Virus record (IMG/VR): IMGVR_UViG_3300023184_000033
Location: 99,825-163,824 of that record
Reading direction: 5' to 3' (one strand)
DNA: 64,000 nucleotides
From: a virus
In this document: piece after piece, positions 1-64,000 of the stretch
Layout: each line of letters opens with the position of its first letter
Position numbering within the stretch: position 1 is the first letter of the stretch
Program-made: the position numbers and the translations under genes
The notes under the pieces: generated by a model
Seen by the model: the letters and a program-made list of their open reading frames with translations, nothing else
What the model was told of the DNA's origin: nothing
Databases searched by the model: none

Positions 1-28
1 GGGCTCGGAACAGATTTTTTCGAATTTT

Positions 29-601
29 TCATCTCCACTTAGGACCATCGAACCAAGCGGCTAACGAGTGTCGTTTACCTTTGGTTACGGGAGTGGCTTG
101 ATGATCTAAGAAAGACGGAAAGAACAAAATTGTTCCCTGTTTTCTTATTTTTTCTTTGTCTGGAAAATTGATTAGATCAAAAAACTCAAATTCACCACCT
201 TCATACTCTGACGGATCGGTTAATTGTATAATTGCACTAATTTTTCTGTGGTATTTTGGATCATCATTAATCCAAAACACATCATGGTGTCTATCATATT
301 TGCCTTGATATGATGCATCATACTCGGCTACTTGTACATAATCTAATTTTGAGATATGGAAATTGAAAAACTTATCATTAGCTTCTATTGCAAGTTTCCA
401 TAGTAAATTATTGAGTTGTTCTAATTTTGGGTTTTTCATATCCAAAAAACGAACAACACTTTTCCTCATTTCATGTGGTACCATCTTACCATCGATGCCA
501 ACAACAGCTTCTTGTGCTTTTGTCTCTAAACTAAATTGAATAATATGTTCACATGTTTGTTTAGTCAAATATGATTCATAATAACACCATTCACCTATCA
601 T
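29..601 (-). CDS. 2OG-Fe(II) oxygenase (PKHD-type/prolyl-hydroxylase-like)
   Basis: H-x-D (HHDV), KISAIIQL, YEGGEF, FPSFLDHQATPVTKGKRHSL motifs; GAGGA SD upstream of the ATG at 601. Confidence 0.9.
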   Translation of the reverse strand: MIGEWCYYESYLTKQTCEHIIQFSLETKAQEAVVGIDGKMVPHEMRKSVVRFLDMKNPKLEQLNNLLWKLAIEANDKFFNFHISKLDYVQVAEYDASYQGKYDRHHDVFWINDDPKYHRKISAIIQLTDPSEYEGGEFEFFDLINFPDKEKIRKQGTILFFPSFLDHQATPVTKGKRHSLAAWFDGPKWR

Positions 602-623
602 AATAATCCTCAAAAATTACATT

Positions 624-3320
624 TTACAGTTTTTTCTTTACTTCGTCAAGCTCTGCCTTCAATTCTTTGATTGCTTCAACAAGAAGTGGCACCAACTTAT
701 CATATCTTACAGTCAAGTACTCTTTATCTAGAGGAGCTGGAACCACAACTTCAGGCAGAATTTTTTGTACATCTTGTGCAGAAAGACCAACGTCACGCTC
801 ATTAAGTTTAGCTTCATAACCCAATTCTTTAGCGAGTTCATTTGGTTCATAAATGAATCCAGTCAAAGACAACACTTTTTCGAGTGCATTTTCAATTAGA
901 CCAATACGGTTCTTTAATCTATCGTCAGAATAACCAGAGGTGATATTGTTTGTAGCACGAATTTCACCAGCTGTACCTGATGCAGCTGTACCAACACCTA
1001 AACTACTGAATTGTACGTTGTCGTATGTATTTACGTTTTGGTTATAGCTTCCTGGAGGACCAGCTGGTCCTGGAGCTCCGGCCGATCCAGGAGATCCTGT
1101 TGGGCCTTGAACTGGTCCAGCAGAATAGTTTGTTGCAGTAGTTGTAATATATAAAATGCCACCACTAACATATGCATTGGTAACACTAACACCTGTGGCT
1201 CCAACAGGCCCGGTAACTCCTGTGGTTCCTGTGGGTCCTGTAACACCAGTGGCTCCGACAGGACCAAGGATACTTCCTGACACAGCAACAACAACTGCAT
1301 CGCTTCGTGTTAATTGTAGTTGTGTTCCAACAACAGCACCAGAAGTTACATAAGGTCCTGTAACACCGGTAACCCCAGTAACTCCTGTGGCTCCCGTGAC
1401 ACCTGTTAAACCTGTGGGTCCTGTAGCGCCTTGTGGAATTGTGAAGTTAAATACAGCAGCACCAACTGTTCCAGTATTAGTTATTGCTGCTAAACTTCCT
1501 GCAGCACCAGTCGATACCGTTCCTAGTGAAACTGTGCCTGTTGCGCCAGTAACGCCAGTAGCACCTTTAACTGTTCCCGCATTAAAAGTGTAGGTGTTAG
1601 AGTATGTAATTTGTAAATCAGCACCAACAACTGTCGCAGATGTTAAGAATAAACCAGTTGCACCGGTTGCACCAACTTGACCAGAAACAGTTACGGAATT
1701 TGCAACAGCAATAATTCTACCTTTAGAATCAACTGTAATGATAGGTACAGAAGAACTATTACCATATGTCTTTGCCGTCAAACCTACTTGGTCAGGAAGA
1801 CCAATCGCAACAATACCTGTGTTTGCGTTTGCAGTTAAATCGCCAGTATTTGCGTAAACTTTTGTTCCTGGTGGAATTGAAACTGTAGTATTAGATACTG
1901 CTAGAACTCGACCAAACTTGTCAACAGTAATTGCAGGAATGTTTGATTCATCACCATATGTTTTTGATGTTACACCAGTTGTTTCTAATCCAAAATCAAT
2001 TATTTTTGTTGTATTATTGGCCAGAATTGCAATACCATTTGCAACGCTTGTGGTAATATTCAACCCGCCATTGTAAGCATTTGCAGAAACATTAATTGTA
2101 TTAGCAGTAATTGAACTATACGCATTTTTACTTAATACGAAACTTTGTAAATAAGTATTAGCAGCATTTGTATATGATTGTGAATAAACATTTGCCGAAT
2201 ATACAGCTGCCGATGTGGCCACGTTTGAAGTACTATTTAAATTGCTAGAATTATTTGAAAATTCATCAGTATGAATTCTATAATAATTTCCATTAGTTAC
2301 ATCATTTAATTGCCACTGTAAAGCTGGTTCGTTCCAACTAATTGCTGCATTAGCATAAGAACCACCACCACGATATACACTATAGTAAGATGTTATACCA
2401 TTAATATTACCTTGATTTAATTGATACGTATTTGATGAGTTGACTGTTGTACCGATTAGAATGAAGTTCGAATTAACGGTTAAGTTGTTAACTGAAACAC
2501 CATTGAAGAAAGCGTTTGCGCCAGAACCACCAAGTGTTGATCCAAGATTGATAACTGGCGTATTGATGACCGTGTTTGCAGTAATTCTATCAGATATAAC
2601 ATTACCACTCATCAAGTAGTTGTTAGCATACACAGTATTTGCATATGAGATTGTTGCAAAACTTTTAGGTGCTGAGAGGAATGTATTAGATGATACAGAA
2701 TCGGAAATTAACTGGTTCTGCAATGTTAAGTTTGTTCCATAACCACTTTGAGTATATGTGAAGTTATTGGAAATTATTGTTGCACCAGAAATGACTACAG
2801 TATTTGAAATTGTTGTGGCACCATTAACAGTTAGTGAACCAACAATTGTTGCAGTACCATTTGTTGAAAAGTTTCCATTAATTTTACCAGTTCCCGTAAC
2901 AGTAAGATTACCACTAACTGTTTCATTTCCTGTCGTAATAATATTGCCGCCAACTGTGACATTATTTGAAACTGCAAGACCTGTACCAGAACCCATTGCA
3001 AGAATAGGACCACTGATGTTCGCTTGGCCTGATGCAACTAGACTGAGTGTGGTGTTCGTGAAATAAACTTGACCATCGACACGGAGGTTGTTTTGGACAT
3101 ATGCGGATGAACCTAGACCAATGACTTGTAATTGTCCACCAAGAATGGCATTGTTGGCAACTTGTAAACCTAGAGAATTATCATTGAGAAATAATGTTCC
3201 GGTAGATTTTGTGTAGTTGTTTGCGGCCAACGAATTGTTTTCTTGCACCAAAGCATTCGTGGTAACCAACCAGTCGCCGAATGTATTTGCATATCCTAGA
3301 ATAGAAACTGTATTTGCCAT
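624..3320 (-). CDS. Tail fibre protein with collagen-like G-X-Y repeats and C-terminal intramolecular chaperone (peptidase S74)
   Basis: N-terminal NTFGDW motif; G-A/V-T/G-P-T repeats; C-terminal YSDDRLK...VGLSAQDVQKILPEVV...YDKLVPLLVEAIKEL. Confidence 0.88.
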   Translation of the reverse strand: MANTVSILGYANTFGDWLVTTNALVQENNSLAANNYTKSTGTLFLNDNSLGLQVANNAILGGQLQVIGLGSSAYVQNNLRVDGQVYFTNTTLSLVASGQANISGPILAMGSGTGLAVSNNVTVGGNIITTGNETVSGNLTVTGTGKINGNFSTNGTATIVGSLTVNGATTISNTVVISGATIISNNFTYTQSGYGTNLTLQNQLISDSVSSNTFLSAPKSFATISYANTVYANNYLMSGNVISDRITANTVINTPVINLGSTLGGSGANAFFNGVSVNNLTVNSNFILIGTTVNSSNTYQLNQGNINGITSYYSVYRGGGSYANAAISWNEPALQWQLNDVTNGNYYRIHTDEFSNNSSNLNSTSNVATSAAVYSANVYSQSYTNAANTYLQSFVLSKNAYSSITANTINVSANAYNGGLNITTSVANGIAILANNTTKIIDFGLETTGVTSKTYGDESNIPAITVDKFGRVLAVSNTTVSIPPGTKVYANTGDLTANANTGIVAIGLPDQVGLTAKTYGNSSSVPIITVDSKGRIIAVANSVTVSGQVGATGATGLFLTSATVVGADLQITYSNTYTFNAGTVKGATGVTGATGTVSLGTVSTGAAGSLAAITNTGTVGAAVFNFTIPQGATGPTGLTGVTGATGVTGVTGVTGPYVTSGAVVGTQLQLTRSDAVVVAVSGSILGPVGATGVTGPTGTTGVTGPVGATGVSVTNAYVSGGILYITTTATNYSAGPVQGPTGSPGSAGAPGPAGPPGSYNQNVNTYDNVQFSSLGVGTAASGTAGEIRATNNITSGYSDDRLKNRIGLIENALEKVLSLTGFIYEPNELAKELGYEAKLNERDVGLSAQDVQKILPEVVVPAPLDKEYLTVRYDKLVPLLVEAIKELKAELDEVKKKL
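1050..1690 (-). repeat. Collagen-like Gly-X-Thr repeat tracts in the tail fibre
   Basis: GATGPTGLTGVTGATGVTGVTGVTGP and GPTGSPGSAGAPGPAGPPG in the translation. Confidence 0.85.
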
Positions 3321-3340
3321 TTATTTCGAACCTATTGAAC

Positions 3341-3562
3341 TTATAGTTTATTTAGAATAGTTGTCAGGAGCGTTTTGATATCAGAAACATCTTGCTCTAA
3401 TTTTACAATCTTTGCATTATTCTGTTCAAGTTCTTGACTCATTTTTTGTTTTCGTTGGTGATCTTTAAGACCACTAATATCCGTATTCAATATAGCTTTA
3501 CTGTAACCATCCCGTTGCAGATGGGGATTATCAGTTACTTCATATTTTACATTATCGATCAT
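3341..3562 (-). CDS. Small coiled-coil protein downstream of the VrlC-like gene
   Basis: 73-aa ORF overlapping the upstream stop (ATGA); heptad-rich C-terminus. Confidence 0.7.
   Translation of the reverse strand: MIDNVKYEVTDNPHLQRDGYSKAILNTDISGLKDHQRKQKMSQELEQNNAKIVKLEQDVSDIKTLLTTILNKL
3349..3355 (-). promoter_or_regulatory. T4-type late promoter (CTAAATA)
   Basis: TATAAATA-like box about 30 nt upstream of the tail fibre start. Confidence 0.55.
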
Positions 3563-6500
3563 GATATTGCAATAGCTCTAAATTTCTTAATTTGTGGAAC
3601 AATTTCTGTTGCACCGGAATACATAACAACTTTAACAGCAAACGTTTGGAAAGAATTATGTATAACGCCATTACTTGTGTAGGAAATGTTATCCAAGAAA
3701 TAATTTTGTTCAATAAAGTCTGTGTAAGAAGATGAATTTTTTGTTACACTATCTATATTTGGAACTAGAATCCATGGTTTAGTAGTAAATGCACTTACAT
3801 CATCAGCAGCTAATACTTTAACAAACACATCAAAAGAAGTTCCACTCTGCATATTTGCATCAAACGTAACTTTAATACCTTTGGCATCAAATCCAGAAGC
3901 AAGTGTTACTGATCTTGTTACATATTTAGCAGAAGCATTACCACCACTTGCAGTAGTTTCTGGTATTGTAACATCAACTCTATCATTGATAATGTTATTA
4001 ATCATAATCATCGACATTCTATCTAGGTCAATAACAGGAGAAATGTTTTTATCAAGCGTTGCAAGTTTTGCTTTCACCAATGTGTCACCATAAGCTGTAT
4101 TATTTCTATATTTCTTTAATACTGTATTTTTATTAGCTAATAATGGAGTATATGATGTATCAAATATACCATCATTTTGGTTCATCATACTATAATCAAT
4201 AGATGTAGTATTATTAAAGTCCAACTCTTGTGAAATTAAATCTACAATTTCAAAATCAAATGCCTGTGCGGGAGCATCAGATTTAAATGTTGCTTCATAA
4301 GTTTTTGTTGTGTCAAATTGAGCATAATACAACTTGAACGATAAGTCTGAAGATTGGTCAGCAGTCCAAGTTGAACCATTTTGCGATATAAACAAACTAC
4401 CAATATTTGGTTGTTCTGAGACTGTATTTGTTGAGCCAATTTGTTTTTGTCCCACAGTCGCATAATATACTTTTGTTTTACTGCTATTTGAACCAACAAC
4501 AATTGCATATTCGCCAGGTTGCAGATAGACAGGATCAGCAAATCTAAACAAAGTTTCAACAGATGCATCGGTTGATGTGTTTATATCATAAGGATTTTTC
4601 CAAACAGTTGATGATGGAATAACTTTAGTGGAATTTGGATATCCATTAACTGTAGGTCTAATCTGTGCAAACACAGGCAACTTATCATCAACACTTTCAA
4701 AATACAAACTAACACCAGTCAAGAAAACACCGTTAGGATAAATTCCTGCAGGAACAAAGAATGTCTGTGCTAATGGATCAGTAGTACAGGCTATGAATGA
4801 GGTTCTACTACCAAATGGTTCTTTGTTTGCTTTTGCAGCTGCTTCAAAATCAGCTCGGATTTTCGCATCTGCTTGAAGTGCCGTCAGGCCAAACTGTGTG
4901 CCACCCATAATAATATTTTCAGCAGCCAGAGCACCTCTACTAGTCCATATTGTTCCACCTGCGGCATTTTTAATAGTAGCTGCATACCAAGAGGGATTTG
5001 TTCCCCAGGTAGTAGCTGCACCAGTTGTTCCTTGATTGTCAATCTTACACTTAATCTGGTGTGCGCCTGGAGCTAACCAGTTAACGGTAACATCTATGTA
5101 TAATTTTCCATCATTACTATTTGGCCAAGCCGGTGTTTTCCAATGTTCAGAATTCTTATATTTTCCAATAGGTTCATTATCAATCCAAACTTCAACATCA
5201 TCATCGGCACCAAATGATATTGTGTGATTAGAACCAAAAGCTTGAGTTGTTGTAAAATTTCTATAAATTGTAAATGTTTGGCCAGATTTTAGATTTGTGT
5301 TGTCTCCTTCAGCCACTGGATATACAGCATTTGCCGCAACAAACTCAACACCAGTATTATTAGTCAATCCCGTACCAGCACCAGTGATCGCATAAACAAT
5401 TGGTGAGGTCGTGGTGCTGCCCTGCTGTAACGCATAATATGCATTTAGCCAATAGATAAATCCTCCTAAGTCTGGATTTCTATTCAAGTTTGCTGGATTT
5501 CTATAATAAGAAAGTATAGTCGGCCCAGTAATTGCAATTGCCTCGGCTTTCATCGCTGCGTTTAACCATATTTTACCGCCGCCGGCCGGAGTACGAGAAT
5601 TTGGATCAGCAATTGCTTGGTTGTAAGTTTGAGTAGTTATCAGATATGTGTATGCCTCAATGGCTTCTTTCATAGTCAAACTAGAATCAACAAAGTCACC
5701 AATTTTTGGTTTAGTAAGTAATACACCCGTAGCAACACTTACAGCACTAGCCGTACTTTGAATTGTTGTTGTTTTATTTTGACTAATTGGAGCGTCTAGT
5801 TTTAATTCAACTGTTGCTGTTGACTTACTATAACCATTTAATGGATTAATATAAATTGCAATCGTTGCTGGCGTAGTGTCCGAAACAGAAATTGTTCCTG
5901 TAATTATATCTAATCTAGGAATTGTTCTGTTTTCAGCTTTGCCATATTTTTCGTAATGCCATTGACCAAATGCATCAATACCTTGTGTTGCAAATTTTCT
6001 AAAATCTGCATTAGCAAAATATGCAATTGCTTCTAACTCAACTGTTGCATAAATTTTGGTATAACCACCACTAAAAGTATTTGATGCATAAGAATTTGTA
6101 CCAGTTGCACCATCATTAAATAAAGATTTAATATCAGCATAAGAGTTGACATAAGCGGTGTAGTTAAAACCACCAGAAACGTTCAAAACAGTATTTGTAG
6201 ATGATGTTGCACCTTTAGTTAACCACATACCATCAACATTTGAGATGGTGAATGGTACTATAACAGAACCGCCAACATTTGTAGATGTAACGACATATGT
6301 GAGAGTCTCACTCATGTTTATACTAGTAGGTCCACTAACTGAATAAACTGCTGCCTTTGGACCAGAATAGAAAGATGTTGTTGCTTGTCTATTATCATTA
6401 AAATAAAATGTCCAAATATAAGAACCAACTCTAGTTACTACATAATCTAAAGTTGTTGTTGTGCCAGGAGGACTTAATGGTAGAGTACCACTAGCAGGAA

Positions 6501-9500
6501 TTCTTTCACCATAGTTACTTACAGCATAATAATTTCCATTATTAGGTCCATTAACAACATTAAATGATATCTTATCATTTTGTATACAAGATGTTGATGT
6601 GCTTAAATTAACTCCACTAGAATTTTTAGCGGAAAGCTCAATTGGCACTATGGGTGTTGCATTAATTGTAAATCCTGCATATACTTCTGGTAAAATGCTA
6701 TTTAATTTTAATTTTACATTTTTAATATCATTAACTACAGATGCGGAAGTTAATAAAACAGATGCGTTGCCGTTTGAATCTGTTGTAAATGATCCAGTTA
6801 AACTAGCACCAGCAATGTTTGCAGATTCAACACCGGTAATTGTATAAGGTACACTTACGCCGGCACCAACATTCACCGTTGACAATGTTACGTTAGCTGT
6901 TTTACCAATATTAAGTGCAGTTCCCAATGAAGGTTGAATTTGACTTGTGTTGGCGACCAACATGTAAGATTTAATAGCAGAAATTGGAACATTTACCGAT
7001 TTACTGGATGTGTTTCCTGTTCCCCATGTGTATTGAATTGTGAATACATCAGAACCTCTCATTGCATAGTTAGAATTAACTTGATACAATAATGTATTTG
7101 AACCAGATGGTGAATTTATTGTGAAAGCGCCACTTGTTTGATTACCTTTACTACTCACAACAGAATATTCATTTGTATTGGCTGTTGATGTGATTGCGTA
7201 ATAAACAGTTTGATTACTTGGGATACTTGAAGCTGAGAATATAGACTGTATGGTATTGCCAGCAACAATAGAAGAATTTGCTGCAACACTAAATGTTGGA
7301 ACAAATGCACTTTGAATTGCTACATTACATAACAATTGTTGTGGTCCTTTATATTGTGGATTTCCGGTATCTGTCGGAACATCAACTTCAAGAGTGATGT
7401 ATTTGTTTACATAACTACTGATTGCACCACTATTAATTGGTATACTTACAATGGCCTGATTTTTGGAGTTTGTACCAATTGTACGTATAATTGTATTTCC
7501 ACGAACGAAACCATTTCCCAAATCAGTGTTAACAATTGAACCAGAAATGTTTGCATTGTATGTTTTTCCCGCAGGAGCATTTTGAACATTGAAGATGAAA
7601 TTAATAACACCACCTTCTCTGATAGTTGTATAATCAGGAGTTAATGTATATGATGCATCTGGCAACGCTGCAGTAGTAATTGCTCCAACATTTTTTGTAG
7701 TAATTGATGAATTGTCTGTACCATTTAAGCTTAATCTGGTAATAATATCCTGGTTTGGCTTTGTAGAAACAATTAATGGACTTAATGTTTGTAGTAAACC
7801 TTGTGCATAGAAAGTGGTAGATGCATAAGATTTTCCAAGAGCAATACTAATAGGACTGTCACACAAAACAATATTGATATTTCCTGTTAAGAATTTGACA
7901 TCGTTATCATTTGGAATACAAATTTTACCAGAAGCAGAACCGGAAGAATCAGTATAAACAGCCATATCATGAGGTGAAATTCCACTATTATTAATTAGTG
8001 AAGTGTAACCATCAGGAAGCAAATAACTTGTCATGTTTAAACCATTCATATACAAGTATAAATTGGTTTTTGGTGACATACCATCTACACGAAAACTTAT
8101 TTCTTTCTTTCTTGCATAAGGAATTACTGTTTGATTTACAGTTGCAGTAGAAGATGATGTAACAACGCCTGGCGGAGAACTTAATATCTGTGAGTTTTGG
8201 GGCGTACCAACTTGACCAGAAACATTACGAACAGTATTTGTCCCTAAAACAGAATTGATTGTATCTGTTGTTTGTTCACCGGACCATAGAGTCTGCCATG
8301 CATTCCATTGTGTTTCAACAGATGAGTAAGCAGAGTAGTTATCGTTTTCACCATTTGTGTTTACGATAACAACCGGCGGAGTAACTATATCAAACCAAAC
8401 GTCAGATTGTGGACTTAATTTTATTTCACCAACATAGGCAACAACGTCAAATGGATTTACTTTAATTGAACCTGATGCAATTGGCTGATTGCCTCCAGGC
8501 ATTACTTCGGAAACATAAGGTACTGTTATAAGAGATGAAAATGCTGAATTACCAGAAATTACTGTATTACTTGATTCTCTTGTATAATTTAACTTAACGT
8601 TCTCAGACAAATACAGCGGTCTTGCTAATTTGTTTGTGTAATCAATAGATGCACGATATTCATTACTACCAACATCACCAACACCAGAACCAACGAAAGA
8701 ATCGACAATAAAACCATTTTTAAATTGTGTATTGCCATTGTTGTCGGTAACAACTTGTGAGTTAACTTGAGTCTCTAAGAAATTTAATGAAGTATAATAC
8801 TCCATATTTGTTAAACGTGTATCAAGATTGGAAATATCCTTCATAGTATAACGTTTGTGTGGTATAACTTGAAGACCAACATCAGTCTCACGATATGTGT
8901 ATGGTGAAAAATCTAACACATATAGTGTAACAGCATCACTTTGATTTGCTGGAGGTTGTGGTTTAACATCAGGAATACCTTGAATGTCTTTAAACAAACC
9001 ATCTCTGGTCAGTACAACCTTATCAATTCTTCCAAGGTAGTATGTGATATCAGCAATAACGTTTTGATAATTATTTGTTGTTGGAATCTGGTGTGATGCC
9101 AACGAATATGTTGTTGTATCATCAACCCTTCTTGGTCTAAAATCTATACAATCACTTAATGATACAACTTTTCCTGTTACAAGCGATTTGTATGTTGGTA
9201 TGATACCATAATCAATCGGATATGATTCTGGTGAGATGTAACCCAATCCAGAATGTGTGAAGTAACTATAAACCGGTAAAACTTTTATTGTACTCTGTGG
9301 TGCAGATTTTCTATTAATTGATGCATGGTCATAAATTGTATCTCTTTGGCCAGTATCCAATGAATATAATGTTACTTTATTGTCTAACACAGTCCAATTA
9401 CCTGTGGATGTACTTGGAGTATTATTTAAATTAGTTCCTGAAATTGAAATGTATGCAATACCAGATACAGAAACAACATCACCACTATTATATGTTGTTG

Positions 9501-11409
9501 CACTACTCCAACTTCCCAAATATGAAGAAGTTAAAGGATATTCATATACACCGTCAATTTGATACACATCAGACTTTAATAAACTATAAGCGTTTGTGTT
9601 TGAAATGCTTAATTCTGTCCCAACATATTTTAATACAGCAGTTTTTTGTTTATAAGAATCGTTTGTTGTATGAATACGTGCAATAATGTTTACGTTACGA
9701 CCATTATAAATGTTAGAACCAAAATTAACTGTTGCTTGATATGCTGTAGGTAGAGTTACACTAGCATTATCCATTGGAATAAATGTTCCACTAGTTGTTT
9801 CTACCGCAATATAGTTATCAATAATATTTGGTCCTGAACCTGAACCAACAAACGCATCGGTAGATTTGCAAGAAATACTTACTGTATTACCAGAAATTGT
9901 TCCTGTAAAATTTTGATTGTAATAGTATTCAACATTACGTAAATTTTTCACATATGATCTTGGCAATGTGAACAACATTGAGTTGTAATCAGAAAGATAT
10001 AATTGAGTACCTTTACCATCAACTTGAGCTGAACTATCAATCAAACATTTGAATGTTGGTGTTGAATAGTTGCCACCATTTGGTGCAGTCAATGATTTTA
10101 CAGAAGAAAATTGACTAGAAGTTAGTGTGCTATTGTCTAGGTATAATGCATAAATTGCAGCTGCACCCACGCCACTTACATATTCAATACCTTTAATGTA
10201 TGTCGTACCAATTCTAGAAGAAGAACTTGTGGGTGTTGTGATGTTATGTAATTCAACTAATGTGGATGTATTAATGTTTGGTAATCCACCAACAAGACTA
10301 CTTACGAGTGTGTAATTTCCATAAGCAGAATTGATAATGTAAGAATTATCTGTGCCAGTTGTACGTGATTTATCTACTGAAATTGTTGTTGTGGAAATTG
10401 TTTCAACTTCATACCCCTGGACAAATGCAGAACCAGGACTCACCTTCAACACTAATTTGTCCAAATCTTGTGGGTCATTAATAATGGTTGGAATAAAATT
10501 CTTAATGATGAAGTCGCCACTAGTGTCAAATGTTCTTTTAGCCATTGTATCCATGATGGCAGAATATATGGGTGTTCTTTGGTCAGTTAATAAATTGCCG
10601 TCTTTAATGGAAACCAATTGAATAAAGTTTGGATATGTGACCGCAGTATCTGTGTACGTCTGTGTCGTTAACTGTAAGTCAATCTTATAACGGTCTGCAC
10701 CAGGAGCAAGATAGTTTGATGCACCAAGAGCTGGATCCAATAAGGATGAATCATCAGCATAATCTATTACTGATTCTACAATATTTAAACCAACAACACC
10801 CGAAGCTATTTTTGAATATTTACCAACAACAACAGATTGTTCCGCACAGTATAAGAACGTACCATTACCAAAAAATACACCTTCGGAAATGTGAAAAATT
10901 AGAGATGAACCAGATGCTGATGTGGCCGCACTAGTAAAATAATTAACGCCAGTATTTGAATTTTTATTTAATGTCGCATAGAAATTTGTGTTATCAGAAA
11001 ACGGAGTCTGGCTACCACTAACAATACTTACATGCAGTGTTGGCAAATCAGTTGCTGTTGCTGGCGTATATTTTTTAACGAGAGCAATTTTACCAGTTGA
11101 AGTTTCAACAATATATTGACCTTCAATTGTAGTATAATCTACATTAACAATCGTTGTTCCGTTATCATAACTTGGATTTACTTTTAAATAGAATACACTA
11201 TCATCTAGTTGGTGTTGACCACCTTTGACTACTGAACCTTCAGCAAAAATATTTGATGCAAAACTTCCAATTTGGTTACCCAAAATAGATTGCATCTGTG
11301 TGAGTTCTCTCGCTTGAACGGCTCTACCTGGTCTAAACAATACACGGTAAAACGCTTTTGCGGGATCAAAATCATCATAGTATGGGTCAACATTAAAATT
11401 CAGAGCCAT
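3559..11409 (-). CDS. Large virion structural protein, VrlC/DUF4815 family, with central inserted adhesin-like domains
   Basis: N-terminal NFNVDPYYDDFD...RVLFRPGRAVQARELTQMQSILGNQI; FKNGFIVDSF; DPLAQTF; C-terminal FAVKVVM..PQIKKFRAIA. Confidence 0.88.
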   Translation of the reverse strand: MALNFNVDPYYDDFDPAKAFYRVLFRPGRAVQARELTQMQSILGNQIGSFASNIFAEGSVVKGGQHQLDDSVFYLKVNPSYDNGTTIVNVDYTTIEGQYIVETSTGKIALVKKYTPATATDLPTLHVSIVSGSQTPFSDNTNFYATLNKNSNTGVNYFTSAATSASGSSLIFHISEGVFFGNGTFLYCAEQSVVVGKYSKIASGVVGLNIVESVIDYADDSSLLDPALGASNYLAPGADRYKIDLQLTTQTYTDTAVTYPNFIQLVSIKDGNLLTDQRTPIYSAIMDTMAKRTFDTSGDFIIKNFIPTIINDPQDLDKLVLKVSPGSAFVQGYEVETISTTTISVDKSRTTGTDNSYIINSAYGNYTLVSSLVGGLPNINTSTLVELHNITTPTSSSSRIGTTYIKGIEYVSGVGAAAIYALYLDNSTLTSSQFSSVKSLTAPNGGNYSTPTFKCLIDSSAQVDGKGTQLYLSDYNSMLFTLPRSYVKNLRNVEYYYNQNFTGTISGNTVSISCKSTDAFVGSGSGPNIIDNYIAVETTSGTFIPMDNASVTLPTAYQATVNFGSNIYNGRNVNIIARIHTTNDSYKQKTAVLKYVGTELSISNTNAYSLLKSDVYQIDGVYEYPLTSSYLGSWSSATTYNSGDVVSVSGIAYISISGTNLNNTPSTSTGNWTVLDNKVTLYSLDTGQRDTIYDHASINRKSAPQSTIKVLPVYSYFTHSGLGYISPESYPIDYGIIPTYKSLVTGKVVSLSDCIDFRPRRVDDTTTYSLASHQIPTTNNYQNVIADITYYLGRIDKVVLTRDGLFKDIQGIPDVKPQPPANQSDAVTLYVLDFSPYTYRETDVGLQVIPHKRYTMKDISNLDTRLTNMEYYTSLNFLETQVNSQVVTDNNGNTQFKNGFIVDSFVGSGVGDVGSNEYRASIDYTNKLARPLYLSENVKLNYTRESSNTVISGNSAFSSLITVPYVSEVMPGGNQPIASGSIKVNPFDVVAYVGEIKLSPQSDVWFDIVTPPVVIVNTNGENDNYSAYSSVETQWNAWQTLWSGEQTTDTINSVLGTNTVRNVSGQVGTPQNSQILSSPPGVVTSSSTATVNQTVIPYARKKEISFRVDGMSPKTNLYLYMNGLNMTSYLLPDGYTSLINNSGISPHDMAVYTDSSGSASGKICIPNDNDVKFLTGNINIVLCDSPISIALGKSYASTTFYAQGLLQTLSPLIVSTKPNQDIITRLSLNGTDNSSITTKNVGAITTAALPDASYTLTPDYTTIREGGVINFIFNVQNAPAGKTYNANISGSIVNTDLGNGFVRGNTIIRTIGTNSKNQAIVSIPINSGAISSYVNKYITLEVDVPTDTGNPQYKGPQQLLCNVAIQSAFVPTFSVAANSSIVAGNTIQSIFSASSIPSNQTVYYAITSTANTNEYSVVSSKGNQTSGAFTINSPSGSNTLLYQVNSNYAMRGSDVFTIQYTWGTGNTSSKSVNVPISAIKSYMLVANTSQIQPSLGTALNIGKTANVTLSTVNVGAGVSVPYTITGVESANIAGASLTGSFTTDSNGNASVLLTSASVVNDIKNVKLKLNSILPEVYAGFTINATPIVPIELSAKNSSGVNLSTSTSCIQNDKISFNVVNGPNNGNYYAVSNYGERIPASGTLPLSPPGTTTTLDYVVTRVGSYIWTFYFNDNRQATTSFYSGPKAAVYSVSGPTSINMSETLTYVVTSTNVGGSVIVPFTISNVDGMWLTKGATSSTNTVLNVSGGFNYTAYVNSYADIKSLFNDGATGTNSYASNTFSGGYTKIYATVELEAIAYFANADFRKFATQGIDAFGQWHYEKYGKAENRTIPRLDIITGTISVSDTTPATIAIYINPLNGYSKSTATVELKLDAPISQNKTTTIQSTASAVSVATGVLLTKPKIGDFVDSSLTMKEAIEAYTYLITTQTYNQAIADPNSRTPAGGGKIWLNAAMKAEAIAITGPTILSYYRNPANLNRNPDLGGFIYWLNAYYALQQGSTTTSPIVYAITGAGTGLTNNTGVEFVAANAVYPVAEGDNTNLKSGQTFTIYRNFTTTQAFGSNHTISFGADDDVEVWIDNEPIGKYKNSEHWKTPAWPNSNDGKLYIDVTVNWLAPGAHQIKCKIDNQGTTGAATTWGTNPSWYAATIKNAAGGTIWTSRGALAAENIIMGGTQFGLTALQADAKIRADFEAAAKANKEPFGSRTSFIACTTDPLAQTFFVPAGIYPNGVFLTGVSLYFESVDDKLPVFAQIRPTVNGYPNSTKVIPSSTVWKNPYDINTSTDASVETLFRFADPVYLQPGEYAIVVGSNSSKTKVYYATVGQKQIGSTNTVSEQPNIGSLFISQNGSTWTADQSSDLSFKLYYAQFDTTKTYEATFKSDAPAQAFDFEIVDLISQELDFNNTTSIDYSMMNQNDGIFDTSYTPLLANKNTVLKKYRNNTAYGDTLVKAKLATLDKNISPVIDLDRMSMIMINNIINDRVDVTIPETTASGGNASAKYVTRSVTLASGFDAKGIKVTFDANMQSGTSFDVFVKVLAADDVSAFTTKPWILVPNIDSVTKNSSSYTDFIEQNYFLDNISYTSNGVIHNSFQTFAVKVVMYSGATEIVPQIKKFRAIAIS

Positions 11410-11418
11410 TTTTTTCCT

Positions 11419-12786
11419 TTAGTATCCCAATACAAACTTAAATTGTTCTATTCCATCAACACTTCTTTGAATTCCACTTCTGTTCTCTATATATGAAACA
11501 TATCCTGAAAACGGTACGATATTTGGTTGATTATATAACAACAGTGTTCGAGCTGTTTTTGAATCTGTTCCAAAAATTGGAGCATTCGTAACATTACTGC
11601 CTGATATATTTATAAGCTTAACCACGTTGGATGCTGGGTCAAAATCTAAAACTGTTGCAGTAAGTGTTGGATTTGTAATTTCACCTTGATATACAATTTC
11701 ACCTAAATTAAACACACCAAATCCTGGTGCAACGTTTACGATTGTAGACAAGTCATAAATTGGATCAGAAGCTATACCTGTAGGATCATCCAAAGCAGAA
11801 GGATTCACCAACATTCCTAATTGGTGATATGTAATATCTGTTGGCACATAACCACCTTCGGAACCATCAAACTCACAGGTGAGCATAACGTTTGTGCAAC
11901 CCAACTCAGGCACAGGATCATAACCGTGGCCACCTGGAGGTGAAATTGGTGCGTTTGCAGTTGCACCAGAGCCTAGAGTTGAGTTAATTGCAATATTTGC
12001 AAATGTGTATCCTACACCTGGATTTGTAACTGCAATATCAGTAACTTGGCCACCAGAAACAATTGCAGTTGCCGTTGCACCAACACCATCACCAGTTACA
12101 ACTATAGAGATAGCTGCATTTGCGGGATCATATCCTGAACCAGGATTTGTTATATTAATAACTTCAATGTCACCTGCGCCAACATTATTTTTTGCGAATG
12201 AAAAACTTGATGCGCCCAAAGGAACAGGAAGCCAAGTTGTGTCTAAGAAATTGATTTTAGAACCCGAGTCGATGGTATACATGAATTTCCATTTGTACAA
12301 ATCGGCACCCTCATAGATTCCATTTGCACCATAAGTTCCAGGTTCAAAGTATGGTTCATATGTGGATAGTCCACCATTATTGTTCCACAAACATTTGAAA
12401 ACTTGGTCATAACGATTCTTAACATAAAATGTTTTGATTAAGTTGTCGTTTGAATCTAATCCAAACATCTCAACATCGTCACGATAGTAATCATATACAC
12501 GATTTGCATCCCAATCAACCCTACGGATCACTGGAGAGATATTGTTTGTGTTGATTTTTTTCATAACAAACATGTTCTTAAAGATATTTTTAAGAGATTT
12601 TTGTGTCTGAGTTGGTACTGGTGGATTTTCATTGTTCAACCAAGGATCAACTTGAGCTAAGAAACAATAGATAGTTGCCAGAGGAACGTTACTTGGTGGA
12701 ACAACAGCTACAGGTGAATAGTACGTCTGTAGAACCTGAGAGGTCTTTGTTCCGTTTGTGAGTAGATTAGGATATTGTTGTGCCAT
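11419..12786 (-). CDS. gp8: Baseplate wedge subunit gp8
   Basis: VFKCLWNN, YKWKFMYTI, ISPPGGHG, YIENRS motifs; synteny with gp6/gp7. Confidence 0.85.
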   Translation of the reverse strand: MAQQYPNLLTNGTKTSQVLQTYYSPVAVVPPSNVPLATIYCFLAQVDPWLNNENPPVPTQTQKSLKNIFKNMFVMKKINTNNISPVIRRVDWDANRVYDYYRDDVEMFGLDSNDNLIKTFYVKNRYDQVFKCLWNNNGGLSTYEPYFEPGTYGANGIYEGADLYKWKFMYTIDSGSKINFLDTTWLPVPLGASSFSFAKNNVGAGDIEVINITNPGSGYDPANAAISIVVTGDGVGATATAIVSGGQVTDIAVTNPGVGYTFANIAINSTLGSGATANAPISPPGGHGYDPVPELGCTNVMLTCEFDGSEGGYVPTDITYHQLGMLVNPSALDDPTGIASDPIYDLSTIVNVAPGFGVFNLGEIVYQGEITNPTLTATVLDFDPASNVVKLINISGSNVTNAPIFGTDSKTARTLLLYNQPNIVPFSGYVSYIENRSGIQRSVDGIEQFKFVLGY

Positions 12787-12792
12787 AGTCTT

Positions 12793-12799
12793 TATTTAT
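12793..12799 (-). promoter_or_regulatory. T4-type late promoter (ATAAATA)
   Basis: Box in the intergenic gap immediately upstream of gp8. Confidence 0.55.
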
Positions 12800-12801
12800 C
12801 G

Positions 12802-14733
12802 TTACTTTGTAATGGATACAAAGGTATTTGCAAGTGTTCCATCCATACTCCAGTATTTTACATAGATGGTTGATGTGCCTGGAATATTATATGATGTTGA
12901 ATTAACTGTTGAGTTGAGAGCAGAAACTCCGTGTGTGAATGTTTGGTTTGTGCCAGCAGTATTTGTAATCCATGCATCAACGACTTTACCTGTTACAAAA
13001 TTAGACAATGTAACTACTAAACCTGTTGCAGTCTGAGCACGAACGACAGAATTGTTTGCAAAGTCAATTGTAATTGCAGTCTGTGAACTTGGGTAAATGT
13101 TTGGTGTATAGATGAAACCTTTTTGTGGACTAACAGCACCACTAAATATTACAGAGTCTGCATTGAACGATGCGACTTTTTGAATTGTATTTGAACCATT
13201 TGGTGTATTCCAGAATTCAATACGAGTTCCTCTTGCAGTATCACTAAATGACTCGCCTGCAACCAAGTCAATCTTTGTTGGTGATGATGATGGGAATTGT
13301 GTTCCAGTAAAACCATTACCAACAATACGCATCAGAACATCATTGTTTGCAACAGCTGCAGGTGCGGTAACAGAACCACGACCCATACGACCAACTAAAA
13401 CTGGGTAGGTATTTTGACCAAAACTATCCATAACAACACGTGTTACTGTGTTGGCTTTACCGGTCATCTGTAACAAGTAGTTTGTATTCGATGAAGCATA
13501 AGCTGAGTTTGCACCAGTAATTTGTACAAGTGCAACGTTAGGGTCAAAAGTACTATTGTTAAAGTCAACAAGTACTCCGTTGGTTACCAGATTTCCTGTT
13601 ATAGCAAGGTCTTTGGTGATGTTTGTAGTACGATTAATAACCAAATTAGCTGTTGCAATCGATTGGCCAATAACCATATCAACGTTGGTCAATGAAGAAT
13701 AAATTGCATTGTTTGATAAAGTTAAGTTACCAATATTACCGGTATTACCAGTAACTGTACCAATAACTGTTACATTTCCCGGTGTTGTCAGAGTTCCTGT
13801 GCTATTAAATGTCCAATTATTGGATCCGAATCCAAGTAATAAAGTATAATTTTGAGTTGTAATTGTAGATATGGAAGGACTTGACGCTGGATTTGTTGTT
13901 GTAACTGTTAGAATATTGTTTACATTCATTGTTCCTGCTACGTTCAAATCGCCACCAAATGTGCCTGATGTGTTGGCCAATGCATTGTTTGCTTTATTGA
14001 ACGCAGCCCATGCAGCATTGTTGGCCGTAGTTATGTTGGTATTCTGTGTTACATCAACACCAGTCTGATATACAATACTATTTGAATTGGTATTTGCTAA
14101 TGTAAACGCAGCAACAGTATATGCAAGAGTTGCTGCAGCCGTATTCTGTACAGTACCATCATTAAATGTCAATGTCTTTCCGTTTACCAACCGCAAACCA
14201 TCAGAAGTAACTTTTGCAATTACATTTGCAGAAGTACCGCCACCAGCAATGAAACGTGTTTCTGTATTTGATGACGTTGTACCAACAATCAAGTTACCAC
14301 CAACAGCACCACTTGTATTACCTTGTACATACAGATAACCACTCATAGGTTCAATCGCCGTACCAATGTTATTGAATTCAGAACCAGGAGCGTAATCCTT
14401 GTTTGCAAATCCCATATCAACAAAGTATGTTGAATCTGTACCTGTGTTTGCAGTAATCACGTGGTCAGCAGTACCACCATTACTCAAATTAATAAAGTTG
14501 GTTTGCACGTAACTTTCACCTCGAAGTGCAAACTGTGCAACAGTATTTGGTAATGTGATAGCATTATTACCAACATTCAGTACATTGTTTGCATAAAGAC
14601 CGGCAGCAAGTGTTGTGGCTGTAAACTTACCTGTAATACCAGCTTGTGCATCAACAGCAACGAACACGGTGTTCGATGTGTTAGCATTCAGCTGAGTTAT
14701 TAAAGGTAATTGCGTAATCTTAATCGTTGACAT
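12802..14733 (-). CDS. Virion fibre/baseplate-associated structural protein
   Basis: N-terminal KITQLP fibre motif; N/T/G-rich beta-strand composition; lies between gp7 and gp8. Confidence 0.65.
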   Translation of the reverse strand: MSTIKITQLPLITQLNANTSNTVFVAVDAQAGITGKFTATTLAAGLYANNVLNVGNNAITLPNTVAQFALRGESYVQTNFINLSNGGTADHVITANTGTDSTYFVDMGFANKDYAPGSEFNNIGTAIEPMSGYLYVQGNTSGAVGGNLIVGTTSSNTETRFIAGGGTSANVIAKVTSDGLRLVNGKTLTFNDGTVQNTAAATLAYTVAAFTLANTNSNSIVYQTGVDVTQNTNITTANNAAWAAFNKANNALANTSGTFGGDLNVAGTMNVNNILTVTTTNPASSPSISTITTQNYTLLLGFGSNNWTFNSTGTLTTPGNVTVIGTVTGNTGNIGNLTLSNNAIYSSLTNVDMVIGQSIATANLVINRTTNITKDLAITGNLVTNGVLVDFNNSTFDPNVALVQITGANSAYASSNTNYLLQMTGKANTVTRVVMDSFGQNTYPVLVGRMGRGSVTAPAAVANNDVLMRIVGNGFTGTQFPSSSPTKIDLVAGESFSDTARGTRIEFWNTPNGSNTIQKVASFNADSVIFSGAVSPQKGFIYTPNIYPSSQTAITIDFANNSVVRAQTATGLVVTLSNFVTGKVVDAWITNTAGTNQTFTHGVSALNSTVNSTSYNIPGTSTIYVKYWSMDGTLANTFVSITK

Positions 14734-14736
14734 TCT

Positions 14737-17646
14737 TTACTCCAGTATTAATATACTACCGTCTTCTGTTGTTAATGAGAAACCATCTTCCGTTACTAAT
14801 TCAGGAACGTATTCTAGTCCAATTGGTCCAATAATTCTTACACTCTTACCACTTGCTTGTATAGTTCTGTTGACTGAAACAAAAGAATTGGCAATATTAG
14901 AAGTTACATTTGCTGATGTGTATAAAATTCCATGTTCATAATCTACTGATGATACAGTATATGTGTTAGTTGAAATCTTAATTAAATCACCAGCAAACAC
15001 AATGTCTTTTAATGGGTATGCAGTATTACTGTAAACGCCATTGTTCATTACATTGTAAGAATTTGTAATTGCTCTGATATTTATTATCTTAGTGTTGGCA
15101 TTGGCCGACACATATGCAACATTTGAATATGTTAAGAATACACTATCTTTTAATGTGATTAGGTTGTTTGCATAATCAACACCAATAACTTCAGACCTAA
15201 CATTAGGTCCATGTGATGTTGACATGTAAAACACAGAGTTTGGTATTCCAGATTGATTTGTGAATATGAATGTTGCAATGTTTGCACCAGCCGTATTACT
15301 CAACAATACTTTGTTATTGCTGTGGTTTGTAAAGTTAGCCACAATTTTTGCAGCGCTTGCGGAGTCTCCAGTATAATCTTGTAAGTGTACAGCTTTATAT
15401 AAAGCATTTAGACCGGCAACTTTAATGTTTGTATTTGACCTTAATGCATAACGACCTCTGAGTTTTGTTCCAGCAGGATGCAATAAATTCAGTACAACGT
15501 TTCTATACTTTTCAATTTCTCTCTCAACTGTAATTTGATAAGTGAAGTCATTGTAAATATCACTTTCAAGTACATCAAACGAACTTGGTTGACCAGATGT
15601 GTCTAAGTATTGACCTTGACTGAACACCAATCCGTTTAAGAAAGATGCTTGTGCTAAAGCTGCACCATCACCATAGTTTTTAATACCAAATCCATTATAA
15701 TCAGGACTTCCAATATAATATCTGTTTGCCTCAGCCGCAGTATTGGCCATTCTTAGATTGATATTTTTATTTTCAATCACCAATGGCAATCTTGGATTTG
15801 GTTGTGAGTTGTAATTGAAAACCCGAATGTTATACAATGAATTGAATGTGTTTATATCACCATTTAATAATCTAACCGAATCCACAAATCCGGAATATGA
15901 TGTGGTCTTAGGAGAATTACCTTGATAGATAAAGTCGCCGGCTGAAGGCAACAAAAGAATGTCTGCATTTGACACTAAAATGTCCTGCACAGAAAGAGAA
16001 ACATTTGGTGAAGAAACATAATCTTCACCATTATTAGTTAAGTTGATTGTTGTGACAGAACCAATCTTTTGTGTGGCCACAGAGAATGATGCACCAGCAC
16101 CCAAGATACCCGGAACAAAAAGACTTGCGTTAGCAGCTTGTGTGTTACTAGAAACAACTGTTACTGTTGGTAAAAATTCATTGTTGTAACCCATGCCACC
16201 CAATGGATAATTTTGTGGCCTTGCAGTATTACTTCGATAAACATAACGGACACCAGTAATCGAACCTGCTGAGTTTACTGTGATGTTTGCTTGAGCGCCA
16301 TATCCATTACCACCAGTAATTCTAATAACATCATTTGCACGATAACCACGGCCAGCATTTGCAATTTGTATTGGTGCAAGAATGCCTAGTTTATCTAAAA
16401 AGGCATCACCATTAATATCGGTTTTCTGAGTACTGTATGCAGTAACTTCTGGTAATTTTGAAATACCACCGCCACCATTAATAACTGCAACAGAAGAAAT
16501 GGGGAATGTTGAAAACGAAATAAAGTTTAATGTATTACCAATTGATGTGTTTGCATTTGACCATGCGGAGTTTACAAAGTTGTAATTGTTTGCATTGAGT
16601 ACTACAGCCAATTTGCCATAAATTGAATCTGTTGGAAACATAAACACATTAGCTTGTGTATTTACATTTGGGTCAACAGAATACACAATTGCATTTGCAC
16701 CTGGAGCATTAGTAATTGTTAATTTTGTATACGGATACAAAGAATAACCAAAACCACCTTTAATTGTATTGATACCTGTAATCGCACCAGACGTTACGGT
16801 ACCGATTTCAGCAGTAGCACCAATTGGTGTTTGAATATCAGGATTTAAACCACCATAAACAATTACGGGGTCACCAACTTGATATAATGTGCCTCGATTA
16901 AGTGGAACACCTTTATCATTATTTTTTAAGTTAATTTGACTAACTTGACCTACAACTTTACTTGTAAGAATTGTTCCATTAATTAAAATATTTTGATTAT
17001 TATTATCAACAATACGAATTGTTTCACCAGATTCGAACAGACGTTCGATGTTTGAAATAAAGACTTCAATTTTATTACCAACTAAAATTGCATTTTCAAT
17101 TGTTGCAATAGACTTGGATGTTTCACCAAAAACTCTTAGGTTTTTAGTTTGTAAGAATCTTAAATCACTTGTTGCAAGTTTAAGACTCTTTGCAACATAC
17201 CATGTACCGGCCGATGCCCGTAAAATTGTATCACTTGTTTTGTAATATTCAAAATCAGAATTATATAAAACACGAAACAAAAATTGATAGGATGCTGGCG
17301 TGCCTTTTGATTGATAGAGCTGTTTTGCAAATTTAACAGCTTTTTGTTGATTGACTAATGATTCTTTTGGAAAATATGGTAAAAAATCATTTACATAGTA
17401 ATCAATGAACGCATCAATTGTTGTGTCAATATCCTTATACTGTAAAAGATTTGAAGAACCAAAATTAGCACCTTGACCGGTACTAACAGCTTCAGTAACT
17501 GCTGAATTGGCGGTGTTGGCTAACTCAAGCCATTCATAGTAGGCCTGAAGAAATACCTGAAAATTACTGTATTCGGGATTTTCTCTTACGAATTGAGGTA
17601 ATTGATACGGTACAAGTAATGATGTTTTTTGTGTATTTGGTATCAT
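14737..17646 (-). CDS. gp7: Baseplate wedge initiator gp7-like
   Basis: QLPQFVRE..FLQAYYEW, YQSKGT..SYQFLFRVLY, DFTYQI..LLHPAG; C-terminal TEDG repeats. Confidence 0.8.
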   Translation of the reverse strand: MIPNTQKTSLLVPYQLPQFVRENPEYSNFQVFLQAYYEWLELANTANSAVTEAVSTGQGANFGSSNLLQYKDIDTTIDAFIDYYVNDFLPYFPKESLVNQQKAVKFAKQLYQSKGTPASYQFLFRVLYNSDFEYYKTSDTILRASAGTWYVAKSLKLATSDLRFLQTKNLRVFGETSKSIATIENAILVGNKIEVFISNIERLFESGETIRIVDNNNQNILINGTILTSKVVGQVSQINLKNNDKGVPLNRGTLYQVGDPVIVYGGLNPDIQTPIGATAEIGTVTSGAITGINTIKGGFGYSLYPYTKLTITNAPGANAIVYSVDPNVNTQANVFMFPTDSIYGKLAVVLNANNYNFVNSAWSNANTSIGNTLNFISFSTFPISSVAVINGGGGISKLPEVTAYSTQKTDINGDAFLDKLGILAPIQIANAGRGYRANDVIRITGGNGYGAQANITVNSAGSITGVRYVYRSNTARPQNYPLGGMGYNNEFLPTVTVVSSNTQAANASLFVPGILGAGASFSVATQKIGSVTTINLTNNGEDYVSSPNVSLSVQDILVSNADILLLPSAGDFIYQGNSPKTTSYSGFVDSVRLLNGDINTFNSLYNIRVFNYNSQPNPRLPLVIENKNINLRMANTAAEANRYYIGSPDYNGFGIKNYGDGAALAQASFLNGLVFSQGQYLDTSGQPSSFDVLESDIYNDFTYQITVEREIEKYRNVVLNLLHPAGTKLRGRYALRSNTNIKVAGLNALYKAVHLQDYTGDSASAAKIVANFTNHSNNKVLLSNTAGANIATFIFTNQSGIPNSVFYMSTSHGPNVRSEVIGVDYANNLITLKDSVFLTYSNVAYVSANANTKIINIRAITNSYNVMNNGVYSNTAYPLKDIVFAGDLIKISTNTYTVSSVDYEHGILYTSANVTSNIANSFVSVNRTIQASGKSVRIIGPIGLEYVPELVTEDGFSLTTEDGSILILE

Positions 17647-19724
17647 TGCTGAACTGTAAGGTTGACGGTTATTGCACCTGGATCGTAAGGATCAATTGTT
17701 ATCACTCGGTTGTATGATGAGGAAATAATACTTGACTTTGGTATTGCAGTTATAGTTAATTGCCCCAAAGGATTATCAATTTGAATTGGATTGAAATCGT
17801 TTAGTGTTATAAGACCATTTGTATAATCAACTGTTCCCAAATTAGGATTCAAAATAGTTTTTGCTTTATCTTGATTGAAATAATAACTTTGAAGTTTACC
17901 AATTGCACCAGACAAATTAACTGTTACAGCACCAAGTTTACCTGTTGTGTCGTTTGCGACAGGAGTAATTATTGCAACAGCAGAACTATAGTTTGTTCCT
18001 GGATTTAAAATATTGATTGCTGTAATCGAACCAACCGAATTAATAATTGCTTGCGCCGTTGCACCAATACCATCACCAACAATATTTATTAGTGGTGGAT
18101 ATTGATAGCCAAAACCTGGATTGGATATTGTAATTGATTCCACACCAGCAACAATTGATGGCAATTCTTGTATATAAACTCCAGGAACAATTGTTGTTCC
18201 GGATACCAAGTCAAAGAATTGCATACTAGGTGAACTAGTAATACCACTCAAGTATACACCTTTTTGCAATGGTGTGCCGCAATATAATTTATATGTCTGT
18301 GAATTATTTAGAGTTGGTATAAACTTTTTCTGTATTGCAACATTCACCTCATTAGAAACGATAGATGGGTCTGAATTTTGGATGGTTACAATCAAATCAG
18401 CCAAAGAAAATATTGAATTGAATGTGTTTAATGTTTTAGTGGAAAATGATTGAATTGCTGTGGCAATTTTATCTTTAATCTGATTGAATGACAATGTTGT
18501 TTTCTTAGAATTTATTACAACATTTGCGGTAATCTTTAAGAATGTGTAATCTGGATCAACAATTGTTGGCGACACCGTTATCATTGATATTGGACGAATC
18601 AATTCTTTAACGATTCGACTTTTTTGTATATCAGTTAAAATTAATGAACCGGTCGGTTTCATTGATACAAATACTTGGCCATATACGGGCGGAATGTTTT
18701 CTTCACCACCCCATACATTCACCGCATCAAATGAAAAACCTAGTTTGTTTTGTTGAATTGCAGTAATGTAATCTTCTGTTGTTACTGCCCGCCCTTGAGC
18801 TGCATAAGATTTGGGTGCTTGGAATTTAATAGAATCTATGGTTTCTTTGCTACCGCCAGTAGTTGCTGAATTGATAGGATACACAACGTTGTTGGAATAT
18901 CCATTAACAGAATTCATCAACACAAAACTATTAGCTCCAGCCCCAGCAACACCTTTTGTAACAATATATTGAATTACAACAACGTTTCCATTAAATAATT
19001 TTTTACCTAGAATACCGTCACCAAAACTAATTCGATATTTTTGATCTGTTCCTTCTTCTAAGAAGAAAACTTTTGATTCACCAGATAGTTGCAAATAATT
19101 TTTTGCTTCAGTAAAAACTTCTGAAGAGCTATTTGAACTGGATGTTCTAATAGTAACTTTAATTGTTGTTGTATCAATACCATCATCAGGTATTCTAATG
19201 ACAAAATTTGGATTTTCTATCGAATCTTGAACGGTATAGTTTACTGTGACTGGTGTTCCCTGTTTAATATAAACATCCGAGAACATTGCAGTATTATTAC
19301 TTACGGGAACGGTACGTGAATCTATTGTAACAAACCTATAATTGATACCATCAATCGCTTCAGATAAAAATGTTGTATATGCAGGTAAAGTTAATGCTGT
19401 ATCTACAACACCATTAATCTTTAAATTGATTTTTGCCGTAGCTGCAGTTTCAGATTTTGGTGTATAATTTAATAATTTTGCATGTGAAACAACAGAACCT
19501 CTTTGCACCGCAGAGTCCAAAAACATCTCATTTGCAACCATATTCAAGTAAAAAGCATTGTATTGTGTATTGTATGCAAGAACATCCAACAAAGTAGAAA
19601 GTGCGGCACCTTCATAGTTGTAATCTTTTAGTGTATCTTGAGACTTCAAAAAAGTCTTTAAATTATTTTTTATATTATTGAAATCCAAATCTGTAATTTG
19701 GATATTTGAATTAAGGCCTGCCAT
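17643..19724 (-). CDS. gp6: Baseplate wedge subunit gp6
   Basis: DLDFNNIKNNL, DYNYEG, LLDVLAYNT, QGRAVTTEDY, WGGEEN. Confidence 0.95.
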   Translation of the reverse strand: MAGLNSNIQITDLDFNNIKNNLKTFLKSQDTLKDYNYEGAALSTLLDVLAYNTQYNAFYLNMVANEMFLDSAVQRGSVVSHAKLLNYTPKSETAATAKINLKINGVVDTALTLPAYTTFLSEAIDGINYRFVTIDSRTVPVSNNTAMFSDVYIKQGTPVTVNYTVQDSIENPNFVIRIPDDGIDTTTIKVTIRTSSSNSSSEVFTEAKNYLQLSGESKVFFLEEGTDQKYRISFGDGILGKKLFNGNVVVIQYIVTKGVAGAGANSFVLMNSVNGYSNNVVYPINSATTGGSKETIDSIKFQAPKSYAAQGRAVTTEDYITAIQQNKLGFSFDAVNVWGGEENIPPVYGQVFVSMKPTGSLILTDIQKSRIVKELIRPISMITVSPTIVDPDYTFLKITANVVINSKKTTLSFNQIKDKIATAIQSFSTKTLNTFNSIFSLADLIVTIQNSDPSIVSNEVNVAIQKKFIPTLNNSQTYKLYCGTPLQKGVYLSGITSSPSMQFFDLVSGTTIVPGVYIQELPSIVAGVESITISNPGFGYQYPPLINIVGDGIGATAQAIINSVGSITAINILNPGTNYSSAVAIITPVANDTTGKLGAVTVNLSGAIGKLQSYYFNQDKAKTILNPNLGTVDYTNGLITLNDFNPIQIDNPLGQLTITAIPKSSIISSSYNRVITIDPYDPGAITVNLTVQQ

Positions 19725-19725
19725 G

Positions 19726-20121
19726 TTATCTGTTTCTCTCTAATATAAGGTTTACTGTTGTTGGAGTTGTTGCATTTTCAATATAAAATGATATAGAAAC
19801 TTCATATGCATGGTCATCAGGCATTGCCTTAACAGAAACATAATTTAAATTAGCTCTTCTTTCAAAATTACCAATTACATTCTTAATTTCATTTTCAATA
19901 CTAGACGCAGTTAAAGGCGTTGAATTTTCAAATAATAACATATCCAAATTCGAACCAATTGCTGGATTGAATAATTTCTCATAGTGTTTTGTCAATAAGA
20001 GGTTTCGTATTGAACGAACTACCGCTTGAGAATCGTAACTAATGGCAATATCACCTATCACCGGTCTCTTGGTGAAGGTGAAATCTATGTCCGAGTATAT
20101 TTTTTTAAGAGTATCTGCCAT
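19726..20121 (-). CDS. gp25: Baseplate wedge subunit gp25
   Basis: YSDIDF, AVVRSIRNLLLT..YEKLFNP.IGS. Confidence 0.93.
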   Translation of the reverse strand: MADTLKKIYSDIDFTFTKRPVIGDIAISYDSQAVVRSIRNLLLTKHYEKLFNPAIGSNLDMLLFENSTPLTASSIENEIKNVIGNFERRANLNYVSVKAMPDDHAYEVSISFYIENATTPTTVNLILERNR

Positions 20122-20125
20122 TTTC

Positions 20126-20132
20126 TATTTAT
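20126..20132 (-). promoter_or_regulatory. T4-type late promoter (ATAAATA)
   Basis: Box directly upstream of gp25. Confidence 0.55.
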
Positions 20133-20983
20133 GAGTTTATTCTAGACTTTATCTTATCGGTACCTAACACTTCATTTAACAAATATTTTTCAGTCTCTCC
20201 GGAACTGGAAAAACTTCTCATTTCATTAAATCTATTCACCATGCTCTTAACATTTGTGAAAAATGCAATATCATGTCCTTGTCTTTCAATCATAAATGCA
20301 TTTAGTTCATTTAATTTTGATGTTATTCCTGTGATTGCGCCTGTTGGATCACTATTAGCTGCAATAATCGTATTCACCTTAGTCAATATTGAGGTAACAT
20401 TACTTGCATAATCCTTAAATTGTGGTACAACCAGAAGGCTGGTCAATGAACCTAAAATTGGAGAGTTGTCCACAATACCATCAGTTTGATTTGTGATGTA
20501 GATGGCTTGTTTACCATAAGCCGTTAAGGTTTTATAGTAGGGATTGATGTGTGTATCTTCCTGACCTTCCATTGGAGTTACACCAGAAACTTTATTTGTG
20601 TGGAAAATCATATTATTTGCAGCAATTGTTATATTATTCGCTGCGGTTTTAATACCAATCAAGCTTGGTCCAAAATAAGACGGCGGCAATGGTTCATCAG
20701 TCATAACATTCGTACCGGCCGAGGTCATTGCAACACCAATTTTCTGAATAATTGTATTTGATGTTGATATAATTGTATTAAGATATGCAACGACCGGATT
20801 TTGGTAATAACCACCAACATCATTATTTTTTAAGTCTGTTGCTTGCCACTCATTGATAATTGGAGGAAATTGTTGTAAATTTGCTTGTGTATTTGCAGAA
20901 AATTCTTGAACTGTTCCATTTGGATCATTAAAATTGAAACCTAATGTTGCGTATACGCCTGATGCATTATTAATTAAAGCCAT
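20129..20983 (-). CDS. Hypothetical protein (likely virion/baseplate associated)
   Basis: 284-aa ORF between the gp5 C-terminal gene and gp25; good SD. Confidence 0.6.
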   Translation of the reverse strand: MALINNASGVYATLGFNFNDPNGTVQEFSANTQANLQQFPPIINEWQATDLKNNDVGGYYQNPVVAYLNTIISTSNTIIQKIGVAMTSAGTNVMTDEPLPPSYFGPSLIGIKTAANNITIAANNMIFHTNKVSGVTPMEGQEDTHINPYYKTLTAYGKQAIYITNQTDGIVDNSPILGSLTSLLVVPQFKDYASNVTSILTKVNTIIAANSDPTGAITGITSKLNELNAFMIERQGHDIAFFTNVKSMVNRFNEMRSFSSSGETEKYLLNEVLGTDKIKSRINS

Positions 20984-20993
20984 AATATTTTCC

Positions 20994-21920
20994 TTAAATC
21001 ATTGGTAATAAAGTTGAACTAGTTGGAAAACCTTTATTTCCAATATGAGCGTGTGCATTAAAAATACCTGTGTTTACTTCATCTGTCATCCAAACTGCGT
21101 CCATAAGACCGGTTTTCACCATCACAGGAAAATTTCCTAGTGGTGAATTAACCGCAAGTAATGCATTAACGGACATCACCGCATTAACAGACATCAATGT
21201 GCTAATTGGTAACATTGCAAAAATGCTACCCATACAGGTGATTGATCCTGGTGTAGCTACAGGTGTTAGTGGTGTTGGAAAACCAAGACTCAGACCACCT
21301 AATGCGGAAGTGAATCCATAAGGTCCTGCGACAACTCCCATGCCTGCATTAACACGTGATTCAGCGGTAATCGTGTCACAAGAAATAGAACCACCAACAT
21401 CTAGATCCGCACCAACGTACACATTATCAGATGCATTAATTCTTACTGAACCACCAAAAGTTTCATTGGCTGAAATAATAACATCGTCATCACCATTAAC
21501 CCATATCTCACCACTAGCTCTAAGATTATATTCACCTTTTACATAAAGATTATAATCACCAAGAACTTGATGGTTGAAATCACCAGTAACATCTAAGTTA
21601 CAATCACCTTTAACTGTAATATTGCAATGTCCGGTTACTTCAACGTTTTTGTTACCTGCAATAATTTCATAACCATTTCCTAGAATTTTAATGGTATTGT
21701 CACCCAGAGCATTAAACTCCATGAATGAACCAATTCTATGTTGCAAACGAATACGTTCAGCTCCAGGAGTGTCATCCATTTCAAATGAATGACCAGATTC
21801 AGTTTGTGTTACATGGTTATAAGGAAAAAGTGGTGGATTATCTACTGTTGGACCTTCAGGTTCTGTCCATAAACCAGGAGCTTCCGCTGGAGGTGAATTG
21901 ATGTCGGATTCGTTTGCCAT
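20994..21920 (-). CDS. gp5: gp5 C-terminal (spike beta-helix) protein
   Basis: PYNHVTQTESGHSFEMDDTPGAERIRLQHRIG; V-x-G-D/N octapeptide repeats; terminal NAHAHIG. Confidence 0.85.
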   Translation of the reverse strand: MANESDINSPPAEAPGLWTEPEGPTVDNPPLFPYNHVTQTESGHSFEMDDTPGAERIRLQHRIGSFMEFNALGDNTIKILGNGYEIIAGNKNVEVTGHCNITVKGDCNLDVTGDFNHQVLGDYNLYVKGEYNLRASGEIWVNGDDDVIISANETFGGSVRINASDNVYVGADLDVGGSISCDTITAESRVNAGMGVVAGPYGFTSALGGLSLGFPTPLTPVATPGSITCMGSIFAMLPISTLMSVNAVMSVNALLAVNSPLGNFPVMVKTGLMDAVWMTDEVNTGIFNAHAHIGNKGFPTSSTLLPMI

Positions 21921-21922
21921 TT

Positions 21923-22840
21923 TTATATCGTTGATCTGTTAGCGGATGAGGAAATCGAAGCCATTGATGTTGATGTTGAAACTGTATTTGCTATATTGGC
22001 GGTTGTAGGCATCGAACTTGCAATTGATTTAATCGTCACTGATGCAGTATTTGCGGTATCAGCAGTAACTGATTGAGTCAATGTGCTTTGTGCTGTTGTT
22101 AAAGATGCTGCGCCAGTCACAGAACTTGCAGATTTATTTAACTTGGTGCTTGTAAGAGCTCCTAACGATTGTACTTCTGCAACTGTCTTACCGGCTAAGG
22201 CAACTGTTGTTGTTATTGTTTTAATAATTTCTTTACCATCATTCATAATCTCTTTTATGTCTTTTCCAATTCCACTATCGGGACCATCACTTTCAAACAA
22301 AGTGTCAATAAAAACTTTTCCAATTGCAGAAATAAGAGCAGTTAAACATTCACGTAAATATTTTAGAAAACGTGCGGGTAAACCAAGAATCCAAGCAATA
22401 ACCGCTTTAATATAACCAATAAATTTAATAACTTTAATTAAAAATTTTGCAATTGGTTTAATATAGGTATTAACATAGTATTTAATTTCTTGTACGATTG
22501 CTTTAACTTTATTGATAATTGTGGAAATAACTCCTGATGGATCACCAAGTCCTAAAAACCTTTTAATTGCACGAACAGCTTCTCTAACTGCTGTCAACAT
22601 TGCTTTAATATATTTTTTAAGTCCAATTCTTCTTGAAAGATTGATACCAAAATCACAATGATGAGCAAGTCTATTACTCATTTTGTCGATAGTTGTATCT
22701 TTCATCACACCTCTGGCTGCACGTGGTGTAGTAGGAGTTCCTTTTATGCGAGAATCACCCTTTTCCTTTGGTTTAGGTGGGTTAGATTCTTTACCATCAG
22801 CTGCCGCTGGAGCTAACTCTGGATATGGTTCATCGTTCAT
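21923..22840 (-). CDS. Helical protein in the gp5 locus (probable gp5 middle segment)
   Basis: PTTPRAARG motif near the N-terminus, then long amphipathic helices; lies between the gp5 N- and C-terminal genes. Confidence 0.5.
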   Translation of the reverse strand: MNDEPYPELAPAAADGKESNPPKPKEKGDSRIKGTPTTPRAARGVMKDTTIDKMSNRLAHHCDFGINLSRRIGLKKYIKAMLTAVREAVRAIKRFLGLGDPSGVISTIINKVKAIVQEIKYYVNTYIKPIAKFLIKVIKFIGYIKAVIAWILGLPARFLKYLRECLTALISAIGKVFIDTLFESDGPDSGIGKDIKEIMNDGKEIIKTITTTVALAGKTVAEVQSLGALTSTKLNKSASSVTGAASLTTAQSTLTQSVTADTANTASVTIKSIASSMPTTANIANTVSTSTSMASISSSANRSTI

Positions 22841-23055
22841 TTTATTCCTGATGCATTGAGGTTTAAATTTATAATGTCACGATAGTGTGAAGCACATTCT
22901 TCATGTTGTTCGTCAACACAAATTTCATCATGGCAATGAAATTGTTTCATTCTTTCATCATATTCTTCTTGTGTTATTAATTCCGCCTGTAGATGTGCGT
23001 TCATTACTTCAATTTCGTGTGCCATTAAATGCAATTTATATAATTCGTGACTCAT
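22837..23055 (-). CDS. Small His/Cys-rich acidic hypothetical protein
   Basis: 72-aa ORF abutting both neighbours; HCHDEIC..HEECASH. Confidence 0.65.
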   Translation of the reverse strand: MSHELYKLHLMAHEIEVMNAHLQAELITQEEYDERMKQFHCHDEICVDEQHEECASHYRDIINLNLNASGIK

Positions 23056-23397
23056 TTAAGCCTCCTCTAACTCAGAATTATCTGTATCTGCCGGATCATT
23101 TTGTAATCCAGGTAAAACGCCCATCATCACCGGTGATTGTCCAGATAAACCATCAGTAAAAAATCCAACGACCCAATCACCAATTCTTGGTGGTGAAAAT
23201 GTATTTGAATTATTTATGGGTAACAGTGGAATAGCCCACGGTAAATCTTCTGTTGGCAATAGTTCTATATTATCAGTATGCCATCCAAAGATTCTACATT
23301 GACAACGACCAAGACCCATCGTATCTATTCTATTTTCTACAATACCCATCCACCAAATAAAACCATCTTTACCTAAAAAGTTTTCCATTATATCCAC
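23056..23397 (-). CDS. gp5: gp5 N-terminal OB-fold domain (stand-alone)
   Basis: FIWWMGIVENR.D...GRCQCRIFGWH...LPTEDLPWA...GDWVVGFF.DG...Q.P.MMG. Confidence 0.9.
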   Translation of the reverse strand: MDIMENFLGKDGFIWWMGIVENRIDTMGLGRCQCRIFGWHTDNIELLPTEDLPWAIPLLPINNSNTFSPPRIGDWVVGFFTDGLSGQSPVMMGVLPGLQNDPADTDNSELEEA

Positions 23398-24782
23398 ACC
23401 TCTTTCATTCCATCTACCAATTTTTGCAAATTGGAATCATTATCATTATCAACATATGTTGCACTTTCTGTTCCACTATCTTTTGCCAATTCCAATATAG
23501 TTTGATATGCACTAATTGATGGTTGAATAATATGTCTTGCAGCTGTAACCAAATACTTACCTGAATAATTAATATCTAATTCGCCATTGTTTTGTATGGA
23601 CGGAAGAGATATCTCCACAACTTGGCCAACCATAAGACCAGAAAAACCAGGTACAACAATTTTTATGGTTGTTAACATAGATAATGCAATTTGTGCTGTT
23701 CTGTTTGGAATAAAGGTTTCAACATAAATGTCTTTAGTATCGGAATTCGTATCCGAAAGATATTCATTTTTTTCTTGGTTCGAATTTCCTGTTGCCAACT
23801 TCAATGAACCATCATAACCAGTATATAATTCTTTACCAAATCTATTTTTTAAATTGTTTATTATTGAATTACCATTTAGAGAAGTTGTATCCGTATCAGC
23901 ATTATACTTATTATAATTAAAAGTAGTTTGTGTTTTCTTTCTTTGTATTGGGTCTAGAGATATCAATTTATTGGCAAACGCACCAGAATTAATTCCTTGT
24001 AATACATCATAAGCTTTTGGAAATTCAAAAGATATAATAACTTTCATCTTTTCTTCTAATGGTTGTTCTACATCATTTAGATTTCTTCGTTCATATTTAA
24101 AATCTCTATAGGTTGTGTCTTTAAACATAGACTGCAAAGACCTAAAATTATATCCATTTTTTGTTTCAAAGAACAACATGTCAGCACCTATACCTTCGGC
24201 CGGTCTTGCATAATTAGATAACCAACTTATTGCTTCAAATGGTTTCAATCTAGGTACAACAAAATTATATGTCCCAATTGTGTCTTCTATTGTGGAAATT
24301 CTTTCTGTTGGTATTTCTAATTGTTCCGTCAAAATATCATATATGATATCATTTACTTGATATCCCATATAAGATTTACTAATTTTTGTTTGTTCTGAGA
24401 GCGTCAATTCATCCGAACAAAAATATAATGTATAATACTCTGACATAAAGTTGCCAGAATTATTTCGGTCTGCTAATTTGTAAACTTTGTATGTTTTTTC
24501 GTGTTTGTCTGGATCATCAGCAGATTTCCCATAAACAATTCGTATGTACTCATTCCCAGCTAACTTAAATGCTTCTATTAAACCAAGAGCATCTTCTACT
24601 TTTACATAACCAGACACAGAAAAACTAAAAATATCTTCATTTATCGATAATTCACGTAATATTTTACGCAAATCAATACTTTCACCATTTGTCGCAAAAA
24701 GTCTAATTTCCTCTAAGTGATAATTTTCAGAGTAATATACACCTTTCGAATCTTCTACTGTATCAAAATTTACTGTGGCCAT
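23388..24782 (-). CDS. Baseplate hub protein (gp27-like)
   Basis: INEDIF, FFETKNGYNFRSL, YSGKYLVTAARH; position between gp53 and gp5. Confidence 0.78.
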   Translation of the reverse strand: MATVNFDTVEDSKGVYYSENYHLEEIRLFATNGESIDLRKILRELSINEDIFSFSVSGYVKVEDALGLIEAFKLAGNEYIRIVYGKSADDPDKHEKTYKVYKLADRNNSGNFMSEYYTLYFCSDELTLSEQTKISKSYMGYQVNDIIYDILTEQLEIPTERISTIEDTIGTYNFVVPRLKPFEAISWLSNYARPAEGIGADMLFFETKNGYNFRSLQSMFKDTTYRDFKYERRNLNDVEQPLEEKMKVIISFEFPKAYDVLQGINSGAFANKLISLDPIQRKKTQTTFNYNKYNADTDTTSLNGNSIINNLKNRFGKELYTGYDGSLKLATGNSNQEKNEYLSDTNSDTKDIYVETFIPNRTAQIALSMLTTIKIVVPGFSGLMVGQVVEISLPSIQNNGELDINYSGKYLVTAARHIIQPSISAYQTILELAKDSGTESATYVDNDNDSNLQKLVDGMKEVWI

Positions 24783-24785
24783 TTT

Positions 24786-25382
24786 TTATTGTTTAAATAA
24801 TTTAGTAATTTCAGTTTCAATTTGCGACACATAACCAGCGTTTATAAGATTAATATTGCGTTTGGCTTCATTTTTTTCATTTTCCATTGTGTATATATTA
24901 ACTACTCGGACCTTTTCCGAAATAACACAATCAATAGTACTTGTTTGATATGATTTGGTTACTGGTGCAAAATTGTCATATTCATTTTTATTAATTGAAA
25001 CGATGTCAACCGTATTAGTATTTGTAAGTTTGTCAGTAGTTGTAATTATTTTTTCATAATGATCCACCGTAGCAAAAATGTCATTATTTGGATATTTTTT
25101 GGCCAAATAATCAGACATTACACTCTGAGACAATGGCCAGTCCCATTGTGGATTAATGATTTTATTTGCAAATAATACCAACCAATAACGATATACATCA
25201 CCATAATATTTGTGAGCTATAATTTCTGGAGTATCACCTTCTTGTATGTCATAATTATAAAATACCATTGGGTTTGAAAATAAACCAGGAATAATACTAG
25301 ACCTAGCTAATAAATTTGTCCTTATGGTTGAATTACCATTTTCGGTTACAATTATTTTTGGTAGTGCATTAAAATATTTCAT
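24786..25382 (-). CDS. gp53: Baseplate wedge subunit gp53 (LysM-like)
   Basis: YFNALP, EGDTPEIIAHKYYG...WLVLFAN..INPQWDWP, ENEKNEAKRNI. Confidence 0.93.
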   Translation of the reverse strand: MKYFNALPKIIVTENGNSTIRTNLLARSSIIPGLFSNPMVFYNYDIQEGDTPEIIAHKYYGDVYRYWLVLFANKIINPQWDWPLSQSVMSDYLAKKYPNNDIFATVDHYEKIITTTDKLTNTNTVDIVSINKNEYDNFAPVTKSYQTSTIDCVISEKVRVVNIYTMENEKNEAKRNINLINAGYVSQIETEITKLFKQ

Positions 25383-25384
25383 CT

Positions 25385-26329
25385 TTAATATCCGTTTTCA
25401 ACACCAGTTTGACCATCCCTATCAATAAGTGACAATTCTTTAAAATCTACTTTCATTTTAATATTTACAGGTGAACCATCTTGGTGTGTTGACCATCCAT
25501 TTGGTGCATAATCAATCTCAACATTTGTTACCACAGAATCTGCAACTTTATTAACATACGTATTTCTTCCATCTAAGAATCTAAAGTCGATTTCGAAAAT
25601 TGATGGCGGAGTAAAAGCCATGCCATAAGATCCTTCCATAGTTCTTGGACGTGAATACATTTTGAAAGCTTCAATGATATTTCTGACAGATGTTGTTTCT
25701 TTTTTTGATTTTGGCATAAAAATAAATTCAAAAGAAAATGTTCTTAGGGGTATGCCATCAAATATTACTTGTTGGTTTGGATTGATTGCTATTCCTTGTG
25801 ATTTTAAAAATAATTTACTTACATCATTAGAAGCTATACCAGAAAGTGTTTTTGCAGCACCGCCAATGACGCCTGGTAATTTTGATAAAGCATTACCTTC
25901 GGCCAAAGGATTAAGAATTATTTCACCATAACTGGCTTGATAATCAAATTGAACCGAATCGGGAATATATAATGATATCTCTGCAACTTGTTGAGTTAAT
26001 CTAGGATTCAAAGTGGTATTGACTTTATTAATTAATGATTTAGTAGAATCTGTGGCCTTGTCTATGAGTTTACCGAACTGGCCAGTTAATGTACCCTCTT
26101 TGTCAAACGTTAATGATAGGTCGGTGCCGGATTCCAATTCAAAAGGTTCTATATCATAAATTCTAAAGGTAATATAATGAGCTCTTGTACCACTAGCCAA
26201 GTCATCGGGATATTTCAGCATATCCAAACCAAAAGGATCACCAAAAAGCGCACCCAAAGGACCTCCGGCCTTAGACATGCCGGGAATATGCACGCCGAAG
26301 ATTGAAGTTGGAAATGAAATGACAGCCAT
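25385..26329 (-). CDS. gp48: Baseplate tail tube cap gp48
   Basis: LKYPDDL, ISLYIP, NPNQQVIF...RTFSFEF.F.PKS..E, F.EL. Confidence 0.88.
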   Translation of the reverse strand: MAVISFPTSIFGVHIPGMSKAGGPLGALFGDPFGLDMLKYPDDLASGTRAHYITFRIYDIEPFELESGTDLSLTFDKEGTLTGQFGKLIDKATDSTKSLINKVNTTLNPRLTQQVAEISLYIPDSVQFDYQASYGEIILNPLAEGNALSKLPGVIGGAAKTLSGIASNDVSKLFLKSQGIAINPNQQVIFDGIPLRTFSFEFIFMPKSKKETTSVRNIIEAFKMYSRPRTMEGSYGMAFTPPSIFEIDFRFLDGRNTYVNKVADSVVTNVEIDYAPNGWSTHQDGSPVNIKMKVDFKELSLIDRDGQTGVENGY

Positions 26330-26357
26330 CGTTATCTCTCTTTTAAATGAATATACA

Positions 26358-26365
26358 TATTTATA
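26358..26365 (-). promoter_or_regulatory. T4 late promoter TATAAATA driving gp48 leftward
   Basis: Perfect TATAAATA on the minus strand about 30 nt upstream of the gp48 start, at the divergence point. Confidence 0.75.
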
Positions 26366-26799
26366 TGGCTTATTCAGGATATTTTAGACCAAAGCACCCG
26401 CAAAAGTATGTGGGTGACTATAAAAACATTGTTTATCGTTCGTCATGGGAGTGCCGAGTGATGGATTGGCTTGACCGCAATCAAGATATCATCAGTTGGG
26501 CTTCAGAAGAACTTATAATACCTTATATATCGCCGGTTGATAACCGCCAACACAGATATTTTCCAGATTTTCTTGTAAAAATGAAAACGAGAGAAGGTAA
26601 AACTAAAACTGTACTGATTGAGGTCAAACCTAAGTATCAAACACAACCACCAATTCAAAAGAAACGCATAACAAAACAATATATCAATGAAGTTACAACA
26701 TGGGGTGTAAATCAATCCAAATGGAAAGCGGCCAACGAATATTGTCTTGACAGGGGTTGGGAGTTTTTAATTATAACCGAAGACCATCTTGGTCTCTAA
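26365..26799 (+). CDS. gp4: Head completion nuclease gp4 (TnsA-like endonuclease)
   Basis: KYVGD..NIVYRSSWE, WASEE..IPY.SP.D...HRYFPDF, IEVKP, NQSKW. Confidence 0.95.
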   Translation: MAYSGYFRPKHPQKYVGDYKNIVYRSSWECRVMDWLDRNQDIISWASEELIIPYISPVDNRQHRYFPDFLVKMKTREGKTKTVLIEVKPKYQTQPPIQKKRITKQYINEVTTWGVNQSKWKAANEYCLDRGWEFLIITEDHLGL

Positions 26800-26807
26800 C
26801 ATAAATA
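26800..26807 (+). promoter_or_regulatory. T4-type late promoter (CATAAATA)
   Basis: Immediately upstream of the gp2 start. Confidence 0.6.
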
Positions 26808-26811
26808 CACG

Positions 26812-27408
26812 ATGGCATCTAAATTAACACAACTTACCCAAGAAAAGACCGCTGCAGAACTTCAAAGTATGTCCCGTGAGGCATACAAATGGTTGCTGCG
26901 TAAAGTCGCATTTATTAGAAATCCAAGGTCTATACCACCCACAATTAAAAGGGAACAAGACCGATATACAAATAGACCACTATTGGGCAAGATGTATTTT
27001 TTCTATTATGATCCAAAAACAAAAACTGAACTACCATACTATGATACTTTCCCGTTGGTATTAGTATTGGACAAATATGCTGATGGTTTCTTAGGGTTGA
27101 ATTTGCATTACTTGCCACTTAAATACCGAGTAATATTCCTAGACAAATTGATGCAATATGCACGATATGATGATGATGATGAGGTCAAGAAGATTAAGAT
27201 AACCTATGACATCCTGGACTCAGCCAGAAGGCTTCGAGAGTTTAGACCTTGTCTGAAACGTTATCTATATTCACACGTTAAGTCTAGGATATTAACCGTG
27301 CAACCGGCAGAAATAGACGTTGCGGTATTTTTACCAATTCAAAGATTCGTAAAAGAAAAGGCACAGACAGTTTGGAAAGAATCTGTGCAACAAATAAGGA
27401 ATAGTTAA
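26812..27408 (+). CDS. gp2: DNA end protector protein gp2
   Basis: MYFFYYDPKTK..LPYYDTFPLV, GLNLHYLP, PCLKRYL..HV. Confidence 0.95.
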   Translation: MASKLTQLTQEKTAAELQSMSREAYKWLLRKVAFIRNPRSIPPTIKREQDRYTNRPLLGKMYFFYYDPKTKTELPYYDTFPLVLVLDKYADGFLGLNLHYLPLKYRVIFLDKLMQYARYDDDDEVKKIKITYDILDSARRLREFRPCLKRYLYSHVKSRILTVQPAEIDVAVFLPIQRFVKEKAQTVWKESVQQIRNS

Positions 27409-27410
27409 AA

Positions 27411-28004
27411 ATGGCAGGTAATGTTAACGATTTTAAGGCAAGTTTTGCTAAGGACCTGGCAAAGTCGAATAAATTTGATGTGGTTATACCAGTACCATTA
27501 TCACTCATATTTTGGGTTAACAAGGCTAAAACTCTCACTATGAGATGTGAAGAAGCACATTTACCAGGAAGAACACTTGCAACAATGGACCTTAAAATTG
27601 GATCTAGTCCGGTTGAAAAATATCCATATGCAACAACATATAACGATATCGATCTAACATTTATGTTGGATGACACAATGGATCACAAAGTATTTTTTGA
27701 TTCATGGATGAACTACATCAGTCCGGTATATACTTGGAATCTTCGTTACAAAGACGATTACACAACAACAATCACCATTAACCAATATGATTCATTGAAT
27801 AAAAAAAGTTATTCTATTGATTTGTATGAAGCGTATCCAATATCAATAAATCAATTGGATTTATCATGGGGGAGTGAAGGTTATCATAAATTGAATGTAA
27901 CTTTTGCATACACATCTTGGTATAATAACTCAATACAGAATATTGGAAATGATTTACTTGACCTTGGTGCTGCAGCATTCGCAGATTTCCTTAATGATGA
28001 TTGA
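27411..28004 (+). CDS. gp54: Baseplate tail tube initiator (gp54/gp19-like)
   Basis: CEEAHLPGR, FFDSWM, LYEAYPISI..LDL..LNVTFAY. Confidence 0.8.
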   Translation: MAGNVNDFKASFAKDLAKSNKFDVVIPVPLSLIFWVNKAKTLTMRCEEAHLPGRTLATMDLKIGSSPVEKYPYATTYNDIDLTFMLDDTMDHKVFFDSWMNYISPVYTWNLRYKDDYTTTITINQYDSLNKKSYSIDLYEAYPISINQLDLSWGSEGYHKLNVTFAYTSWYNNSIQNIGNDLLDLGAAAFADFLNDD

Positions 28005-28013
28005 TGTAAAATT

Positions 28014-28021
28014 AATAAATA
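28014..28021 (+). promoter_or_regulatory. T4-type late promoter (AATAAATA)
   Basis: Upstream of gp26. Confidence 0.5.
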
Positions 28022-28045
28022 GTTTTTTTTGAAAGTGAGAATAAA

Positions 28046-28765
28046 ATGTTACCAAAACTTGACGTACCAACCTATGAACTAGACTTGCCGTTATCAAAGA
28101 AGAAGATTAAGTATAGACCTTTTTTAGTAAAAGAACAGAAAAATCTTCTAATGGCTATGGAATCAAAAGATTCTAATGATATTCATAATGCCATCAAAGA
28201 TGTACTTTCAAACTGTACAATCACAGATGGAATCAATTTTGATAAACTACCAATTATTGATGTTGAATATTATTTCATCAATTTAAGAGCAAAATCTGTG
28301 GGTGAGGTTATTGAAACAAAGTATCGATGTAATAACCAAGTGAATGATAAAACTTGTGGTGGTACAATGGAATCAGAAATTAATTTGCTTGACATTAAAC
28401 CGGAAGGCAAAGAAGTTAATCCAGAGATTGCGTTGGATAATAAAATCACAGTTAAGTTTAAGTATCCAGAATTTGGAATTGTTAAAGATTCTTTGAGTTA
28501 TGAATCTGAAACTGAAGTAACGTTTAACTTAGTTGCGAGTAGTATTGAATACATTTATGATGGTGACCAGTTCTTTTATGCACACGAATCAACACAAGAA
28601 GAATTGGTTGAATTTGTCGAATCTATGAATCAATCTCAATTTGAAAAAGTTGAAGAGTTCTTCTCCAGTATGCCTAAAATGAAGAAGACACTTGAGATTA
28701 CTTGTGGTAAATGTGGATATGAACATAAACTTGAAATGGAAGGGCTCGAAAGTTTTTTCGGCTAA
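28046..28765 (+). CDS. gp26: Baseplate hub assembly protein gp26
   Basis: LPKLDVPTY, YRPFLVKEQK.LL, D.EYYF..LRAKSVGE, C..C zinc motifs, EGLESFF. Confidence 0.93.
   Translation: MLPKLDVPTYELDLPLSKKKIKYRPFLVKEQKNLLMAMESKDSNDIHNAIKDVLSNCTITDGINFDKLPIIDVEYYFINLRAKSVGEVIETKYRCNNQVNDKTCGGTMESEINLLDIKPEGKEVNPEIALDNKITVKFKYPEFGIVKDSLSYESETEVTFNLVASSIEYIYDGDQFFYAHESTQEELVEFVESMNQSQFEKVEEFFSSMPKMKKTLEITCGKCGYEHKLEMEGLESFFG
28753..28759 (+). other. Putative -1 ribosomal frameshift heptamer T TTT TTC
   Basis: X XXY YYZ pattern in phase with gp26, one codon before its stop; the -1 frame is open into gp51. Confidence 0.7.
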
Positions 28766-28950
28766 CCTTTTGTCATGAAAACCTGAAGAATTATTATCGG
28801 ACAAACTTTGCAATGATGCAACACCACAAATACAGTTTGACCGAGCTTGAATCCATGTTACCTTGGGAACGTGATATTTACGTTACTATGCTGATACAAT
28901 ATATCGAAGATGAAAACCAAAAGATAAAAGAACGGCAAAAAAGAGGGTAA
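28753..28950 (+). CDS. gp51: Baseplate hub assembly catalyst gp51 (missing from ORF track; first in-frame ATG at 28813)
   Basis: -1 frame reads FFRLTFCHENLKNYYRTNFAMMQHHKYSLTELESMLPWERDIYV...KRG*. Confidence 0.88.
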   Translation, partial: FFRLTFCHENLKNYYRTNFAMMQHHKYSLTELESMLPWERDIYVTMLIQYIEDENQKIKERQKRG

Positions 28951-31323
28951 ATGGAACCAAAGAGTGAATCACTTGCTGATAAGACTTTAGAAGAGAAAGC
29001 ACCAAAGAAACCAGAACCAAAACTGGTAGCTGCGGCTTTGCTCGGAAAAATATTCACGTTGATGAAGAAAAAGCGTGAACTAGAATTAAAAAATCGTGAA
29101 CTGGATCAAGTTCAACAATCTCAAACTGAGATAAAAGAACTTGAGATGAAGAAAAAAATCATAGAGGCTGTAAAAGAACCTAAAGATGAAGGTCCTAAAG
29201 ACAAAATTCCTAAAGACAAAATTCCTAAAAGTATAGTTAAAAAACCAAAAAAAGAAAAAAAAGCAAAAAAAACAAAAAGCAAAAAAAAATTTGGTTATCC
29301 TGATGGCTTAGCTGGATTTTTAACCGATGCTACACTTATTGGCGCTTTAATTTTTAAACACAATAAAGATGCAGAAAAAATAGAAAAAGAAATTGCAGAT
29401 GTGCTTCAAAATGATGCATTAGAAAAACTATTATCTAATGAACCAGAACCGGCTCCTGATGCGCCAGCACCAAATCCTTCAACTGTCGAGAAACCAACAG
29501 CAGAGTTGCCAGTAACACCACCAGATGCATCTAAAGATGAAGCTGAAGCTAAGAAAGTTGCTGCTGAAGCCGAAGCTGCCAAAGTTGCTGCTGAAAAGAA
29601 AGCTGATGAAGTTAAAAAAGCTAAAGAAGAAGCTGAAGTTAAGAGAGTTAAAGAAGAGAAAGAAACGGCTGCTAGAGAACAAGAAGAAACTGAAAAAAGA
29701 AAAAAAGCAGAAGAAGAAAAAAAGAATGCTGCTGCCAAACAAATTGAAGCTGAACAAAAAGAAAAACAAGCCAAAGCCGATGAAGAACAAAATCAAAGAG
29801 AATCGGATATATTAAAAAGAAAAGCAGAACGAACAAAAAACGAACAAGATAAAAAAGCAGCGGAGGAAGCAGAAGAAAAAGCTCGTGTTGCGAAAGAAAA
29901 ATCTCGCCTTGCTCAGGAAGAAACTGAAAAAGCCCGTAGAGAAAAAGAAGAAGTAAGGTTAAAAGAAGAATCTAGGTTAAAAGCTGCGGCTGACGCCGAA
30001 AATAAACGTAAAGAGCAAAAAGCTGCTGATGATAAGAAAGCTGCTGATAAAGCGGCAGCTGATAAGAAAGCTGCTGATAAAGCGGCAGCTGATAAGAAAG
30101 CTGTTGATGATAAAGCGGCAGCTGATAAGAAAGCTGTTGATGATAAAGCGGCAGCTGATAAGAAAGCTGTTGATGATAAAGCGGCAGCTGATAAAGCTGC
30201 AGCGGACAAACGTAAACTAACACCACAACCACCAGTTCCACCCGCTGTACAACCTATACTTCCAAAACCATCAGTCAATCCTAATGCTGGCGAACTTGGC
30301 AATCAAGATAATGTAAGAAATCCTTCAGCCTCAAGAATATTTCCTAAAGATTTGAATAATTTTGGTAAAAACAAAAAATATGGTTATTTGGATGAATACC
30401 AAACCTATTCGGCCATATCTAAACACGAAGGTGGTTATGAGGCTCTTTATAATGATTCATCAAAACTAATACCGGACCCGGAAGATCCAAAAAAGCAGAA
30501 GAAGATTAGGGTGAAATACAATAAATCTGGCCCAACAGTAGAAGAATGGTCGGAAGCAAATCTTGGGAAGAAGAAAAAATTAACAGAATTGACATTCACT
30601 GAGTTATTACAACTTCAGAACTCCAGACCGGCCGGCCAGGCCGCAGTAGGTAAAATACAGTTCATACCATCTACACTTTTTGGTAAGAAACTTGATGGTG
30701 ATGCAGCATCCGTCTTTGGCCAGTCGGGTCTAAAATGGTCAGATATATTTTCCCCAGCTAATCAAGAAATTTTAATATCAACGTTGAGCAAACAACAAGA
30801 TGCTGTATTGCTAGGAAAAGAGGGCCAGAAGACCCTTAAAGATTTAGGACATGATGGAAAAATTACTCCTGGTATGAAACTTGCGGCCAATTATATCGGC
30901 CCAGCAGGTTTACTTGCTATTATGGAAGAATCAAAAAAAGATCCAACTCTCTCTGTTGCTGAGATTTATAAAAAAAGATTTAATATAGACCTTACTAAAG
31001 GTATGACAATCAATAAAGAATTGGCTGTACCTGGCAGTGGTGCAACTTTTTTAGCTGAAAAAGAAAAGTTTGTGCTTGATTTTGCTATTAAAGAAAAATA
31101 TTTAACCCCAGAAGAATCAGCAAAAACAGTCATGCCAGCTACAGTTCCATCGGGCACAAGAATTGATACTTTATCAACAAATAATGCAGCTGCCAAAGCT
31201 GATTCAAAAGCTGCAACTTCATCTGCATCAACTACTGTTATAATACAAAATCAATCCAATACTAGACCTGCGGCCGTACCAGCACCAAAAGTGGATGATA
31301 GACCAGCACATTTAAGAAAGTAA
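28951..31323 (+). CDS. Tape-measure-like virion protein with charged coiled coil and lysozyme-like domain
   Basis: Follows gp26/gp51 (gp29 position); long E/K/A coiled coil; AISKHEGGY..AAVGKIQFIPSTL..FSPANQE muramidase-like motifs. Confidence 0.65.
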   Translation: MEPKSESLADKTLEEKAPKKPEPKLVAAALLGKIFTLMKKKRELELKNRELDQVQQSQTEIKELEMKKKIIEAVKEPKDEGPKDKIPKDKIPKSIVKKPKKEKKAKKTKSKKKFGYPDGLAGFLTDATLIGALIFKHNKDAEKIEKEIADVLQNDALEKLLSNEPEPAPDAPAPNPSTVEKPTAELPVTPPDASKDEAEAKKVAAEAEAAKVAAEKKADEVKKAKEEAEVKRVKEEKETAAREQEETEKRKKAEEEKKNAAAKQIEAEQKEKQAKADEEQNQRESDILKRKAERTKNEQDKKAAEEAEEKARVAKEKSRLAQEETEKARREKEEVRLKEESRLKAAADAENKRKEQKAADDKKAADKAAADKKAADKAAADKKAVDDKAAADKKAVDDKAAADKKAVDDKAAADKAAADKRKLTPQPPVPPAVQPILPKPSVNPNAGELGNQDNVRNPSASRIFPKDLNNFGKNKKYGYLDEYQTYSAISKHEGGYEALYNDSSKLIPDPEDPKKQKKIRVKYNKSGPTVEEWSEANLGKKKKLTELTFTELLQLQNSRPAGQAAVGKIQFIPSTLFGKKLDGDAASVFGQSGLKWSDIFSPANQEILISTLSKQQDAVLLGKEGQKTLKDLGHDGKITPGMKLAANYIGPAGLLAIMEESKKDPTLSVAEIYKKRFNIDLTKGMTINKELAVPGSGATFLAEKEKFVLDFAIKEKYLTPEESAKTVMPATVPSGTRIDTLSTNNAAAKADSKAATSSASTTVIIQNQSNTRPAAVPAPKVDDRPAHLRK
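30031..30189 (+). repeat. Tandem repeat, 2x30 nt + 3x33 nt, encoding DKKA(A/VD)DKAAA
   Basis: gataagaaagctgctgataaagcggcagct x2, then gataagaaagctgttgatgataaagcggcagct x3. Confidence 0.95.
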
Positions 31324-31332
31324 AGAAATAAA

Positions 31333-33291
31333 ATGGCCGAAGAAAAAAAAGAAAAAAAGATTGCTGCGTTGTTAAGGGGGTCCAATACAGAAGAACAAAC
31401 AGCGGTACAGGTTGTACCCCAGTACAATCTTTCTTCCAATAAAATTACTGAAGGCAAATCCGAAGTTGCTACAGAAGAACTTGTCACTAGAATTTCTGAC
31501 GTAGAAGCACTCATTCCAAAAAATGATATTAAAATTGGTAAAGTAAGTAAAAAAGTTGACAATCTAAAAAGTTTAACAAATAAAAAGTTTGAACGAATCA
31601 CCAAAAAAATCACCGAAGAGATTGATATTATTGCTGAAGGTCTCGATGATAATAATAAAAAAGTAACAAAATTATCTACACTAATTGAAAAACAAAAAAA
31701 AGATGGTGAAAAAGACTCTAAGAATGCTGAAAAGGGCGACAATAAAATAATTACAATTCTAACGAATATGTTAGATTTTATGAAATTAACTTTTGAAGAA
31801 GACAAATTAACAAGAGAACAACAAAATAATTTTAGTGAAGAACATAATTTAGAAAAAGAACGTAAAGACAAAGAACTTTTAGAAGCATTAAAAGGAAGAA
31901 ATGTTCCTACAGCTGAAAAGATTGTTGAAGATGATGATAAAGGTGGTTTTTTTGAAAAAATATTAGGTGCCATGGCATCTATTTTAGGTCCACTAAAAAC
32001 TTTTATGAATGTTTTAGGAAAATTATTTTCCACATTAAGCAAGTTTGTTACTTCCTTTGCAAGATTCATCACTTCTGCCGGCAAAATATTATTTTCTGCT
32101 GCTAGATTGCTGTTTAGTCCTTTGGGTCTTGGTTTGTTAATCGCTGCAGGTGCTGGTTATTCTTTATACAAATTTTATGAATGGATTCAAAAGAATGACC
32201 AATCCAAATTGAGTCCATCAGAAGCTGCAGCTGCATTATCAGATGAACGAGAGGTTATAGCTCAAGCAAAACTCAAATTCAGAAAAGATGAGGTTACTAA
32301 AGATGAAATTGAAGAAACACGCAAAGCGTTAATTGAGAATGTAACGGGTGGTAGAAAAAGAGCTGAAGAAATTAAAGCAATGCCTGAAGGTCCAGAAAAA
32401 GAAAATGCATTGCAATCAATTGGTGGTGCCAGAAAACTAGAAGAAATTTTAGCAGATAAAAATGAATATAAAGTACCCACTGGAAATGAAGTTGAAGCTT
32501 TACCTGGTAGAGCTATACCAAGGCCAGATCCAAAAAAAGGAAATCCTGCTGCAACAATGTCTTGGGATAGACAATGGAAAGGTATATTAGATCCAGTTAC
32601 AGGACTTCAACTTTCTGTAACTAACAATAAAATTGCCGATAGGATGGATGCTGAAGCCAGCGCAAATCGTACTGGTGTTCCGCAAAATGTTATAGCTGCT
32701 GATAGGATGGATGCTGAAGCTAACAACATGCCGAATCCTATTGCTCAAAAAATTGCTGATAGGATGGATGCTGAAGCCAACTCAGAATCTATGCGGGCCA
32801 TTGGAAAGGCAGCTACTCCAACCTCAAAGTTTGCTATAACTCCTGAAGAAGCACGTATCGCTTTGACAGGTTCTGACCGAGATATCGAAAAACTTGGAGG
32901 CAGAGTCTACTTACAACGGATAGCTAACTCCACAACACCATCAACTCAATCTACGCCGGCGGCAGTACCAGCAACACCTTCTACATCAAGCTCAACATCA
33001 GAAGTTACACCGGTTGTGCCACCACCACCAAAGCAAGTTCATGAACCAGTATCTTCTGCAACTCCTATGCCAATGACACAAAATTTAGGATCAAAAGTTG
33101 CTGACATGTCGAATGATAATGCTTTAACCAAGTCGGCTATGGAAATCAATATAACTCCAAACAATTCAGTTAATAATGTTGTGGCTACAAACAAAAGTAA
33201 TGTTCCACAAGCAGGTAATAAAATTCCTTCTGTTAGAAATCAAGAAGAAACATACCAGCGAATGATATTGGATAGTACCAGAATGGTATAA
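31333..33291 (+). CDS. Second tape-measure-like/baseplate hub protein
   Basis: Coiled coil, hydrophobic G/A-rich segment (LGLGLLIAAGAGY), low-complexity S/T/P tail, terminal PSVRN. Confidence 0.6.
   Translation: MAEEKKEKKIAALLRGSNTEEQTAVQVVPQYNLSSNKITEGKSEVATEELVTRISDVEALIPKNDIKIGKVSKKVDNLKSLTNKKFERITKKITEEIDIIAEGLDDNNKKVTKLSTLIEKQKKDGEKDSKNAEKGDNKIITILTNMLDFMKLTFEEDKLTREQQNNFSEEHNLEKERKDKELLEALKGRNVPTAEKIVEDDDKGGFFEKILGAMASILGPLKTFMNVLGKLFSTLSKFVTSFARFITSAGKILFSAARLLFSPLGLGLLIAAGAGYSLYKFYEWIQKNDQSKLSPSEAAAALSDEREVIAQAKLKFRKDEVTKDEIEETRKALIENVTGGRKRAEEIKAMPEGPEKENALQSIGGARKLEEILADKNEYKVPTGNEVEALPGRAIPRPDPKKGNPAATMSWDRQWKGILDPVTGLQLSVTNNKIADRMDAEASANRTGVPQNVIAADRMDAEANNMPNPIAQKIADRMDAEANSESMRAIGKAATPTSKFAITPEEARIALTGSDRDIEKLGGRVYLQRIANSTTPSTQSTPAAVPATPSTSSSTSEVTPVVPPPPKQVHEPVSSATPMPMTQNLGSKVADMSNDNALTKSAMEINITPNNSVNNVVATNKSNVPQAGNKIPSVRNQEETYQRMILDSTRMV
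32638..32777 (+). repeat. Three copies of gataggatggatgctgaagc (ADRMDAEA)
   Basis: Identical 20-mers at 32638, 32701 and 32758. Confidence 0.9.
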
Positions 33292-33292
33292 C

Positions 33293-33325
33293 AAAAAACC
33301 CCGCACAAGGCGGGGTTCTTATTTT
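33293..33325. terminator. Bidirectional rho-independent terminator
   Basis: AAAAAACCCCGC-ACAAG-GCGGGGTTCTTATTTT between convergent genes. Confidence 0.9.
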
Positions 33326-33342
33326 GTGAAGAAAATTGATTA

Positions 33343-34230
33343 TTAGTCTTCAGCTAACTTACTGAAGTAAGCCATATCGTCATCATCTTCTGTAATTTCT
33401 GGTTCTTTAGTTGCAAACTTAGCAGGATTGGCACGAGCCTCTGCTTTAATAGTTTCAACTGTAGTCTTAGGTGCAATTACTTCACCGTTTAAACCAAGAA
33501 CCTTTTCAAGACGATTCTTCAAGTCATCATATGTTTTGAATTCTTTATCAGTCACCAAAGTTTTTAGTGTATGTTCAGACTTCCAAATTGTTTCGAGTTC
33601 TTCATCATTGGTAGACAATGGCGCAGCTGACTCAAATTCAGACTTGTCATAGTTCTGATAACCTTCAACTTTACGAATCTTAATTTTAAAGTTAGCACCT
33701 TTCCACATATCAAATGGATTGATTGCTGTTTCATCTTCAAACTGAGGATTCATCGCTTCAGTAATCTTATCGAAAATCTTGGCACCAAACTTGAACAGTT
33801 TGACTTTGCCTTCATTTTCAGGATTCTTAGGGTCTGAAACAATATACACGTTAGTGATATAATTCAGTTTACGTTTTTGTTTACTAACGATATCACGATT
33901 AGCTTTAACACCAGAATTCCACAAAACAGAATTGTGTTCACACACAGGACATTGTTGGTTTTTAGTAGTCAAGCAGTTATCGATTAACCAACCACCAGGA
34001 CCTTGGAATCCATGAGAGAAGATTTTAACCCATGGCAAAGATTCATCACCATCACCTTCAGATGCAGGAAGAAAACGGACAGTGGCCATACCATTGCCTG
34101 CTTTATCCACAGATGGTTTCCAGAATAGGTCTTTGTTTTCATCACCAGACGTTGCATTGAGAGATTCAATAGCCTTAGTGAGTTTGTCGAGATTGCCAGA
34201 TTGGCGTTTGAGATTAGCAAAAGAGCTCAT
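33343..34230 (-). CDS. gp32: Single-stranded DNA-binding protein gp32
   Basis: WKPSVDKAGNG.ATVRFLP, HGFQGPGGW.IDNC, CPVC, FGAKIFDKI, YQNYDKSEF, acidic tail. Confidence 0.98.
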   Translation of the reverse strand: MSSFANLKRQSGNLDKLTKAIESLNATSGDENKDLFWKPSVDKAGNGMATVRFLPASEGDGDESLPWVKIFSHGFQGPGGWLIDNCLTTKNQQCPVCEHNSVLWNSGVKANRDIVSKQKRKLNYITNVYIVSDPKNPENEGKVKLFKFGAKIFDKITEAMNPQFEDETAINPFDMWKGANFKIKIRKVEGYQNYDKSEFESAAPLSTNDEELETIWKSEHTLKTLVTDKEFKTYDDLKNRLEKVLGLNGEVIAPKTTVETIKAEARANPAKFATKEPEITEDDDDMAYFSKLAED

Positions 34231-34297
34231 TTTGTTTTCCTTATAAACGGAGTATTAAATATTACGGAGTGTAAACGGTTTGTTTCACATGGTGCAT

Positions 34298-34326
34298 AGT
34301 ATATCATATATTTAGGCGCTTGTCAA
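34298..34326 (-). promoter_or_regulatory. Sigma70 promoter TTGACA-17-TATACT with embedded late box CTAAATA
   Basis: TTGACA agcgcCTAAATAtatga TATACT upstream of gp32. Confidence 0.85.
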
Positions 34327-34814
34327 ACGTATAGTTTCAAAATTGCCAGAGTGGTTACCCAATCTTTATGATATATGGCATGTCCACCAGCTCCTATAAA
34401 TTGTTTGACGTTTATTTCAGTATCGTCAATCAATAAAGTATCTGGTCGAGCATACTCTTTTTTGTGCCGTTTTCCAGGCACAAGAATTGGTTTGAAGGTA
34501 ATATTATGTTTCTTCAACCAATTAATTTTTTGTTCTTGCACATCTTCATGTACCTCAGGTCTTGCTGTTGAGGAAAGAATTTCAGTTGGAATATGAATTT
34601 TGTTTAGATAATCTAATCCAACTTGTGCATCATCCATAAGTGGAAGTTTTTCGAAGCCTTTGTTATCAATCATTTGACGGAAATAAGGTTCAAACTTTTT
34701 TTCTTTTTCGGCTTGGCGTGGATGAATTCCGTGCTGCCTAATGTATTCACGATTAAAGTCAGCAATGACACCATCCATGTCTAGATAGATTTTGGTGATT
34801 TTATGAAACGGCAT
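34323..34814 (-). CDS. HAD-family 5'(3')-deoxyribonucleotidase
   Basis: YLDMDGVIADF, KINWL, LLIDD. Confidence 0.85.
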   Translation of the reverse strand: MPFHKITKIYLDMDGVIADFNREYIRQHGIHPRQAEKEKKFEPYFRQMIDNKGFEKLPLMDDAQVGLDYLNKIHIPTEILSSTARPEVHEDVQEQKINWLKKHNITFKPILVPGKRHKKEYARPDTLLIDDTEINVKQFIGAGGHAIYHKDWVTTLAILKLYV

Positions 34815-35403
34815 AATCTTTAATTTTCTCTTGCAATATATTCTTCATTTTGTTCTTGTCGTAAAACAAAAACGGTTTGTATTTTTCACATTTATTTTTC
34901 AATTCAGGCCAAACAATATCATCAATAATCTTTTTCTCCCACATGGGAAAGAAGTTTAGTAAATCATTCAAAATAACCAGAGTTTCAATCGCAACTTTAC
35001 CATGCATTGTTTCTACCAACAACTTTGGATAGTTGCCCGATTCCACTTTGAAGATATTATTGTGATTATCTAATACGTGTATTATATCAGATTCAAACTG
35101 ATATGTCAAGCTCTGGATTCTTTTTTGCCACTTTTTATAGTTTTCTTCATTGTCAGGTCCTGTTATATCACCAACCCAATTAACGTCTTGGACTATGAAG
35201 TTGGAGATATAATAGTTCCTGAGTTCATCCAACGAGTATTTCCTAGACAAACGATAGAACGTAAACTTATCCTTTCTTATTGAAAAGGATTGTTTAGAAA
35301 CATTCGTTTTACCATGATACTTTACATAGTCATAAGAACCTGTGAAGTGTAACTTGAGAGCATGAAACATGGCAAACGCTGCGAAGCCAGTATTCTCACT
35401 CAT
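34801..35403 (-). CDS. gp59: Helicase loader gp59
   Basis: ALKLHFT..YDYVKY.GK, RKDK..F..L, IETLVIL; synteny gp33-gp59-gp32. Confidence 0.92.
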   Translation of the reverse strand: MSENTGFAAFAMFHALKLHFTGSYDYVKYHGKTNVSKQSFSIRKDKFTFYRLSRKYSLDELRNYYISNFIVQDVNWVGDITGPDNEENYKKWQKRIQSLTYQFESDIIHVLDNHNNIFKVESGNYPKLLVETMHGKVAIETLVILNDLLNFFPMWEKKIIDDIVWPELKNKCEKYKPFLFYDKNKMKNILQEKIKDYAVS

Positions 35404-35621
35404 AACGGTAGTTTAGATGTTTTCCTTAGCATGTTAGCATCTTGCGCTTCTTCTCTAATACGACCTTTTAATGCGGCTGATATTAGAGAAGAAGCAACTT
35501 CAATTTCCAAGCCAGTTGTTTTACAATGTTCTAGGATGGCATCCATATGTGTACACCGCAAACGAATGGCCAAGTCTCTAATCATTAGACTGAATTCAGA
35601 TATTTCATTTTTAGTTGGCAT
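35400..35621 (-). CDS. gp33: Late transcription coactivator gp33
   Basis: MDAILEHC...EIE....LIS..LK..IREEA...NML....KLP. Confidence 0.9.
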   Translation of the reverse strand: MPTKNEISEFSLMIRDLAIRLRCTHMDAILEHCKTTGLEIEVASSLISAALKGRIREEAQDANMLRKTSKLPL

Positions 35622-35647
35622 AGTAGTTTAAGTATTCAAAGATATAC

Positions 35648-35676
35648 ATTATAAGGTATCACAAGTCAAATGTCAA
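35648..35676 (-). promoter_or_regulatory. Consensus sigma70 promoter TTGACA-17-TATAAT
   Basis: Perfect hexamers and spacing upstream of gp33. Confidence 0.9.
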
Positions 35677-35679
35677 CAA

Positions 35680-36213
35680 CTATATTGATTTGTACCGATA
35701 AAAGATGTGATTACCAATCTTAGAGACAACTGGTAGATTCCAACCCGGATTTACATAGTTGGCATGATAGAACATAGCTTTCTTTAAGTAAAGCAATTCA
35801 TGTGCTATAGGTTCTGTTAAAGCTTTTCTTGCAACGATAAGAGATTCTTCCCATGAGTACTTGTTCTTGGCAGAAAGGTTTTCTTTCATGCAAGTCCAAG
35901 AAAATTGGCAAGTTACTTTGCCATTGATATTGTCTCTTTGGTGTACTACATTGCAGATTGAGGATGAATATCTGCCAGAATTAGCACGATTCAATGTTAC
36001 TTGTGCTACTGCTAGTTTACCCTCGAATGATTCTGTTGCAGCTTCATAGTATATGTTCTCTGCAAGACAGTTCATTTCTTTTTTGAATTCCATTCCAACT
36101 ATATGCTTTGTTGATGGACTGGTGGCCAATGATTGTTGAAAAGTTGCTGTGAATGTACATAAACTTATTGTGATTAATGAAATAAAAAGGAATTTCTTTT
36201 TACTTAACTTCAT
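35680..36213 (-). CDS. Cell wall hydrolase, SleB/Hydrolase_2 family
   Basis: CLAENIYYEA..E...GKLAVAQVTLNR, CQFSW, FYHANYV.P.W, IGNHIFY; N-terminal signal/anchor. Confidence 0.92.
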   Translation of the reverse strand: MKLSKKKFLFISLITISLCTFTATFQQSLATSPSTKHIVGMEFKKEMNCLAENIYYEAATESFEGKLAVAQVTLNRANSGRYSSSICNVVHQRDNINGKVTCQFSWTCMKENLSAKNKYSWEESLIVARKALTEPIAHELLYLKKAMFYHANYVNPGWNLPVVSKIGNHIFYRYKSI

Positions 36214-36236
36214 CGGTTCTCCTTGTGTGTGTTTAA

Positions 36237-36252
36237 CAGGCCCGAAGGCCTG
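36237..36252 (-). other. Stable cUUCGg hairpin (T4-type intergenic stem-loop)
   Basis: CAGGCC-TTCG-GGCCTG. Confidence 0.75.
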
Positions 36253-36259
36253 CTCCCAA

Positions 36260-36541
36260 TCAAGAGTTCTTTTTAGTAAGAACTTTTACAGCAGGTGCTG
36301 CATCAGGAAGATTAGACACGAAACCATTTAAGGTTGAAGCCTTAATGATAATGTCTGATTCCAATGGGATTGAAGGTAAGGCGGGATGTTCAGGTGGTGT
36401 TTCACCTTTAGCCTTGGCGGTTTCTACTACGACTTGCCAATTGGATTGGATCCTATTAGATTGTGCGTGATAGTCATCGAATAACATGTCTCTTGCCATT
36501 TTTAAAAGCTCGAGACGGATTTCAAATGGTGTCATACTCAT
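36260..36541 (-). CDS. Conserved hypothetical phage protein
   Basis: TPFEIRLELLKMA...A..LNGFVS; AAGGAG SD; late box CTAAATA at 36599-36605. Confidence 0.75.
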   Translation of the reverse strand: MSMTPFEIRLELLKMARDMLFDDYHAQSNRIQSNWQVVVETAKAKGETPPEHPALPSIPLESDIIIKASTLNGFVSNLPDAAPAVKVLTKKNS

Positions 36542-36655
36542 ATTTACTCCTTGTGTTGTAGTGTGTGTTATACTGACTTTTATGTTTGTCAGTATAATTA
36601 TTTAGGCAGTTTAATTCCGTTACGAGGATAAACTACCAAAAACCATAATCGATTT

Positions 36656-36826
36656 TCAACTCGATTTTTTGGCTGATTTCTTAGCTTCTGCTTTCTTAGC
36701 TACAGGCTTAGCACTTTCTTTCTTAACTGTTGCTGCTGGTGCAGCCGGTTTTGCTGGTGCTGAAGATTGTGCGAAAGAAACAGTTGCGAATGATAACATT
36801 ACTAGTGCGATAATTGATTTCATATT
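36656..36826 (-). CDS. Small exported Ala/Lys/Pro-rich peptide (acid-shock-protein-like composition)
   Basis: Signal peptide MKSIIALVMLSFATVSFA; AAAGGA SD; APAKPAAP..KK tail. Confidence 0.7.
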   Translation of the reverse strand, partial: NMKSIIALVMLSFATVSFAQSSAPAKPAAPAATVKKESAKPVAKKAEAKKSAKKSS

Positions 36827-36898
36827 GATTCCTTTAAAAAATTTAAAACTGCAAGTTGATTCTGTTGCTAAGTTCAACTTGCAAAACTCCGATGAGGA

Positions 36899-36931
36899 TT
36901 ACGCCGCCATCAAGAAACGTGAGTCGTTTGC
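36899..36931 (-). other. tmRNA tag reading frame (A)ANDSRFLMAA
   Basis: gca aac gac tca cgt ttc ttg atg gcg gcg taa, after an A-rich resume context. Confidence 0.9.
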
Positions 36932-37017
36932 TTTTACTTTATTTTCTTCTTTTTACATCGTTGCTGATGTGCTGTCCACTCATTTACTTGTTGCCCTGTC
37001 GAAACTATGCAGGCCCA

Positions 37018-37176
37018 TCATAAAGATTTAATTTCTGTGATGATACTGTAGATGTTTGAGTATGTATTAGTTATTTCCTCTAGCTGTTGTTCTGATATAG
37101 AATCATTTACTTCAAAATGAACTAAGTCTTTAGCTAGATTCTCCTGTAATAATTTCAAACTATCTTGTTCATCCAT
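37018..37176 (-). CDS. 52-aa acidic ORF inside the tmRNA intervening segment (missing from ORF track)
   Basis: MDEQDSLKLLQENLAKDLVHFEVNDSISEQQLEEITNTYSNIYSIITEIKSL*; AAAGG SD 5 nt upstream. Confidence 0.6.
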   Translation of the reverse strand: MDEQDSLKLLQENLAKDLVHFEVNDSISEQQLEEITNTYSNIYSIITEIKSL

Positions 37177-37270
37177 ATAAACCTTTATGGTGGACCTGGG
37201 GGGATTCGCACCCCCGTCCAGAACACTTTTCTCTTTGCTTCATACAGCAATATCACTTAATCATGTTATA

Positions 37271-37299
37271 ATTATATATCATTTAATGGCCATTGGCAA
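37271..37299 (-). promoter_or_regulatory. Sigma70 promoter of the tmRNA (TTGCCA-17-TATAAT)
   Basis: Directly upstream of the acceptor piece. Confidence 0.85.
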
Positions 37300-37322
37300 G
37301 CACTAAAAGATTATATACCACT

Positions 37323-37760
37323 TTAATTACACCAAGATTGTTTGGCTTCACCATAGTATTCACGTGCATATCCTTGTTGGATTAACATGTAACGTAAGGA
37401 TTGGCCATTCAATAGTACATCACCTAAAACACGGCCGCCATATTTGTCCCAATCCATCAATACCACTTGGCGTGTTGTAGATTGTTCTACCATTTTCTTA
37501 GTAAATGCACTAGCGGCTTGGCCACGTGCATCTTCTTCAGGACACTTTGCCCGAAATCCTTTTTCTGGAGTATCAACACCAAATACACGAATCGATAATT
37601 CTTTCTTTAGTGGATCAGGTAACCATAGTGCCTGAAATGCAACTGTATCACCATCAATAACTCTGGTGATAACTGCGTTGTATGTTACACCAGCTTTTTG
37701 TTGTTGTGCAAATGCTGGTAATGTGCAAATCATGCACAAAGCAATTAATAATTTTTTCAT
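37323..37760 (-). CDS. Staphylococcal-nuclease (thermonuclease) family protein with signal peptide
   Basis: RVIDGDT, IRVFGVDTPE, DKYGGRVLG, GYAREY; start MKKLLIAL at 37760. Confidence 0.92.
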   Translation of the reverse strand: MKKLLIALCMICTLPAFAQQQKAGVTYNAVITRVIDGDTVAFQALWLPDPLKKELSIRVFGVDTPEKGFRAKCPEEDARGQAASAFTKKMVEQSTTRQVVLMDWDKYGGRVLGDVLLNGQSLRYMLIQQGYAREYYGEAKQSWCN

Positions 37761-38068
37761 TGTGTACAAGTCCTTGTTCTTGTTATTGTGCCGTCTGGAT
37801 TCTGAACTTCTGTCCATGGACTACAGACTGGTTGATTCTGTTGTTGTACAATAACAGGTTGTTGCTGTACTATTACAGGCGGTTGTTGTTTTGCAATTTC
37901 ATAACCAATCACACCACCGATAACTGTTGGTGCAACCCAAATCCAAGGACTTGGACCACCTCTATGTTGCCAATAACCATGGTGACCATAATGATAGTGT
38001 TGTGCCAATGCAGGCACTGGCATACATGATGTTAAAGTAATGCATAATGTTAATAGAAAGTTTTTCAT
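37757..38068 (-). CDS. Exported Gly/His/Pro-rich hypothetical protein
   Basis: Signal peptide; WVAPTVIGGVIGY; PVIVQQQ duplication; C-terminal Cys pair. Confidence 0.7.
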   Translation of the reverse strand: MKNFLLTLCITLTSCMPVPALAQHYHYGHHGYWQHRGGPSPWIWVAPTVIGGVIGYEIAKQQPPVIVQQQPVIVQQQNQPVCSPWTEVQNPDGTITRTRTCTQ

Positions 38069-38718
38069 TTCTTATCCTTGTAGTACTGTATAGCCTTAAC
38101 AAGGCCATCAATATGGTCCTCTGTTTTTTGAATGAACAATAATGGTTTGCTGTTCTCTACAGCCATAACAATAACTAATTGGTTGATTGGTGTACCAACC
38201 AGTTCTTCATACATCAAAGCGTAAGCAGCAGTCTGCCAGAAATAGTCTTCAATATCTTTGATTGATTTAACTTTCTTAGAAGTCTTAAAATCAATAACAG
38301 ATAATGTACCAGCAAACTCAGCAATACAGTCTACACGACCAGCAAGACCAAGTTTCGTAGACCACAAGGCCTGCTCTTGGTAATGAATGTTGTTGATTTG
38401 GTCTAGTAATGGTTTAATGTCATTGAACATCTCTTTTGCATCAGGCATAATGTTACCAAGAGAATCATTATTCAAATAACGTTCACACAATGTATGTACA
38501 TTTGTTCCTCTTGATGTGGCCTTCTTAGAGATTGCGTTTGCAACTTCATCACCCACACGTTTACGCCATGCCATGATGGCGTCCTTTTTCATGGCACCTA
38601 GTACTGTAGTGACAGAAGGTAAATTCGTTCCATCCGGTAGAGTGTAGTATCTCTTACCATCTGATAACGTTTGTGATTTCAAATCATCAATATTTTTTGG
38701 TGGACAATAATTAAACAT
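38065..38718 (-). CDS. PD-(D/E)XK exonuclease (T4-like exonuclease family)
   Basis: PSVTTVL, RGTNVH..CE, GRVDCI, IDFKTS, Q..AYA.M. Confidence 0.9.
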   Translation of the reverse strand: MFNYCPPKNIDDLKSQTLSDGKRYYTLPDGTNLPSVTTVLGAMKKDAIMAWRKRVGDEVANAISKKATSRGTNVHTLCERYLNNDSLGNIMPDAKEMFNDIKPLLDQINNIHYQEQALWSTKLGLAGRVDCIAEFAGTLSVIDFKTSKKVKSIKDIEDYFWQTAAYALMYEELVGTPINQLVIVMAVENSKPLLFIQKTEDHIDGLVKAIQYYKDKK

Positions 38719-38735
38719 TACGAAATCATTTCTAT

Positions 38736-39149
38736 TTAAACTTTAAAAGTTGGTTCTTCTGGCCAAATTACAGAATATGGGAAACCAGCTGTATCGGTAA
38801 TATCCAATAGTTGTTGACGATATTGTGTTAAGTATGCTTGTTGTTCTGTTGTCAATAGGTTCCATCGCACTTGGTTGACCGCATCAACGTATTTACCGAG
38901 CAATTGGTTTCGTTGCATCCTAACTTTAGATTCTTCAAGTTCTGTTGCTGAAGGCCGTCTATCAATTAAAATAGGTTTGCCCTGACCAGTTGAAGATGTA
39001 ATCTCAAATCCAATTGATTGTTTTTCCATGTACTCTAGGTGTTCAGCAGTTGTCAATTCGACACAATCTGGCGGCATACTATCACCATGTACCTCTTTAA
39101 CAAAGAAACCTCTTTTTGAATTTGACCAGTAATATGTAAGATTTTCCAT
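38736..39149 (-). CDS. Tail fibre assembly chaperone (Tfa-like)
   Basis: GFF..VHG..MP.D.VE, RMQRNQLL, YRQQLLDI....GFP..V.WP..P; start MENL at 39149. Confidence 0.85.
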   Translation of the reverse strand: MENLTYYWSNSKRGFFVKEVHGDSMPPDCVELTTAEHLEYMEKQSIGFEITSSTGQGKPILIDRRPSATELEESKVRMQRNQLLGKYVDAVNQVRWNLLTTEQQAYLTQYRQQLLDITDTAGFPYSVIWPEEPTFKV

Positions 39150-39166
39150 TTTTTTACTCTTTCTAA

Positions 39167-39568
39167 TTAATAACCAATAGCAATGTAAGCACCACCAAGG
39201 CCGGATGCATAATATGATGCCGTATTTGTAATCCAAGCAGCTTGAAATTGAAAATAACTATTAGTAATGGCAGTCGGGCAATAAAGTGTTGCTGAATAAG
39301 CACCCCATCCACCAGCACCAGCTTCACATATAACAACCGACAAGCACTGAACCGCAAAAGCTATTGGGAAATATATTGTACCACTATATCTACCACCAGT
39401 ACCTGTACTTGTACACTGGCCATATATCATTTTAAATCCACCATCTAAGCTGACATATCCAGAGTTTCCACGTGAAAGAGCTCCACCAGTACTTATGAAT
39501 CCGCCACCAAAATATGTCTCATCAAAACCGTCAATTCGGCTATTAACACTATTTAATCTTATGGCCAT
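39167..39568 (-). CDS. Stand-alone tail-fibre tip domain (H-type-lectin-like/Mu S C-terminal type)
   Basis: GYVSL.GG..MIYG, I.FPIAF...C..VV, terminal YIAIGY. Confidence 0.75.
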   Translation of the reverse strand: MAIRLNSVNSRIDGFDETYFGGGFISTGGALSRGNSGYVSLDGGFKMIYGQCTSTGTGGRYSGTIYFPIAFAVQCLSVVICEAGAGGWGAYSATLYCPTAITNSYFQFQAAWITNTASYYASGLGGAYIAIGY

Positions 39569-39580
39569 GATTTACCTTTA

Positions 39581-40051
39581 TTAGATACCAAATGCGGCAT
39601 ACGTATATCTCCAAATACCTGCCCCAGTTCCAGGCGTTCCAACAAAACTACCCCACATAAATCTTTGATATAAATAGAAACCGCCGGCGTCATATGCACC
39701 CGCTACCAATGCTGGTGTTGGAGTACCTACAGGTACTCCAGAGAGGCCACCTTGAGTATCCCAAGTTGTGTTACCACTATCAACAAAAGTTACCATTAAC
39801 CCAAAGCAACGATACTGAAAATATTGTTGAAAATTTATTCTTGTGCCATCTTCGCCACTCCATTGGCCATCCCCCGACATTACTTTAGAAGCACCTGGGT
39901 AAGGAATATTAGGATAATCTATACCAAAAGCTACGGTTGATCCAGTAACATTTCCCACACCTCTTCTGCCATAAACAGATAGATAAGTGTCTGCATCGGG
40001 GTGGGAGTCACCAAAATTATCAATATAAAATGAAGTCATTCTTACCGACAT
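39581..40051 (-). CDS. Stand-alone tail-fibre tip-like domain (divergent)
   Basis: INFQQYF...CF.L.VT, terminal YAAFGI; lies between two clearer paralogues. Confidence 0.6.
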   Translation of the reverse strand: MSVRMTSFYIDNFGDSHPDADTYLSVYGRRGVGNVTGSTVAFGIDYPNIPYPGASKVMSGDGQWSGEDGTRINFQQYFQYRCFGLMVTFVDSGNTTWDTQGGLSGVPVGTPTPALVAGAYDAGGFYLYQRFMWGSFVGTPGTGAGIWRYTYAAFGI

Positions 40052-40061
40052 ATTTTTTTCC

Positions 40062-40433
40062 TTAATATCCTAGTGCAACCCAATTGGCTGTAATACCACT
40101 GTTTTGGAAATTTCCAGTGTCGCCGTTAAGTTTTCTGCGGCCACGAATAACGCAAGAAGTTGTTGAAGCGGAGTATCTACCAAAAATAGTAACATCACCC
40201 CATGCCCAACCACTAGGACCACCTTCAGAAGCAATTACAACTATGCAAGCATTTGGAAATGAATATGGAAAGGTAACAGTTGTATCGCCATTTACCGCAA
40301 TTTTTCCAGACATAATAGTTAATCCGTAAATTCTAATCCAGCTGGATCCGTCACCGCCACCATCATATCGTAAATATGTGCCATCAGGCATCAATATTCT
40401 TCTATTTGAACCTTCTAGTGTAATTTGAGCCAT
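40062..40433 (-). CDS. Stand-alone tail-fibre tip domain
   Basis: GLTIMSG, TVTFPYSFPNAC..V.AS, terminal WVALGY. Confidence 0.78.
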   Translation of the reverse strand: MAQITLEGSNRRILMPDGTYLRYDGGGDGSSWIRIYGLTIMSGKIAVNGDTTVTFPYSFPNACIVVIASEGGPSGWAWGDVTIFGRYSASTTSCVIRGRRKLNGDTGNFQNSGITANWVALGY

Positions 40434-40462
40434 TTGTTATTTTTTTATTTTCTTTAAAGTTA

Positions 40463-40469
40463 TATTTAG
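40463..40469 (-). promoter_or_regulatory. Late promoter (CTAAATA) for the fibre-tip cassette
   Basis: In the gap between phoH and the first tip gene. Confidence 0.6.
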
Positions 40470-41234
40470 TCAAAATCCTAATTGGTCACAAGCAACAATC
40501 CAAGACTTTACCAAACTGGAACGTACAATATCATCTGGTGTAAACTGAATCTCAGAGAATTCATTCATGTGTCTTGCAACATCTAGAAACTGGCTTAAAC
40601 CCGATACATCATTGCGACTCTTAATCAAATCATTCTGTTTTAGGTCACCGATAAAGATAATCTTAGAACGGTGGCCAACACGGGAGATAACTGAATGTAG
40701 TTCATGGAATGTCATTGACTGACATTCATCAACAATAATGATAGAGTTATCAATAGAAATACCACGAATGGCTGTTGTACTGATAAATCTGGCATGATTC
40801 TGTTCTTTTAATCTTTCCCATGCATCTTTACGGCCAAAAAGTGTCTCACAAATTTCTTTGTACGGCACTTCATAAATTTCCATCTTTTCATCTAACGTAC
40901 CAGGAACAAATCCTTGGTCACGTACTTGAACCGCAGAACGTACAACTACCACATGTTCAAACGGATTACATTTGTCTAATACTTCCTCGATGGCACGATA
41001 CAAAGCTAAGAATGTTTTACCGACACCAGGAGAACCCAACAACCCTACAAAATAGTCACCACGTTTATATGCTTCAAAGAACTTCTGTTGATTTTCTGTT
41101 AAAGCTTCGAAAGTTTTTAAATGGTCTAATTTTATTCTTAGTGCATTAGAAACTGGTTGGTGTTTATGTACTGTCTCATCATTATCTAAAGATTCATCAC
41201 GTTTCTGCGCTGCGGTTTTTGATTTGGTCGCCAT
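40470..41234 (-). CDS. phoH: PhoH-family ATPase
   Basis: GSPGVGKT, GFVPG..DEK, IRG, IVDECQ, SRVG..SK..F.GD..Q.D, DIVRS. Confidence 0.95.
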   Translation of the reverse strand: MATKSKTAAQKRDESLDNDETVHKHQPVSNALRIKLDHLKTFEALTENQQKFFEAYKRGDYFVGLLGSPGVGKTFLALYRAIEEVLDKCNPFEHVVVVRSAVQVRDQGFVPGTLDEKMEIYEVPYKEICETLFGRKDAWERLKEQNHARFISTTAIRGISIDNSIIIVDECQSMTFHELHSVISRVGHRSKIIFIGDLKQNDLIKSRNDVSGLSQFLDVARHMNEFSEIQFTPDDIVRSSLVKSWIVACDQLGF

Positions 41235-41314
41235 TGAAACCTTCCTGTTAATTGTTTTACATGCTTTTTTTGGGGAAGTTTTTTGATTGAACAGATGGAT
41301 CCTTTCTTACTTTG

Positions 41315-41596
41315 TTACCACTCTCTGGCCATTTTTGTTTTATGTCCAGCTTTTAGAGTATTTTGAGGCACTTGTTCTTTAATACGATTGATAACATATT
41401 TCTCAAACGTAGAGTCGGCCTTACCTGTTCCCGGAACACTTAGTCGTGAACCATCAGACATTACGGGGAGATTAGCTGCAGAATGATACTGCTGTAGATG
41501 TGGATTAGTTTCTTTGAACTCATCTAAAACCGTATGTGACATACGGTGTTCTTCTATTTCGTTTGTATTTTTGTTAAAAAAATCATATGAAGGCAT
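41315..41596 (-). CDS. FmdB-like small protein
   Basis: MPSYDF.N..T.E..E..MS; usual neighbour of DenV-like and PhoH genes in T4-like phages. Confidence 0.65.
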   Translation of the reverse strand: MPSYDFFNKNTNEIEEHRMSHTVLDEFKETNPHLQQYHSAANLPVMSDGSRLSVPGTGKADSTFEKYVINRIKEQVPQNTLKAGHKTKMAREW

Positions 41597-42195
41597 TAAT
41601 GTTCCAGTTCTAATTCTTGATTGGATTTTGACATTTCATTCACAGTCATGTCACTCAACCATTTTGGCATCTGTCTACTATTTATCTTTCCTTTCCATGA
41701 CCACATACGTTGTTTTTCATTGAAGTAGTAGTTATGGTATGACTGTAGTGAATTGCCTGGAACTTTACAGTAATCTGGCATAGCAGGTGTGGGGCCGAAA
41801 AAATTGCCGTAAGGTATACGATTAGGTAATACAGCAAGATCAGGTATCAACCGAGCACATGCATGTACTTTACCGTAACGATACGTAAACTCATTTAGTA
41901 GGTCACACCACATATTGTATAACCACAGATAATTTTTATTAGATTGACGTACCCATATAGCAGAAGGATGATTCATCATTGTAGGTTTCATGAGTCGTTC
42001 TTCACGAGCATCAGGCAATCGCCAAGCTTTGATTGAACGATTGTTAGCAGAAAGTCTACGATATTCTTCACCATCAAGAACACGATGAGCAGTAGAAAGT
42101 AACTGAGCATACTCAATCACCATTTTGCAAACGTGTTTGTCAAGGTGCATTTCAGCACAAACAGAGGGATTACGGTCAAGGTAAAATATGTTCAT
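41596..42195 (-). CDS. Pyrimidine-dimer DNA glycosylase (DenV-related)
   Basis: MNIFYLD, DKHVCKM.IEYAQLLSTAHR, NHPSAIW, YRYGK.H, AMPD. Confidence 0.88.
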   Translation of the reverse strand: MNIFYLDRNPSVCAEMHLDKHVCKMVIEYAQLLSTAHRVLDGEEYRRLSANNRSIKAWRLPDAREERLMKPTMMNHPSAIWVRQSNKNYLWLYNMWCDLLNEFTYRYGKVHACARLIPDLAVLPNRIPYGNFFGPTPAMPDYCKVPGNSLQSYHNYYFNEKQRMWSWKGKINSRQMPKWLSDMTVNEMSKSNQELELEH

Positions 42196-42476
42196 AACAT
42201 TCTAATTAATCCGATTGTGTCGATTGTCGTAAGCAAGATGTAATTAGCAAGCATACCAAAGGAACGCCTACTATAAGCACACCAAGCGTATATAGCACAG
42301 CCTGTAATCCAAACTGGGTACATGGCCAGAAGAGGAGGATTAGGCACGGTTGCGGCCATAGTGATAGAACAACCAATAGATATAGCCCAAGCAAAGACCT
42401 CAAGACAAAAACGAAATTTATTGCTCTTGAAGTCATCTTTTATCCAACCAAAGGTTGATACCAGAATATCATTCAT
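42192..42476 (-). CDS. Small membrane protein
   Basis: Three hydrophobic segments. Confidence 0.7.
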   Translation of the reverse strand: MNDILVSTFGWIKDDFKSNKFRFCLEVFAWAISIGCSITMAATVPNPPLLAMYPVWITGCAIYAWCAYSRRSFGMLANYILLTTIDTIGLIRML

Positions 42477-42769
42477 TACAATTTAGGAATTACAAATTCT
42501 TCTTTTGGTCCGGCTTTTGCAACAGATTCTTTAAGCAGTTTAGTTTTTTTACTAATATCTTCTGGTGTAATCATGGTCATTACCAATTGTTGAAACAATG
42601 GATATGAATCTTTAACTTTCATAGTGCGAACACCACCAACAGATGCACCATCATTAAAGAAAATTGCACAGCCGCCGGCGGCAATTGGTGCAATTTCAAC
42701 AACATGTTCTAGGTTGATGATAACTTTACAATTTTTTTCGAGTGAATCGACTTCAACAAACAAACTCAT
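42476..42769 (-). CDS. Hypothetical protein
   Basis: ORF with SD, coupled to neighbours. Confidence 0.65.
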   Translation of the reverse strand: MSLFVEVDSLEKNCKVIINLEHVVEIAPIAAGGCAIFFNDGASVGGVRTMKVKDSYPLFQQLVMTMITPEDISKKTKLLKESVAKAGPKEEFVIPKL

Positions 42770-42770
42770 T

Positions 42771-42935
42771 TCATTCTCCTTTAGGTTCTTTAAATTTGGT
42801 TAACTTAGCTTGGATTTCTGATAATTGAGCATCAATCAACATTCTTTTCCAATAATTACGTTCTTGCGGGTCAATGAATGTAGCCAATACACGCTTATTG
42901 GCTTTTGTCATTTTAAAATTTTTATCAGGTTTCAC
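42771..42935 (-). CDS. Hypothetical protein, 54 aa (missing from track)
   Basis: GTG start overlapping the upstream stop; KPDKNFKMTKANKRVLA... Confidence 0.55.
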   Translation of the reverse strand: MKPDKNFKMTKANKRVLATFIDPQERNYWKRMLIDAQLSEIQAKLTKFKEPKGE

Positions 42936-43204
42936 TTTTTAATATCCTTATCACAGTCTTCTACACGAATTAAATACACAGTACCATTTGAATATGGTTG
43001 CACAAAGAAACACTCACCTTTAACTGACCATGTCAAATGGTTTTGAATTGAACCTTTAATTTCTTTAACTTCGGGTGGTTTCTTAACTACATCAACGAGA
43101 TTGAAAATAACAAAACCCATGGCAGAAAAAACCAAAACAATTAGAATTCTAATTGCAATTTCAGTTGAATTAACTTTAAACCAATCTTTAAATGAATATA
43201 ACAT
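42932..43204 (-). CDS. Hypothetical membrane-anchored protein
   Basis: Single TM segment followed by a Cys pair. Confidence 0.65.
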   Translation of the reverse strand: MLYSFKDWFKVNSTEIAIRILIVLVFSAMGFVIFNLVDVVKKPPEVKEIKGSIQNHLTWSVKGECFFVQPYSNGTVYLIRVEDCDKDIKK

Positions 43205-43213
43205 AATAACCTT

Positions 43214-43363
43214 TCACCAATGACGTATCACGCCGGCAATAATAAAACAGTTTGTGATAACATATGATAACACAACCACGAATCTAATGCAAGCAATTTT
43301 ATCTGCTTCAGCGTCATTAGTACCACTTTTCTCACCAAGAGCCTTGGCAATTATCCGCCACAT
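43214..43363 (-). CDS. Conserved 49-aa membrane peptide (missing from track)
   Basis: MWRIIAKALGEKS...EAD.IA.IR...TNCFIIAGVIRHW, a type common in T4-like phages. Confidence 0.75.
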   Translation of the reverse strand: MWRIIAKALGEKSGTNDAEADKIACIRFVVVLSYVITNCFIIAGVIRHW

Positions 43364-43863
43364 TACACAAAACCTTCCTCGGTTTGAGGTGCTGATTGTG
43401 GTTCTGCATCCGAATGCTTGTACTCATAGATAGGTTTATCTGGAGGATCGTATGGGAAAGTCACAGGCACACGGGAATCTCTACTGGTGTAATAAGACTT
43501 GAACGGATTACCTTCTTCATCTTTATACCATTCCCAAAAGACCTTACCATCAATATTATAAGCTTCACCGTCTTTACCATCTTTAAACACTGTTGATAAC
43601 CTTTTGTTTTGATAGTTTGGTGGTACACCATAATCATGTTCAACCCATTCATCGTTTTCACCTGTAAGAGGTGTTAGTGGTTTAAATGTTAACAGTTTAG
43701 TTAAGATACCAATAGCATATGGTGCTGAAAAACCTGAATGTCCTTCGTCAGCAAATACTTTAATCATATGCAAGATATGTTTACGCATCATAGCATTATA
43801 TTCATCCGCATCAGTTAAACCAATACGGTTCAATTCATCTTCAGCATGTGAGAGCAATGTCAT
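43363..43863 (-). CDS. Conserved hypothetical phage protein
   Basis: F..EGHSGFSA, PLTPLTG..DEW, YQNKR.S.VFK. Confidence 0.75.
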   Translation of the reverse strand: MTLLSHAEDELNRIGLTDADEYNAMMRKHILHMIKVFADEGHSGFSAPYAIGILTKLLTFKPLTPLTGENDEWVEHDYGVPPNYQNKRLSTVFKDGKDGEAYNIDGKVFWEWYKDEEGNPFKSYYTSRDSRVPVTFPYDPPDKPIYEYKHSDAEPQSAPQTEEGFV

Positions 43864-44000
43864 TCTTTAACCTTTTTATCATATAAGAATAGTTTCACAT
43901 AATATTGAAACTCATTTGGACAATGGTCGGGGTTTGGTAACTTATGACCATACATCTCGACCATCTCATCATATAGTTTCAAAACTTCTTCGTCAGTCAT

Positions 44001-44672
44001 TTAATCCCAAAGCGCCTGATAGTATTTACCAAACAAACGGAATCCGTTCTGGATTCTGTCTTCAACAATCTTCATGCCATCATAATCGGCTTTGTATGTG
44101 TGATTTGGACCTTCTAAAGATTTATACAATGTAGCCTTGCCGTTTTCATCCCACGCACAAGCAACTGTCTTATGGTCAAATTCACCTGAACGATATGCTT
44201 CTTGCCACTTGTCATCGAGGTGATGTTCGAAAGCAAAAATCATTTCATTCATTACCCAATCCCAGCGCTTATGCCAGTTTTCATCTATATCCCATTCATT
44301 CTCTTTTGAAGGTGCAGAAGTAGACTTCAATTCTTCTGGAACATCTTCATCATCAACAAAAGGTCCGCCATGTTTTTTCTCTTGTAATTGTTTTAACATA
44401 GGCAAAGCAATCAGACCAAGAGTATGATCCATAGACCATGTATCCCAACGGTCAATCTTTACATAGTCAATCTTTGGATGAATTATATCCAAAACCTTGG
44501 CCATGAATTTACAAATGGGGTCTAAACGATTGATCCATTTATCGTAAGGTGCATTTGGTTTGTCTTCGTGATTATAAAACACATCATTGTCTTTTTCCCA
44601 AAAGCAAACAAACTCCAGGATATGATATGGCGAAAGCCAGTGATGGCGGTAATTGTTGATGTATACTTTCAT
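44001..44672 (-). CDS. Conserved hypothetical phage protein
   Basis: DTWSMDHTL..I.LPML.QL, RWDWVM.EMIFAF, GF.LFGKYY..LWD. Confidence 0.8.
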   Translation of the reverse strand: MKVYINNYRHHWLSPYHILEFVCFWEKDNDVFYNHEDKPNAPYDKWINRLDPICKFMAKVLDIIHPKIDYVKIDRWDTWSMDHTLGLIALPMLKQLQEKKHGGPFVDDEDVPEELKSTSAPSKENEWDIDENWHKRWDWVMNEMIFAFEHHLDDKWQEAYRSGEFDHKTVACAWDENGKATLYKSLEGPNHTYKADYDGMKIVEDRIQNGFRLFGKYYQALWD

Positions 44673-45541
44673 GTTGCTCTCAATAATTCTTCATTTGTGT
44701 AAAGGTGTACCATATACTTAGACGGGTTGTCCAGTACAGAGTATTCTAAATCACCTGGTCTCCTTGGCAAGACATTTACTTTAAAATCACAATTGTTTAC
44801 CTTTTTGTAGATATCTACCATCTCTTTAACTGTCATACCAATACCATGTCCTAGATTTTGTAGGTTCATGGCAGGAGTTTCAATCGCTTGCCAAATTGCA
44901 TGGCAAATTTCATTTACGTGTACATAATCCCTTACAGGAGAACCATCACGTGTTTCGTAATCATCACCATACAAATTAAATTCGCCTGTTTCTTGTGCCT
45001 TCATAAGGTTGTAAAACAAACCATCCACATTAGTAGGAGGAATCCCGTCAGACCCAATAACATTATAAAATCTGAAGATGGTAAAGTCACGCTGATGCTT
45101 CGCACAGAGTTCTTTTACGATATCTTCGCCACATCGCTTTGAAAGAGCATATGGACTGACGGGATATTCTGCTGCACCGGTAGATGCAAAAATAAAATTA
45201 TCGCAGGCAAAATCTTCTATTACGTTGATTGTGCCTTCAATATTGGTTTTGTAATAGGTTGTTGGCTTGGCCACGGATTCATTAACCCGTACCAAAGCAG
45301 CAAGATGAATGACACAATCAAACTTGACAGGCCAATGTGCAACGTCCAGTATATGATGCTCAAATATATTCCTAATGTCATGATTAATATAGTGACCATA
45401 ATTAAGATCACAAAACACAGGATTTCCTTTAGCCAAATCGAAGCCATAGATTTCATATTCATTCTTCAATAACTTATAAGTTAACTTACAGAGGTGTTGT
45501 CCAATGTATCCATTACACCCCGTTATCAGTATCTTCTTCAT
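44669..45541 (-). CDS. galE: NAD-dependent epimerase, UDP-glucose 4-epimerase-like
   Basis: ITGCNGYIG, HLAA..V.ES, Y..SK, FRFYNV, G.DY...DG..VRDYVHV, RRPGD. Confidence 0.85.
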   Translation of the reverse strand: MKKILITGCNGYIGQHLCKLTYKLLKNEYEIYGFDLAKGNPVFCDLNYGHYINHDIRNIFEHHILDVAHWPVKFDCVIHLAALVRVNESVAKPTTYYKTNIEGTINVIEDFACDNFIFASTGAAEYPVSPYALSKRCGEDIVKELCAKHQRDFTIFRFYNVIGSDGIPPTNVDGLFYNLMKAQETGEFNLYGDDYETRDGSPVRDYVHVNEICHAIWQAIETPAMNLQNLGHGIGMTVKEMVDIYKKVNNCDFKVNVLPRRPGDLEYSVLDNPSKYMVHLYTNEELLRAT

Positions 45542-45869
45542 CTTTGTAATCAATTTTATTGATGTATGATAGTTTCTTTTCTTCTGACCATGAACTCATA
45601 AAGTGATTGTCTTTATCAAACAACTCTAAATATTCTTTCTTTGATAACTCACGAATAGAAGAAATATTTTCAGCAATATGTTCTTGTGAAAATTCACAAA
45701 ATTCATCATCGCCAATTTCACATGTGTGTTCATCAGCAGCATGACTTTCTTCTTTTGCTTCGATTACGTAACGCATACGAAACATAGAGATTGCTTCAAC
45801 CAAATATAATTTCTTTTCCATATTTTTCTCCAGACTTTCAATAGTACGTTGTACATCAGAATCACGCAT
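45513..45869 (-). CDS. Hypothetical protein
   Basis: 118-aa ORF in an operon. Confidence 0.65.
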   Translation of the reverse strand: MRDSDVQRTIESLEKNMEKKLYLVEAISMFRMRYVIEAKEESHAADEHTCEIGDDEFCEFSQEHIAENISSIRELSKKEYLELFDKDNHFMSSWSEEKKLSYINKIDYKDEEDTDNGV

Positions 45870-46501
45870 TATTTATTCTCCAACTGCTTAACAAAATCCA
45901 ATAATAATTTATGGTGTTTACCACCATGCCAATGTGGTTTCATCCACGAATACATATCATACCAAAATTTCTCACTCTCAGGATGGCAACCAATCAATCC
46001 TATATTGTCTTTGATAACTGCCATTGCATCACCATTCGGGTATGTTGATATTATATCACAATCACCAGTGATAGCGCAACCATCATAGAAAAACATTTTT
46101 TCTTTGTTGTTTTTCCACAACACATCCATAGCCTTTGGGTGTGGCCGTCTGGTATCTGTATTGGGCCTAGTAATATATTGTGTTATATCTAAATCACTAA
46201 AATTGAAATAGTGTTTACCTGCCCAATATGCACCCATACAAATACCAAGATACTTGCCGCCATTACTTACAAAATCTTTTACTCTTTGTTTATCGTATAT
46301 GAAAAGATTTTCAAAAGTTGATGCATCACCAATGCCACCAGGAATGGCAACAATATCAACATCATTAAAGAAACCATCTTCCATCCCATTCTTACTAAAA
46401 ATTTTAAAACTATATTCAGAACCAAGTGATTGCATTATACCATTGCAACTCTGAACTGAACATTTTGGATCAGCAACAAAGAGAGCGATTGTAGATTTCA
46501 T
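45869..46501 (-). CDS. Class I glutamine amidotransferase-like protein (BPL_N type)
   Basis: PGG, GGKYLGICMGAY nucleophile elbow, HPE. Confidence 0.85.
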   Translation of the reverse strand: MKSTIALFVADPKCSVQSCNGIMQSLGSEYSFKIFSKNGMEDGFFNDVDIVAIPGGIGDASTFENLFIYDKQRVKDFVSNGGKYLGICMGAYWAGKHYFNFSDLDITQYITRPNTDTRRPHPKAMDVLWKNNKEKMFFYDGCAITGDCDIISTYPNGDAMAVIKDNIGLIGCHPESEKFWYDMYSWMKPHWHGGKHHKLLLDFVKQLENK

Positions 46502-46502
46502 A

Positions 46503-46745
46503 TTATTTGGTTCGATTTCGCAATTTCATTCCAACCCAAGTACCACAAAAAGCACCAAGACATGCAGGAATTAATAACATATGATTGCTTGTATAATTTA
46601 CAACGGCTATGGCTGCAATAAAAAACACAACCACAGACCATCCACTAGCCTTTAGTGTTTCATTGTTATTAATTGATTTTAAATAAAATGTATAAAATAC
46701 ATCTGTAAAAAATAATGCAAAAAAAGTTATAGCAATATCAATCAT
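46503..46745 (-). CDS. Small membrane protein
   Basis: Three hydrophobic helices, GAF.GT. Confidence 0.7.
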   Translation of the reverse strand: MIDIAITFFALFFTDVFYTFYLKSINNNETLKASGWSVVVFFIAAIAVVNYTSNHMLLIPACLGAFCGTWVGMKLRNRTK

Positions 46746-47591
46746 TTAAACTTCTACGTATTGCAATTTAAAATCATCTGCTTGACCTTCGTAGTTAATA
46801 TATCCACGTGGGTTACAAACGATACGGGTAGAACCAATCATATAATCAAAGTTGTGGTGAGTATGTCCATGTGTCCACACTTTGATTTGCGGTCGGTCTA
46901 GAATAAATGCAGACAAATCGGAACTGTATGCACCATTCACCATCACATCATTTTCATATTGTGGTTTTGTGGACAACTTGCTTGGTGCATGATGGCCAAC
47001 AACCACAATCTTTTCATTAGGCAATCCAGAACAAACTTCATCAATCAATTTCAGCATTGCTTTATGTTCAATCACAGATTTTTCTGGAGAAAATTTAGCA
47101 GGTCGAGTCTTGAAAATTGGTTTATCTTCATCATCAAAAGATTTATAATTCACAACTTCACTAGAATCTTCAATGATACGATAGTCATTCATATAGCTCT
47201 TAATGCCATACAAGGTGTTAGGGTCTTCTTTGTTCATATCAGTCCAAAGAGTACCTGCAACAAAGGTCACATCACCAAATGTAACGAATTCTTTTTCCAT
47301 TACGTGGATGTTAGTCAAATCAGCCAATGCAACTTTCAATTGGTCGTAAGACTTAGAAAAGTCACCATGATAGTGCTCATGGTTACCCATAATGTAAATT
47401 ACATTAGGGAATTGAAATGAACAACGCTTGAAGAAATCCAAAAATCTTTGGCCCTTTTCAGAATCAGAAAATGGCATTTCTTTAGCAACACAAATGTCGC
47501 CTGACAAAATCAATACATCAGCATTCTCTTCATTTTTGAGAATAAGGTCACCAAATTCTAGGTGCAGGTCGGAGCAAACAGCAAACTTCAT
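46746..47591 (-). CDS. Calcineurin-like metallophosphoesterase
   Basis: SDLHLE, GDI, GNHE, HHAP, HGHTH, NPRGY. Confidence 0.93.
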   Translation of the reverse strand: MKFAVCSDLHLEFGDLILKNEENADVLILSGDICVAKEMPFSDSEKGQRFLDFFKRCSFQFPNVIYIMGNHEHYHGDFSKSYDQLKVALADLTNIHVMEKEFVTFGDVTFVAGTLWTDMNKEDPNTLYGIKSYMNDYRIIEDSSEVVNYKSFDDEDKPIFKTRPAKFSPEKSVIEHKAMLKLIDEVCSGLPNEKIVVVGHHAPSKLSTKPQYENDVMVNGAYSSDLSAFILDRPQIKVWTHGHTHHNFDYMIGSTRIVCNPRGYINYEGQADDFKLQYVEV

Positions 47592-47592
47592 T

Positions 47593-47772
47593 TTACGCCT
47601 CTTTAATTTTCATTCGTTGACTAAAGGTCATCATCCATTCTTTTACGATATCACGTGATTCGTATCGGTCTAATCCAAATTCTGTACGCACATAATTTGG
47701 ACTCTCAAACATATTACAAATACCAGACTCTCTCAGATTATCTAGGTACTCAAAAATTTCATCTTTATTCAT
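47593..47772 (-). CDS. Hypothetical protein, 59 aa (missing from track)
   Basis: YLDNLRESGICNMF..P.Y...EF motif; ATGA coupling. Confidence 0.65.
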   Translation of the reverse strand: MNKDEIFEYLDNLRESGICNMFESPNYVRTEFGLDRYESRDIVKEWMMTFSQRMKIKEA

Positions 47773-48140
47773 TCTGATTCTGGTTTGTTATTGAGTAATT
47801 TTTCAGTTGCGTCATTTTGCAGCAAATCCGAAATTCTATTTTGTAGATTTTCTTTAAACAAATCTTTGCACATTTCTTTATTGTTTGTGAGAGAAACACA
47901 TTCTTCTATATATTTTTTTTCTTGCAAAGCTGGCAATGTATTACTTCCATCATTATTGGATATGGATATAGTGCCGTGAGTAAATACGACAAAACAAAAG
48001 CAAGCCACCGCACCGGCAATTAAATATTGCCAATAGGCAACAAGAATTGTACCAACAATAAGCATCGCAACAACCAAAAGAATAATGTGTTCCAGGGTTG
48101 ATTGCGATACATTGAGGTATGCTAACATTTGTTCGTACAT
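47769..48140 (-). CDS. Hypothetical membrane protein
   Basis: Two TM segments. Confidence 0.65.
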   Translation of the reverse strand: MYEQMLAYLNVSQSTLEHIILLVVAMLIVGTILVAYWQYLIAGAVACFCFVVFTHGTISISNNDGSNTLPALQEKKYIEECVSLTNNKEMCKDLFKENLQNRISDLLQNDATEKLLNNKPESE

Positions 48141-48145
48141 ATTAA

Positions 48146-48466
48146 TTACGGTCTTTTAGGATTACAATGAACATTCACAGCAGTTAACACACGACCAAAC
48201 TCGGTACGTTGTGTAACATATTCAACAAAAGGTCTCATGCCGACAGTGTAACATTGCTCAGAGGCAGAAATTACTTCTGTTCTAGTTAATGCACGTGCTT
48301 CGAATTCAGGAATCTGTCCATAACCTTTTGTTATTTCATTTTGAACAGGGTCTTTAATTGGTGACGATTTACTATCAACATCCCGAACAGGCGCATAACC
48401 CATACGAGGTGTTGATGAGCATGCTGCCACTACCAATACGATTGGTACTAACAATAGTGCTTTCAT
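48146..48466 (-). CDS. Putative lipoprotein
   Basis: Signal with lipobox VAAC. Confidence 0.7.
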   Translation of the reverse strand: MKALLLVPIVLVVAACSSTPRMGYAPVRDVDSKSSPIKDPVQNEITKGYGQIPEFEARALTRTEVISASEQCYTVGMRPFVEYVTQRTEFGRVLTAVNVHCNPKRP

Positions 48467-48469
48467 TTT

Positions 48470-48742
48470 TTACCAGTCTCTTTCAGATACTTCAAATGTT
48501 GTATCAATCGAACCATCAGGATTATGTGTGATTGTGGCACCAACTTCAATGTCTTCATCACCAAAAGAATGGTTACCAAATTCTTCTTCTAATGCAACAT
48601 TCAAAGTGTATGCAGCATTTTTAAACAAATCACCATCACCAAGCCGGCAACGTGATACCAATGCATTGACCAAAATCATTTCTTCTTGAGTAAGAAGCAA
48701 ACGATACATTTTAACACTATCTTTATATTTCAATTTTTTCAT
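48470..48742 (-). CDS. Hypothetical protein
   Basis: ORF in an operon. Confidence 0.6.
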   Translation of the reverse strand: MKKLKYKDSVKMYRLLLTQEEMILVNALVSRCRLGDGDLFKNAAYTLNVALEEEFGNHSFGDEDIEVGATITHNPDGSIDTTFEVSERDW

Positions 48743-48743
48743 A

Positions 48744-49121
48744 TTACCACCATGAATCATAATAAACCGTTTTGCCTTCTTCCAAGGCGATACGGCACTT
48801 TTGTATAAACATCAAATCTTCTTTCAAAGATTCAAGGTCGGGAGGGTTATCACCAAAGAAAAACCCTTGTGTTTGTGGAAGTTTTTCACCAAGCAAATCA
48901 TTTTGCAATTGATCCAAATCTTCCACGGTGAGTTGAACGGGTACACAATTGAAACTCTCTTTTGTACCGCCTTTGGCACGATACAATTGTTCCATCCAAC
49001 CATGAAGGTCGTGGTGTTTACGCCAGTACTGCAATTCTTCATTGTCAGAATCTGGTGCAATTGTAAACTGGTCAACAGAGTTTTCTTTTGACACAGCGTA
49101 AGCATACATATCGAGACCCAT
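48744..49121 (-). CDS. Conserved hypothetical phage protein
   Basis: MGLDMYAY, YWRKH..LHGWM, FNC..V.L, GFFFG, VYYDSWW. Confidence 0.8.
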   Translation of the reverse strand: MGLDMYAYAVSKENSVDQFTIAPDSDNEELQYWRKHHDLHGWMEQLYRAKGGTKESFNCVPVQLTVEDLDQLQNDLLGEKLPQTQGFFFGDNPPDLESLKEDLMFIQKCRIALEEGKTVYYDSWW

Positions 49122-49124
49122 TTT

Positions 49125-49493
49125 TTAACCTTTTAATTTAGCAGCAACTAATTCTTTTTCAACCGACTCTGTAAAAGAGTTATCGGATTTTTGTACTTCA
49201 ATTCCACTTGGTGATGGTGTCTTGGCTTTACCAATGTATCGACCTTCAGCATTGAACTCTGTAAAGTTAAGCAACTGATAACCAGTCACAGCACGGCCAT
49301 TTTTGTGAACTCGCACGATGCCACCATCTTTACGAATATTGTAAATGTTGGTAGACAATCGATAGAGAACCGATTCTTGGTCTGTGCCTTTAAACACATC
49401 ACGGATTTCTGTGGGTGACACCGGTTTGCCAGATAGCAAAACAACGGTGATTTTTTCGTGGCGATTTGGTTTGCCTTTGCGAACTGTATTCAT
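49125..49493 (-). CDS. Hypothetical protein, possibly winged-helix DNA-binding
   Basis: YRLSTNIYNIR..GG.V..H helix-wing-like pattern; own promoter. Confidence 0.55.
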   Translation of the reverse strand: MNTVRKGKPNRHEKITVVLLSGKPVSPTEIRDVFKGTDQESVLYRLSTNIYNIRKDGGIVRVHKNGRAVTGYQLLNFTEFNAEGRYIGKAKTPSPSGIEVQKSDNSFTESVEKELVAAKLKG

Positions 49494-49524
49494 AATATAT
49501 TTCCTTTTCGATTCAATTTATACA

Positions 49525-49553
49525 ATTATAACGGATAACGGACTGGATGGCAA
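49525..49553 (-). promoter_or_regulatory. Sigma70 promoter TTGCCA-17-TATAAT
   Basis: Near-consensus hexamers with 17-bp spacer. Confidence 0.85.
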
Positions 49554-49556
49554 GCA

Positions 49557-50702
49557 TTAAAACGCTGGCTGTTGTTCCGTTGCAACAACTTCCGGTGCTG
49601 CTGTGTTGGCAGGACTTTCGACCGAACTATCAACTTTAGAATAGAGGTCTAAGAATGCCATCTTAGTGTCCTCATCAAAACGATTCACACATAGGCGAAT
49701 TGCTTTCATGCGGTCATTGTAGATATCATATGCCTTGGCAATGTGAACCAAACGGCGAGTGGAGATAATCTCATCGATACCACCATTATTATACGTTTGG
49801 CGAACCACATCAGCCCATGTACACAAATAGTCTACAAACTTTTCATCCTTAATAAGAGGCGTAAGAATTTTCTTCTCAGTCTTCATGTCGGGATATTCCT
49901 GTTCTACCGTAATTGGAAATCTTTCCAAGAAAGCATCATCAAGAATTTGGGAGAGATAACGGCCTTCATCTGAACCTTTACCTTTTGTATTGGCAGTAGC
50001 AATTACATTAAAACCATTGGCGGGATAAATCACTTCGCCTGTCTTCTTATTGTAATATGGTTTACCTTCTAAAATGCCTTGTAAACACATTAACTTATTG
50101 GATCCACGGTCAACTTCGTCTATCAAACAAATTGCACCCTTCTTCATTGCCTGAATAACAGGACCATCTTTGTATGCCGTATTGCCATTAATCAACTGAT
50201 AACCACCAAGCAAATCGGTTTCATCAGTTTCAATAGAGATATTAATACGAATACATTCACGATTCAATACGGCACATACTTGCTCAACCATGAGAGTCTT
50301 GCCGTTGCCAGATAAACCAGTAATGAAGATAGGATAGAACATCCTAGATTTTACAATACCTGTTAGGTCTTTAAAGAAACCAAAAGGCACATAATCGGGA
50401 TATTTTGCAGGGATTGCTGCATCAGATTCATCGACCAATTTAGGTTGGCGTAGAGATACGACTTGACCATAATCAACAAGTTCAGGAGTTTTTTCATTTG
50501 TAGTTTGTTTCACAGGAATTCCAGAGGATGGTACACGATATTGACCACGGTCAGCACGAAAATCAGATTTGGTAACCAACCAATAAGGATAGGGTACGCC
50601 AGATTCTGATACCACACGATTGATATCTTCACGACTTACAATAGCTTCCGAACCAAATTTGGATTCACAAGCAGTAACGAAAGCTAAAGCATTCTTATTC
50701 AT
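49557..50702 (-). CDS. CobS/MoxR-family AAA+ ATPase
   Basis: GLSGNGKT, ETDETDLLGG, LIDEVD, ATANTKG.GS..G, AFLERF, ISTRRL. Confidence 0.92.
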   Translation of the reverse strand: MNKNALAFVTACESKFGSEAIVSREDINRVVSESGVPYPYWLVTKSDFRADRGQYRVPSSGIPVKQTTNEKTPELVDYGQVVSLRQPKLVDESDAAIPAKYPDYVPFGFFKDLTGIVKSRMFYPIFITGLSGNGKTLMVEQVCAVLNRECIRINISIETDETDLLGGYQLINGNTAYKDGPVIQAMKKGAICLIDEVDRGSNKLMCLQGILEGKPYYNKKTGEVIYPANGFNVIATANTKGKGSDEGRYLSQILDDAFLERFPITVEQEYPDMKTEKKILTPLIKDEKFVDYLCTWADVVRQTYNNGGIDEIISTRRLVHIAKAYDIYNDRMKAIRLCVNRFDEDTKMAFLDLYSKVDSSVESPANTAAPEVVATEQQPAF

Positions 50703-50744
50703 TTAAAACCTTTCATAATATAAATTCAAACGGCTACATACCGT

Positions 50745-50773
50745 ATTATACAGACTTGCCGTTTCAATGGCAA
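50745..50773 (-). promoter_or_regulatory. Sigma70 promoter TTGCCA-17-TATAAT
   Basis: Upstream of the CobS-like gene. Confidence 0.85.
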
Positions 50774-50781
50774 GCCGTATA

Positions 50782-51630
50782 TCAACCGCAAATGGTATAC
50801 TCAGCCAAGTTAGCCCAATTCTTACCAGCACTCTTACGAATCTTGGTAACTTGAATAAGAGTCCGTAAGGACATTTCTTTGACTGAATCTTTAAGGTGGT
50901 CAATCAAATCCATAGCATCTTGTTTGTGCTTCTTATCAAATTCTGGCATAAACTCACCGGAATCTAACAGGAAACGCATACGTTCAACCTTTTGCTCTGT
51001 AGACATTGACAAGTCAACTGCCATAGAACGGGAAATAATTGCTTGATCTAAAGTGGCAGAAGACAAATTAGAGATAAAAACCACACGACCTTTAAATTCA
51101 AAGGATTGTGGCAAGTCTTCATCTTTAAGGTCAGCACGCCATGAAATGATACGGCGAGAGTAAGAATCTAACGCACCTTTTAACAGGTTGAGGGAAACTG
51201 GATCACGCAACACCGAATCACAATCATCAAATACCACAACTGAGGAACGATTCTCATACAATGTACGATACAATCCTTTTGGTGTAGAATAACCCTTGAT
51301 AACAAGGTAAGAATTGGCTGGTATTTTCTCACCAACGGAGAATTCTTCAAGCAATGATACGTCACGGAGACCAGCATCATTCAAGGCCTTGGTGATGGTA
51401 AAGGACTTACCAAGACCACCAGGACCAGTCACCACAACGGATGCTTGTTCGCCTTTGCACAACATATTAACCATGTCGGTAACGAATCCAAAGCGCTCAT
51501 TGATAGTGAAACGGGATTCTACTACTGGCATTGGCACTTTGGCCGATGCAATAGGAGTGATTCCTAGGTTGTGCATAGCAATGCGCTTGGCGGTCATACG
51601 AACACCGGTTTTTGGTACACCACGTGGCAT
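50782..51630 (-). CDS. AAA+ ATPase
   Basis: GPGGLGKS, VVFDDCD, LLKGALDS, FISN, A..SR. Confidence 0.88.
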   Translation of the reverse strand: MPRGVPKTGVRMTAKRIAMHNLGITPIASAKVPMPVVESRFTINERFGFVTDMVNMLCKGEQASVVVTGPGGLGKSFTITKALNDAGLRDVSLLEEFSVGEKIPANSYLVIKGYSTPKGLYRTLYENRSSVVVFDDCDSVLRDPVSLNLLKGALDSYSRRIISWRADLKDEDLPQSFEFKGRVVFISNLSSATLDQAIISRSMAVDLSMSTEQKVERMRFLLDSGEFMPEFDKKHKQDAMDLIDHLKDSVKEMSLRTLIQVTKIRKSAGKNWANLAEYTICG

Positions 51631-51661
51631 AAAAAGTCCTTTTCTTGATTCAATATAGAGT

Positions 51662-51689
51662 ATTATACAGGAACCTTACCACTTGGCAA
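51662..51689 (-). promoter_or_regulatory. Sigma70-type promoter TTGCCA-16-TATAAT
   Basis: Upstream of the AAA ATPase; CCTGTATAAT context. Confidence 0.75.
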
Positions 51690-51717
51690 GCATACTGTAT
51701 AATACTCCGGAGTATTG

Positions 51718-51735
51718 TGTTGTATTAATCCAACA
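51718..51735. promoter_or_regulatory. Palindromic site TGTTG-N8-CAACA (copy 1)
   Basis: TGTTGTATTAATCCAACA; same arms and spacing at 54684 and 57770. Confidence 0.55.
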
Positions 51736-51940
51736 GTACCATATATTCCTGTGGGAAGAATTTACGGAACCAGTCTAGACCTTTGCGAACGGTTTTATAG
51801 TCTCCAGTCATCTCCGCACCACGTATGGAATCGTATACAGCGACCGCTTCAGGTACCAACATAACGCCTTCACCAGAAAATGGGTTCTTAATAAGGACAG
51901 GTTCAGAGTCCAAAATCGTACAATCAAAAGGTAATTTCAT
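51725..51940 (-). CDS. Conserved hypothetical protein
   Basis: NPFSGE..L.PEAVAVYD.I.G.E...Y..VRKGLDWF...P..YMVLLD. Confidence 0.75.
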   Translation of the reverse strand: MKLPFDCTILDSEPVLIKNPFSGEGVMLVPEAVAVYDSIRGAEMTGDYKTVRKGLDWFRKFFPQEYMVLLD

Positions 51941-52131
51941 TTTAAATTCTCCAAAACTTCTTTAGCTAAATCAGTACCTTCGTATTCATCAAACACGGCA
52001 GCTATAATCATATCACGAACTACAGCAACTTCGGGGTCTTTGCAAAACATCTTGGCTTGTTCTGGTGTACAAGACCATAACAAATCCGCAATTTTAACTT
52101 GTCTCTTACTGAAGCCTTCAATACGAATCAT
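51937..52131 (-). CDS. Hypothetical protein
   Basis: Likely start MIRIEG at 52131. Confidence 0.6.
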   Translation of the reverse strand: MIRIEGFSKRQVKIADLLWSCTPEQAKMFCKDPEVAVVRDMIIAAVFDEYEGTDLAKEVLENLK

Positions 52132-52357
52132 CGAATCCGCCAAAATCACCATAATCTTCATTGGTGCCAAAACCGGCGGATGCCAATGCTTCAGCATCCG
52201 ATTCATGGTCAAAACCAGAATCATCAAAGAATAACTTTTCTTCAATATCTAATACAACTTTAATTGGAATGCCAAATGAATTGGCAACTTCTTCTGGCGT
52301 ATGACCATCAATCAACATTTGTTCAATATCTACTGACATTTCTTTTACTTTACCCAT
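52118..52357 (-). CDS. Acidic hypothetical protein
   Basis: GGAGG SD before MGKVKE; ALASAGFGT.EDYG. Confidence 0.7.
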   Translation of the reverse strand: MGKVKEMSVDIEQMLIDGHTPEEVANSFGIPIKVVLDIEEKLFFDDSGFDHESDAEALASAGFGTNEDYGDFGGFDDSY

Positions 52358-52513
52358 GTTATTCCTCCAAAGAATCAAGTGCTTCACATATGCAGCTATC
52401 AGCCACACTCATAAGGGATTCTAAACGACCATCAGGCTTTTGGCAAGCGTGATGGTATACATCCGACAATAAATTCTGTGCCTGTTGTAATTTAGCAACA
52501 ATTTCTTGGTCAC

Positions 52514-53539
52514 TCATGAATTTTCTCCTAATAGATATTTGTTTGAAATAACCTTGAAGGTCATTCCACCATTGATTTCCTTGAATACAATGCCTTCACG
52601 TTCAGGTCCTGTAATATCTCCCATTACAGATTTTGCTTCCGCAAAACTCAATAACCCCTCAATGCCACCAGCACCAGCCAATTCATAGTCCTTAACCATA
52701 ACAGGAACGTGAAGTAAACCCATCATTGTAATCAAGGTCTGACGTTTATTTGGCGTCACATAAAACCCACCAGAAATATTGTATACATCAAACACACGGA
52801 ACTCAGGCTTTGACAGCTTGTAGATATTGCCCTGGATACCAGGACCAATCAATTCACCTTGAATAGCAAAATCAGTACCAACAACTGTCCGCATTTTTTC
52901 TTCAATGCCGTCACGCCGAGCCACTTCCCAGAATGTAGTACCACCTTCTTCTTTCAGATCCAGGTTACGAGAACAGACACCGAACACACCATCGATCAGG
53001 TAGACGGTCATTGAAGAACCTTCTAGCTTCTCGGTAACTTCAAATTGAAGCTCATCGGTAATAGCTTGATCGATTTCTTTAACCAGGTTCTGACAACGCT
53101 CTTGATCGGTCTTTGGAATCAATGAAGGGAAGTTACCTTTCGCCATGCCAGCCAATTGGGCGTTCATTGGACGTTCCCATTTGATAACACCTAGATATTC
53201 CGACACATCGGCACCTTCACCAAATGAATGTGTTTCTGGAATCACTTGGTCTAGATTCAACAACAGACCTTGAGATAATTGACCACGTAACTTTACAGTA
53301 CGCAAGCGTTCACCTTTGATGCCTTCAAATTCCCGAGGTTCTTTGCCTTTGCTTAAAAATAGTGCTAACTTAGTAGGAATCCATGAGTCAATTTCGCAAT
53401 AGACTGCACGATCACCAACGTTGAATTCACCTTTTTTAACAACAACTTTCCATCCGCCAACCGTGGCACATTCAATTGCATCTGCACCATTGATAGGATC
53501 AATTGAATCAATTTTACGAATAACAGCCATTTTACGCAT
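52514..53539 (-). CDS. RNA ligase, DRB0094/Rnl5 family
   Basis: N-terminal OB (ADAIE.A.V.GW.VVV), LRGQLSQG, KTDQER.QN, TEKLEG.S, QGELIG, EGIVFK, FKVISNKYL. Confidence 0.93.
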   Translation of the reverse strand: MRKMAVIRKIDSIDPINGADAIECATVGGWKVVVKKGEFNVGDRAVYCEIDSWIPTKLALFLSKGKEPREFEGIKGERLRTVKLRGQLSQGLLLNLDQVIPETHSFGEGADVSEYLGVIKWERPMNAQLAGMAKGNFPSLIPKTDQERCQNLVKEIDQAITDELQFEVTEKLEGSSMTVYLIDGVFGVCSRNLDLKEEGGTTFWEVARRDGIEEKMRTVVGTDFAIQGELIGPGIQGNIYKLSKPEFRVFDVYNISGGFYVTPNKRQTLITMMGLLHVPVMVKDYELAGAGGIEGLLSFAEAKSVMGDITGPEREGIVFKEINGGMTFKVISNKYLLGENS

Positions 53540-53556
53540 TTTATATTTCCAAAAAT

Positions 53557-53871
53557 TTATTTGTTGTGTTTATTAGCCCATTCTACACCACGTAGAAAAG
53601 CTTCACGTTCTAATCGGTTGTAATGTGTCTTTGCAACGGTGTTTTCATATATATCAAATTTCTTTGCATCACGCTTACGGGTTGAAACTGCGCCATGTGG
53701 TCGTGGGCCACGAAACATCACATAATACTTGGTGAAGTCAATTTGTTGTTTCAACAATTCATAGAATTCGAATGGTACTGCTTTGTAAACAGAACTATAA
53801 CCACCTGGAGATTTGAAAGTCTTCAAAGTCTCTTGCATCTTAATATCTTTTGATTTGTAATCTGGTCTCAT
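53557..53871 (-). CDS. Hypothetical protein
   Basis: Y.MFRGPR motif; coupled to the upstream gene. Confidence 0.6.
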   Translation of the reverse strand: MRPDYKSKDIKMQETLKTFKSPGGYSSVYKAVPFEFYELLKQQIDFTKYYVMFRGPRPHGAVSTRKRDAKKFDIYENTVAKTHYNRLEREAFLRGVEWANKHNK

Positions 53872-54608
53872 TATGCAGCCACCATCATAACTGTTGGATA
53901 CTTTACAAAGCCTGTAGTATCTTTTTTGGCTTTACCTTTGGCATACAAACCAACAATAACGCCTTTTGGATCAAGAAAGCGTAAATCACTTTCATCACCA
54001 TTAAACACAGGACGATTGTAATAGGTTTCTGGCAATGCTTCTGTTTTCTTGACACCGAACACGGTAGCGATATTGTAACCTTGCAATACGGCACCAAGTA
54101 CATCACCCATATTACCATCGGCATCGGAGAATGTCAGGTGATAATTGGTAATGCCTGCAACCTTACGACCAAGGATTTTCGTGTAGTCATAGAATTGGAT
54201 ATCAGGGAAGCATTCGAACACGTTTTGACCTGGAATCATATCATACTTTTCCCATGAAAGGTCAGAAGTACCGTTCAAACGGAATACAGGAATCAAATTA
54301 GCTTTGGCTGCCTGCTTGATACCTAATTCGATATCCTTCTTTAATGCAAGCATAAAGTCTTGGCGCTGTTCAAAGAACATTTTGGTTTTGCGAATACGTG
54401 CTTGCTGAATGACATTAGTAGATTCACCACGCTTGAACATACCGCCACGACCAGCAGTATTGAGACAAGCCGCCTTACAGCCTGCCGTTGCTTTAGGGCA
54501 GGTATTGTAACCAGACAATTCAGCAGGTGCCAAGTGTAGAATAAACGTCATATAACCAACGGATTGACCTTTCAAGGTCTTGGGGTTTCCAACAGATAAC
54601 AATTTCAT
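53871..54608 (-). CDS. Gene product 88-like protein (Cys-cluster, radical-SAM-like)
   Basis: CPKATAGCKAACL, RLNGTSD, FYDYTK, NYHLTFS, GD.SDLRFLD, GL.AKG. Confidence 0.8.
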   Translation of the reverse strand: MKLLSVGNPKTLKGQSVGYMTFILHLAPAELSGYNTCPKATAGCKAACLNTAGRGGMFKRGESTNVIQQARIRKTKMFFEQRQDFMLALKKDIELGIKQAAKANLIPVFRLNGTSDLSWEKYDMIPGQNVFECFPDIQFYDYTKILGRKVAGITNYHLTFSDADGNMGDVLGAVLQGYNIATVFGVKKTEALPETYYNRPVFNGDESDLRFLDPKGVIVGLYAKGKAKKDTTGFVKYPTVMMVAA

Positions 54609-54639
54609 AATAAATCCTTTTTTCTCAATCAATACGGTG

Positions 54640-54667
54640 ATTATACAGGTTCAGGTAACAATGGCAA
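54640..54667 (-). promoter_or_regulatory. Sigma70-type promoter TTGCCA-16-TATAAT
   Basis: CCTGTATAAT context shared with 51662 and 57684. Confidence 0.75.
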
Positions 54668-54681
54668 CAACTATTTGCCAC

Positions 54682-54703
54682 ACTGTTGTTTTTATGCAAC
54701 AGT
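54682..54703. promoter_or_regulatory. Palindromic site ACTGTTG-N8-CAACAGT (copy 2)
   Basis: ACTGTTGTTTTTATGCAACAGT just upstream of the -35 box. Confidence 0.6.
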
Positions 54704-54713
54704 TAGTGGTCAC

Positions 54714-54989
54714 TCACATAGACCAATACGCTTCGCTAGAGGGGCTGCAATAACGTGGTGTATCGTAGCGTTCCTGATATTCGCCGCCACCCATCATATT
54801 GTTGCGGGTAACAAAAGTCTCAAAAATCTGAAAACGATAACCATCCTTGGTCTTATAGGTTGGATAAAGTGATGAGACCTCACGTTCCATCGATTCCATG
54901 TCCTTGCGGTCAAAGTCATACTTGCTAATCAGGCGTTCACCTGTTTTCTTTCGTTTATCGGCTTTGTATATTTCAATCGTAAACATCAT
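54714..54989 (-). CDS. Conserved hypothetical protein
   Basis: EIYK.D.R.K.GERL..K.D, ERYDTP.YCSPSSEAYWSM. Confidence 0.75.
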   Translation of the reverse strand: MMFTIEIYKADKRKKTGERLISKYDFDRKDMESMEREVSSLYPTYKTKDGYRFQIFETFVTRNNMMGGGEYQERYDTPRYCSPSSEAYWSM

Positions 54990-55174
54990 TCTTCAACTCC
55001 AAAATGTTTTCCCATTTCTTCAGCAGCGATATACCCATGCTCGCCGATACTATCAGAAATACACATACATTCCTGCACAATTAACTGGGCGAATTTTTCA
55101 ATCTGTCCGTCTTGGGCATCATAGTATGCTTGAAGCTCAGATTGTTTCAGCAATTTTTTAATTCGTTCGTTCAT
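54986..55174 (-). CDS. MNERI/HFGVEE paralogue 1
   Basis: MNERIKKL...EKFAQLIVQEC...HFGVEE. Confidence 0.85.
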   Translation of the reverse strand: MNERIKKLLKQSELQAYYDAQDGQIEKFAQLIVQECMCISDSIGEHGYIAAEEMGKHFGVEE

Positions 55175-55208
55175 CTTGTGTTCCTAGTGTGTTGCTGTCT
55201 ATGCTTGT

Positions 55209-55237
55209 ATTATAATAGGGTTCTTAGGCCCTGTCAA
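55209..55237 (-). promoter_or_regulatory. Consensus sigma70 promoter TTGACA-17-TATAAT
   Basis: Perfect consensus upstream of paralogue 1. Confidence 0.9.
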
Positions 55238-55692
55238 CCGTTCAATTTGGCACGTAGCAGGTCGCTTAGAGTGGGCTGATGCTCTCCTGGAACAACCACA
55301 CCCTCCACGAACAGGTCCACGCCTTCGCTGTAGTAGCCGTTGCTCTCGCCTAACCAACGCACATCCACATAGCCCTTGCGGGTAGCGAACTTGTAGAAGG
55401 TATAGGTATAGCTTTCATAATGCTCTTCGCCAAGGTCTGGCTCAGGTGTGGCTCCCCGAACTTCCTCAGCAACCAACAAAGGCTCACCAACCAAGTCCTG
55501 CAGGTCACCAACAATATCGTTGATGTCCACACACTCGCAACAATCCTGTGAGTGAGCAAACATGAACCGCTCACCTTGTGCGGTTTCGAAAGTCATTTCG
55601 CCGTCACCAACGGACCCAGTCACCTGCACAAAGGTCTTGCCCAGCATCTGTGCCATGCCCTTTTGTGTGTCTACTATGTTGTTGTAATCCAT
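55234..55692 (-). CDS. Conserved hypothetical phage protein (GC-richer than flanks)
   Basis: H.QDCCE.V.I.DI.GDL, TFYKFAT.KG.V.VRWLGESNGYYSE. Confidence 0.8.
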   Translation of the reverse strand: MDYNNIVDTQKGMAQMLGKTFVQVTGSVGDGEMTFETAQGERFMFAHSQDCCECVDINDIVGDLQDLVGEPLLVAEEVRGATPEPDLGEEHYESYTYTFYKFATRKGYVDVRWLGESNGYYSEGVDLFVEGVVVPGEHQPTLSDLLRAKLNG

Positions 55693-55701
55693 TTTGTTTC
55701 C

Positions 55702-55905
55702 TTATCGATTGTAAAATTCACAGTCAGCACCTTCAGGACCGACCTTCACTTCATCATACCAGACGAAATCATGACAGAAGTCATGCCTTGAATCTTCCAA
55801 CACTGCACAGCGAGCATTGGCCAACTCAACAGTGGGGTACACTCCGTAGATGATGCTCTCAGGAGCGCCACGGTCCTCGGCACGTACAATAAAAATAGAA
55901 GTCAT
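55702..55905 (-). CDS. Hypothetical protein
   Basis: SD before MTSIF at 55905; in-frame upstream ATG at 55941 (MNEQIKQ). Confidence 0.6.
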   Translation of the reverse strand: MTSIFIVRAEDRGAPESIIYGVYPTVELANARCAVLEDSRHDFCHDFVWYDEVKVGPEGADCEFYNR

Positions 55906-55943
55906 TTTCTTTCCTTTTGGTTGTTTAATTTGTTCGTTCATAA

Positions 55944-56510
55944 TTATTTGACCTCGATTACAACGGATTCAGAGAAACCGTATTTTTTCAATAGAAACTT
56001 TTGGCAGGATTCGATAGAATCACGTGCCGCTTCTTGTTTGTTATTCCACATTGCTACCCATTTGCTACGGTCAGCACGGAAGAAAATAGTACCATCAGCA
56101 AAAACCGAATCTTTGTTAGTAACCACTTTGGTTACCGCTTTAGTCACCAGCCCTGGCGTAGTTTCAAAACGCTTTGCGGCTTTGGTAACTGTTTTCTTTT
56201 CTACCTTTTTAACCTTGGCAATCTTCGGTGCTTTTGGTGCTTTTGGCTTCAAAACGGCATCGGCAACAATCATTTCCATTTCTTTATCTGGATTCAGTTT
56301 AGGACCAGTCAAAGGACCAACCCATGGAAAGAAACCAACAACCTCATAGGTAGAATGATTGTCTTTATTACGGAGAGCATCATTCATATCAGAACCACAG
56401 GAACCCCATTTATCGGTGTCCGCATTATAGTAACGATAATACTTGCCTTGAAGACCACGGTCAACCAAATAAAGTGCCGTTCTTGTAGGTGTTTCAGTAT
56501 TAAATTCCAC
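55944..56510 (-). CDS. Hypothetical protein with Lys-rich linker
   Basis: AAGGAG SD before the GTG at 56510; KPKAPKAPK tract. Confidence 0.65.
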   Translation of the reverse strand: MEFNTETPTRTALYLVDRGLQGKYYRYYNADTDKWGSCGSDMNDALRNKDNHSTYEVVGFFPWVGPLTGPKLNPDKEMEMIVADAVLKPKAPKAPKIAKVKKVEKKTVTKAAKRFETTPGLVTKAVTKVVTNKDSVFADGTIFFRADRSKWVAMWNNKQEAARDSIESCQKFLLKKYGFSESVVIEVK

Positions 56511-56835
56511 AGAATTCTCCTTGTTTACCGAATTGTTGAAAACCCATCGGCATGCAAACCGATGCAAAACCGTCATTATCTACGACCACATCACCAACAG
56601 AAACCGAGTGCATTGGCGCAATCCGTTCTATTTTAGATTCAGGACCGACATTGCCGACCGTAAAAACACCTTCTAAGTTTTCCGCTTCGATAACAGCAAC
56701 CTTAGAATATAAGGGTTTTGCCGCCATAACCGTTGCAACAGAGCAACCGAATTGAACATTCCGATAAACCTCTACGATAATTGCATCATCATATTGTACA
56801 TCGGTCAGATTTATTTGATAAATGCCGTATTTCAT
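56500..56835 (-). CDS. Hypothetical protein (YodL-like motif)
   Basis: IYQI, LE.VF..GN, MHSVSVGDVV. Confidence 0.65.
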   Translation of the reverse strand: MKYGIYQINLTDVQYDDAIIVEVYRNVQFGCSVATVMAAKPLYSKVAVIEAENLEGVFTVGNVGPESKIERIAPMHSVSVGDVVVDNDGFASVCMPMGFQQFGKQGEFCGI

Positions 56836-56996
56836 TTTTTATCCATTTCTTCATAATGTTTAAATACTTTAAGAATTTCAGGTGCCGCTTCAGCAGGCAA
56901 ACCTTCGTCAATCATTAGTTGAATGATATATTCATCGGATAGACCGACTTCTAATGCTTCGGTGATTAATGTATGCAATCGAGACATATAAGACAT
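56832..56996 (-). CDS. Hypothetical protein, 54 aa (missing from track)
   Basis: MSYMSRLH...; ATGA coupling to the next gene. Confidence 0.55.
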   Translation of the reverse strand: MSYMSRLHTLITEALEVGLSDEYIIQLMIDEGLPAEAAPEILKVFKHYEEMDKK

Positions 56997-57001
56997 TTAA
57001 T

Positions 57002-57214
57002 TCAAACCTCATTTAATTGAACATCGAAACAATGCTGTTTCATTTGATGGTCATAGTACCGAACCCGAGTACCGAAACCAGAATTTTTACCTTTTAGATG
57101 CAAAACATAATAGAGTGCATCATTCATCAGGGTAAAATCACCAACCCTACGATTTTTAATCGCCGTCTTGGTTGTATAGAAACTAACACCATTCACTATT
57201 GCACGAATTTTCAT
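57002..57214 (-). CDS. Hypothetical protein
   Basis: GGAGG SD; ATGA overlap. Confidence 0.65.
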   Translation of the reverse strand: MKIRAIVNGVSFYTTKTAIKNRRVGDFTLMNDALYYVLHLKGKNSGFGTRVRYYDHQMKQHCFDVQLNEV

Positions 57215-57429
57215 ATAACCTCCATCACGCCAAAATCAGCAATAACCTGATTTTCATTTACAATTACCTGCTCACGAATAGAACCAAAAACGAATAATGG
57301 CTCATCCAAATCAATATGGTAAGATACAGAACCACCATATCTTACCCGAGATTCAGTAACCTTACCAGTTACCAAATATTCGGAAAGATATAATGCTTTC
57401 ACCGTAGAACCATCTTTATTCCAACCCAT
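57211..57429 (-). CDS. Hypothetical protein (SH3-like)
   Basis: G.V.ESRV.YGG.V.Y.I.LD.P. Confidence 0.65.
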   Translation of the reverse strand: MGWNKDGSTVKALYLSEYLVTGKVTESRVRYGGSVSYHIDLDEPLFVFGSIREQVIVNENQVIADFGVMEVI

Positions 57430-57447
57430 AATTAAACCTTTTCACTT

Positions 57448-57660
57448 TCATGATATAATGGTGTTTATAATATTATTTGCATAATAAGACCAAACATATT
57501 CCCGAACGGCAGTATCCGTTGCTTCAGAGAAAACTTCAACCTTTGAGAGATTAACCAATTGCTGATAAATCTCTAACCAAGCAGAACCGTCTTCAATAGC
57601 ACAATCGACAATATGCTTAACCGCAGCATCACCTGCATTTGAAAACATACCAAAATACAT
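57448..57660 (-). CDS. Hypothetical protein
   Basis: FGMFS..GD.AV, EATDTAVRE; own promoter. Confidence 0.7.
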   Translation of the reverse strand: MYFGMFSNAGDAAVKHIVDCAIEDGSAWLEIYQQLVNLSKVEVFSEATDTAVREYVWSYYANNIINTIIS

Positions 57661-57683
57661 AGAACCTCACTAATAAAACAACC

Positions 57684-57711
57684 ATTATACAGGTACCGGA
57701 GGATAAATCAA
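57684..57711 (-). promoter_or_regulatory. Sigma70-type promoter TTGATT-16-TATAAT
   Basis: CCTGTATAAT context. Confidence 0.65.
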
Positions 57712-57769
57712 CCAATACTTGACCAAAATACTCTGATATTACCATAGTGGCAATATCGGAAAATTCTAG

Positions 57770-57787
57770 TGTTGTACAGAAACAACA
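57770..57787. promoter_or_regulatory. Palindromic site TGTTG-N8-CAACA (copy 3)
   Basis: TGTTGTACAGAAACAACA in an intergenic region. Confidence 0.55.
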
Positions 57788-57882
57788 GTGTCGCAGGATG
57801 TGTCGCAATTATGGTGCCCAAAGCAGGTCTTAGTTTGCATCCGTGATTCTCCGTGGTTTCCAGAACGGTTCCAAAAGGTTTT

Positions 57883-58077
57883 TTAAGCGCTCAGAGACAT
57901 TTTCGCAACCTCTTCGAATTCTCCAATGACCACCTGATAAGCTTCGGTAAGTATCGGAGAAAGCAAACCCAGTTTATCCTGTATATCGAGAACCTCTATA
58001 GTCTCCATAAAGGATTCAGTCTGGCATTTCAGTCCGAATTCAGAGACCAACCTCATAGCGTCACCTGTAGTCATCAT
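57883..58077 (-). CDS. Hypothetical protein
   Basis: GAGG SD. Confidence 0.6.
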   Translation of the reverse strand: MMTTGDAMRLVSEFGLKCQTESFMETIEVLDIQDKLGLLSPILTEAYQVVIGEFEEVAKMSLSA

Positions 58078-58078
58078 A

Positions 58079-58333
58079 TTAATATTCCTCTAGAGCAGCA
58101 ATACGCTCTTTATAATCTTCTACCTCTTCAGCATCCGTTTCGGGGTCTAACCGATCCAAATCATACTGAAGATTTTCAATTTCAGAATTTACCACTTCCA
58201 AGCAAACCTCACGATAAGCAATTGGATCAACAGCTTTCAGAATCTCAGAGCGAGAGTAGGTAAGATTACCAATTTTCACTTCACCTTCAGAATCCAACAG
58301 CTCATCCACCATTTCAGTTACAAAATCTCTCAT
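58079..58333 (-). CDS. Acidic hypothetical protein
   Basis: S.ILK.VDPIAYR; TAATG coupling. Confidence 0.65.
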   Translation of the reverse strand: MRDFVTEMVDELLDSEGEVKIGNLTYSRSEILKAVDPIAYREVCLEVVNSEIENLQYDLDRLDPETDAEEVEDYKERIAALEEY

Positions 58334-58458
58334 TACGGTCTCCATACAAAAAGGTCTAATATTAATACAATCACAGCAGCAGTATATACTACGGTGAATG
58401 CTGCTCGCTCACAATTTTCCCAATTTAAATTTGGAAAGTACTTTTCCAAAATGCTCAT
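58333..58458 (-). CDS. 41-aa membrane peptide (missing from track)
   Basis: AAGGAG SD; TM helix ending LDLFVWRP. Confidence 0.65.
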   Translation of the reverse strand: MSILEKYFPNLNWENCERAAFTVVYTAAVIVLILDLFVWRP

Positions 58459-58522
58459 AGCTTCTCCTTTAAAATAACCATTATATCAGAAACCTAACAA
58501 CCTTGCAGGTCGCTGATATAAT

Positions 58523-58543
58523 GGTTGACCGTTTTGGTCAACC
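58523..58543. other. Inverted repeat GGTTGACC-N5-GGTCAACC (terminator or operator)
   Basis: Perfect 8-bp arms just after the 58554 stop; same core at 59092-59108. Confidence 0.55.
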
Positions 58544-58553
58544 TTCGAATCGA

Positions 58554-58955
58554 TTAAGCGAATTCGATAACGCTTTGGACACGCTTCGCACGGAGAGCAG
58601 CTGCAATGGTGTTAGCTTCTGCACCTTCGCTGATTGTCACAGCGCCTGGTTTACGGTTCGCTTTAATCGCTTTAGCGCCGACCTTGCCGACAGCTTTAGC
58701 AATCGCCTTAGCCTGAAGCGCTTCAAGGCGAGCAGTAGCCTTAGCAATACGCTCTGCCATTTTAGCTTCAGCAGCTGCAGCTTTATCAGCACGTGCTGCC
58801 TGCTTCTCGAATTTGGCAAAGGACTTGGACTCACGGCGGAATTTAACCTCATCGCTGATAGAAGCACGGAGAGCTTTAACTGCTTCACGTTTTTGGTTGA
58901 GGGTCAGGCCGTTAACTGAAGCGCAAGGGAACACATGGTTGGTGCTGGTAGTCAT
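58554..58955 (-). CDS. Ala/Lys-rich basic protein (first gene after the control region)
   Basis: KAAAAEAK..KAIAKAVGKVGAKAIKANRKP; own promoter. Confidence 0.7.
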   Translation of the reverse strand: MTTSTNHVFPCASVNGLTLNQKREAVKALRASISDEVKFRRESKSFAKFEKQAARADKAAAAEAKMAERIAKATARLEALQAKAIAKAVGKVGAKAIKANRKPGAVTISEGAEANTIAAALRAKRVQSVIEFA

Positions 58956-59015
58956 AAAAATCCTTTATAGTGACTGGTTGAAAATTTGCATCGCTTTTCT
59001 CGACTGCATGGATGC

Positions 59016-59043
59016 ATTATAGACGAACCGGCAGGTTAAGCAA
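59016..59043 (-). promoter_or_regulatory. Sigma70-type promoter TTGCTT-16-TATAAT
   Basis: Upstream of the 58955 start. Confidence 0.7.
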
Positions 59044-59062
59044 GCGTTATTTACCACGCCTG

Positions 59063-59075
59063 TAAGCTGTTGATT
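59063..59075 (-). promoter_or_regulatory. IHF consensus site 1
   Basis: AATCAACAGCTTA matches WATCAANNNNTTR. Confidence 0.65.
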
Positions 59076-59182
59076 CCATTGAGCTTAATACTTGACAGGA
59101 TTGGTCAAGTATTCACAGGAACTGGCAGGAATGACAGTTTTTTGGTATTTTCGCAGGTTTTCGCAGCGCCTGGGGAGGGCTG

Positions 59183-59195
59183 GTAAGCTGTTGAT
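59183..59195 (-). promoter_or_regulatory. IHF consensus site 2
   Basis: Identical 13-mer exactly 120 bp from site 1. Confidence 0.65.
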
Positions 59196-59399
59196 TTATA
59201 TAGCTATTTTGCTGGTCAACTGGGGCTGGCTGGGGCTGCTCTCGGGGACACTATATGGGGCACGGTGCCGGATGGGGGAGGTGCGTTATAGAAAAAGTTA
59301 CCACCTGGTCAAACTCTTTATTTCAAATTTTTATTTTCTGGAGCCAGCTCAGAGGAATCTAAATTTTTTTTTCAGGAGGCCTCAGAGGTCTCCAGTATT

Positions 59400-59489
59400 T
59401 CATTCGTCTTTGTCATTACGCATATCCCATAATACTATGCCTATCACGGATATGATGATTATACAGAAAATAATGTCATTGATTGTCAT
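59400..59489 (-). CDS. 29-aa membrane peptide (missing from track)
   Basis: MTINDIIFCIIIISVIGIVLWDMRNDKDE; ATGA coupling. Confidence 0.5.
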   Translation of the reverse strand: MTINDIIFCIIIISVIGIVLWDMRNDKDE

Positions 59490-59581
59490 TCTGTCATTGT
59501 CCTTGAATCTTCATTTGATCGATATGCATATACGATGGCTGCTACTATATAACCTGCAAAGAATCCTAAAATAAAACTCAT
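59486..59581 (-). CDS. 31-aa membrane peptide (missing from track)
   Basis: MSFILGFFAGYIVAAIVYAY...; start overlaps the stop of paralogue 2. Confidence 0.55.
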   Translation of the reverse strand: MSFILGFFAGYIVAAIVYAYRSNEDSRTMTE

Positions 59582-59799
59582 TCTTCAACTCCAAAACGGT
59601 CTTGAATTCTTTGTTCAATCTCATAGCATCTATCCAGCGCCCAGTCATCGGGTTCAGTAATGTTTCCCACATTACGTGCAATATCCATACATTCCCGAAC
59701 AATCAACTCGGCGAACTTTTCTTTACTAAAAATCAATTCACCGTCCAGTTCAACCAGACTTTGTGCGGCAAACCGTTCTAACATTGGTATCTTACTCAT
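59578..59799 (-). CDS. MNERI/HFGVEE paralogue 2 (replaced N-terminus)
   Basis: EKFAELIVRECM...RFGVEE. Confidence 0.85.
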   Translation of the reverse strand: MSKIPMLERFAAQSLVELDGELIFSKEKFAELIVRECMDIARNVGNITEPDDWALDRCYEIEQRIQDRFGVEE

Positions 59800-60107
59800 A
59801 CATTATTCCTTCCTATGCGGCTGTATCCTAACTTGGACTTAATCTCTTTACGGTCTCGGTTCTTCTCTGGTTTCCATGCTCTTGGATCCACAGTCTCTCC
59901 CGTTAATTCATAACGAAAATCTGGATCGTAAACCATATATCCTAACTTGTTCCATTTGATTACTCCTGCATCAAATAAGAAGATACAACCACGACACATA
60001 CAGAAACTGGCACCGTTGTCGCTCATCACATTGCCATTTACTGTGCCAACATATTTGACCACATTACCCTGGTGCATTTCTTTCAGTGCTTCGAAGTAAT
60101 CAATCAT
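59796..60107 (-). CDS. Hypothetical protein
   Basis: DYFEALK....G..V; coupled ORF. Confidence 0.65.
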   Translation of the reverse strand: MIDYFEALKEMHQGNVVKYVGTVNGNVMSDNGASFCMCRGCIFLFDAGVIKWNKLGYMVYDPDFRYELTGETVDPRAWKPEKNRDRKEIKSKLGYSRIGRNNV

Positions 60108-60250
60108 TCTTGTTCCATCTTACTAAAGTCAGGATCCCGGCTGTACCCGATATTAAAGTTACCAAGTTTCCACCAAATATAGCGTCCACCATAATCACAG
60201 GTTTGTACTGTAAATCCAAGAAACTTAAAATGTGTAATCCATTCAATCAT
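60104..60250 (-). CDS. 48-aa hypothetical protein (missing from track)
   Basis: MIEWITHFKFLGF...; GGAG SD inside the 3' end of paralogue 3. Confidence 0.55.
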   Translation of the reverse strand: MIEWITHFKFLGFTVQTCDYGGRYIWWKLGNFNIGYSRDPDFSKMEQE

Positions 60251-60485
60251 TCTTCACTCCCAACAATTCTTTGATTAGGGTCTTTTTATCTTCCGTGGAC
60301 ATACCAACTCCGAAATGTTGTTCAATCAAATACCACGCTTCGTGTGTGGCATCCATTCCATCAGCACCACGAGCAACGGTGATACATTCCCTAACAATCA
60401 ACTCAGCGAACCTATGAGCAATAATAGCATAATCAAAATCCTTATAGCCAGCCTCTGTGGCAAGTTGTTTAATTCTTTCATTCAT
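60243..60485 (-). CDS. MNERI/HFGVEE paralogue 3 (C-terminally extended)
   Basis: MNERIKQLA...RFAELIVREC...HFGVG-MSTEDKKTLIKELLGVKND. Confidence 0.85.
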   Translation of the reverse strand: MNERIKQLATEAGYKDFDYAIIAHRFAELIVRECITVARGADGMDATHEAWYLIEQHFGVGMSTEDKKTLIKELLGVKND

Positions 60486-60577
60486 TTGTCTAAACCTTGA
60501 ACAAAAAGACTGGCTACTATTGCCATTAGGAACAAACATCCAAGACCAATGGCATACACTATTAAAAATTCAATCAT
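60482..60577 (-). CDS. 31-aa membrane peptide (missing from track)
   Basis: MIEFLIVYAIGLGCLFLMAIVASLFVQGLDK; ATGA overlaps at both ends. Confidence 0.6.
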   Translation of the reverse strand: MIEFLIVYAIGLGCLFLMAIVASLFVQGLDK

Positions 60578-60789
60578 TCTTCAACTCCAAAATGTTGTTC
60601 AATCCTGTTACCAATAATCATACCTGGTCCAGACATTTTAGGAGCATCGTATTCGTAGGCAATGTCAATACATTCCCGAACAATTAACTGGGCGAACTTT
60701 TCTTCACGATCCCAATGAAAAATATCGCTGATTTTGAATGCTGGAATACCCCAAGCCTCTGTAATAAGTTCTTTAATTCGTTCGTTCAT
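60574..60789 (-). CDS. MNERI/HFGVEE paralogue 4
   Basis: MNERIKEL...EKFAQLIVREC...HFGVEE. Confidence 0.88.
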   Translation of the reverse strand: MNERIKELITEAWGIPAFKISDIFHWDREEKFAQLIVRECIDIAYEYDAPKMSGPGMIIGNRIEQHFGVEE

Positions 60790-61064
60790 GACTTCCCCAT
60801 ATCGTGTTTTAATCTACTATGAAAATTATCTTCTCCGTCGTCTCCTGATACCAACCAATCGATACGTTGTACGTAGATGTGAGCCAGTCTAAGCGTTGTT
60901 AATGCATTTTTGAACTCATCTATCGTTTCTTCACTGTACCCATAACCTTTTTTATCACCATACTCATTCAGTTCTTCTGAATCGTTATCGATGATTATTT
61001 GTTCTATCTCATCGGCGATGTTACCGATTTCCCATTGCTTATATTGGAAGTGTCCGCCTGACAT
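60786..61064 (-). CDS. Conserved hypothetical phage protein
   Basis: MSGGHF.Y.Q, A.IY.QRIDWLVSGDDGE..F. Confidence 0.8.
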   Translation of the reverse strand: MSGGHFQYKQWEIGNIADEIEQIIIDNDSEELNEYGDKKGYGYSEETIDEFKNALTTLRLAHIYVQRIDWLVSGDDGEDNFHSRLKHDMGKS

Positions 61065-61330
61065 TATTCTACTCCAAAGTGTTCTTTCAATTCTTCACCC
61101 AAGTCTTGTAGCAACCTTGCGTGGATATCATAGATATCTTCCCACTTGGCCGAATGTCCAGGAACCAAATCATAGGTTGTAATCTTGTCAATACATTCCT
61201 GCACAATCAACTCGGCGAACTTAGACATAACAGTTGAGTCCAAGGTATTACCTGGATGATACATATACACAGCATCACCCCACACAGCAATACCAGCCTG
61301 TTCAGCAAGTTCCAGAATTCGTTCGTTCAT
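61064..61330 (-). CDS. MNERI/HFGVEE paralogue 5
   Basis: MNERILELAEQAG...KFAELIVQEC...HFGVE. Confidence 0.88.
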   Translation of the reverse strand: MNERILELAEQAGIAVWGDAVYMYHPGNTLDSTVMSKFAELIVQECIDKITTYDLVPGHSAKWEDIYDIHARLLQDLGEELKEHFGVE

Positions 61331-61515
61331 AACATCTGTTTGTCAGCAAGCATGGATTCGAATGTAGCCCACAGTTGTTTGAATTTGAAATCATAAACGC
61401 AGGCTAGGCTGGTCATATCCGCTACATTGGCACCTTGAGATTCCATCATCGGAATCTCATCAGTGATTTTCCAGCACTCCAATATCTGTTGTTCTAAATC
61501 AAATCTATTACTCAT
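61327..61515 (-). CDS. Hypothetical protein
   Basis: RFDLEQQIL.CW, Y..KF..LW.TFE. Confidence 0.7.
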   Translation of the reverse strand: MSNRFDLEQQILECWKITDEIPMMESQGANVADMTSLACVYDFKFKQLWATFESMLADKQML

Positions 61516-61729
61516 TTTTAATTCCTAAAGTTTCGGGGTTATGATCCAACCTATCACTCTGTGGTTCAGAATAAAATGCGGCATCTTCATCGGTGATTGT
61601 AACACACAGGTCCGAATGTGTCAAATCGTAATCTGTGAATTGGTGATTCTCGCCATACACTCGAAACGCTACATCATAGCCTGTACGTAGTAAATGTCCA
61701 GTAACACCATTGGCTGGTTTAATTGTCAT
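61508..61729 (-). CDS. Hypothetical protein
   Basis: FRVY....F.DYDL.HSDL.VTI.D.DA.FY, LDH.P.TLG. Confidence 0.7.
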   Translation of the reverse strand: MTIKPANGVTGHLLRTGYDVAFRVYGENHQFTDYDLTHSDLCVTITDEDAAFYSEPQSDRLDHNPETLGIKNE

Positions 61730-61914
61730 TCTTCTACTCCGAAATGTTTTTTAATCTTGTCAACATAGGTGCTTGCTGGTTCACGATGGTCTACTGCACC
61801 AGCAACAATATTAACACATTCCCGAACAATCAACTCGGCAAACTTTTGACGGTCCAACCAACCTGTTTTAGGATCACTTGCCTTCAATGCCAATAGTGTA
61901 ATTCGTTCGTTCAT
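61726..61914 (-). CDS. MNERI/HFGVEE paralogue 6
   Basis: MNERITLLA...KFAELIVREC...HFGVEE. Confidence 0.88.
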   Translation of the reverse strand: MNERITLLALKASDPKTGWLDRQKFAELIVRECVNIVAGAVDHREPASTYVDKIKKHFGVEE

Positions 61915-62075
61915 TTTGCATAGACCAGACTTTTGGCCTCTGAGTTAGTTACGGGGCATTCAAAGTACATTATATCCCGACCTTGAATATCTTCCTCTAT
62001 ATTTAAAAATTTAACTTTTTCCGTGTCATGTTCTTCGGAACACTCTGTACAAACAACAATAAAATACCTACTCAT
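61911..62075 (-). CDS. 54-aa Cys-containing protein (missing from track)
   Basis: VCTECSEEH...NIEEDIQGRD..YF.CP; ATGA overlaps at both ends. Confidence 0.7.
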   Translation of the reverse strand: MSRYFIVVCTECSEEHDTEKVKFLNIEEDIQGRDIMYFECPVTNSEAKSLVYAK

Positions 62076-62284
62076 TCTTCAACTCCGAAATGTGTTTTAA
62101 TCTTATTAGCAATAATAGCACCCATATCATCTTCTCTATGACTAGATCCTAAAGCAAGGTCCATACATTCGTAGGCAATCAACTCGGCAAACTTTGCCAA
62201 GGGAACATTATCCCAATCTTCAATAGGAAAGTCAGCATCATCTAAGCCAGCCTGTCTAACCAGTTGTCTAATTCGTTCGTTCAT
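62072..62284 (-). CDS. MNERI/HFGVEE paralogue 7
   Basis: MNERIRQLV.QAG...KFAELIAYEC...HFGVEE. Confidence 0.88.
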   Translation of the reverse strand: MNERIRQLVRQAGLDDADFPIEDWDNVPLAKFAELIAYECMDLALGSSHREDDMGAIIANKIKTHFGVEE

Positions 62285-62460
62285 ACGAAATCTCTAAACA
62301 TTTTTTTTCGACCATCGACACCAATTTCTAAATCAAATAATTCCTTTGTACGCTGGAGCATCACGCAGGCCATCATTAAGATTTCTTCTCTGGAATCACA
62401 CATCATAATTTGTTGCTCAATCGGTTCAACCAACTCAGACATTCTCTCAGACACATTCAT
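62281..62460 (-). CDS. 59-aa hypothetical protein (missing from track)
   Basis: RM.ELVEPIEQQIMMCD.REE.LMMAC.ML. Confidence 0.65.
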   Translation of the reverse strand: MNVSERMSELVEPIEQQIMMCDSREEILMMACVMLQRTKELFDLEIGVDGRKKMFRDFV

Positions 62461-62461
62461 T

Positions 62462-62659
62462 TTAAGCCATACTATCTACATTTTGACCAGGTCTATTCAG
62501 ACGCCGGTTCATTTCGATTCTTGCTTCTTCTGTAATCTTTATATTTTGACTGATACGCCGTTCTTCTATTCTAAGTTCTTCGTGCCTTCTGTCTATCTTT
62601 CTAACCTCAGATTGTTGGTAGAATTTTAGATTCTGTGCGGTAACGCTAGATACTGTCAT
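62462..62659 (-). CDS. Hypothetical protein
   Basis: Coiled coil ending GQNVD..A. Confidence 0.65.
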   Translation of the reverse strand: MTVSSVTAQNLKFYQQSEVRKIDRRHEELRIEERRISQNIKITEEARIEMNRRLNRPGQNVDSMA

Positions 62660-62868
62660 TTTTCACCAAAATATTTAAGAATTAGATCCATTGCAGCAAT
62701 CAGTTTGATATTACTTGGCACATCATCTGGATGAACATATGCAGTACCTTCTTTGAAATGCTTTAGTTCTTTCTTTAGAATCTCTCTATGATCCTTCAGA
62801 AGACAGATTGTAATCTTATCAGCTGCTTCATAATCCAACTCTAATTTTAAACCTTTAAGTTTTCCCAT
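62656..62868 (-). CDS. Hypothetical protein
   Basis: GGAG SD before MGKLKG; HPDD. Confidence 0.65.
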   Translation of the reverse strand: MGKLKGLKLELDYEAADKITICLLKDHREILKKELKHFKEGTAYVHPDDVPSNIKLIAAMDLILKYFGEK

Positions 62869-63220
62869 TGCGTTTCTCCACGAATTTCTGATAATCTGCT
62901 TCGTTACCAATTTGGTAACCTTTGTCTGACATATGCTCGGAAGCCTTTAAAAGGCCAAATGTATCTGTGATTTTCTTAGTAAGTTGTTGAGCCATACCTT
63001 TGGCCATACTTTGGTCGTAACTTGTGTATACTACTTTATTATAGTTGCGGATATCACCAATAATGTCCAGTACGTCATTGAGAGCTTGTTCTACCATGAG
63101 GTCAGCATACTTCTGTACTGCTTCTTTGTCGTAAGAGTCCATGTCATCAAAAGAACCTTGGGCAATCAAACCAGATTCATACATCTTATCCTGGATTTGA
63201 CGTTTTCTCCAACCACTCAT
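62855..63220 (-). CDS. Hypothetical protein, possible distant MNERI-family member
   Basis: Start MSGWRKRQI; QKYADLMV and KITDTFGL echo the family's middle and terminal blocks. Confidence 0.6.
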   Translation of the reverse strand: MSGWRKRQIQDKMYESGLIAQGSFDDMDSYDKEAVQKYADLMVEQALNDVLDIIGDIRNYNKVVYTSYDQSMAKGMAQQLTKKITDTFGLLKASEHMSDKGYQIGNEADYQKFVEKRNGKT

Positions 63221-63444
63221 TTCTTCTTCCTCTTGGGTTTCACTTTGTCTTCTAGTTTTATCGCTGCCTGTAATGCTGCCTGTTTCGTTTGTTCTTCTTT
63301 GACCCACTCTAAGTGTTCTTTAATAAGACGGTCATAGGTTTCTTCGTCAACTTCTTGGTCGTTTAAACGATACTTCCAACCACCAGTGTCTAGTATAGCA
63401 GACACGGCTACTGGTTCTTTTACTGTTTTCTTTTTTACGACCAT
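63217..63444 (-). CDS. Hypothetical protein
   Basis: Basic termini; coupled ORF. Confidence 0.6.
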   Translation of the reverse strand: MVVKKKTVKEPVAVSAILDTGGWKYRLNDQEVDEETYDRLIKEHLEWVKEEQTKQAALQAAIKLEDKVKPKRKKK

Positions 63445-63713
63445 GTTCTATGGTCCTCTGCTACATGTTCAATGCCATCATACTCATGGATGTGCCACTT
63501 AACACCATCAGGAATTTCTACTACTTTGAGTTTAGCGTATTCACCATCGACATTGCCACCCTCAACCATAGAAACCAGAACGGGACAGTCACGTGCCAAA
63601 TCCCAATAGTACCAGTGTGTGTCAGTAATACCCATACGTTTCTTGTACTCTGCTTCGGCTTCTTCAGAAAGACCGAAGCCACCGAAACATGTATTAATCA
63701 CAATCTTAATCAT
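63435..63713 (-). CDS. Conserved hypothetical phage protein
   Basis: KIVINTCFGGFGLS, R.CP.LV, LKVVEIP....W.I.EYDG.E.V.E.HR.W. Confidence 0.8.
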   Translation of the reverse strand: MIKIVINTCFGGFGLSEEAEAEYKKRMGITDTHWYYWDLARDCPVLVSMVEGGNVDGEYAKLKVVEIPDGVKWHIHEYDGIEHVAEDHRTWS

Positions 63714-64000
63714 TTTTACTCCTAAAACTCAACGAAAAAATCATAGCCAACAGGTATGTCCACATAGACCAATTATACACCACTATAAGATAGGAGGCAC
63801 CAGCCACAATGGTAATATTGTAAACCAGTATCATAAAAACAACAAAATTATTACTCATACAAATCCTATATATTTTAGAATACCAACGTGCTTCATATTG
63901 GGCTTAAGTTTTCTTTTCCCATCTGATACCAAGAAGATTCAGTAACCACCTGCGGTAGAATGGTGGTTCTTCTTTTGTCCTAAAAACCGTTGTCTCGGTA

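Follow-up and report, generated by a model that had tools for sequence, protein, structure and literature searches.

The intervening segment of a permuted tmRNA gene, which separates the acceptor piece from the coding piece, is usually regarded as disposable non-coding RNA. The locus presented here raises the question of how a complete protein-coding frame comes to be housed in such a segment and how it would be expressed from there. The founding papers on two-piece tmRNA are reportedly those of Keiler et al. (2000) and Sharkady & Williams (2004). The locus belongs to an uncultured freshwater phage whose IMG/VR virus record measures 163,824 bp and is estimated to be 98% complete. The window, meaning the whole stretch of 64,000 nucleotides that was analyzed, is the final 64 kb of this record. 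The answer that we consider probable is that of a working two-piece tmRNA of a betaproteobacterial-like kind, whose spacer serves as a permissive, co-transcribed slot for a real gene and whose cargo is swapped between phages.

The genes found near the tmRNA are phage-like and include a nuclease, a cell-wall hydrolase and long tail genes. The sole RNA gene that ARAGORN reports for the 64-kb window is of the permuted tmRNA kind (tmRNA*), located on the minus strand at c[36808,37280] with the tag ANDSRFLMAA*. The Rfam model of permuted tmRNA (RF04321, tmRNA_permuted) is matched on the same strand over positions 36899-37249 and over its full length (1-213), with 99.1 bits for a gathering score of 47, which places the gene in this family. 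The order of the parts is that of a permuted gene: the T-arm and the ACCA end come first, the spacer next, and the 5' acceptor strand and the tag frame last. GGGCCUG and CAGGUCC form an acceptor stem of 7 bp displaying G1-C72, G2-C71 and the alanine determinant G3.U70, followed by the discriminator A and by CCA. GCA is the resume codon that opens the tag frame, and the tag closes with M-A-A, while the tags of relatives end with L-A-A. An earlier note on this DNA had proposed a phage-encoded permuted tmRNA, to be confirmed with ARAGORN and Infernal, and both searches now support it. The details given in that note, namely a TTGCCA-17-TATAAT promoter, the G3.U70 pair, the position of the CCA end and of the start of the coding piece, the tag, a spacer of about 170 nt (exactly 171 nt) and a 52-codon ORF preceded by an AAAGG Shine-Dalgarno (SD) sequence, were all recovered and are included in Table 1.

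Table 1. Coordinates of the tmRNA gene and of the nested protein-coding gene, in order of transcription. Positions are counted from the first nucleotide of the window.
Feature	Position	Strand	Basis or remark
Sigma-70-like promoter TTGCCA-17-TATAAT	37271..37299	-	11/12 consensus matches; upstream of the tmRNA precursor
Acceptor piece	37188..37249	-	RF04321 alignment, ARAGORN, sequence
T-arm	37215-37199	-	Sequence
Acceptor 3' strand CAGGTCC	37198-37192	-	Sequence
Discriminator A; CCA	37191; 37190-37188	-	Sequence
5' strand of the helix closing the intervening segment, CATAAAGGTTTA	37178..37189	-	Includes CA of CCA and the SD
Intervening segment (IVS), 171 nt	37017..37187	-	Boundaries from sequence and RF04321; predicted excision at maturation
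Shine-Dalgarno-like AAAGG	37182..37186	-	5 nt before ATG; in the 5' strand of the terminal helix
52-codon ORF, predicted acidic two-helix hairpin protein (LQENLAKDLV...YS..Y family)	37018..37176	-	ORF call and homologues
3' strand of the helix closing the intervening segment, TAAATCTTTATG	37019..37030	-	Doubles as the final codons (K S L) and the greater part of the stop
Coding piece	36844..37016	-	ARAGORN, RF04321; 3' limit (about 36844) from the full-length beta_tmRNA alignment
Acceptor 5' strand GGGCCTG	37016-37010	-	Start of the coding piece
Tag frame ANDSRFLMAA*	36931-36899	-	ARAGORN, sequence
Terminal hairpin	36882-36851	-	Followed by a T-rich run at the end of the coding piece

Rfam also provides lineage-specific models (RF01849 alpha, RF01850 beta and RF01851 cyano), of which RF01850 was the one kept by cmscan for the window tmRNA. 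It is matched over the full model with 53.2 bits (E 2.2e-15), below its gathering score of 84; the relatives L220, L204, L202 and L210 pass the same model at 100-125 bits. Judged by these scores, the window tmRNA appears nearest to the betaproteobacterial type, yet below RF01850 membership. A search for SmpB in the 98%-complete genome of the phage yielded no gene, so that the SmpB of the host would be required by the phage tmRNA. Pairs 3 and 4 of the acceptor stem covary from GG/CC to CC/GG among the ORF-bearing relatives, which argues that the tmRNA itself stays under selection. A tmRNA pseudogene was rejected on the basis of this covariation and of the full-length model match. An intron was rejected as well, since the window contains no ribozyme or intron family at Rfam gathering scores.

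The ORF fits the spacer closely. A leader of only 11 nt lies between the CCA and the start codon, and the TGA stop, which ends 1 nt ahead of G1, is the UGA of a conserved UGAU leader preceding G1. An ORF of at least 52 codons was obtained in about 0.5% of the shuffles of the window spacer. Ten homologues of 50-54 aa, displaying 56-88% identity, were retrieved from a protein database and a scan of viral contigs located 38 viral loci encoding relatives; homologues of 50-54 aa number more than 30 in all. In an alignment of twelve homologues (56-88% identity), indels are restricted to whole codons without any frameshift, and the residues LQENLAKDLV, YS..Y and K are invariant. The third codon position is more variable than the first two along the body of the gene, and five copies encode an identical protein while differing at up to six synonymous sites. 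Pairwise dN/dS values (Nei-Gojobori) among the spacer-resident copies range from 0.03 to 0.28, with synonymous sites near saturation. In the homologous spacers, whose comparison had been proposed by the earlier note, the ORF is kept with in-frame indels only and under purifying selection. AlphaFold2, supplied with the family alignment, predicts a helix-loop-helix hairpin (pLDDT 94) with helices at residues 3-22 and 29-50.

Purifying selection, the exclusive occurrence of in-frame indels and the presence of homologues in three genomic contexts, detailed below, together indicate that the spacer ORF is a genuine, selected protein-coding gene, which is presumably translated. A chance ORF was rejected in view of the low frequency among shuffles, of the homologues and of the dN/dS values. 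The protein could be assigned to no Pfam or PHROG family. Searches with a PDB sequence profile, in the ESM Atlas and with Foldseek (using the AlphaFold model) returned generic helical hairpins only, and no match was found among 50,697 isolate-phage records, neither with the DNA in distant mode nor with the peptide in tblastn. The hallmarks of a homing endonuclease or of a mobile intron are lacking, the window ORF having no nuclease match and no intron family being detected at Rfam gathering scores.

The two ends of the spacer are also remarkable for their complementarity. CATAAAGGTTTA and TAAATCTTTATG can pair over 12 bp with one G.U, as had been pointed out previously, and this helix is present in the minimum-free-energy fold. 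The accompanying claim that the SD and the stop codon are both held within it is borne out by the fold and by the homologue alignment. Folding of the spacer together with the acceptor stem yields a long irregular hairpin of -49.5 kcal/mol (z = -5.65), and none of 200 shuffles was as stable. The helix is kept in all ten IVS-resident homologues, the only changes being from A-U to G.U. In the same ten copies, the final 17 nt including the stop are nearly invariant and the next 3 nt are invariant. Identity at third codon positions reaches 0.95 in the last 4 codons versus 0.47-0.80 in the rest of the ORF. This pattern of synonymous sites, which is one of the contributions of the window, suggests that the helix dictates the tail of the protein, and the terminal helix is on these alignments constrained at the RNA level.

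The generality of the helix could be assessed on a sample of phage tmRNAs, gathered with a single pattern covering the T-arm and the acceptor end. The pattern is found in at least 120 viral stretches, 106 of which were parsed as permuted tmRNAs. Among the matches listed, the sample holds 90 distinct spacers of 14-532 nt with a median of 74 nt. An end helix (z below -2) is observed in 93% of the 72 listed spacers of at least 44 nt, whether or not they contain an ORF, with a consensus in which CCA-WAAR... pairs with ...YUUWU-GAU-GGG. Since the helix is present regardless of an ORF, it did not evolve to regulate the ORF of the window; the comparison indicates that the ORFs are fitted to a pre-existing helix rather than the helix to the ORFs. 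SD-like GGA, GAG or AGG motifs occur within the first 14 nt of 15 of the 17 ORF-bearing spacers versus 10 of the 55 ORF-less ones (Fisher p = 2.7e-7), and the Gs of these motifs in the 5' strand form G.U pairs with the U-rich 3' strand. The codon preceding UGA is UUA, UUU or UUC, and unrelated cargo proteins consequently end with S-L, S-F, F-F, L-L or F-L. The structure of the RNA in this way dictates the ends of proteins, its U-rich helix strand supplying the last codons of unrelated cargo.

Such a pronounced structure leads to a quite different reading, in which the open frame and its conservation would reflect the structure of the spacer RNA alone and no gene would be present. The strong folding of the spacer and the constraint acting on its last codons at the RNA level are in line with it. 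The fold is nevertheless a property of the spacer-resident copies, with z values of -2.6 to -6.8, and most copies located outside of tmRNA genes are at -0.5 to -1.6 (7 versus 10 copies), the exceptions among the latter being L232 (z = -4.9) and L239 (z = -2.35). RNAalifold detects no convincing covariation in the spacer rod other than that of the acceptor stem and of the terminal helix, and the pairs predicted within the rod are mostly not conserved, the terminal helix being the only exception. Added to the confident protein model, the whole-codon indels and the low dN/dS obtained with nearly saturated synonymous sites, these observations leave this reading almost no probability: the homologue alignment, the copies outside of tmRNA genes and the dN/dS values effectively refute it.

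The gene can next be considered in relation to its host tmRNA. Between the window and L004 the acceptor pieces display 99% identity, but the spacers are unrelated, that of L004 measuring 60 nt and containing no ORF. L003 and L004, the closest relatives of the window tmRNA, share this unrelated 60-nt spacer and are devoid of the gene. Conversely, the acceptor pieces of L202 and L204 are only 56-74% identical to that of the window, with spacers that are 77-79% identical. The discordance between spacer and flank similarities points to cassette exchange between phages. The cargo swapping that the earlier note had recommended looking for is thus found in these pairs of loci. As an alternative to a regulatory role, the same note had also envisaged the spacer as a neutral slot for cargo genes. 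This alternative is supported by the near-identical tmRNA pieces with unrelated spacers, by the unrelated ORFs carried by other phages and by the occurrence of the same protein family outside of tmRNA genes.

Among the matches listed, an ORF running on the same strand as the tmRNA fills 17 of the 90 distinct spacers; as a rough frequency, about one fifth of the sampled related phage spacers thus carry ORFs that borrow the RNA helix as a ribosome-binding site and stop. The start of these ORFs is mostly found 9-15 nt past the CCA, and their end falls in most cases 1 nt before G1. In each of the nine listed spacers of at least 160 nt, a large ORF occupies 73-93% of the length. Two of the 17 (L088 and L093) could be chance ORFs. 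The cargo proteins are mutually unrelated. They comprise hydrophobic peptides about 34-50 aa long that form one family, membrane-like peptides of 24-26 aa, an 86-aa CxxCxxCC protein (Pfam, with 26.6 bits where the cut-off is 23) and proteins of 50, 101 and 122 aa; one spacer harbors two mini-ORFs. In L176, the cargo is an HNH homing endonuclease of 152 aa that matches phrog_655 (E 2.6e-15); this spacer is counted outside the 17 as the ORF starts 72 nt after the CCA. Two other cargo families display pN/pS values of 0.18-0.52.

The family of the 52-aa protein itself, recognized by its LQENLAKDLV motif, occurs in three contexts: inside the spacer, directly upstream of a tmRNA gene, and free-standing. 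The description of these contexts is contributed by the window. The spacer-resident copies all end with ...KSL followed by TGATGGG, and their host tmRNAs have diverged in the T-arm and carry six other tags. Copies directly upstream of a tmRNA are of two kinds, L206 and L209/L210 having the spacer-type end and L220 and L238 the other type of end. The free-standing copies possess a different C-terminus (...DKxKE), and around four of them no tmRNA reaches the Rfam gathering scores over a distance of 1.5 kb. L205 provides an example of a decayed host, also contributed by the window: an intact ORF is flanked by decayed remnants of a CCACCA and of a 5' coding piece, and an intact tmRNA with a 118-nt ORF-less spacer is found downstream. 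The intact ORF with decayed flanks implies that the gene outlived the tmRNA copy that housed it. In an unrooted tree of the coding sequences, the free-standing and upstream types are split from the spacer type with a support of 100/99, and three ex-spacer copies are placed separately among the spacer copies. As the family is also found upstream of tmRNA genes or free-standing, the distribution of its members identifies it as cargo and not as a component of the tmRNA.

A closer association has also been weighed, in which the 52-aa protein would act on trans-translation, e.g. on the host SmpB, on the tmRNA or on tag-dependent proteolysis, and would be produced together with the tmRNA for this reason. 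Most members of the family do reside in a spacer, immediately ahead of a tmRNA gene or no more than about 1 kb away from one, and no SmpB was found in the phage genome. Linkage of this kind can however be explained by local recombination in one region of the genome. The slot houses unrelated cargo as well, such as the membrane peptides and the HNH endonuclease, a selfish gene, the 52-codon gene is missing from L003 and L004 in spite of their closely related tmRNAs, and the four free-standing copies mentioned above lie at a distance from any tmRNA detected. No similarity in fold or sequence between the 52-aa protein and any trans-translation factor was found. A functional partnership is accordingly held to be quite improbable.

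The exchangeable slot, which remains the preferred reading, suggests a mechanism that can be outlined as follows. The slot would be bounded by two conserved elements shared by all spacers of this phage tmRNA group, a purine-rich WAAGGR immediately after the CCA and a U-rich strand with UGAU immediately before G1, and these boundary strands would pair into a helix extending the acceptor stem. Genes lodged between them would use the 5' strand as ribosome-binding site and most would use the UGA of UGAU as stop. Exchange of the cargo would proceed by recombination within the conserved tmRNA flanks. The 52-codon gene, having apparently no promoter of its own, would be transcribed from the tmRNA promoter as a part of the precursor. 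Its translation would take place mainly on the precursor while this is still being synthesized, at a time when neither the 3' half of the spacer rod nor the acceptor stem has been able to form. Once the helix and the acceptor stem have folded, the spacer would be removed by RNase P, cutting at G1, and by trimming of the 3' end back to the CCA, which would put an end to translation.

The source of the transcript is a first point on which this mechanism can be challenged. A scan modeling sigma-70-type sites revealed no site other than that of Table 1 on either strand of the region 36600-37500, nor inside the gene. T4-like phages possess promoter classes beyond those covered by such a scan, and a second TATAAT-like box is present upstream, near 37310. 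The ORF might consequently be transcribed independently, from an unrecognized middle or late phage promoter lying either within the acceptor piece or ahead of it, and its position would result from tight packing only. This is very unlikely given the geometry of the locus: the CCA and the start codon are only 11 nt apart, the 60 nt upstream are conserved tmRNA sequence so that any transcript of the ORF initiated upstream must include tmRNA sequence, and the offset of the start is shared by unrelated cargo.

The time of translation is a second point. As the earlier note had suggested, maturation could in principle be what makes the peptide available: the 171-nt spacer, freed by RNase P and 3' processing, would serve as a small mRNA, and synthesis of the peptide, mainly from this excised RNA, would be tied to tmRNA maturation. 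The two processing sites exactly bracket an ORF that has an SD in its 11-nt leader and stops 1 nt before the RNase P site, the same geometry is found in most of the unrelated cargo ORFs, and the paired ends could shield the excised RNA from exonucleases. The excised RNA would on the other hand retain both strands of the helix. According to the predicted structure, the location of the SD inside the helix and the stable spacer rod (z = -5.65) should hinder the loading of ribosomes, and such a strongly folded rod would probably function badly as a messenger. Release was ranked below translation from the nascent precursor because the rod holds both helix strands, because the helix is equally present in spacers with and without an ORF, and because the family resides at ordinary gene positions in other phages, where release is unnecessary for its function. 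Expression coupled to release is therefore regarded as unlikely.

A more elaborate form of translation from the precursor would endow the transcript with two fates. A ribosome engaged on the ORF would prevent formation of the helix and of the acceptor stem, and the RNA would behave as a messenger; after translation it would fold and be processed to tmRNA. This proposal, which we hold to be doubtful, has consequences of some interest. With a stop codon 1 nt away from the RNase P site, ribosomes translating cleaved spacers would terminate at the very 3' end of their mRNA and could, if the proposal is true, become substrates of the tmRNA originating from the same transcript. Translation would then time or meter the supply of the rescue RNA, and the slot would be more than a parking place. 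Whatever its outcome, the locus offers a simple and testable system in which translation and maturation of a stable RNA compete on one transcript. The spacer can also be viewed as a natural, splicing-free safe harbor for cargo, selfish genes included, within an RNA gene that is under selection. Genes nested in RNA genes are usually suppressed by annotation pipelines and are as a result missed or mis-annotated.

A number of known systems can be compared with the locus. As in bacterial permuted tmRNAs, the acceptor piece precedes the IVS and the coding piece, the G3.U70 pair, the ACCA end, the GCA resume codon and a tag of the ANDxxxxxAA form are present, and the spacer is predicted to be removed by tRNA-processing enzymes. 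Dual-function RNAs such as SgrS/SgrT and RNAIII/hld combine a protein frame with a functional non-coding RNA. The present transcript resembles them in joining a coding frame and a functional non-coding RNA, and differs from them in that the two parts are separated by (predicted) processing and do not overlap in the mature molecule. Small genes are also packed between the stable-RNA genes of T4-like phages, but the gene of the window is nested within a single RNA gene and not located between RNA genes.

Two-piece tmRNAs are known in phages: passages of PMC9004378 count 53 of them among 133 unique phage tmRNA genes, 50 being marine or aquatic. The OM43 phage Melnitz described there has its ssrA assigned to the alphaproteobacterial lineage, and a glutamine riboswitch in the 3' domain is reported. 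On the basis of the same passages, the window shares with Melnitz and the pelagimyophages, T4-like myophages of aquatic habitats, a permuted ssrA in a large aquatic myophage, an early-type promoter upstream and no phage smpB; it differs from Melnitz by a tmRNA that is nearest to the betaproteobacterial model. It also differs from that report by a spacer of 171 nt containing a selected gene: in the portions of the article searched, the word 'intervening' is absent and the riboswitch passages mention no spacer gene. The 2025 paper on the tmRNA database records in intervening sequences only a repetitive element and one tRNA-Ala gene, which it calls unique, with no protein genes, and it reports homing-endonuclease genes of tmRNAs only within group I introns, these being of the LAGLIDADG type (PMC11915505). 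The tmRNAs with group I introns resemble the window by a protein gene located in a part that is absent from the mature RNA and, through the phage relative L176, by a homing endonuclease as cargo. Unlike them, the window has no ribozyme, the removal of its spacer is the end-processing needed by any permuted gene, the insertion is located between the CCA and G1 instead of the T-loop, and the cargo is not an endonuclease. No description of protein genes in the spacers of permuted or two-piece tmRNAs was found in the full-text literature, in which few subscription papers were covered.

Bacterial tmRNAs were used for comparison in two ways. A search of 151 alphaproteobacterial genomes with RF04321 was performed as a control, the spacers being read from the verbose output of ARAGORN. 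The span of RF04321 in the 146 sampled genomes is 181-343 nt; this sample includes the unpublished genome G044, on which no claim rests. The longest alphaproteobacterial spacers read measure 133, 120 and 105 nt and, unlike the ORF-bearing phage spacers, do not display the filling design of an SD and an ATG running to the UGA. The T-arm is reduced in alphaproteobacterial tmRNAs. The T-arm pattern used for the phage sample was also applied to bacterial genomes, where it retrieved mostly one-piece tmRNAs from many phyla, with 4 of 120 stretches being permuted. Two of these four permuted matches look like phage contigs binned into Bacteroidota MAGs.

Open reading frames of several kinds are lodged as cargo in the spacers of phage permuted tmRNAs, the spacer being the segment between the CCA end and G1 of the coding piece. 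The relevant features are collected in the table below. The spacer of L238, a viral-contig relative, accommodates a pair of mini-ORFs, and that of another such relative, L237, is filled by a single frame whose product gives no more than a faint indication of a winged helix (Pfam HTH_45 at 16 bits, under the cut-off). In both of these phages, a gene of the LQENLAKDLV family, to which the 52-codon spacer ORF of the window belongs, is located upstream of the tmRNA and not inside the spacer. The homing endonuclease gene found in the tmRNA of L176 takes up most of a 532-nt spacer and terminates at the conserved UGA preceding G1.

Features of the window and of the compared loci
Feature	Coordinates	Strand	Length	Details
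Small gene of the window	36656-36823	minus		directly 3' of the tmRNA terminal hairpin and T-run; SD AAAGGA
Spacer of L238	L238:1731-1945		215 nt	one mini-ORF of 36 aa and another of about 25 aa, both membrane-like
Spacer of L237	L237:2113-2494		382 nt	filled by a 122-aa ORF
HNH homing endonuclease	L176:2268-2726	minus	152 aa	phrog_655, E 2.6e-15
Decayed tmRNA copy	L205:1440-1700			around an intact 52-aa gene; directly upstream of the intact tmRNA
Tag end of the window tmRNA	36899-36931	minus		L-M-A-A
tmRNA and tRNA region of L208	97-167 and 1119-1837			six tRNA genes, by Rfam tRNA matches, clustered around the ORF-bearing tmRNA
tmRNA of L360	G066:C37:17615-18157			133-nt spacer, longest in the alphaproteobacterial sample

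The decayed copy in L205 retains CCACCA, has lost the T-arm and includes a 5' coding-piece remnant (TGATGAGCCTG); it looks like the product of a partial duplication or of recombination.

A filling ORF is absent from the fairly long phage tmRNA spacers (105-144 nt) of L086, L090, L145, L146, L198, L084, L123 and L140, which may hold structured RNA or decayed cargo instead. The spacer of L360 displays an apparent ATG frame, read by eye, that continues past the spacer into the coding piece and is probably due to chance; the design in which the ribosome-binding site lies within a helix pairing both spacer ends is absent from this spacer.

Phage-type permuted tmRNAs were also found on contigs of Bacteroidota MAGs (Haliscomenobacter, Crocinitomicaceae), namely G003:C90 (L315/L369) and G004:C493 (L260/L370), with the same acceptor stem as in the window, and one of the two encodes a 23-aa membrane-like peptide in an 85-nt spacer. 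These are probably phage contigs or prophages within the bins. A second, weaker tmRNA match is present elsewhere in G003.

The tag of the window tmRNA differs at its C-terminus from those of all the relatives examined, which end in A-L-A-A or I-A-A (e.g. FALAA, YALAA, KIAA). Tag residue -3, which is of importance to ClpX recognition in E. coli, is Met in the window. The product of the small downstream gene, whose start is overlapped by the tmRNA 3' limit as called by ARAGORN, combines a signal-peptide-like N-terminus with a basic Ala/Pro/Lys-rich tail (MKSIIALVMLSFATVSFAQ...).

Follow-up and report, generated by a model that had tools for sequence, protein, structure and literature searches.

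A large, unnamed family of small proteins from uncultured phages, with two half-gene cassettes that assort independently between three conserved blocks

Seven small genes on the minus strand of the window (the whole stretch of DNA analysed, 64,000 nucleotides of the viral record IMGVR_UViG_3300023184_000033) are part of a very large, unnamed family from uncultured freshwater phages. The genes are laid out as block 1 (MNERI), an N-half cassette, block 2 (KFAELIVREC), a C-half cassette, and block 3 (HFGVEE plus the stop codon). Sequence comparisons indicate that the variable halves are discrete, old cassettes under purifying selection, and that each assorts independently both of the other and of the genes alongside. 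That the genes have this architecture and undergo exchange at the blocks seems very likely. An earlier note on this DNA had proposed diversification by recombination at conserved anchors; the proposal is strongly supported by the independent assortment of the halves and by the breaks in DNA similarity at the blocks.

The seven paralogues and their family

All seven ORFs are present at the positions given in the earlier note, on the minus strand, and encode proteins of 62-98 aa. An HMM built from the seven copies and run against six-frame ORFs of the entire 163,824-bp genome retrieved exactly these seven (E 1e-22 to 1e-30). A marginal eighth match lies at 62855-63307 (E 0.013). Paralogue 1 occupies 54986-55174 (62 aa), and the six other copies fall within 2.7 kb (59578-62284), as had been noted: paralogue 2 (59578-59799, 73 aa), paralogue 3 (60243-60485, 80 aa counted from the family Met at 60485, with the ORF open to 60539, i.e., 60243-60539), paralogue 4 (60574-60789, 71 aa, the copy used for structure modelling), paralogue 5 (61064-61330, 88 aa, with the longest variable segments among the copies), paralogue 6 (61726-61914, 62 aa), and paralogue 7 (62072-62284, 70 aa). 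Paralogue 2 is without block 1; its start reads MSKIPMLERF, in agreement with the loss of MNERI reported for this copy. The lengths of the two variable segments, taken from the HMM alignment, are 10-23 aa and 17-34 aa, close to the 10-22 and 20-37 aa first estimated. These segments cannot be aligned to one another among the seven copies, no two of which have a cassette in common.

The conservation of the blocks at the DNA level was likewise confirmed, all three occurring well above chance. Block 3 (TTYGGAGTWGAAGAATGA, ≤2 mismatches) gave 6 matches where 0.03 were expected and block 2 gave 7 (0.06 expected), while block 1 gave 8 (0.33 expected), six of them inside family genes. Block 2, the putative mid-gene crossover anchor, is exemplified by AAGTTYGCCGAGTTGATTG at 61827-61845 on the minus strand, which encodes KFAELIV; the other copies are at 55078-55096, 59700-59718, 60395-60413, 60681-60699, 61204-61222, and 62176-62194, on the same strand.

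A profile search of 1.84 billion representatives returned 7,965 clusters (50% identity) at E≤1e-3. In IMG/VR the profile retrieved 317 members in 80 loci, a sample picked by similarity to the query, with up to 12 members per 20 kb and at least two members in 67 of the 80 loci; the arrays are found on widely differing contigs of 4 to 374 kb. All related sequences are metagenome assemblies, and no family match was found in cultured phages. The typical protein has ~70 residues, encoded by a gene of ~210 bp, and is acidic (median pI 4.86, median net charge -6). Searches assigned the family to no Pfam or PHROG family and gave it no relative of solved structure. No Pfam family matched the seven copies above noise at E≤1, and 133 members searched against Pfam and PHROGs v4 gave no consistent match, the sole Pfam match at E≤0.01 being a single weak one to the FAT domain (E 0.007). 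The best match in a PDB sequence profile search had E 0.012 and the best in Foldseek E 2.8; VIA-align reached Z 5.1 at best, on generic helices, and a helical fold as small as this may still be a known one.

Independent assortment of the two halves

Across 280 members, drawn from the window and 77 viral contigs, identity in the N-half was uncorrelated with identity in the C-half (r = -0.006 over 38,485 between-contig pairs). Between-contig pairs with a common N-half type also matched in the C-half in only 2 of 100 cases, and those with a common C type also matched in N type in 2 of 112; random association predicts 0.3 pairs alike in both halves, against the 2 observed. Many pairs have one half 100% identical and the other unrelated. 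For paralogue 4, none of the best 119 matches among 5.8 billion proteins were alike in both halves, 11 being alike in the N-half only and 105 in the C-half only. That the variable segments are fast-evolving loops of ordinary divergent paralogues, separated by descent and without exchange, would fit the absence of a common cassette among the seven window copies, but not uncorrelated halves, not identity in one half beside unrelatedness in the other, and not strong purifying selection on the cassettes; this reading, under which the halves would be congruent, is extremely improbable.

The suggested survey for mosaic combinations with breakpoints at the middle block located the limits of half-gene similarity. 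N-half DNA matches (n = 71) began, at the median, on the ATG itself (0 nt) and stopped where block 2 ends (0 nt); for C-half matches (n = 75) the median offsets were likewise 0 nt, measured from the block 2 start at one end and from the stop codon at the other. Extensions of >30 nt past these limits occurred in only 4% of half-gene matches. A mosaic map of the window has the same pattern, with DNA similarity between contigs starting and stopping at the blocks. Paralogue 1 has its nearest C-half in contig L001 (54986-55099, 93% identity) and its nearest N-half in L002-L005 (55060-55198, 76-79% identity), and the two ranges overlap at block 2. Paralogue 3 resembles L012 and L039 over 60243-60327 (91-93% identity) and L062 over 60305-60410 (88%), paralogue 5 resembles L006 over 61193-61330 (86%), and the N-half of paralogue 6 recurs in L042 and L001, its C-half in L022. 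Paralogue 2 matches L002 over 59578-59730 (96% identity), and a single continuous match to L012 (59699-60111, 91% identity) runs across the boundary of the gene. In L012, L039, and L066, too, this N-half remains linked to the upstream 103-aa gene. Paralogue 2 is in effect a natural control: block 1 is missing, and the N-half has kept its link to the gene upstream.

The variable segments had been described as hypervariable loops, and neither word suits them. They are discrete, widely shared cassettes with dN/dS of 0.062 and 0.115 and near-saturated synonymous sites (pS 0.66 and 0.50), and each variable part is in part helical. Cassettes shared between contigs have 73-94% DNA identity, so most exchanges must be old. 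The same divergence bears on the possibility that the mosaics are artefacts of assemblers joining different phages at repeated blocks. The comparison sequences are all assemblies and the blocks are repeats, but the shared cassettes come from different samples and their DNA diverges by 6-27%, chiefly through synonymous changes; they must therefore derive from diverged lineages rather than from one mis-joined molecule. Further, the blocks, at 15-33 nt and with ~22-25% difference between copies, are short and variable for assembler collapse, and the same half-sharing recurs in thousands of independent records. We regard misassembly as very improbable.

An alternation of variable with constant segments could also recall a diversity-generating retroelement (DGR), or a similar system that targets mutagenesis to the loops. 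DGRs make scattered changes at adenine sites relative to a template repeat, whereas the segments here fall into discrete cassette types of differing length, with mostly synonymous differences within a type. No match to reverse transcriptase (PF00078) was found across the 163.8-kb genome, which is 98% complete by CheckV, although control genomes matched. With no reverse transcriptase encoded, the system is not a DGR, as the earlier note had already stated for a classical one, and we give targeted mutagenesis next to no credence.

The exchange itself is probably mediated by homologous recombination between co-infecting phages, with a RecA/UvsX-type recombinase. The genome encodes one, a RecA-family gene at G000:C1:33561-34283. 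The blocks would be the only homology remaining between otherwise unalignable alleles, so that homologous recombination would cross over there. Such exchange would swap half-genes, whole genes, and neighbouring small genes, with frame and translational coupling preserved.

Gene junctions and codon choice in the blocks

As read from the sequence, the last block, GGAGTTGAAGAATGA, comprises a ribosome-binding site, the stop, and the start of the next gene. In the junction TTYGGAGTTGAAGAATGA at 62072-62089 (minus strand, like those that follow), GGAG is followed by a 7-nt spacer and then by the next ATG, which overlaps the stop codon TGA; further copies lie at 54986-55003, 59578-59595, 60574-60591, 61061-61078, and 61726-61743. 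Two thirds of the members (198/297) have an ATG at -1 with an ORF of ≥40 aa downstream, and the 15-nt tail is 97-100% invariant among the 136 members ending in FGVEE. Paralogue 5 has the tail variant GGAGTAGAATAATG, and in paralogue 3 an additional cassette is appended at the C terminus and closes with a second junction, GGAGTGAAGAATGA.

Family genes abut their neighbours through ATGA overlaps, without intergenic space. The ATG of an unrelated 91-aa gene (54714-54989) overlaps the stop of paralogue 1; unrelated genes of 73 aa (61508-61729) and 54 aa (61911-62075, Cys-rich) are coupled to paralogues 6 and 7, respectively, and an unrelated 92-aa gene (60786-61064) starts within the TAATG junction of paralogue 5. 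A 31-aa hydrophobic mini-ORF (60482-60577) has ATGA overlaps with paralogue 4 upstream and paralogue 3 downstream. Between paralogues 3 and 2 lie two coupled cargo genes (59796-60250) of 48 aa and 103 aa, the nearest relatives of which are on different contigs (L077, 96% protein identity, and L012, 97%, respectively). All of these are on the minus strand, as is a perfect sigma-70 consensus (TTGACA-17-TATAAT, a consensus match only) at 55209-55237, which ends 35 nt upstream of paralogue 1.

Homing endonucleases are common in T4-type phages, and exchange might be driven not by general homologous recombination but by a site-specific nuclease or recombinase that recognizes the blocks, through homing-endonuclease-stimulated conversion or in the manner of a shufflon. 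The blocks, being short (15-33 nt) and fixed at synonymous sites, resemble a protein recognition site. However, 122 coupled non-family neighbour genes sorted into 109 small clusters unrelated to one another, among which no partner recurs, and the arrays are on contigs as different as those described above. A dedicated nuclease or recombinase is thus improbable, and general homologous recombination at the blocks is preferred.

Family-wide, the blocks retain fixed synonymous codons, some of them non-preferred. The fraction of members with the same codon is 0.85 for R4 (CGA), 0.71 for A31 (GCC) and L33 (TTG), 0.885 for G65 (GGA), and 0.81 for V66 (GTT), against 0.2-0.3 predicted by loop codon usage and 0.38-0.63 for Leu, Ala, and Gly inside shared cassettes. 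Block 2 mostly has AAG and GAG, whereas AAA and GAA are preferred elsewhere. Within-genome gene conversion was rejected as the cause of this conservation, the blocks being equally different within and between contigs (0.24 vs 0.24, 0.235 vs 0.228, and 0.21 vs 0.22). Direct selection on RNA or on expression may be responsible instead.

A less likely reading is that the block DNA is conserved mainly for expression and protein folding, crossovers there being an incidental by-product that selection does not maintain. Block 1 would serve as an unstructured initiation region, block 2 as an RNA-level signal, and block 3 as the ribosome-binding site and next start. Block 3 clearly contains GGAG, the 7-nt spacer, and ATGA; in MFE folds of the mRNA, pairing is lowest in blocks 1 and 3 (54% and 50% unpaired); block DNA has no sign of within-genome homogenization; and all the mosaic data are compatible with this reading. 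On the other hand, it does not account for block 2 being fixed for non-preferred codons (AAG, GCC, GAG, TTG), and under it the near-complete linkage equilibrium of the halves becomes a coincidence. The MFE folds, moreover, had no consistent block-to-block pairing, no consistent hairpin, and no conserved stem-loop in the blocks.

Predicted fold, candidate functions, and known analogues

Structures were predicted singly and as an oligomer, as had been suggested, giving a three-helix monomer and a candidate homodimer. The AF2 model of paralogue 4 (pLDDT 91.7; helices 3-13, 26-48, and 55-67) upholds the helical scaffold that had been postulated. In this model the long central helix separates the two variable regions, one at each of its ends, so that, judging from helix order only, they would not make a single combined surface. 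The conserved residues of the blocks would be buried in the monomer core too.

The homodimer scored 0.58, against 0.01 for the best control, a mark reached by 20 of 30 proteins solved as one-chain pairs, as against 1 of 23 single-chain structures; these benchmark counts hold only roughly because a custom alignment was used. Contact agreement between runs was at least 97% and partner pLDDT at least 76. The predicted interface residues (4-5, 8-9, 31-37, 39-40, 62-63, and 66-67) are those of the conserved blocks, and modelling inclines us slightly towards the blocks forming a symmetric homodimer interface. The three blocks together would then build both the core of the fold and this interface; with core and interface in common, any N-half could be joined to any C-half and any paralogue might pair with any other, leaving the two variable ends as the working surfaces.

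Family, fold, and literature searches gave no functional lead. Our best guess, a tentative one, is that the proteins are expressed early and bind, or act as decoys of, host or defence components. A combinatorial repertoire, with a universal dimer interface, free pairing of paralogues, two swappable binding ends per dimer, and block DNA kept for exchangeability, all aimed at host defence or takeover targets, seems rather unlikely. If it were true, seven genes would give 28 dimers, the cassette pool would stay exchangeable across very different phages, and the system would be a recombination-based counterpart of an immune repertoire.

Tail-fibre adhesins are already known to swap modules at conserved motifs, and T4-type hyperplastic regions to swap whole genes; the closest known analogues of the present family are the gp38 GRM/HVS adhesins and PeSL-mediated shuffling. 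The gp38 tail-fibre adhesins found in T2/T6-type phages have hypervariable segments set apart by glycine-rich motifs, or GRMs (Trojet et al. 2011, PMC3157838). As in those T4-type phage proteins, short conserved core motifs lie between independently exchangeable variable segments in the family here. Unlike gp38, to which they have no sequence relation (and no Pfam match), these are all-helical non-virion proteins of 62-98 aa in an early-type operon, with helical rather than glycine-rich motifs, 7-12 paralogues per genome, two cassettes in near-complete linkage equilibrium, and a last motif that also supplies the following gene with its ribosome-binding site and start. In the hyperplastic regions of T4-type phages, modular shuffling is mediated by PeSL (promoter-early stem-loop) cassettes (Arbiol et al. 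2010, PMC2839356; Comeau et al. 2014, PMC4122927). There too, short conserved DNA elements are exchange points between unrelated small genes in variable T4-type regions. PeSLs, however, are intergenic promoter/terminator motifs that swap whole ORFs, whereas the anchors here are coding sequence, placed within and at either end of the genes of a single family; they have no conserved stem-loop and allow in-frame half-gene swaps. In polymorphic toxin loci (CdiA-CT, Rhs), a conserved demarcation motif precedes a swappable C-terminal domain exchanged by recombination. A conserved motif similarly marks where unrelated C-terminal modules are exchanged here, but both halves are swappable, the proteins are tiny, there is no large delivery domain, toxin domain, or immunity gene, and in place of an adjacent immunity gene the downstream genes form the 109 unrelated clusters.

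Relative to known module swapping, the half-gene unit and the near-complete linkage equilibrium of the halves are unusual: what is exchanged is half of a ~210-bp gene, and the equilibrium is essentially complete across thousands of environmental sequences. The same three blocks appear to fill three roles: they would build the core of the protein and its dimer interface, provide the crossover site, and couple translation to whichever gene comes next. Among unnamed phage protein families this is one of the larger, and its absence from cultured phages makes it a blind spot of current annotation. It is a clean natural system for gauging the shortest homology that suffices for productive recombination in phage populations, and may be a large reservoir of small putative binders.

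Seven copies of an unnamed gene family

The window forms the final 64 kb of a single-contig virus record of 163,824 bp, estimated by CheckV to be 98% complete, in which a RecA/UvsX-type gene, an RNA ligase and AAA ATPases were confirmed. All seven paralogue ORFs described in the earlier note are present on the minus strand (paralogues 1 to 7: 54986-55174, 59578-59799, 60243-60485, 60574-60789, 61064-61330, 61726-61914 and 62072-62284). The gene plan consists of block 1 (MNERI), an N-half cassette, block 2 (KFAELIVREC), a C-half cassette and block 3 (HFGVEE plus stop codon); the reported loss of block 1 from paralogue 2 was confirmed. That the blocks are shared at the DNA level was likewise upheld by comparison with shuffled sequence, block 1 occurring 8 times in the window (0.33 expected), block 2 7 times (0.06 expected) and block 3 6 times (0.03 expected). 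When six-frame ORFs of the whole genome were searched with a profile built from the seven copies, exactly those seven were found (E 1e-22 to 1e-30), with an eighth, marginal match (E 0.013) at 62855-63307.

This eighth ORF (minus strand, 121-150 aa), for which the HMM gives a weak family signal, has KYADLMVEQ and ITDTFGL in place of the family's KFAELIVREC and HFGV and is without the DNA-level blocks; in tblastn, ~40 aa of it align where other loci have family members. Judged by its sequence, it may be a distant, longer relative. An unrelated 79-aa ORF at 55702-55941 (minus strand) starts with ATGAACGAACAAAT (MNEQIK), one mismatch away from block 1; this start may be a block-1 remnant on a foreign body or a chance occurrence, 0.33 being expected per window. 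In addition, ARAGORN calls a permuted tmRNA with the tag ANDSRFLMAA (36808-37280, minus strand).

Searches of Pfam and PHROGs with the seven copies and with 133 relatives yielded no family. Searching 50,697 cultured phage records by tblastn with paralogue 4 and the best profile hit gave zero matches, even at E≤1; megablast of the region returned only a trivial 90-bp match, elsewhere; and the motif strings were absent from the papers of the literature searched. Among metagenome clusters, counted as 50% identity representatives, 7,965 matched the family profile at E≤1e-3 and 984 at E≤1e-10, and at least 419 stretches in IMG/VR match the family. The best 80 IMG/VR loci, on contigs of 4 to 374 kb, contain 317 members, mostly in arrays (up to 12 per 20 kb), with two or more members in 67 of the 80. 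Prokaryote genomes from 185,579 species yielded just 14 matches, every one on freshwater MAG contigs; these are probably mis-binned phage, and therefore provide no clue to the host. The feature is real, and the family is a large one without a name.

Reassortment of half-genes

HMM columns served to divide each member into the three blocks and the two variable halves between them; with three near-duplicate contigs left out, 280 members gave 38,485 between-contig pairs. N-half and C-half identity were uncorrelated across these pairs (r = -0.006). The C-half type was also in common in 2 of 100 pairs with the same N-half type, and the N-half type in 2 of 112 pairs with the same C-half type, where random association expects 0.3 pairs having both. 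Many pairs of members have one half 100% identical and the other unrelated. When paralogue 4 was compared with 5.8 billion proteins, the best 119 matches included none sharing both halves, 11 sharing the N-half only and 105 sharing the C-half only; one match combines the N-half type of paralogue 2 of the window with the C-half type of paralogue 4. The cassette library of 295 members comprises 216 N types and 214 C types.

DNA similarity breaks at the blocks. For N-half matches (n=71), the median distance is 0 nt both between match start and ATG and between match end and the end of block 2; for C-half matches (n=75), it is 0 nt between match start and the start of block 2 and between match end and stop codon. 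Only 4% extend more than 30 nt beyond. Two paralogues illustrate this when compared with other viral loci (L001, L002 and so on, IMG/VR contig loci with family members): paralogue 1 matches L001 at 93% identity over 54986-55099 and L002-L005 at 76-79% over 55060-55198, and paralogue 6 matches L022 at 78% over 61726-61847 and both L042 and L001 at 78-80% over 61815-61917, the two ranges of each overlapping at block 2. Paralogue 2, being without block 1, is a natural control for exchange at the blocks: its N-half remains joined to the upstream 103-aa gene in L012, L039 and L066, the two together forming a single 413-bp match (91%) to L012. Cassettes in common across contigs come from different samples and are 73-94% identical in DNA, which argues against assembly chimeras. 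The independence of the halves and the breaks at the blocks thus back the earlier proposal of diversification by recombination at conserved anchors, and both gene architecture and reassortment are well supported.

For each of the small genes that separate the paralogues, the closest relative lies on a different contig. The protein of the 103-aa gene (59796-60107, minus strand) is 97% identical to one at L012:10465-10877, on a 352-kb viral contig that otherwise has little in common with the 164-kb phage of the window; sequence comparison here suggests that single small genes were recently exchanged between very different phages.

The description of the variable parts as hypervariable was not borne out. 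In same-type cassettes synonymous sites are near saturation (pS 0.66 and 0.50) and dN/dS is low (0.062 and 0.115), so the cassettes are old, selected protein modules; diversity comes from how large the cassette library is and from reassortment.

Conserved codons and probable translational coupling in the blocks

Conservation of the blocks reaches beneath the protein sequence: at their conserved residues the choice of codon is nearly fixed. Same-codon fractions across the family are 0.85 for CGA at Arg4, 0.71 for both GCC at Ala31 and TTG at Leu33, 0.885 for GGA at Gly65 and 0.81 for GTT at Val66, as against 0.2-0.3 expected from loop codon usage; for Leu, Ala and Gly within shared, closely related cassettes the fraction is 0.38-0.63. 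Block 2 favours AAG and GAG over AAA and GAA, which prevail elsewhere. As an explanation, concerted evolution inside one genome was rejected, since copies on a single contig resemble each other in block DNA no more closely than copies on different contigs do. Folding 280 member mRNAs by MFE, a weak test, revealed no consistent block-to-block pairing. The codon choice may be kept by exchangeability or by some role of the RNA.

In the 136 members with a terminal FGVEE, each position of the final 15 nt (GGAGTTGAAGAATGA) is 97-100% invariant, with GGAG lying 7 nt upstream of an ATG that overlaps the stop. In 198 of 297 members this ATG opens an ORF 40 aa or longer; 76 of these ORFs are themselves family members (66 recognised by exact start and another 10 by HMM), and the remaining 122, which form 109 clusters and have a median length of 66 aa, are small unrelated genes. 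The window contains such a chain, running from paralogue 4 through a 31-aa mini-ORF, paralogue 3, a 48-aa gene and the 103-aa gene to paralogue 2, with ATGA overlaps at every step as far as the 103-aa gene and, by coordinates, a 4-nt overlap between that gene and paralogue 2. The mini-ORF (60482-60577, minus strand), strongly hydrophobic (MIEFLIVYAIGLG...) and below the length of usual ORF lists, fits exactly between paralogues 4 and 3, with an ATGA overlap at both ends. Tails reading ...YGVEE or ...FGVKE also occur on some non-family cargo genes, the unrelated small genes coupled to family members (L065:10885-11103, L060:10526-10717); the tail junction therefore occurs on unrelated genes too, on other contigs but not in the window.

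The region shows no enrichment of promoter-like sites, with 34 present where 27 are expected. A perfect TTGACA-17-TATAAT lies directly upstream of the solitary paralogue 1 (55209-55237, minus strand), and another site, near-perfect and preceded by the TG of an extended -10, is found within the array (61596-61624).

Predicted structure and likely mode of exchange

The helical scaffold that had been proposed agrees with an AlphaFold2 model (alignment of 133 rows; pLDDT 91.7) having three helices at residues 3-13, 26-48 and 55-67. Given this helix order, the two termini would come together with the middle of the long helix (block 2), and the variable regions would lie at opposite ends. The homodimer prediction scored 0.58 (best control 0.01), a mark reached by 20 of 30 proteins solved as one-chain pairs and 1 of 23 solved as single chains, counts that hold only roughly because the alignment was our own. 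Contact agreement between runs was at least 97% and partner pLDDT at least 76, and the predicted interface coincides with the conserved blocks (residues 4-5, 8-9, 31-37, 39-40, 62-63 and 66-67). The i-to-i contacts of the model, at 32, 36, 40 and 44, point to central helices that run parallel, with the Cys40 residues adjacent; the prediction as a whole supports a putative homodimer. The proteins are acidic (median pI 4.86, net charge -6). Searches for related folds and families offered no hint of function: the best Foldseek match in the PDB had E 2.8, the best VIA-align wide match had Z 5.1 on generic helices, and the best match by PDB sequence profile, a short helix of Pumilio, had E 0.012. 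The ESM Atlas, searched by shape and by features, returned unnamed viral clusters only.

The genome, 98% complete by CheckV, contains no reverse transcriptase, in keeping with the earlier view that this is not a diversity-generating retroelement, and it encodes a RecA-family recombinase. The simplest mechanism we infer is homologous recombination between co-infecting phages, which would be limited to the sole stretches where they are homologous. The nearest known analogues are the glycine-rich motif/hypervariable segment design of gp38 adhesins (PMC3157838) and the shuffling of small early genes mediated by promoter-early stem-loops in T4-type phages (PMC2839356, PMC4122927). Unlike these, the present family, which is unrelated to them in sequence, has coding blocks as anchors, exchanges half-genes in frame and would couple translation through its 3' anchor. 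The feature represents motif-anchored modular exchange, a kind already known, now in a large family without a name.

Follow-up and report, generated by a model that had tools for sequence, protein, structure and literature searches.

In a phage sequence of 64,000 nucleotides (positions 99,825 to 163,824 of IMG/VR record IMGVR_UViG_3300023184_000033; this whole stretch is called the window), the conserved 3' tail of a repeated small gene carries a GGAG and an ATG that overlaps the stop codon of that gene and opens a different gene from copy to copy. This observation was confirmed. From sequence comparisons, we consider it probable that the tail is a ribosome-restart signal and that three conserved DNA blocks of the gene, namely head, middle and tail, are exchange sites for genes and gene halves. 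The preliminary description, in which the tail was presented as a portable coupling module and the repeats as recombination anchors, was partly supported in its overall interpretation.

Tail junctions and the gene family in the window

Seven paralogue copies were found in the 163.8-kb genome, all inside the window. The 17-nt tail pattern TTYGGAGTWGAAKAATG, present at the 3' end of six of them (encoding 62-88 aa), had six matches on the minus strand (Table 1) against a chance expectation of 0.13 from shuffled sequences, and none of 100 shuffles gave six. As previously described for copies 1, 2, 4, 5, 6 and 7, motif search and ORFs agreed that the ATG within each match starts a distinct ORF, of 91, 31, 31, 92, 73 and 54 aa, respectively. 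Each junction consists of GGAG, a 7-nt spacer (earlier given as a distance of 8 nt) and an ATG overlapping the paralogue stop, as ATGA in five cases and as TAATG in copy 5, which were the junction types originally reported. A GGAG 5-9 nt upstream of the start is also found at well-separated genes of this genome. Copy 3 has an extension that terminates in a tail-like sequence lacking one base (GGAG 60260-60257, next start ATG at 60250), where the overlap with the next gene is 8 nt. Paralogue starts had likewise been said to overlap the preceding stop; they do so as ATGA in copies 2 to 7, including copy 3 after correction of its start from 60539 to 60485, and copy 1 is preceded instead by a perfect sigma-70-type promoter (12/12, 55237-55209). 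This promoter, which lies outside the gene, was the sole 12/12 match, and no consensus promoter was found at the tail junctions. Junction folds showed no consistent extra stability compared with shuffles (z -2.8 to +1.6), and the sole recurrent tail hairpin was weak (-0.2 to -3.1 kcal/mol) and lacked covariation.

Independent gene calling on near-identical contigs of other samples confirmed the genes starting at 60577, 61064, 61729, 62075 and 54989, and the 31-aa ORF from 59581, which has a 55% identical match in contig L059, was called on one such contig (L103). Among the genes of the chain that alternate with the paralogues (cargo genes), the 54-aa gene has homologues in L024 (74%, adjoining a family gene) and L076 (65%, not adjoining), the 48-aa protein is 96% identical to L023:5625-5768, there likewise behind a family gene, and the 103-aa protein shows 57% identity to L071:5675-6001, a stretch bordering directly on the start of a family gene. 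Homologues of the 92-aa gene (L029, L032 and L073) do not adjoin family genes; those of the 73-aa gene occur in six other loci, none directly behind a family gene, and the one in L059 carries the family tail GVEE as its own end. The hairpin after the last gene is the probable operon end.

Table 1. Coordinates of the paralogue copies, cargo genes and associated features in the window
Feature	Position	Strand	Remarks
Paralogue copy 7, 70 aa	62072..62284	-	Start overlaps stop of gene 62281-62460 (ATGA); tail 62073-62089
Cargo gene, 54 aa, CxxC...CP type	61911..62075	-	Start is ATG in copy 7 tail; stop overlaps copy 6 start
Paralogue copy 6, 62 aa	61726..61914	-	Tail 61727-61743
Cargo gene, 73 aa	61508..61729	-	Starts from copy 6 tail; end LGIKNE overlaps next start by 8 nt
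Cargo gene, 62 aa	61327..61515	-	Stop overlaps copy 5 start
Paralogue copy 5, 88 aa	61064..61330	-	Tail 61062-61078, TAATG variant
Cargo gene, 92 aa	60786..61064	-	Starts from copy 5 tail; stop overlaps copy 4 start
Paralogue copy 4, 71 aa	60574..60789	-	Tail 60575-60591
Cargo gene, 31 aa, hydrophobic	60482..60577	-	Starts from copy 4 tail; stop overlaps copy 3 start; independent call on L081
Paralogue copy 3, 80 aa	60243..60485	-	Internal HFGV 60306-60317 and 20-aa extension
Cargo gene, 48 aa	60104..60250	-	Start 8 nt ahead of copy 3 stop
Cargo gene, 103 aa	59796..60107	-	Stop overlaps copy 2 start
Paralogue copy 2, 73 aa	59578..59799	-	Head replaced by MSKIPMLER; tail 59579-59595
Two small hydrophobic ORFs	59400..59581	-	31 aa 59486-59581 (from copy 2 tail); 29 aa 59400-59489
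GC-rich hairpin	59375..59393		Directly after last gene of chain
DUF7448 gene and early promoter	55190..55697	-	Duplicated in 174-kb phage variant; bounds 10.6-kb extra segment
Paralogue copy 1, 62 aa	54986..55174	-	Remote from cluster, promoter ahead; tail 54987-55003
Cargo gene, 91 aa	54714..54989	-	Starts from copy 1 tail

The seven genes are members of a large unnamed family of uncultured T4-like phages, the proteins of which are about 70 aa long and are modelled as three-helix structures. Each family gene has three DNA-conserved blocks, a head running from the ATG (~35 nt), a middle (~33 nt) and a tail (~30 nt) that terminates in CATTTYGGAGTTGAAGAATGA, with the hypervariable segments V1 and V2, differing in length among members, between them. 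In a confident structure model HF lies within the last helix, and GVEE lies outside the last predicted helix. No Pfam profile matched below E = 0.1 and no match was obtained in PHROGs; at least 584 relatives were found, and the 120 matches listed were all nameless or annotated as 'hypothetical protein', with no Pfam domains. Fold matches were to uncharacterised viral proteins only. Copy number reaches 12 in 12 kb.

Junctions, exchange and codon conservation among relatives

A total of 264 unique family members from 80 uncultured-phage contigs, all metagenome assemblies, were compared. The family genes end with an ATGA overlap in 209 of 264 cases (79%), with TAATG or TGATG in 16 and with an 8-nt overlap in 4 (229/264 in total), and in 97% of cases an ORF of 30 codons or more begins at the overlapping ATG. 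The corresponding figure for ATGA in neighbouring non-family genes was 330/1465 (22%; Fisher p ~1e-69, shared ancestry ignored). Where a start overlaps a family stop as ATGA, GGAG precedes it in 88% of cases, versus about 20% at other ATGA junctions, and the downstream genes fall into approximately 139 unrelated clusters. The tail had been proposed to couple unrelated genes, and in the window as well as in the 264 relatives the unit of GGAG and overlapping start does precede very diverse genes; the coupling itself is what these sequences and statistics suggest. With its GGAG, 7-nt spacer and ATG placed across the TGA stop, the tail would allow a ribosome ending the family gene to restart on any downstream gene.

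Among 167 unique tail-motif sites, 144 were codons of an intact family ORF and 23 lay outside family genes, where about 0.1 would be expected by chance (an estimate). The latter are located on unrelated ORFs, in another frame (ending ...FRS stop), or are untranslated straight after a TAA; all ten that were examined lead into a real ORF, and the detached tail DNA is always immediately ahead of a start codon. Head (5/165) and middle (3/154) blocks were found outside the family more rarely. The portability ascribed to the tail is borne out, its DNA occurring apart from the family protein just 5' of starts. A crossover within the tail would swap the downstream gene while ribosome site and reading phase were retained automatically, which would explain the persistence of tail DNA on foreign genes, even out of frame.

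With shared ancestry ignored in these counts, the V1 segments of 80 pairs of members agreed at 80% or more, and just 2 of these pairs also shared V2; of 42 pairs sharing V2, only 2 also had the downstream gene in common, compared with 17/41 at ordinary junctions. One V1 type (at least 80% DNA identity, 11 members, 10 loci) was joined to 11 different V2 types, and V2 types were likewise paired with differing V1 types. As a comparative pattern, the two variable segments and the genes on either side of the family gene are exchanged independently and almost freely between phages. The three blocks, 5% of the sequence, contained 72% of homology-tract ends (28-60% lay outside the blocks), and enrichment, again with shared ancestry ignored, was 13-fold at tail and head versus 0.6-1.0-fold at other gene ends. 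Of the anchor role formerly assigned to the repeats, it stands that homology between phages breaks far more often at the blocks than elsewhere; a special place for the tail does not, head and middle being equally breakpoint-rich. Efficient T4 recombination requires about 50 bp, and the shortness of the blocks (30-40 nt) counts against an anchor role.

Several copies in the window are themselves mosaics. The N-terminal half of copy 7 shows 91-94% DNA identity to L001, L003 and L004 and its C-terminal half 89.5% to L005; the N-terminal half of copy 5 is 90.6% identical to L059:7293-7430, its C-terminal half having no match, and the reverse applies to copy 2, with a C-terminal half 96% identical to L059:5044-5196 and an unmatched N-terminal half. 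Copy 3 is a four-part mosaic of an N-terminal half matching L074 (80%), a C-terminal half matching L071:6111-6217 (90%), an extension matching L071:5150-5232 (88%), and a tail plus next gene matching L023:5602-5773 (94%). An explicit mosaic was also seen in the 94%-identical pair L030/L079.

The absence of an integrase, as proposed in the preliminary description, was upheld by profile searches, which detected no integrase or resolvase (PF00589, PF00239) in the 98%-complete genome while controls responded; a RecA/UvsX-type recombinase is present and could perform block-to-block exchange. Such exchange would probably take place between non-allelic copies, in one genome or in co-infecting phages, through either homologous recombination or template switching. 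It had been suggested that indels between close relatives be checked for breakpoints at the blocks. Among six near-identical contig pieces (at least three other samples, four assemblies, 98.9-100% identity where aligned), no structural variation or indel was found in the cluster, and the sole gene-content difference, a 10.6-kb indel, has its breakpoints not at a tail but at the duplicated DUF7448 gene and the early promoter, within which it ends.

In the tail, 94% of members encode Gly by GGA, versus 21% in the background, and 92% encode Val by GTT, versus 40%. GGA was used by 186/192 members having a canonical start versus 22/28 lacking one. Codon identity at identical residues was 0.79 in the tail and 0.72 in both head and middle; V columns gave 0.45-0.48 and orthologous control genes 0.25-0.59. 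The conserved codons are column-specific (some columns keep GAA, another keeps GAG, and the head keeps the rare CGA). RNA-level selection had been suggested as a partial reason for the peptide conservation; the synonymous sites of the tail are indeed strongly conserved, but because head and middle match it with no ribosome-site role, the conservation is not assignable to such selection and the ribosome site cannot be the main cause of nucleotide conservation. The blocks probably owe their nucleotide identity to repeated exchange and in turn give rise to that exchange.

Alternative explanations

Ordinary tight packing of genes would leave no adaptor or anchor role to the tail: the peptide would be kept for protein function (helix 3 packing, acidic C-terminus), an account we regard as rather unlikely, and GGAG and ATGA would be codon by-products and the breakpoints alignment edges, which seems unlikely to the same degree. 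ATGA is the commonest junction type genome-wide (37/211, from crude gene calls) and frequent among the other junctions of the relatives, Shine-Dalgarno-like 4-mers precede 57% of other ATGA junctions, and both the position of HF inside the last helix and the retention of GGA in most members without a nearby start agree with this account. However, neither protein function nor codon bias explains the column-specific codons, tail DNA is kept out of frame and untranslated ahead of starts, and V1, V2 and flanking genes at 85-96% DNA identity are attached to unrelated neighbours; exchange is therefore needed, and not mere alignment edges.

The family gene could instead be a selfish mobile unit with blocks recognised by a dedicated enzyme, such as a homing-type nuclease encoded elsewhere. 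Its abundance and multiple copies, the ATGA bounding it at both ends and a SegE-type GIY-YIG gene called ~8 kb upstream of the cluster on a near-identical contig are compatible with this, but the 70-aa three-helix bundle has no nuclease or recombinase signature, and what is exchanged is not the complete unit but gene halves and adjacent genes, which makes it improbable. A conserved scaffold bearing two hypervariable segments might also be produced by divergence in place, through diversifying selection or targeted mutagenesis with no exchange between copies. That V1 and V2 types are shared in both directions, as with the V1 type that has 11 partners, contradicts this; moreover, segment lengths differ and a reverse transcriptase (PF00078) was not found in the genome, on which ground a diversity-generating retroelement was also rejected, and we hold in-place divergence to be highly improbable. 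Joining of different phages at short repeated blocks during metagenome assembly has to be weighed too, since the comparison data are all metagenome contigs and the blocks are shorter than typical reads or k-mers and repeated many times per genome. Yet the window cluster was recovered wholly or partly at 99.8-100% identity on contigs of at least four samples and four assembly pipelines, L077/L079, L020/L026 and other pairs reproduce each other, and mosaics occur across 80 contigs from many projects; artefacts are very hard to credit as their source.

Relation to known systems and significance

Promoter-early stem-loop (PeSL) cassettes, known from T4-type phages, are intergenic elements of ~100 bp with a sigma-70 promoter and a terminator hairpin, ending in a Shine-Dalgarno sequence and a start codon, and PeSL mini-circles have been demonstrated (Arbiol et al. 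2010, PMC2839356; Comeau et al. 2014, PMC4122927). Like PeSLs, the blocks described here carry an expression signal for the downstream gene and mark points of insertion, deletion or replacement between related phages, with no need of a site-specific recombinase; repeated conserved DNA flanks variable small genes, and the differences among related phages are bounded by repeats. Assignment to the PeSLs was rejected on the lack of a promoter, a stable stem-loop and an intergenic position, the blocks being 30-40 nt long and situated inside a protein-coding gene. Whereas PeSLs give transcription signals, the blocks would give translation signals within one long operon, and they additionally shuffle both halves of the carrier gene. 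One PeSL-like event, the 10.6-kb indel, was seen in this phage. By analogy, the tail system may be described as a coding, translational counterpart of the T4-type PeSL shuffling cassettes.

Translational coupling via overlapping ATGA or TAATG, with the Shine-Dalgarno sequence in the upstream gene, is common in phage and bacterial operons. The junctions studied here have the same anatomy, the start overlapping or abutting the upstream stop and the Shine-Dalgarno sequence lying at working distance inside the upstream gene, but one conserved DNA block is reused before the many unrelated gene clusters and also survives separated from its protein. In the 'linker' model of modular evolution in lambdoid phages, reportedly put forward by Susskind and Botstein in 1978, intergenic linkers, short conserved sequences between functional modules, are likewise sites of homologous exchange; the model later received little support. 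In the present family the role of linker falls to blocks within a coding gene, and breakpoint enrichment was measured. The Neisseria pilE/pilS system, with one expression locus and silent donor copies in a bacterium, resembles the V1/V2 reassortment in having variable mini-cassettes between short conserved blocks that guide recombination, but every copy in the present case is intact and apparently expressed, and neighbouring genes are moved too. Integron cassettes are similar as arrays of small unrelated genes gained, lost and reordered; an integron or site-specific cassette system was rejected on the absence of PF00589 and PF00239, attC-like sites are lacking, and a coding gene forms the repeat unit.

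It has long been asked how the many small early genes of unknown function are acquired, lost and rearranged in phages. PeSLs provide one answer, from a few cultured T4-type phages, and the tail family adds a second that can be measured, in a very large uncultured group whose hundreds of natural recombinants allow counts of junction use. In this second case the exchange sites are located within a coding gene and carry translation rather than transcription signals. A design rule is suggested by which a gene placed after the tail would be expressed without signals of its own. The findings also flag an abundant unnamed protein family, and the cassette-like reassortment of its two loops is a pattern typical of host arms-race proteins. 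We tentatively raise the possibility that the family is a dedicated coding 'adaptor', a socket that both recruits homologous recombination and drives the translation of whichever gene is placed after it. If so, freshwater T4-like phages would shuffle their early genes without a site-specific recombinase, the two variable loops of the gene itself would be reassorted combinatorially, and the gene would be kept at least partly for its role as a socket and not solely for the function of its protein.

Copies of the family and their distribution

The viral record is 163,824 bp long in IMG/VR (completeness judged 98%, G+C 36.6%), and the window, its final 64 kb, carries most of its genes on the minus strand and holds all seven family copies (7/7) of the whole genome. 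These paralogues (copies 1 to 7) share the motifs MNERIK, KFAELIVREC and HFGVEE, which lie in three DNA-conserved blocks, the head, the middle block and the tail, and the hypervariable segments V1 and V2 lie between the blocks. The 17-nt tail pattern of the preliminary description is present at six minus-strand sites (0.13 expected by chance), each of them the 3' end of one of the seven paralogues (62-88 aa), and the ATG inside each starts a distinct ORF where that description had placed it. The claim of a conserved tail whose overlapping ATG starts unrelated genes was thus borne out, and outside gene calls on near-identical contigs concur on these genes. The same calls start copy 3 at 60485, with an ATGA overlap; this copy has an internal HFGV and then a 20-aa extension, whose final codons are the tail DNA minus one base, and the next gene begins 8 nt before its stop. 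From ~62,910 down to 59,400 almost all genes overlap their neighbours, and the chain runs up to a GC-rich hairpin near 59,400. Two further genes of this part of the window, one of them a weak relative of the family, are listed in the table; the other has an ending (KYFGEK) that looks like a decayed family tail.

No named relative of the family was obtained from Pfam and PHROGs profile searches, a PDB fold search and a protein atlas, and no mention of its motifs was found in the literature searched. Searches of 50,697 phage records by megablast (region), tblastn (copy 7) and blastn (tail-head junction) gave no match; at the sensitivity of these searches the family was not seen in isolate phages. 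At least 584 family clusters are present in a 5.8-billion-protein collection, 120/120 among the matches listed being unnamed, and at least 420 family loci in IMG/VR. A search of 80 fetched loci with an HMM of the seven copies yielded 297 members, of which 266 were unique, with a maximum of 12 per 12 kb. Family matches numbered only 14 in 185,579 prokaryote species genomes, 14/14 of them in MAGs, of which several derive from lake samples, and most lie on short contigs; no reliable host assignment could be made from them. One of the contigs carrying the family (L113, 183 kb, binned as a Haliscomenobacter sp. MAG) is probably a complete phage genome that was mis-binned. The AlphaFold model (mean pLDDT 84) has helices at residues 3-11, 27-47 and 54-66, with V1 as the loop joining helices 1 and 2, V2 starting where helix 2 ends and reaching into helix 3, and GVEE past the final helix; no solved structure was similar to the predicted fold.

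Positions of features in the window and in comparison loci (contigs from uncultured phages, L numbers)
Feature	Window	Comparison loci	Remarks
DUF7448 gene and early promoter	55697-55190	L081:16593-17095; L104:3992-4500	Bounds the 10.6-kb segment
Early promoters alike beyond the hexamers	55175-55237	L081:17050-17115; L081:17360-17400	
Extra sequence of ~145 nt in L081	63874-63882	L081:8257-8403	Beside a 9-nt repeat
Natural variant of copy 2 tail	59587	L081:12700	GAA to AAA (RFGVKE); GGAG and ATGA retained
Candidate pairing CAUUUU:AGAAUG, tail block	e.g. 60575-60595		Folding, no covariation
Tiny hydrophobic ORFs (31-40 aa) immediately after family genes	59486-59581; 60482-60577	L030:4733-4855	Recurrent; one type, MTDGDRAGWW..., present in five loci
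ORF, weak family relative (E = 3e-4, identical L081 copy)	62855-63307		150 aa from listed GTG start, 121 aa per L081 gene call; YADLMVEQA resembles middle block, TDTFG resembles tail
Unrelated 84-aa gene ending KYFGEK	62656-62910		GGTGA and ATGA overlap; homologues adjoin family genes in L013 and L018
Cargo gene (unrelated gene starting inside a family tail)	61508-61729	L059	L059 homologue, a non-family gene, ends in the family tail (GVEE)
Head-block chimeras		L059:6201-6344; L016:4803-5156; L047:5644-5823	Family head (MNERI...) with unrelated sequence
Family member fused in frame to CxxC-type extension		L079:6001-6357	Identical in L077; tail reads ...GAAGAATCT, stop and overlapping start both lost

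Overlapping starts and nucleotide conservation of the tail

Among the stop junctions of 264 unique members, 209 are ATGA overlaps, 16 are TAATG or TGATG and 4 are 8-nt overlaps, and in 97% of cases the ORF that begins at the overlapping ATG is >=30 codons long. In the same loci, 330/1465 non-family genes show an ATGA overlap, and TGA is the stop of 46% of non-family genes versus 84% of family genes. GGAG, the Shine-Dalgarno sequence, lies ahead of 88% of starts in ATGA overlap with a family stop, versus ~20% at other ATGA junctions, and because it sits 5-9 nt ahead of the starts of well-separated genes of this genome, the 7-nt tail spacer is within the used range. Of 228 overlap junctions, 53 lead into a further family member and 175 into a non-family gene; the non-family genes form 139 clusters (118 singletons), and 30 of these genes have a membrane-like segment. 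On these counts of overlap, GGAG, spacer and downstream diversity, the predicted coupling anatomy is real and general, and the claim that the tail (GGAG and overlapping start) precedes unrelated genes held well beyond the seven copies. The small hydrophobic ORFs and the copy 2 variant in the table are further observations at such junctions.

Phage T4 encodes the endoribonuclease RegB, which cleaves the GGAG of early mRNAs. A RegB identity for copy 3 was rejected (Pfam match E = 0.11, weak and taken as noise); a search for a RegB gene gave no match in the genome and likewise none in control genomes. A tail hairpin, CAUUUY:AGAAUG with GGAG in an 8-nt loop and AUG in the stem, was also rejected, the energy being weak (-0.2 to -3.1 kcal/mol; -0.2 kcal/mol for the commonest variant) and covariation absent.

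The tail could be conserved as a peptide alone or as DNA or RNA, and the best evidence for the latter is provided by detached tails. In the loci the 14-nt tail motif is found at 167 unique sites, 144 in family genes and 23 elsewhere (chance expectation ~0.1, estimated from motif length and sequence searched), and the 23 form three groups: in frame at the C-terminal end of unrelated full-length ORFs (e.g. 107-aa, 74-aa and 67-aa proteins, a 43-aa membrane peptide and the cargo gene homologue in the table); in another reading frame, where an unrelated ORF stops at the TGA of the motif (ends ...FRS or ...QRS); and untranslated or within a mini-ORF, e.g. immediately after TAA. A real ORF lies downstream of 10/10 non-family sites examined. 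The other blocks are much more rarely found outside the family (head motif 5/165, middle motif 3/154), and head-block chimeras are less common than tail chimeras. The tail would thus appear to act as DNA or RNA and not as peptide alone; a fused member that departs from the usual tail is listed in the table.

Selection at the RNA level had been offered as an explanation of part of the peptide conservation. Conservation at synonymous sites is indeed strong in the tail (Gly codon GGA in 94% of members versus 21% background, Val codon GTT in 92% versus 40%, both Glu codons GAA in 97-100%), but it is shared with the head (Arg codon CGA 88% versus 11%) and the middle block (GCC 79% versus 20%, GAG 86% versus 27%, TTG 84% versus 28%) and hence is not tail-specific. 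At identical residues in members of different loci, codon identity reaches 0.79 in the tail and 0.72 in both the head and the middle block, versus 0.45-0.48 in V columns and 0.25-0.59 in orthologous genes common to the window phage and the same loci. The tail is therefore only slightly above the head and the middle block, both of which have no ribosome-site role. GGA is found in 22/28 members when no start follows and in 186/192 with a start (p = 0.001), members without a following start being also more divergent overall; the lower fixation fits some ribosome-site selection.

Reassortment at the three blocks

Comparison of 241 unique members gave 80 pairs sharing V1 at >=80% DNA identity; V2 is shared too in only 2 of these, and in 72 its similarity is that of the background. 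Only 2 of the 42 V2-sharing pairs share the downstream 135 nt, and 2 of the 14 pairs sharing the downstream gene share V2; at ordinary gene junctions of the same loci, 17/41 pairs alike on one side are also alike on the other. The 11 members of one V1 type, spread over 10 loci, have 11 different V2 types. Homology tracts (blastn, >=100 nt, >=85%, non-duplicate loci) have 72% of their ends in block windows (three blocks +/- 10 nt), which make up 5.2% of the sequence, and 28-60% of ends beyond the blocks; tails and heads are enriched 12.9-fold and 13.0-fold for such ends, and windows of equal size placed at the ends of other genes 1.0-fold and 0.6-fold. These statistics treat sequences as independent, and the comparison data are all metagenomic.

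Individual genes are mosaics as well. Copy 7 has the V1 of three loci (L001, L002 and L003), the V2 of another (L005) and unrelated flanks; copy 5 has only its N-terminal half common to L059, copy 2 only its C-terminal half common to a different L059 gene, and copy 3 with its downstream gene consists of four pieces, the best match of each in a different place. In two phages ~94% identical (L030 and L079) the family cluster is rearranged; tract ends lie in blocks of all three kinds, and the position of one cargo gene differs between the two. A simple insertion was rejected for this pair, the pattern being replacement and reordering. A search for empty sites (a pair of flanking genes that encloses a family gene in one locus and none in another) gave no clean case; one candidate (L038/L059) was rejected, as the match lay between paralogous blocks.

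No structural change within the cluster was observed in six near-identical contig pieces (five contigs, two pieces being the ends of a 174-kb contig; 98.9-100% identity where aligned) from at least three other samples and four assemblers, and this uniformity also speaks against artefacts of assembly. Two further populations, found via identical family proteins (P0064 and P0120), were near-identical, without structural variation. Gene content was seen to differ only once, by a 10.6-kb segment additional in the 174-kb variant and flanked by a duplicated DUF7448 gene and early promoter; homology with the window ends inside the promoter, past the -35 hexamer, 16 nt before copy 1. The suggestion that indel breakpoints fall in the blocks was accordingly supported by tract ends between loci, but not by this indel of near-identical relatives, and the findings among close relatives, together with the 28-60% of tract ends beyond the blocks, are evidence against a hot, tail-specific mechanism. 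The early promoters are alike beyond the hexamers, at three or more positions the -10 is followed by a conserved leader (ACA..CATA.ACAGCAACA..AGGA), and L081 has a small extra stretch elsewhere (see table). Tyrosine recombinase, serine recombinase and reverse transcriptase were each looked for in the genome and none was found; the preliminary description had postulated exchange without an integrase. A RecA/UvsX-type recombinase is present.

Comparison with PeSL cassettes

The closest described system is the promoter-early stem-loop (PeSL) cassette of T4-type phages, a repeated intergenic promoter-terminator unit of ~100 bp ending in a Shine-Dalgarno sequence and start codon; the genes beside PeSLs are small and of unknown function, the stretches in which close relatives differ are delimited by PeSLs, and PeSLs are able to form mini-circles (Arbiol et al. 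2010, PMC2839356; Comeau et al. 2014, PMC4122927). The 10.6-kb difference belongs with PeSL-like events rather than with tail events, and the early promoter-leader-ribosome-site repeat is a similar unit, although without an obvious hairpin. By analogy, the family blocks may work like PeSLs, but they have no promoter and no stable hairpin and are not intergenic, thus lacking three PeSL-defining features, and their predicted signals are translational whereas those of PeSLs are transcriptional. Beyond a PeSL-like role, the blocks reassort halves of the gene that carries them.

Overall, the original observation was confirmed, and its interpretation was supported in part, for the reused start unit and the junction role; nucleotide conservation of the tail is common to the other two junctions. 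The data support the tail as a putative ribosome-site-and-start unit reused ahead of unrelated genes, and as what would be one of three recombination junctions in a mosaic gene family.
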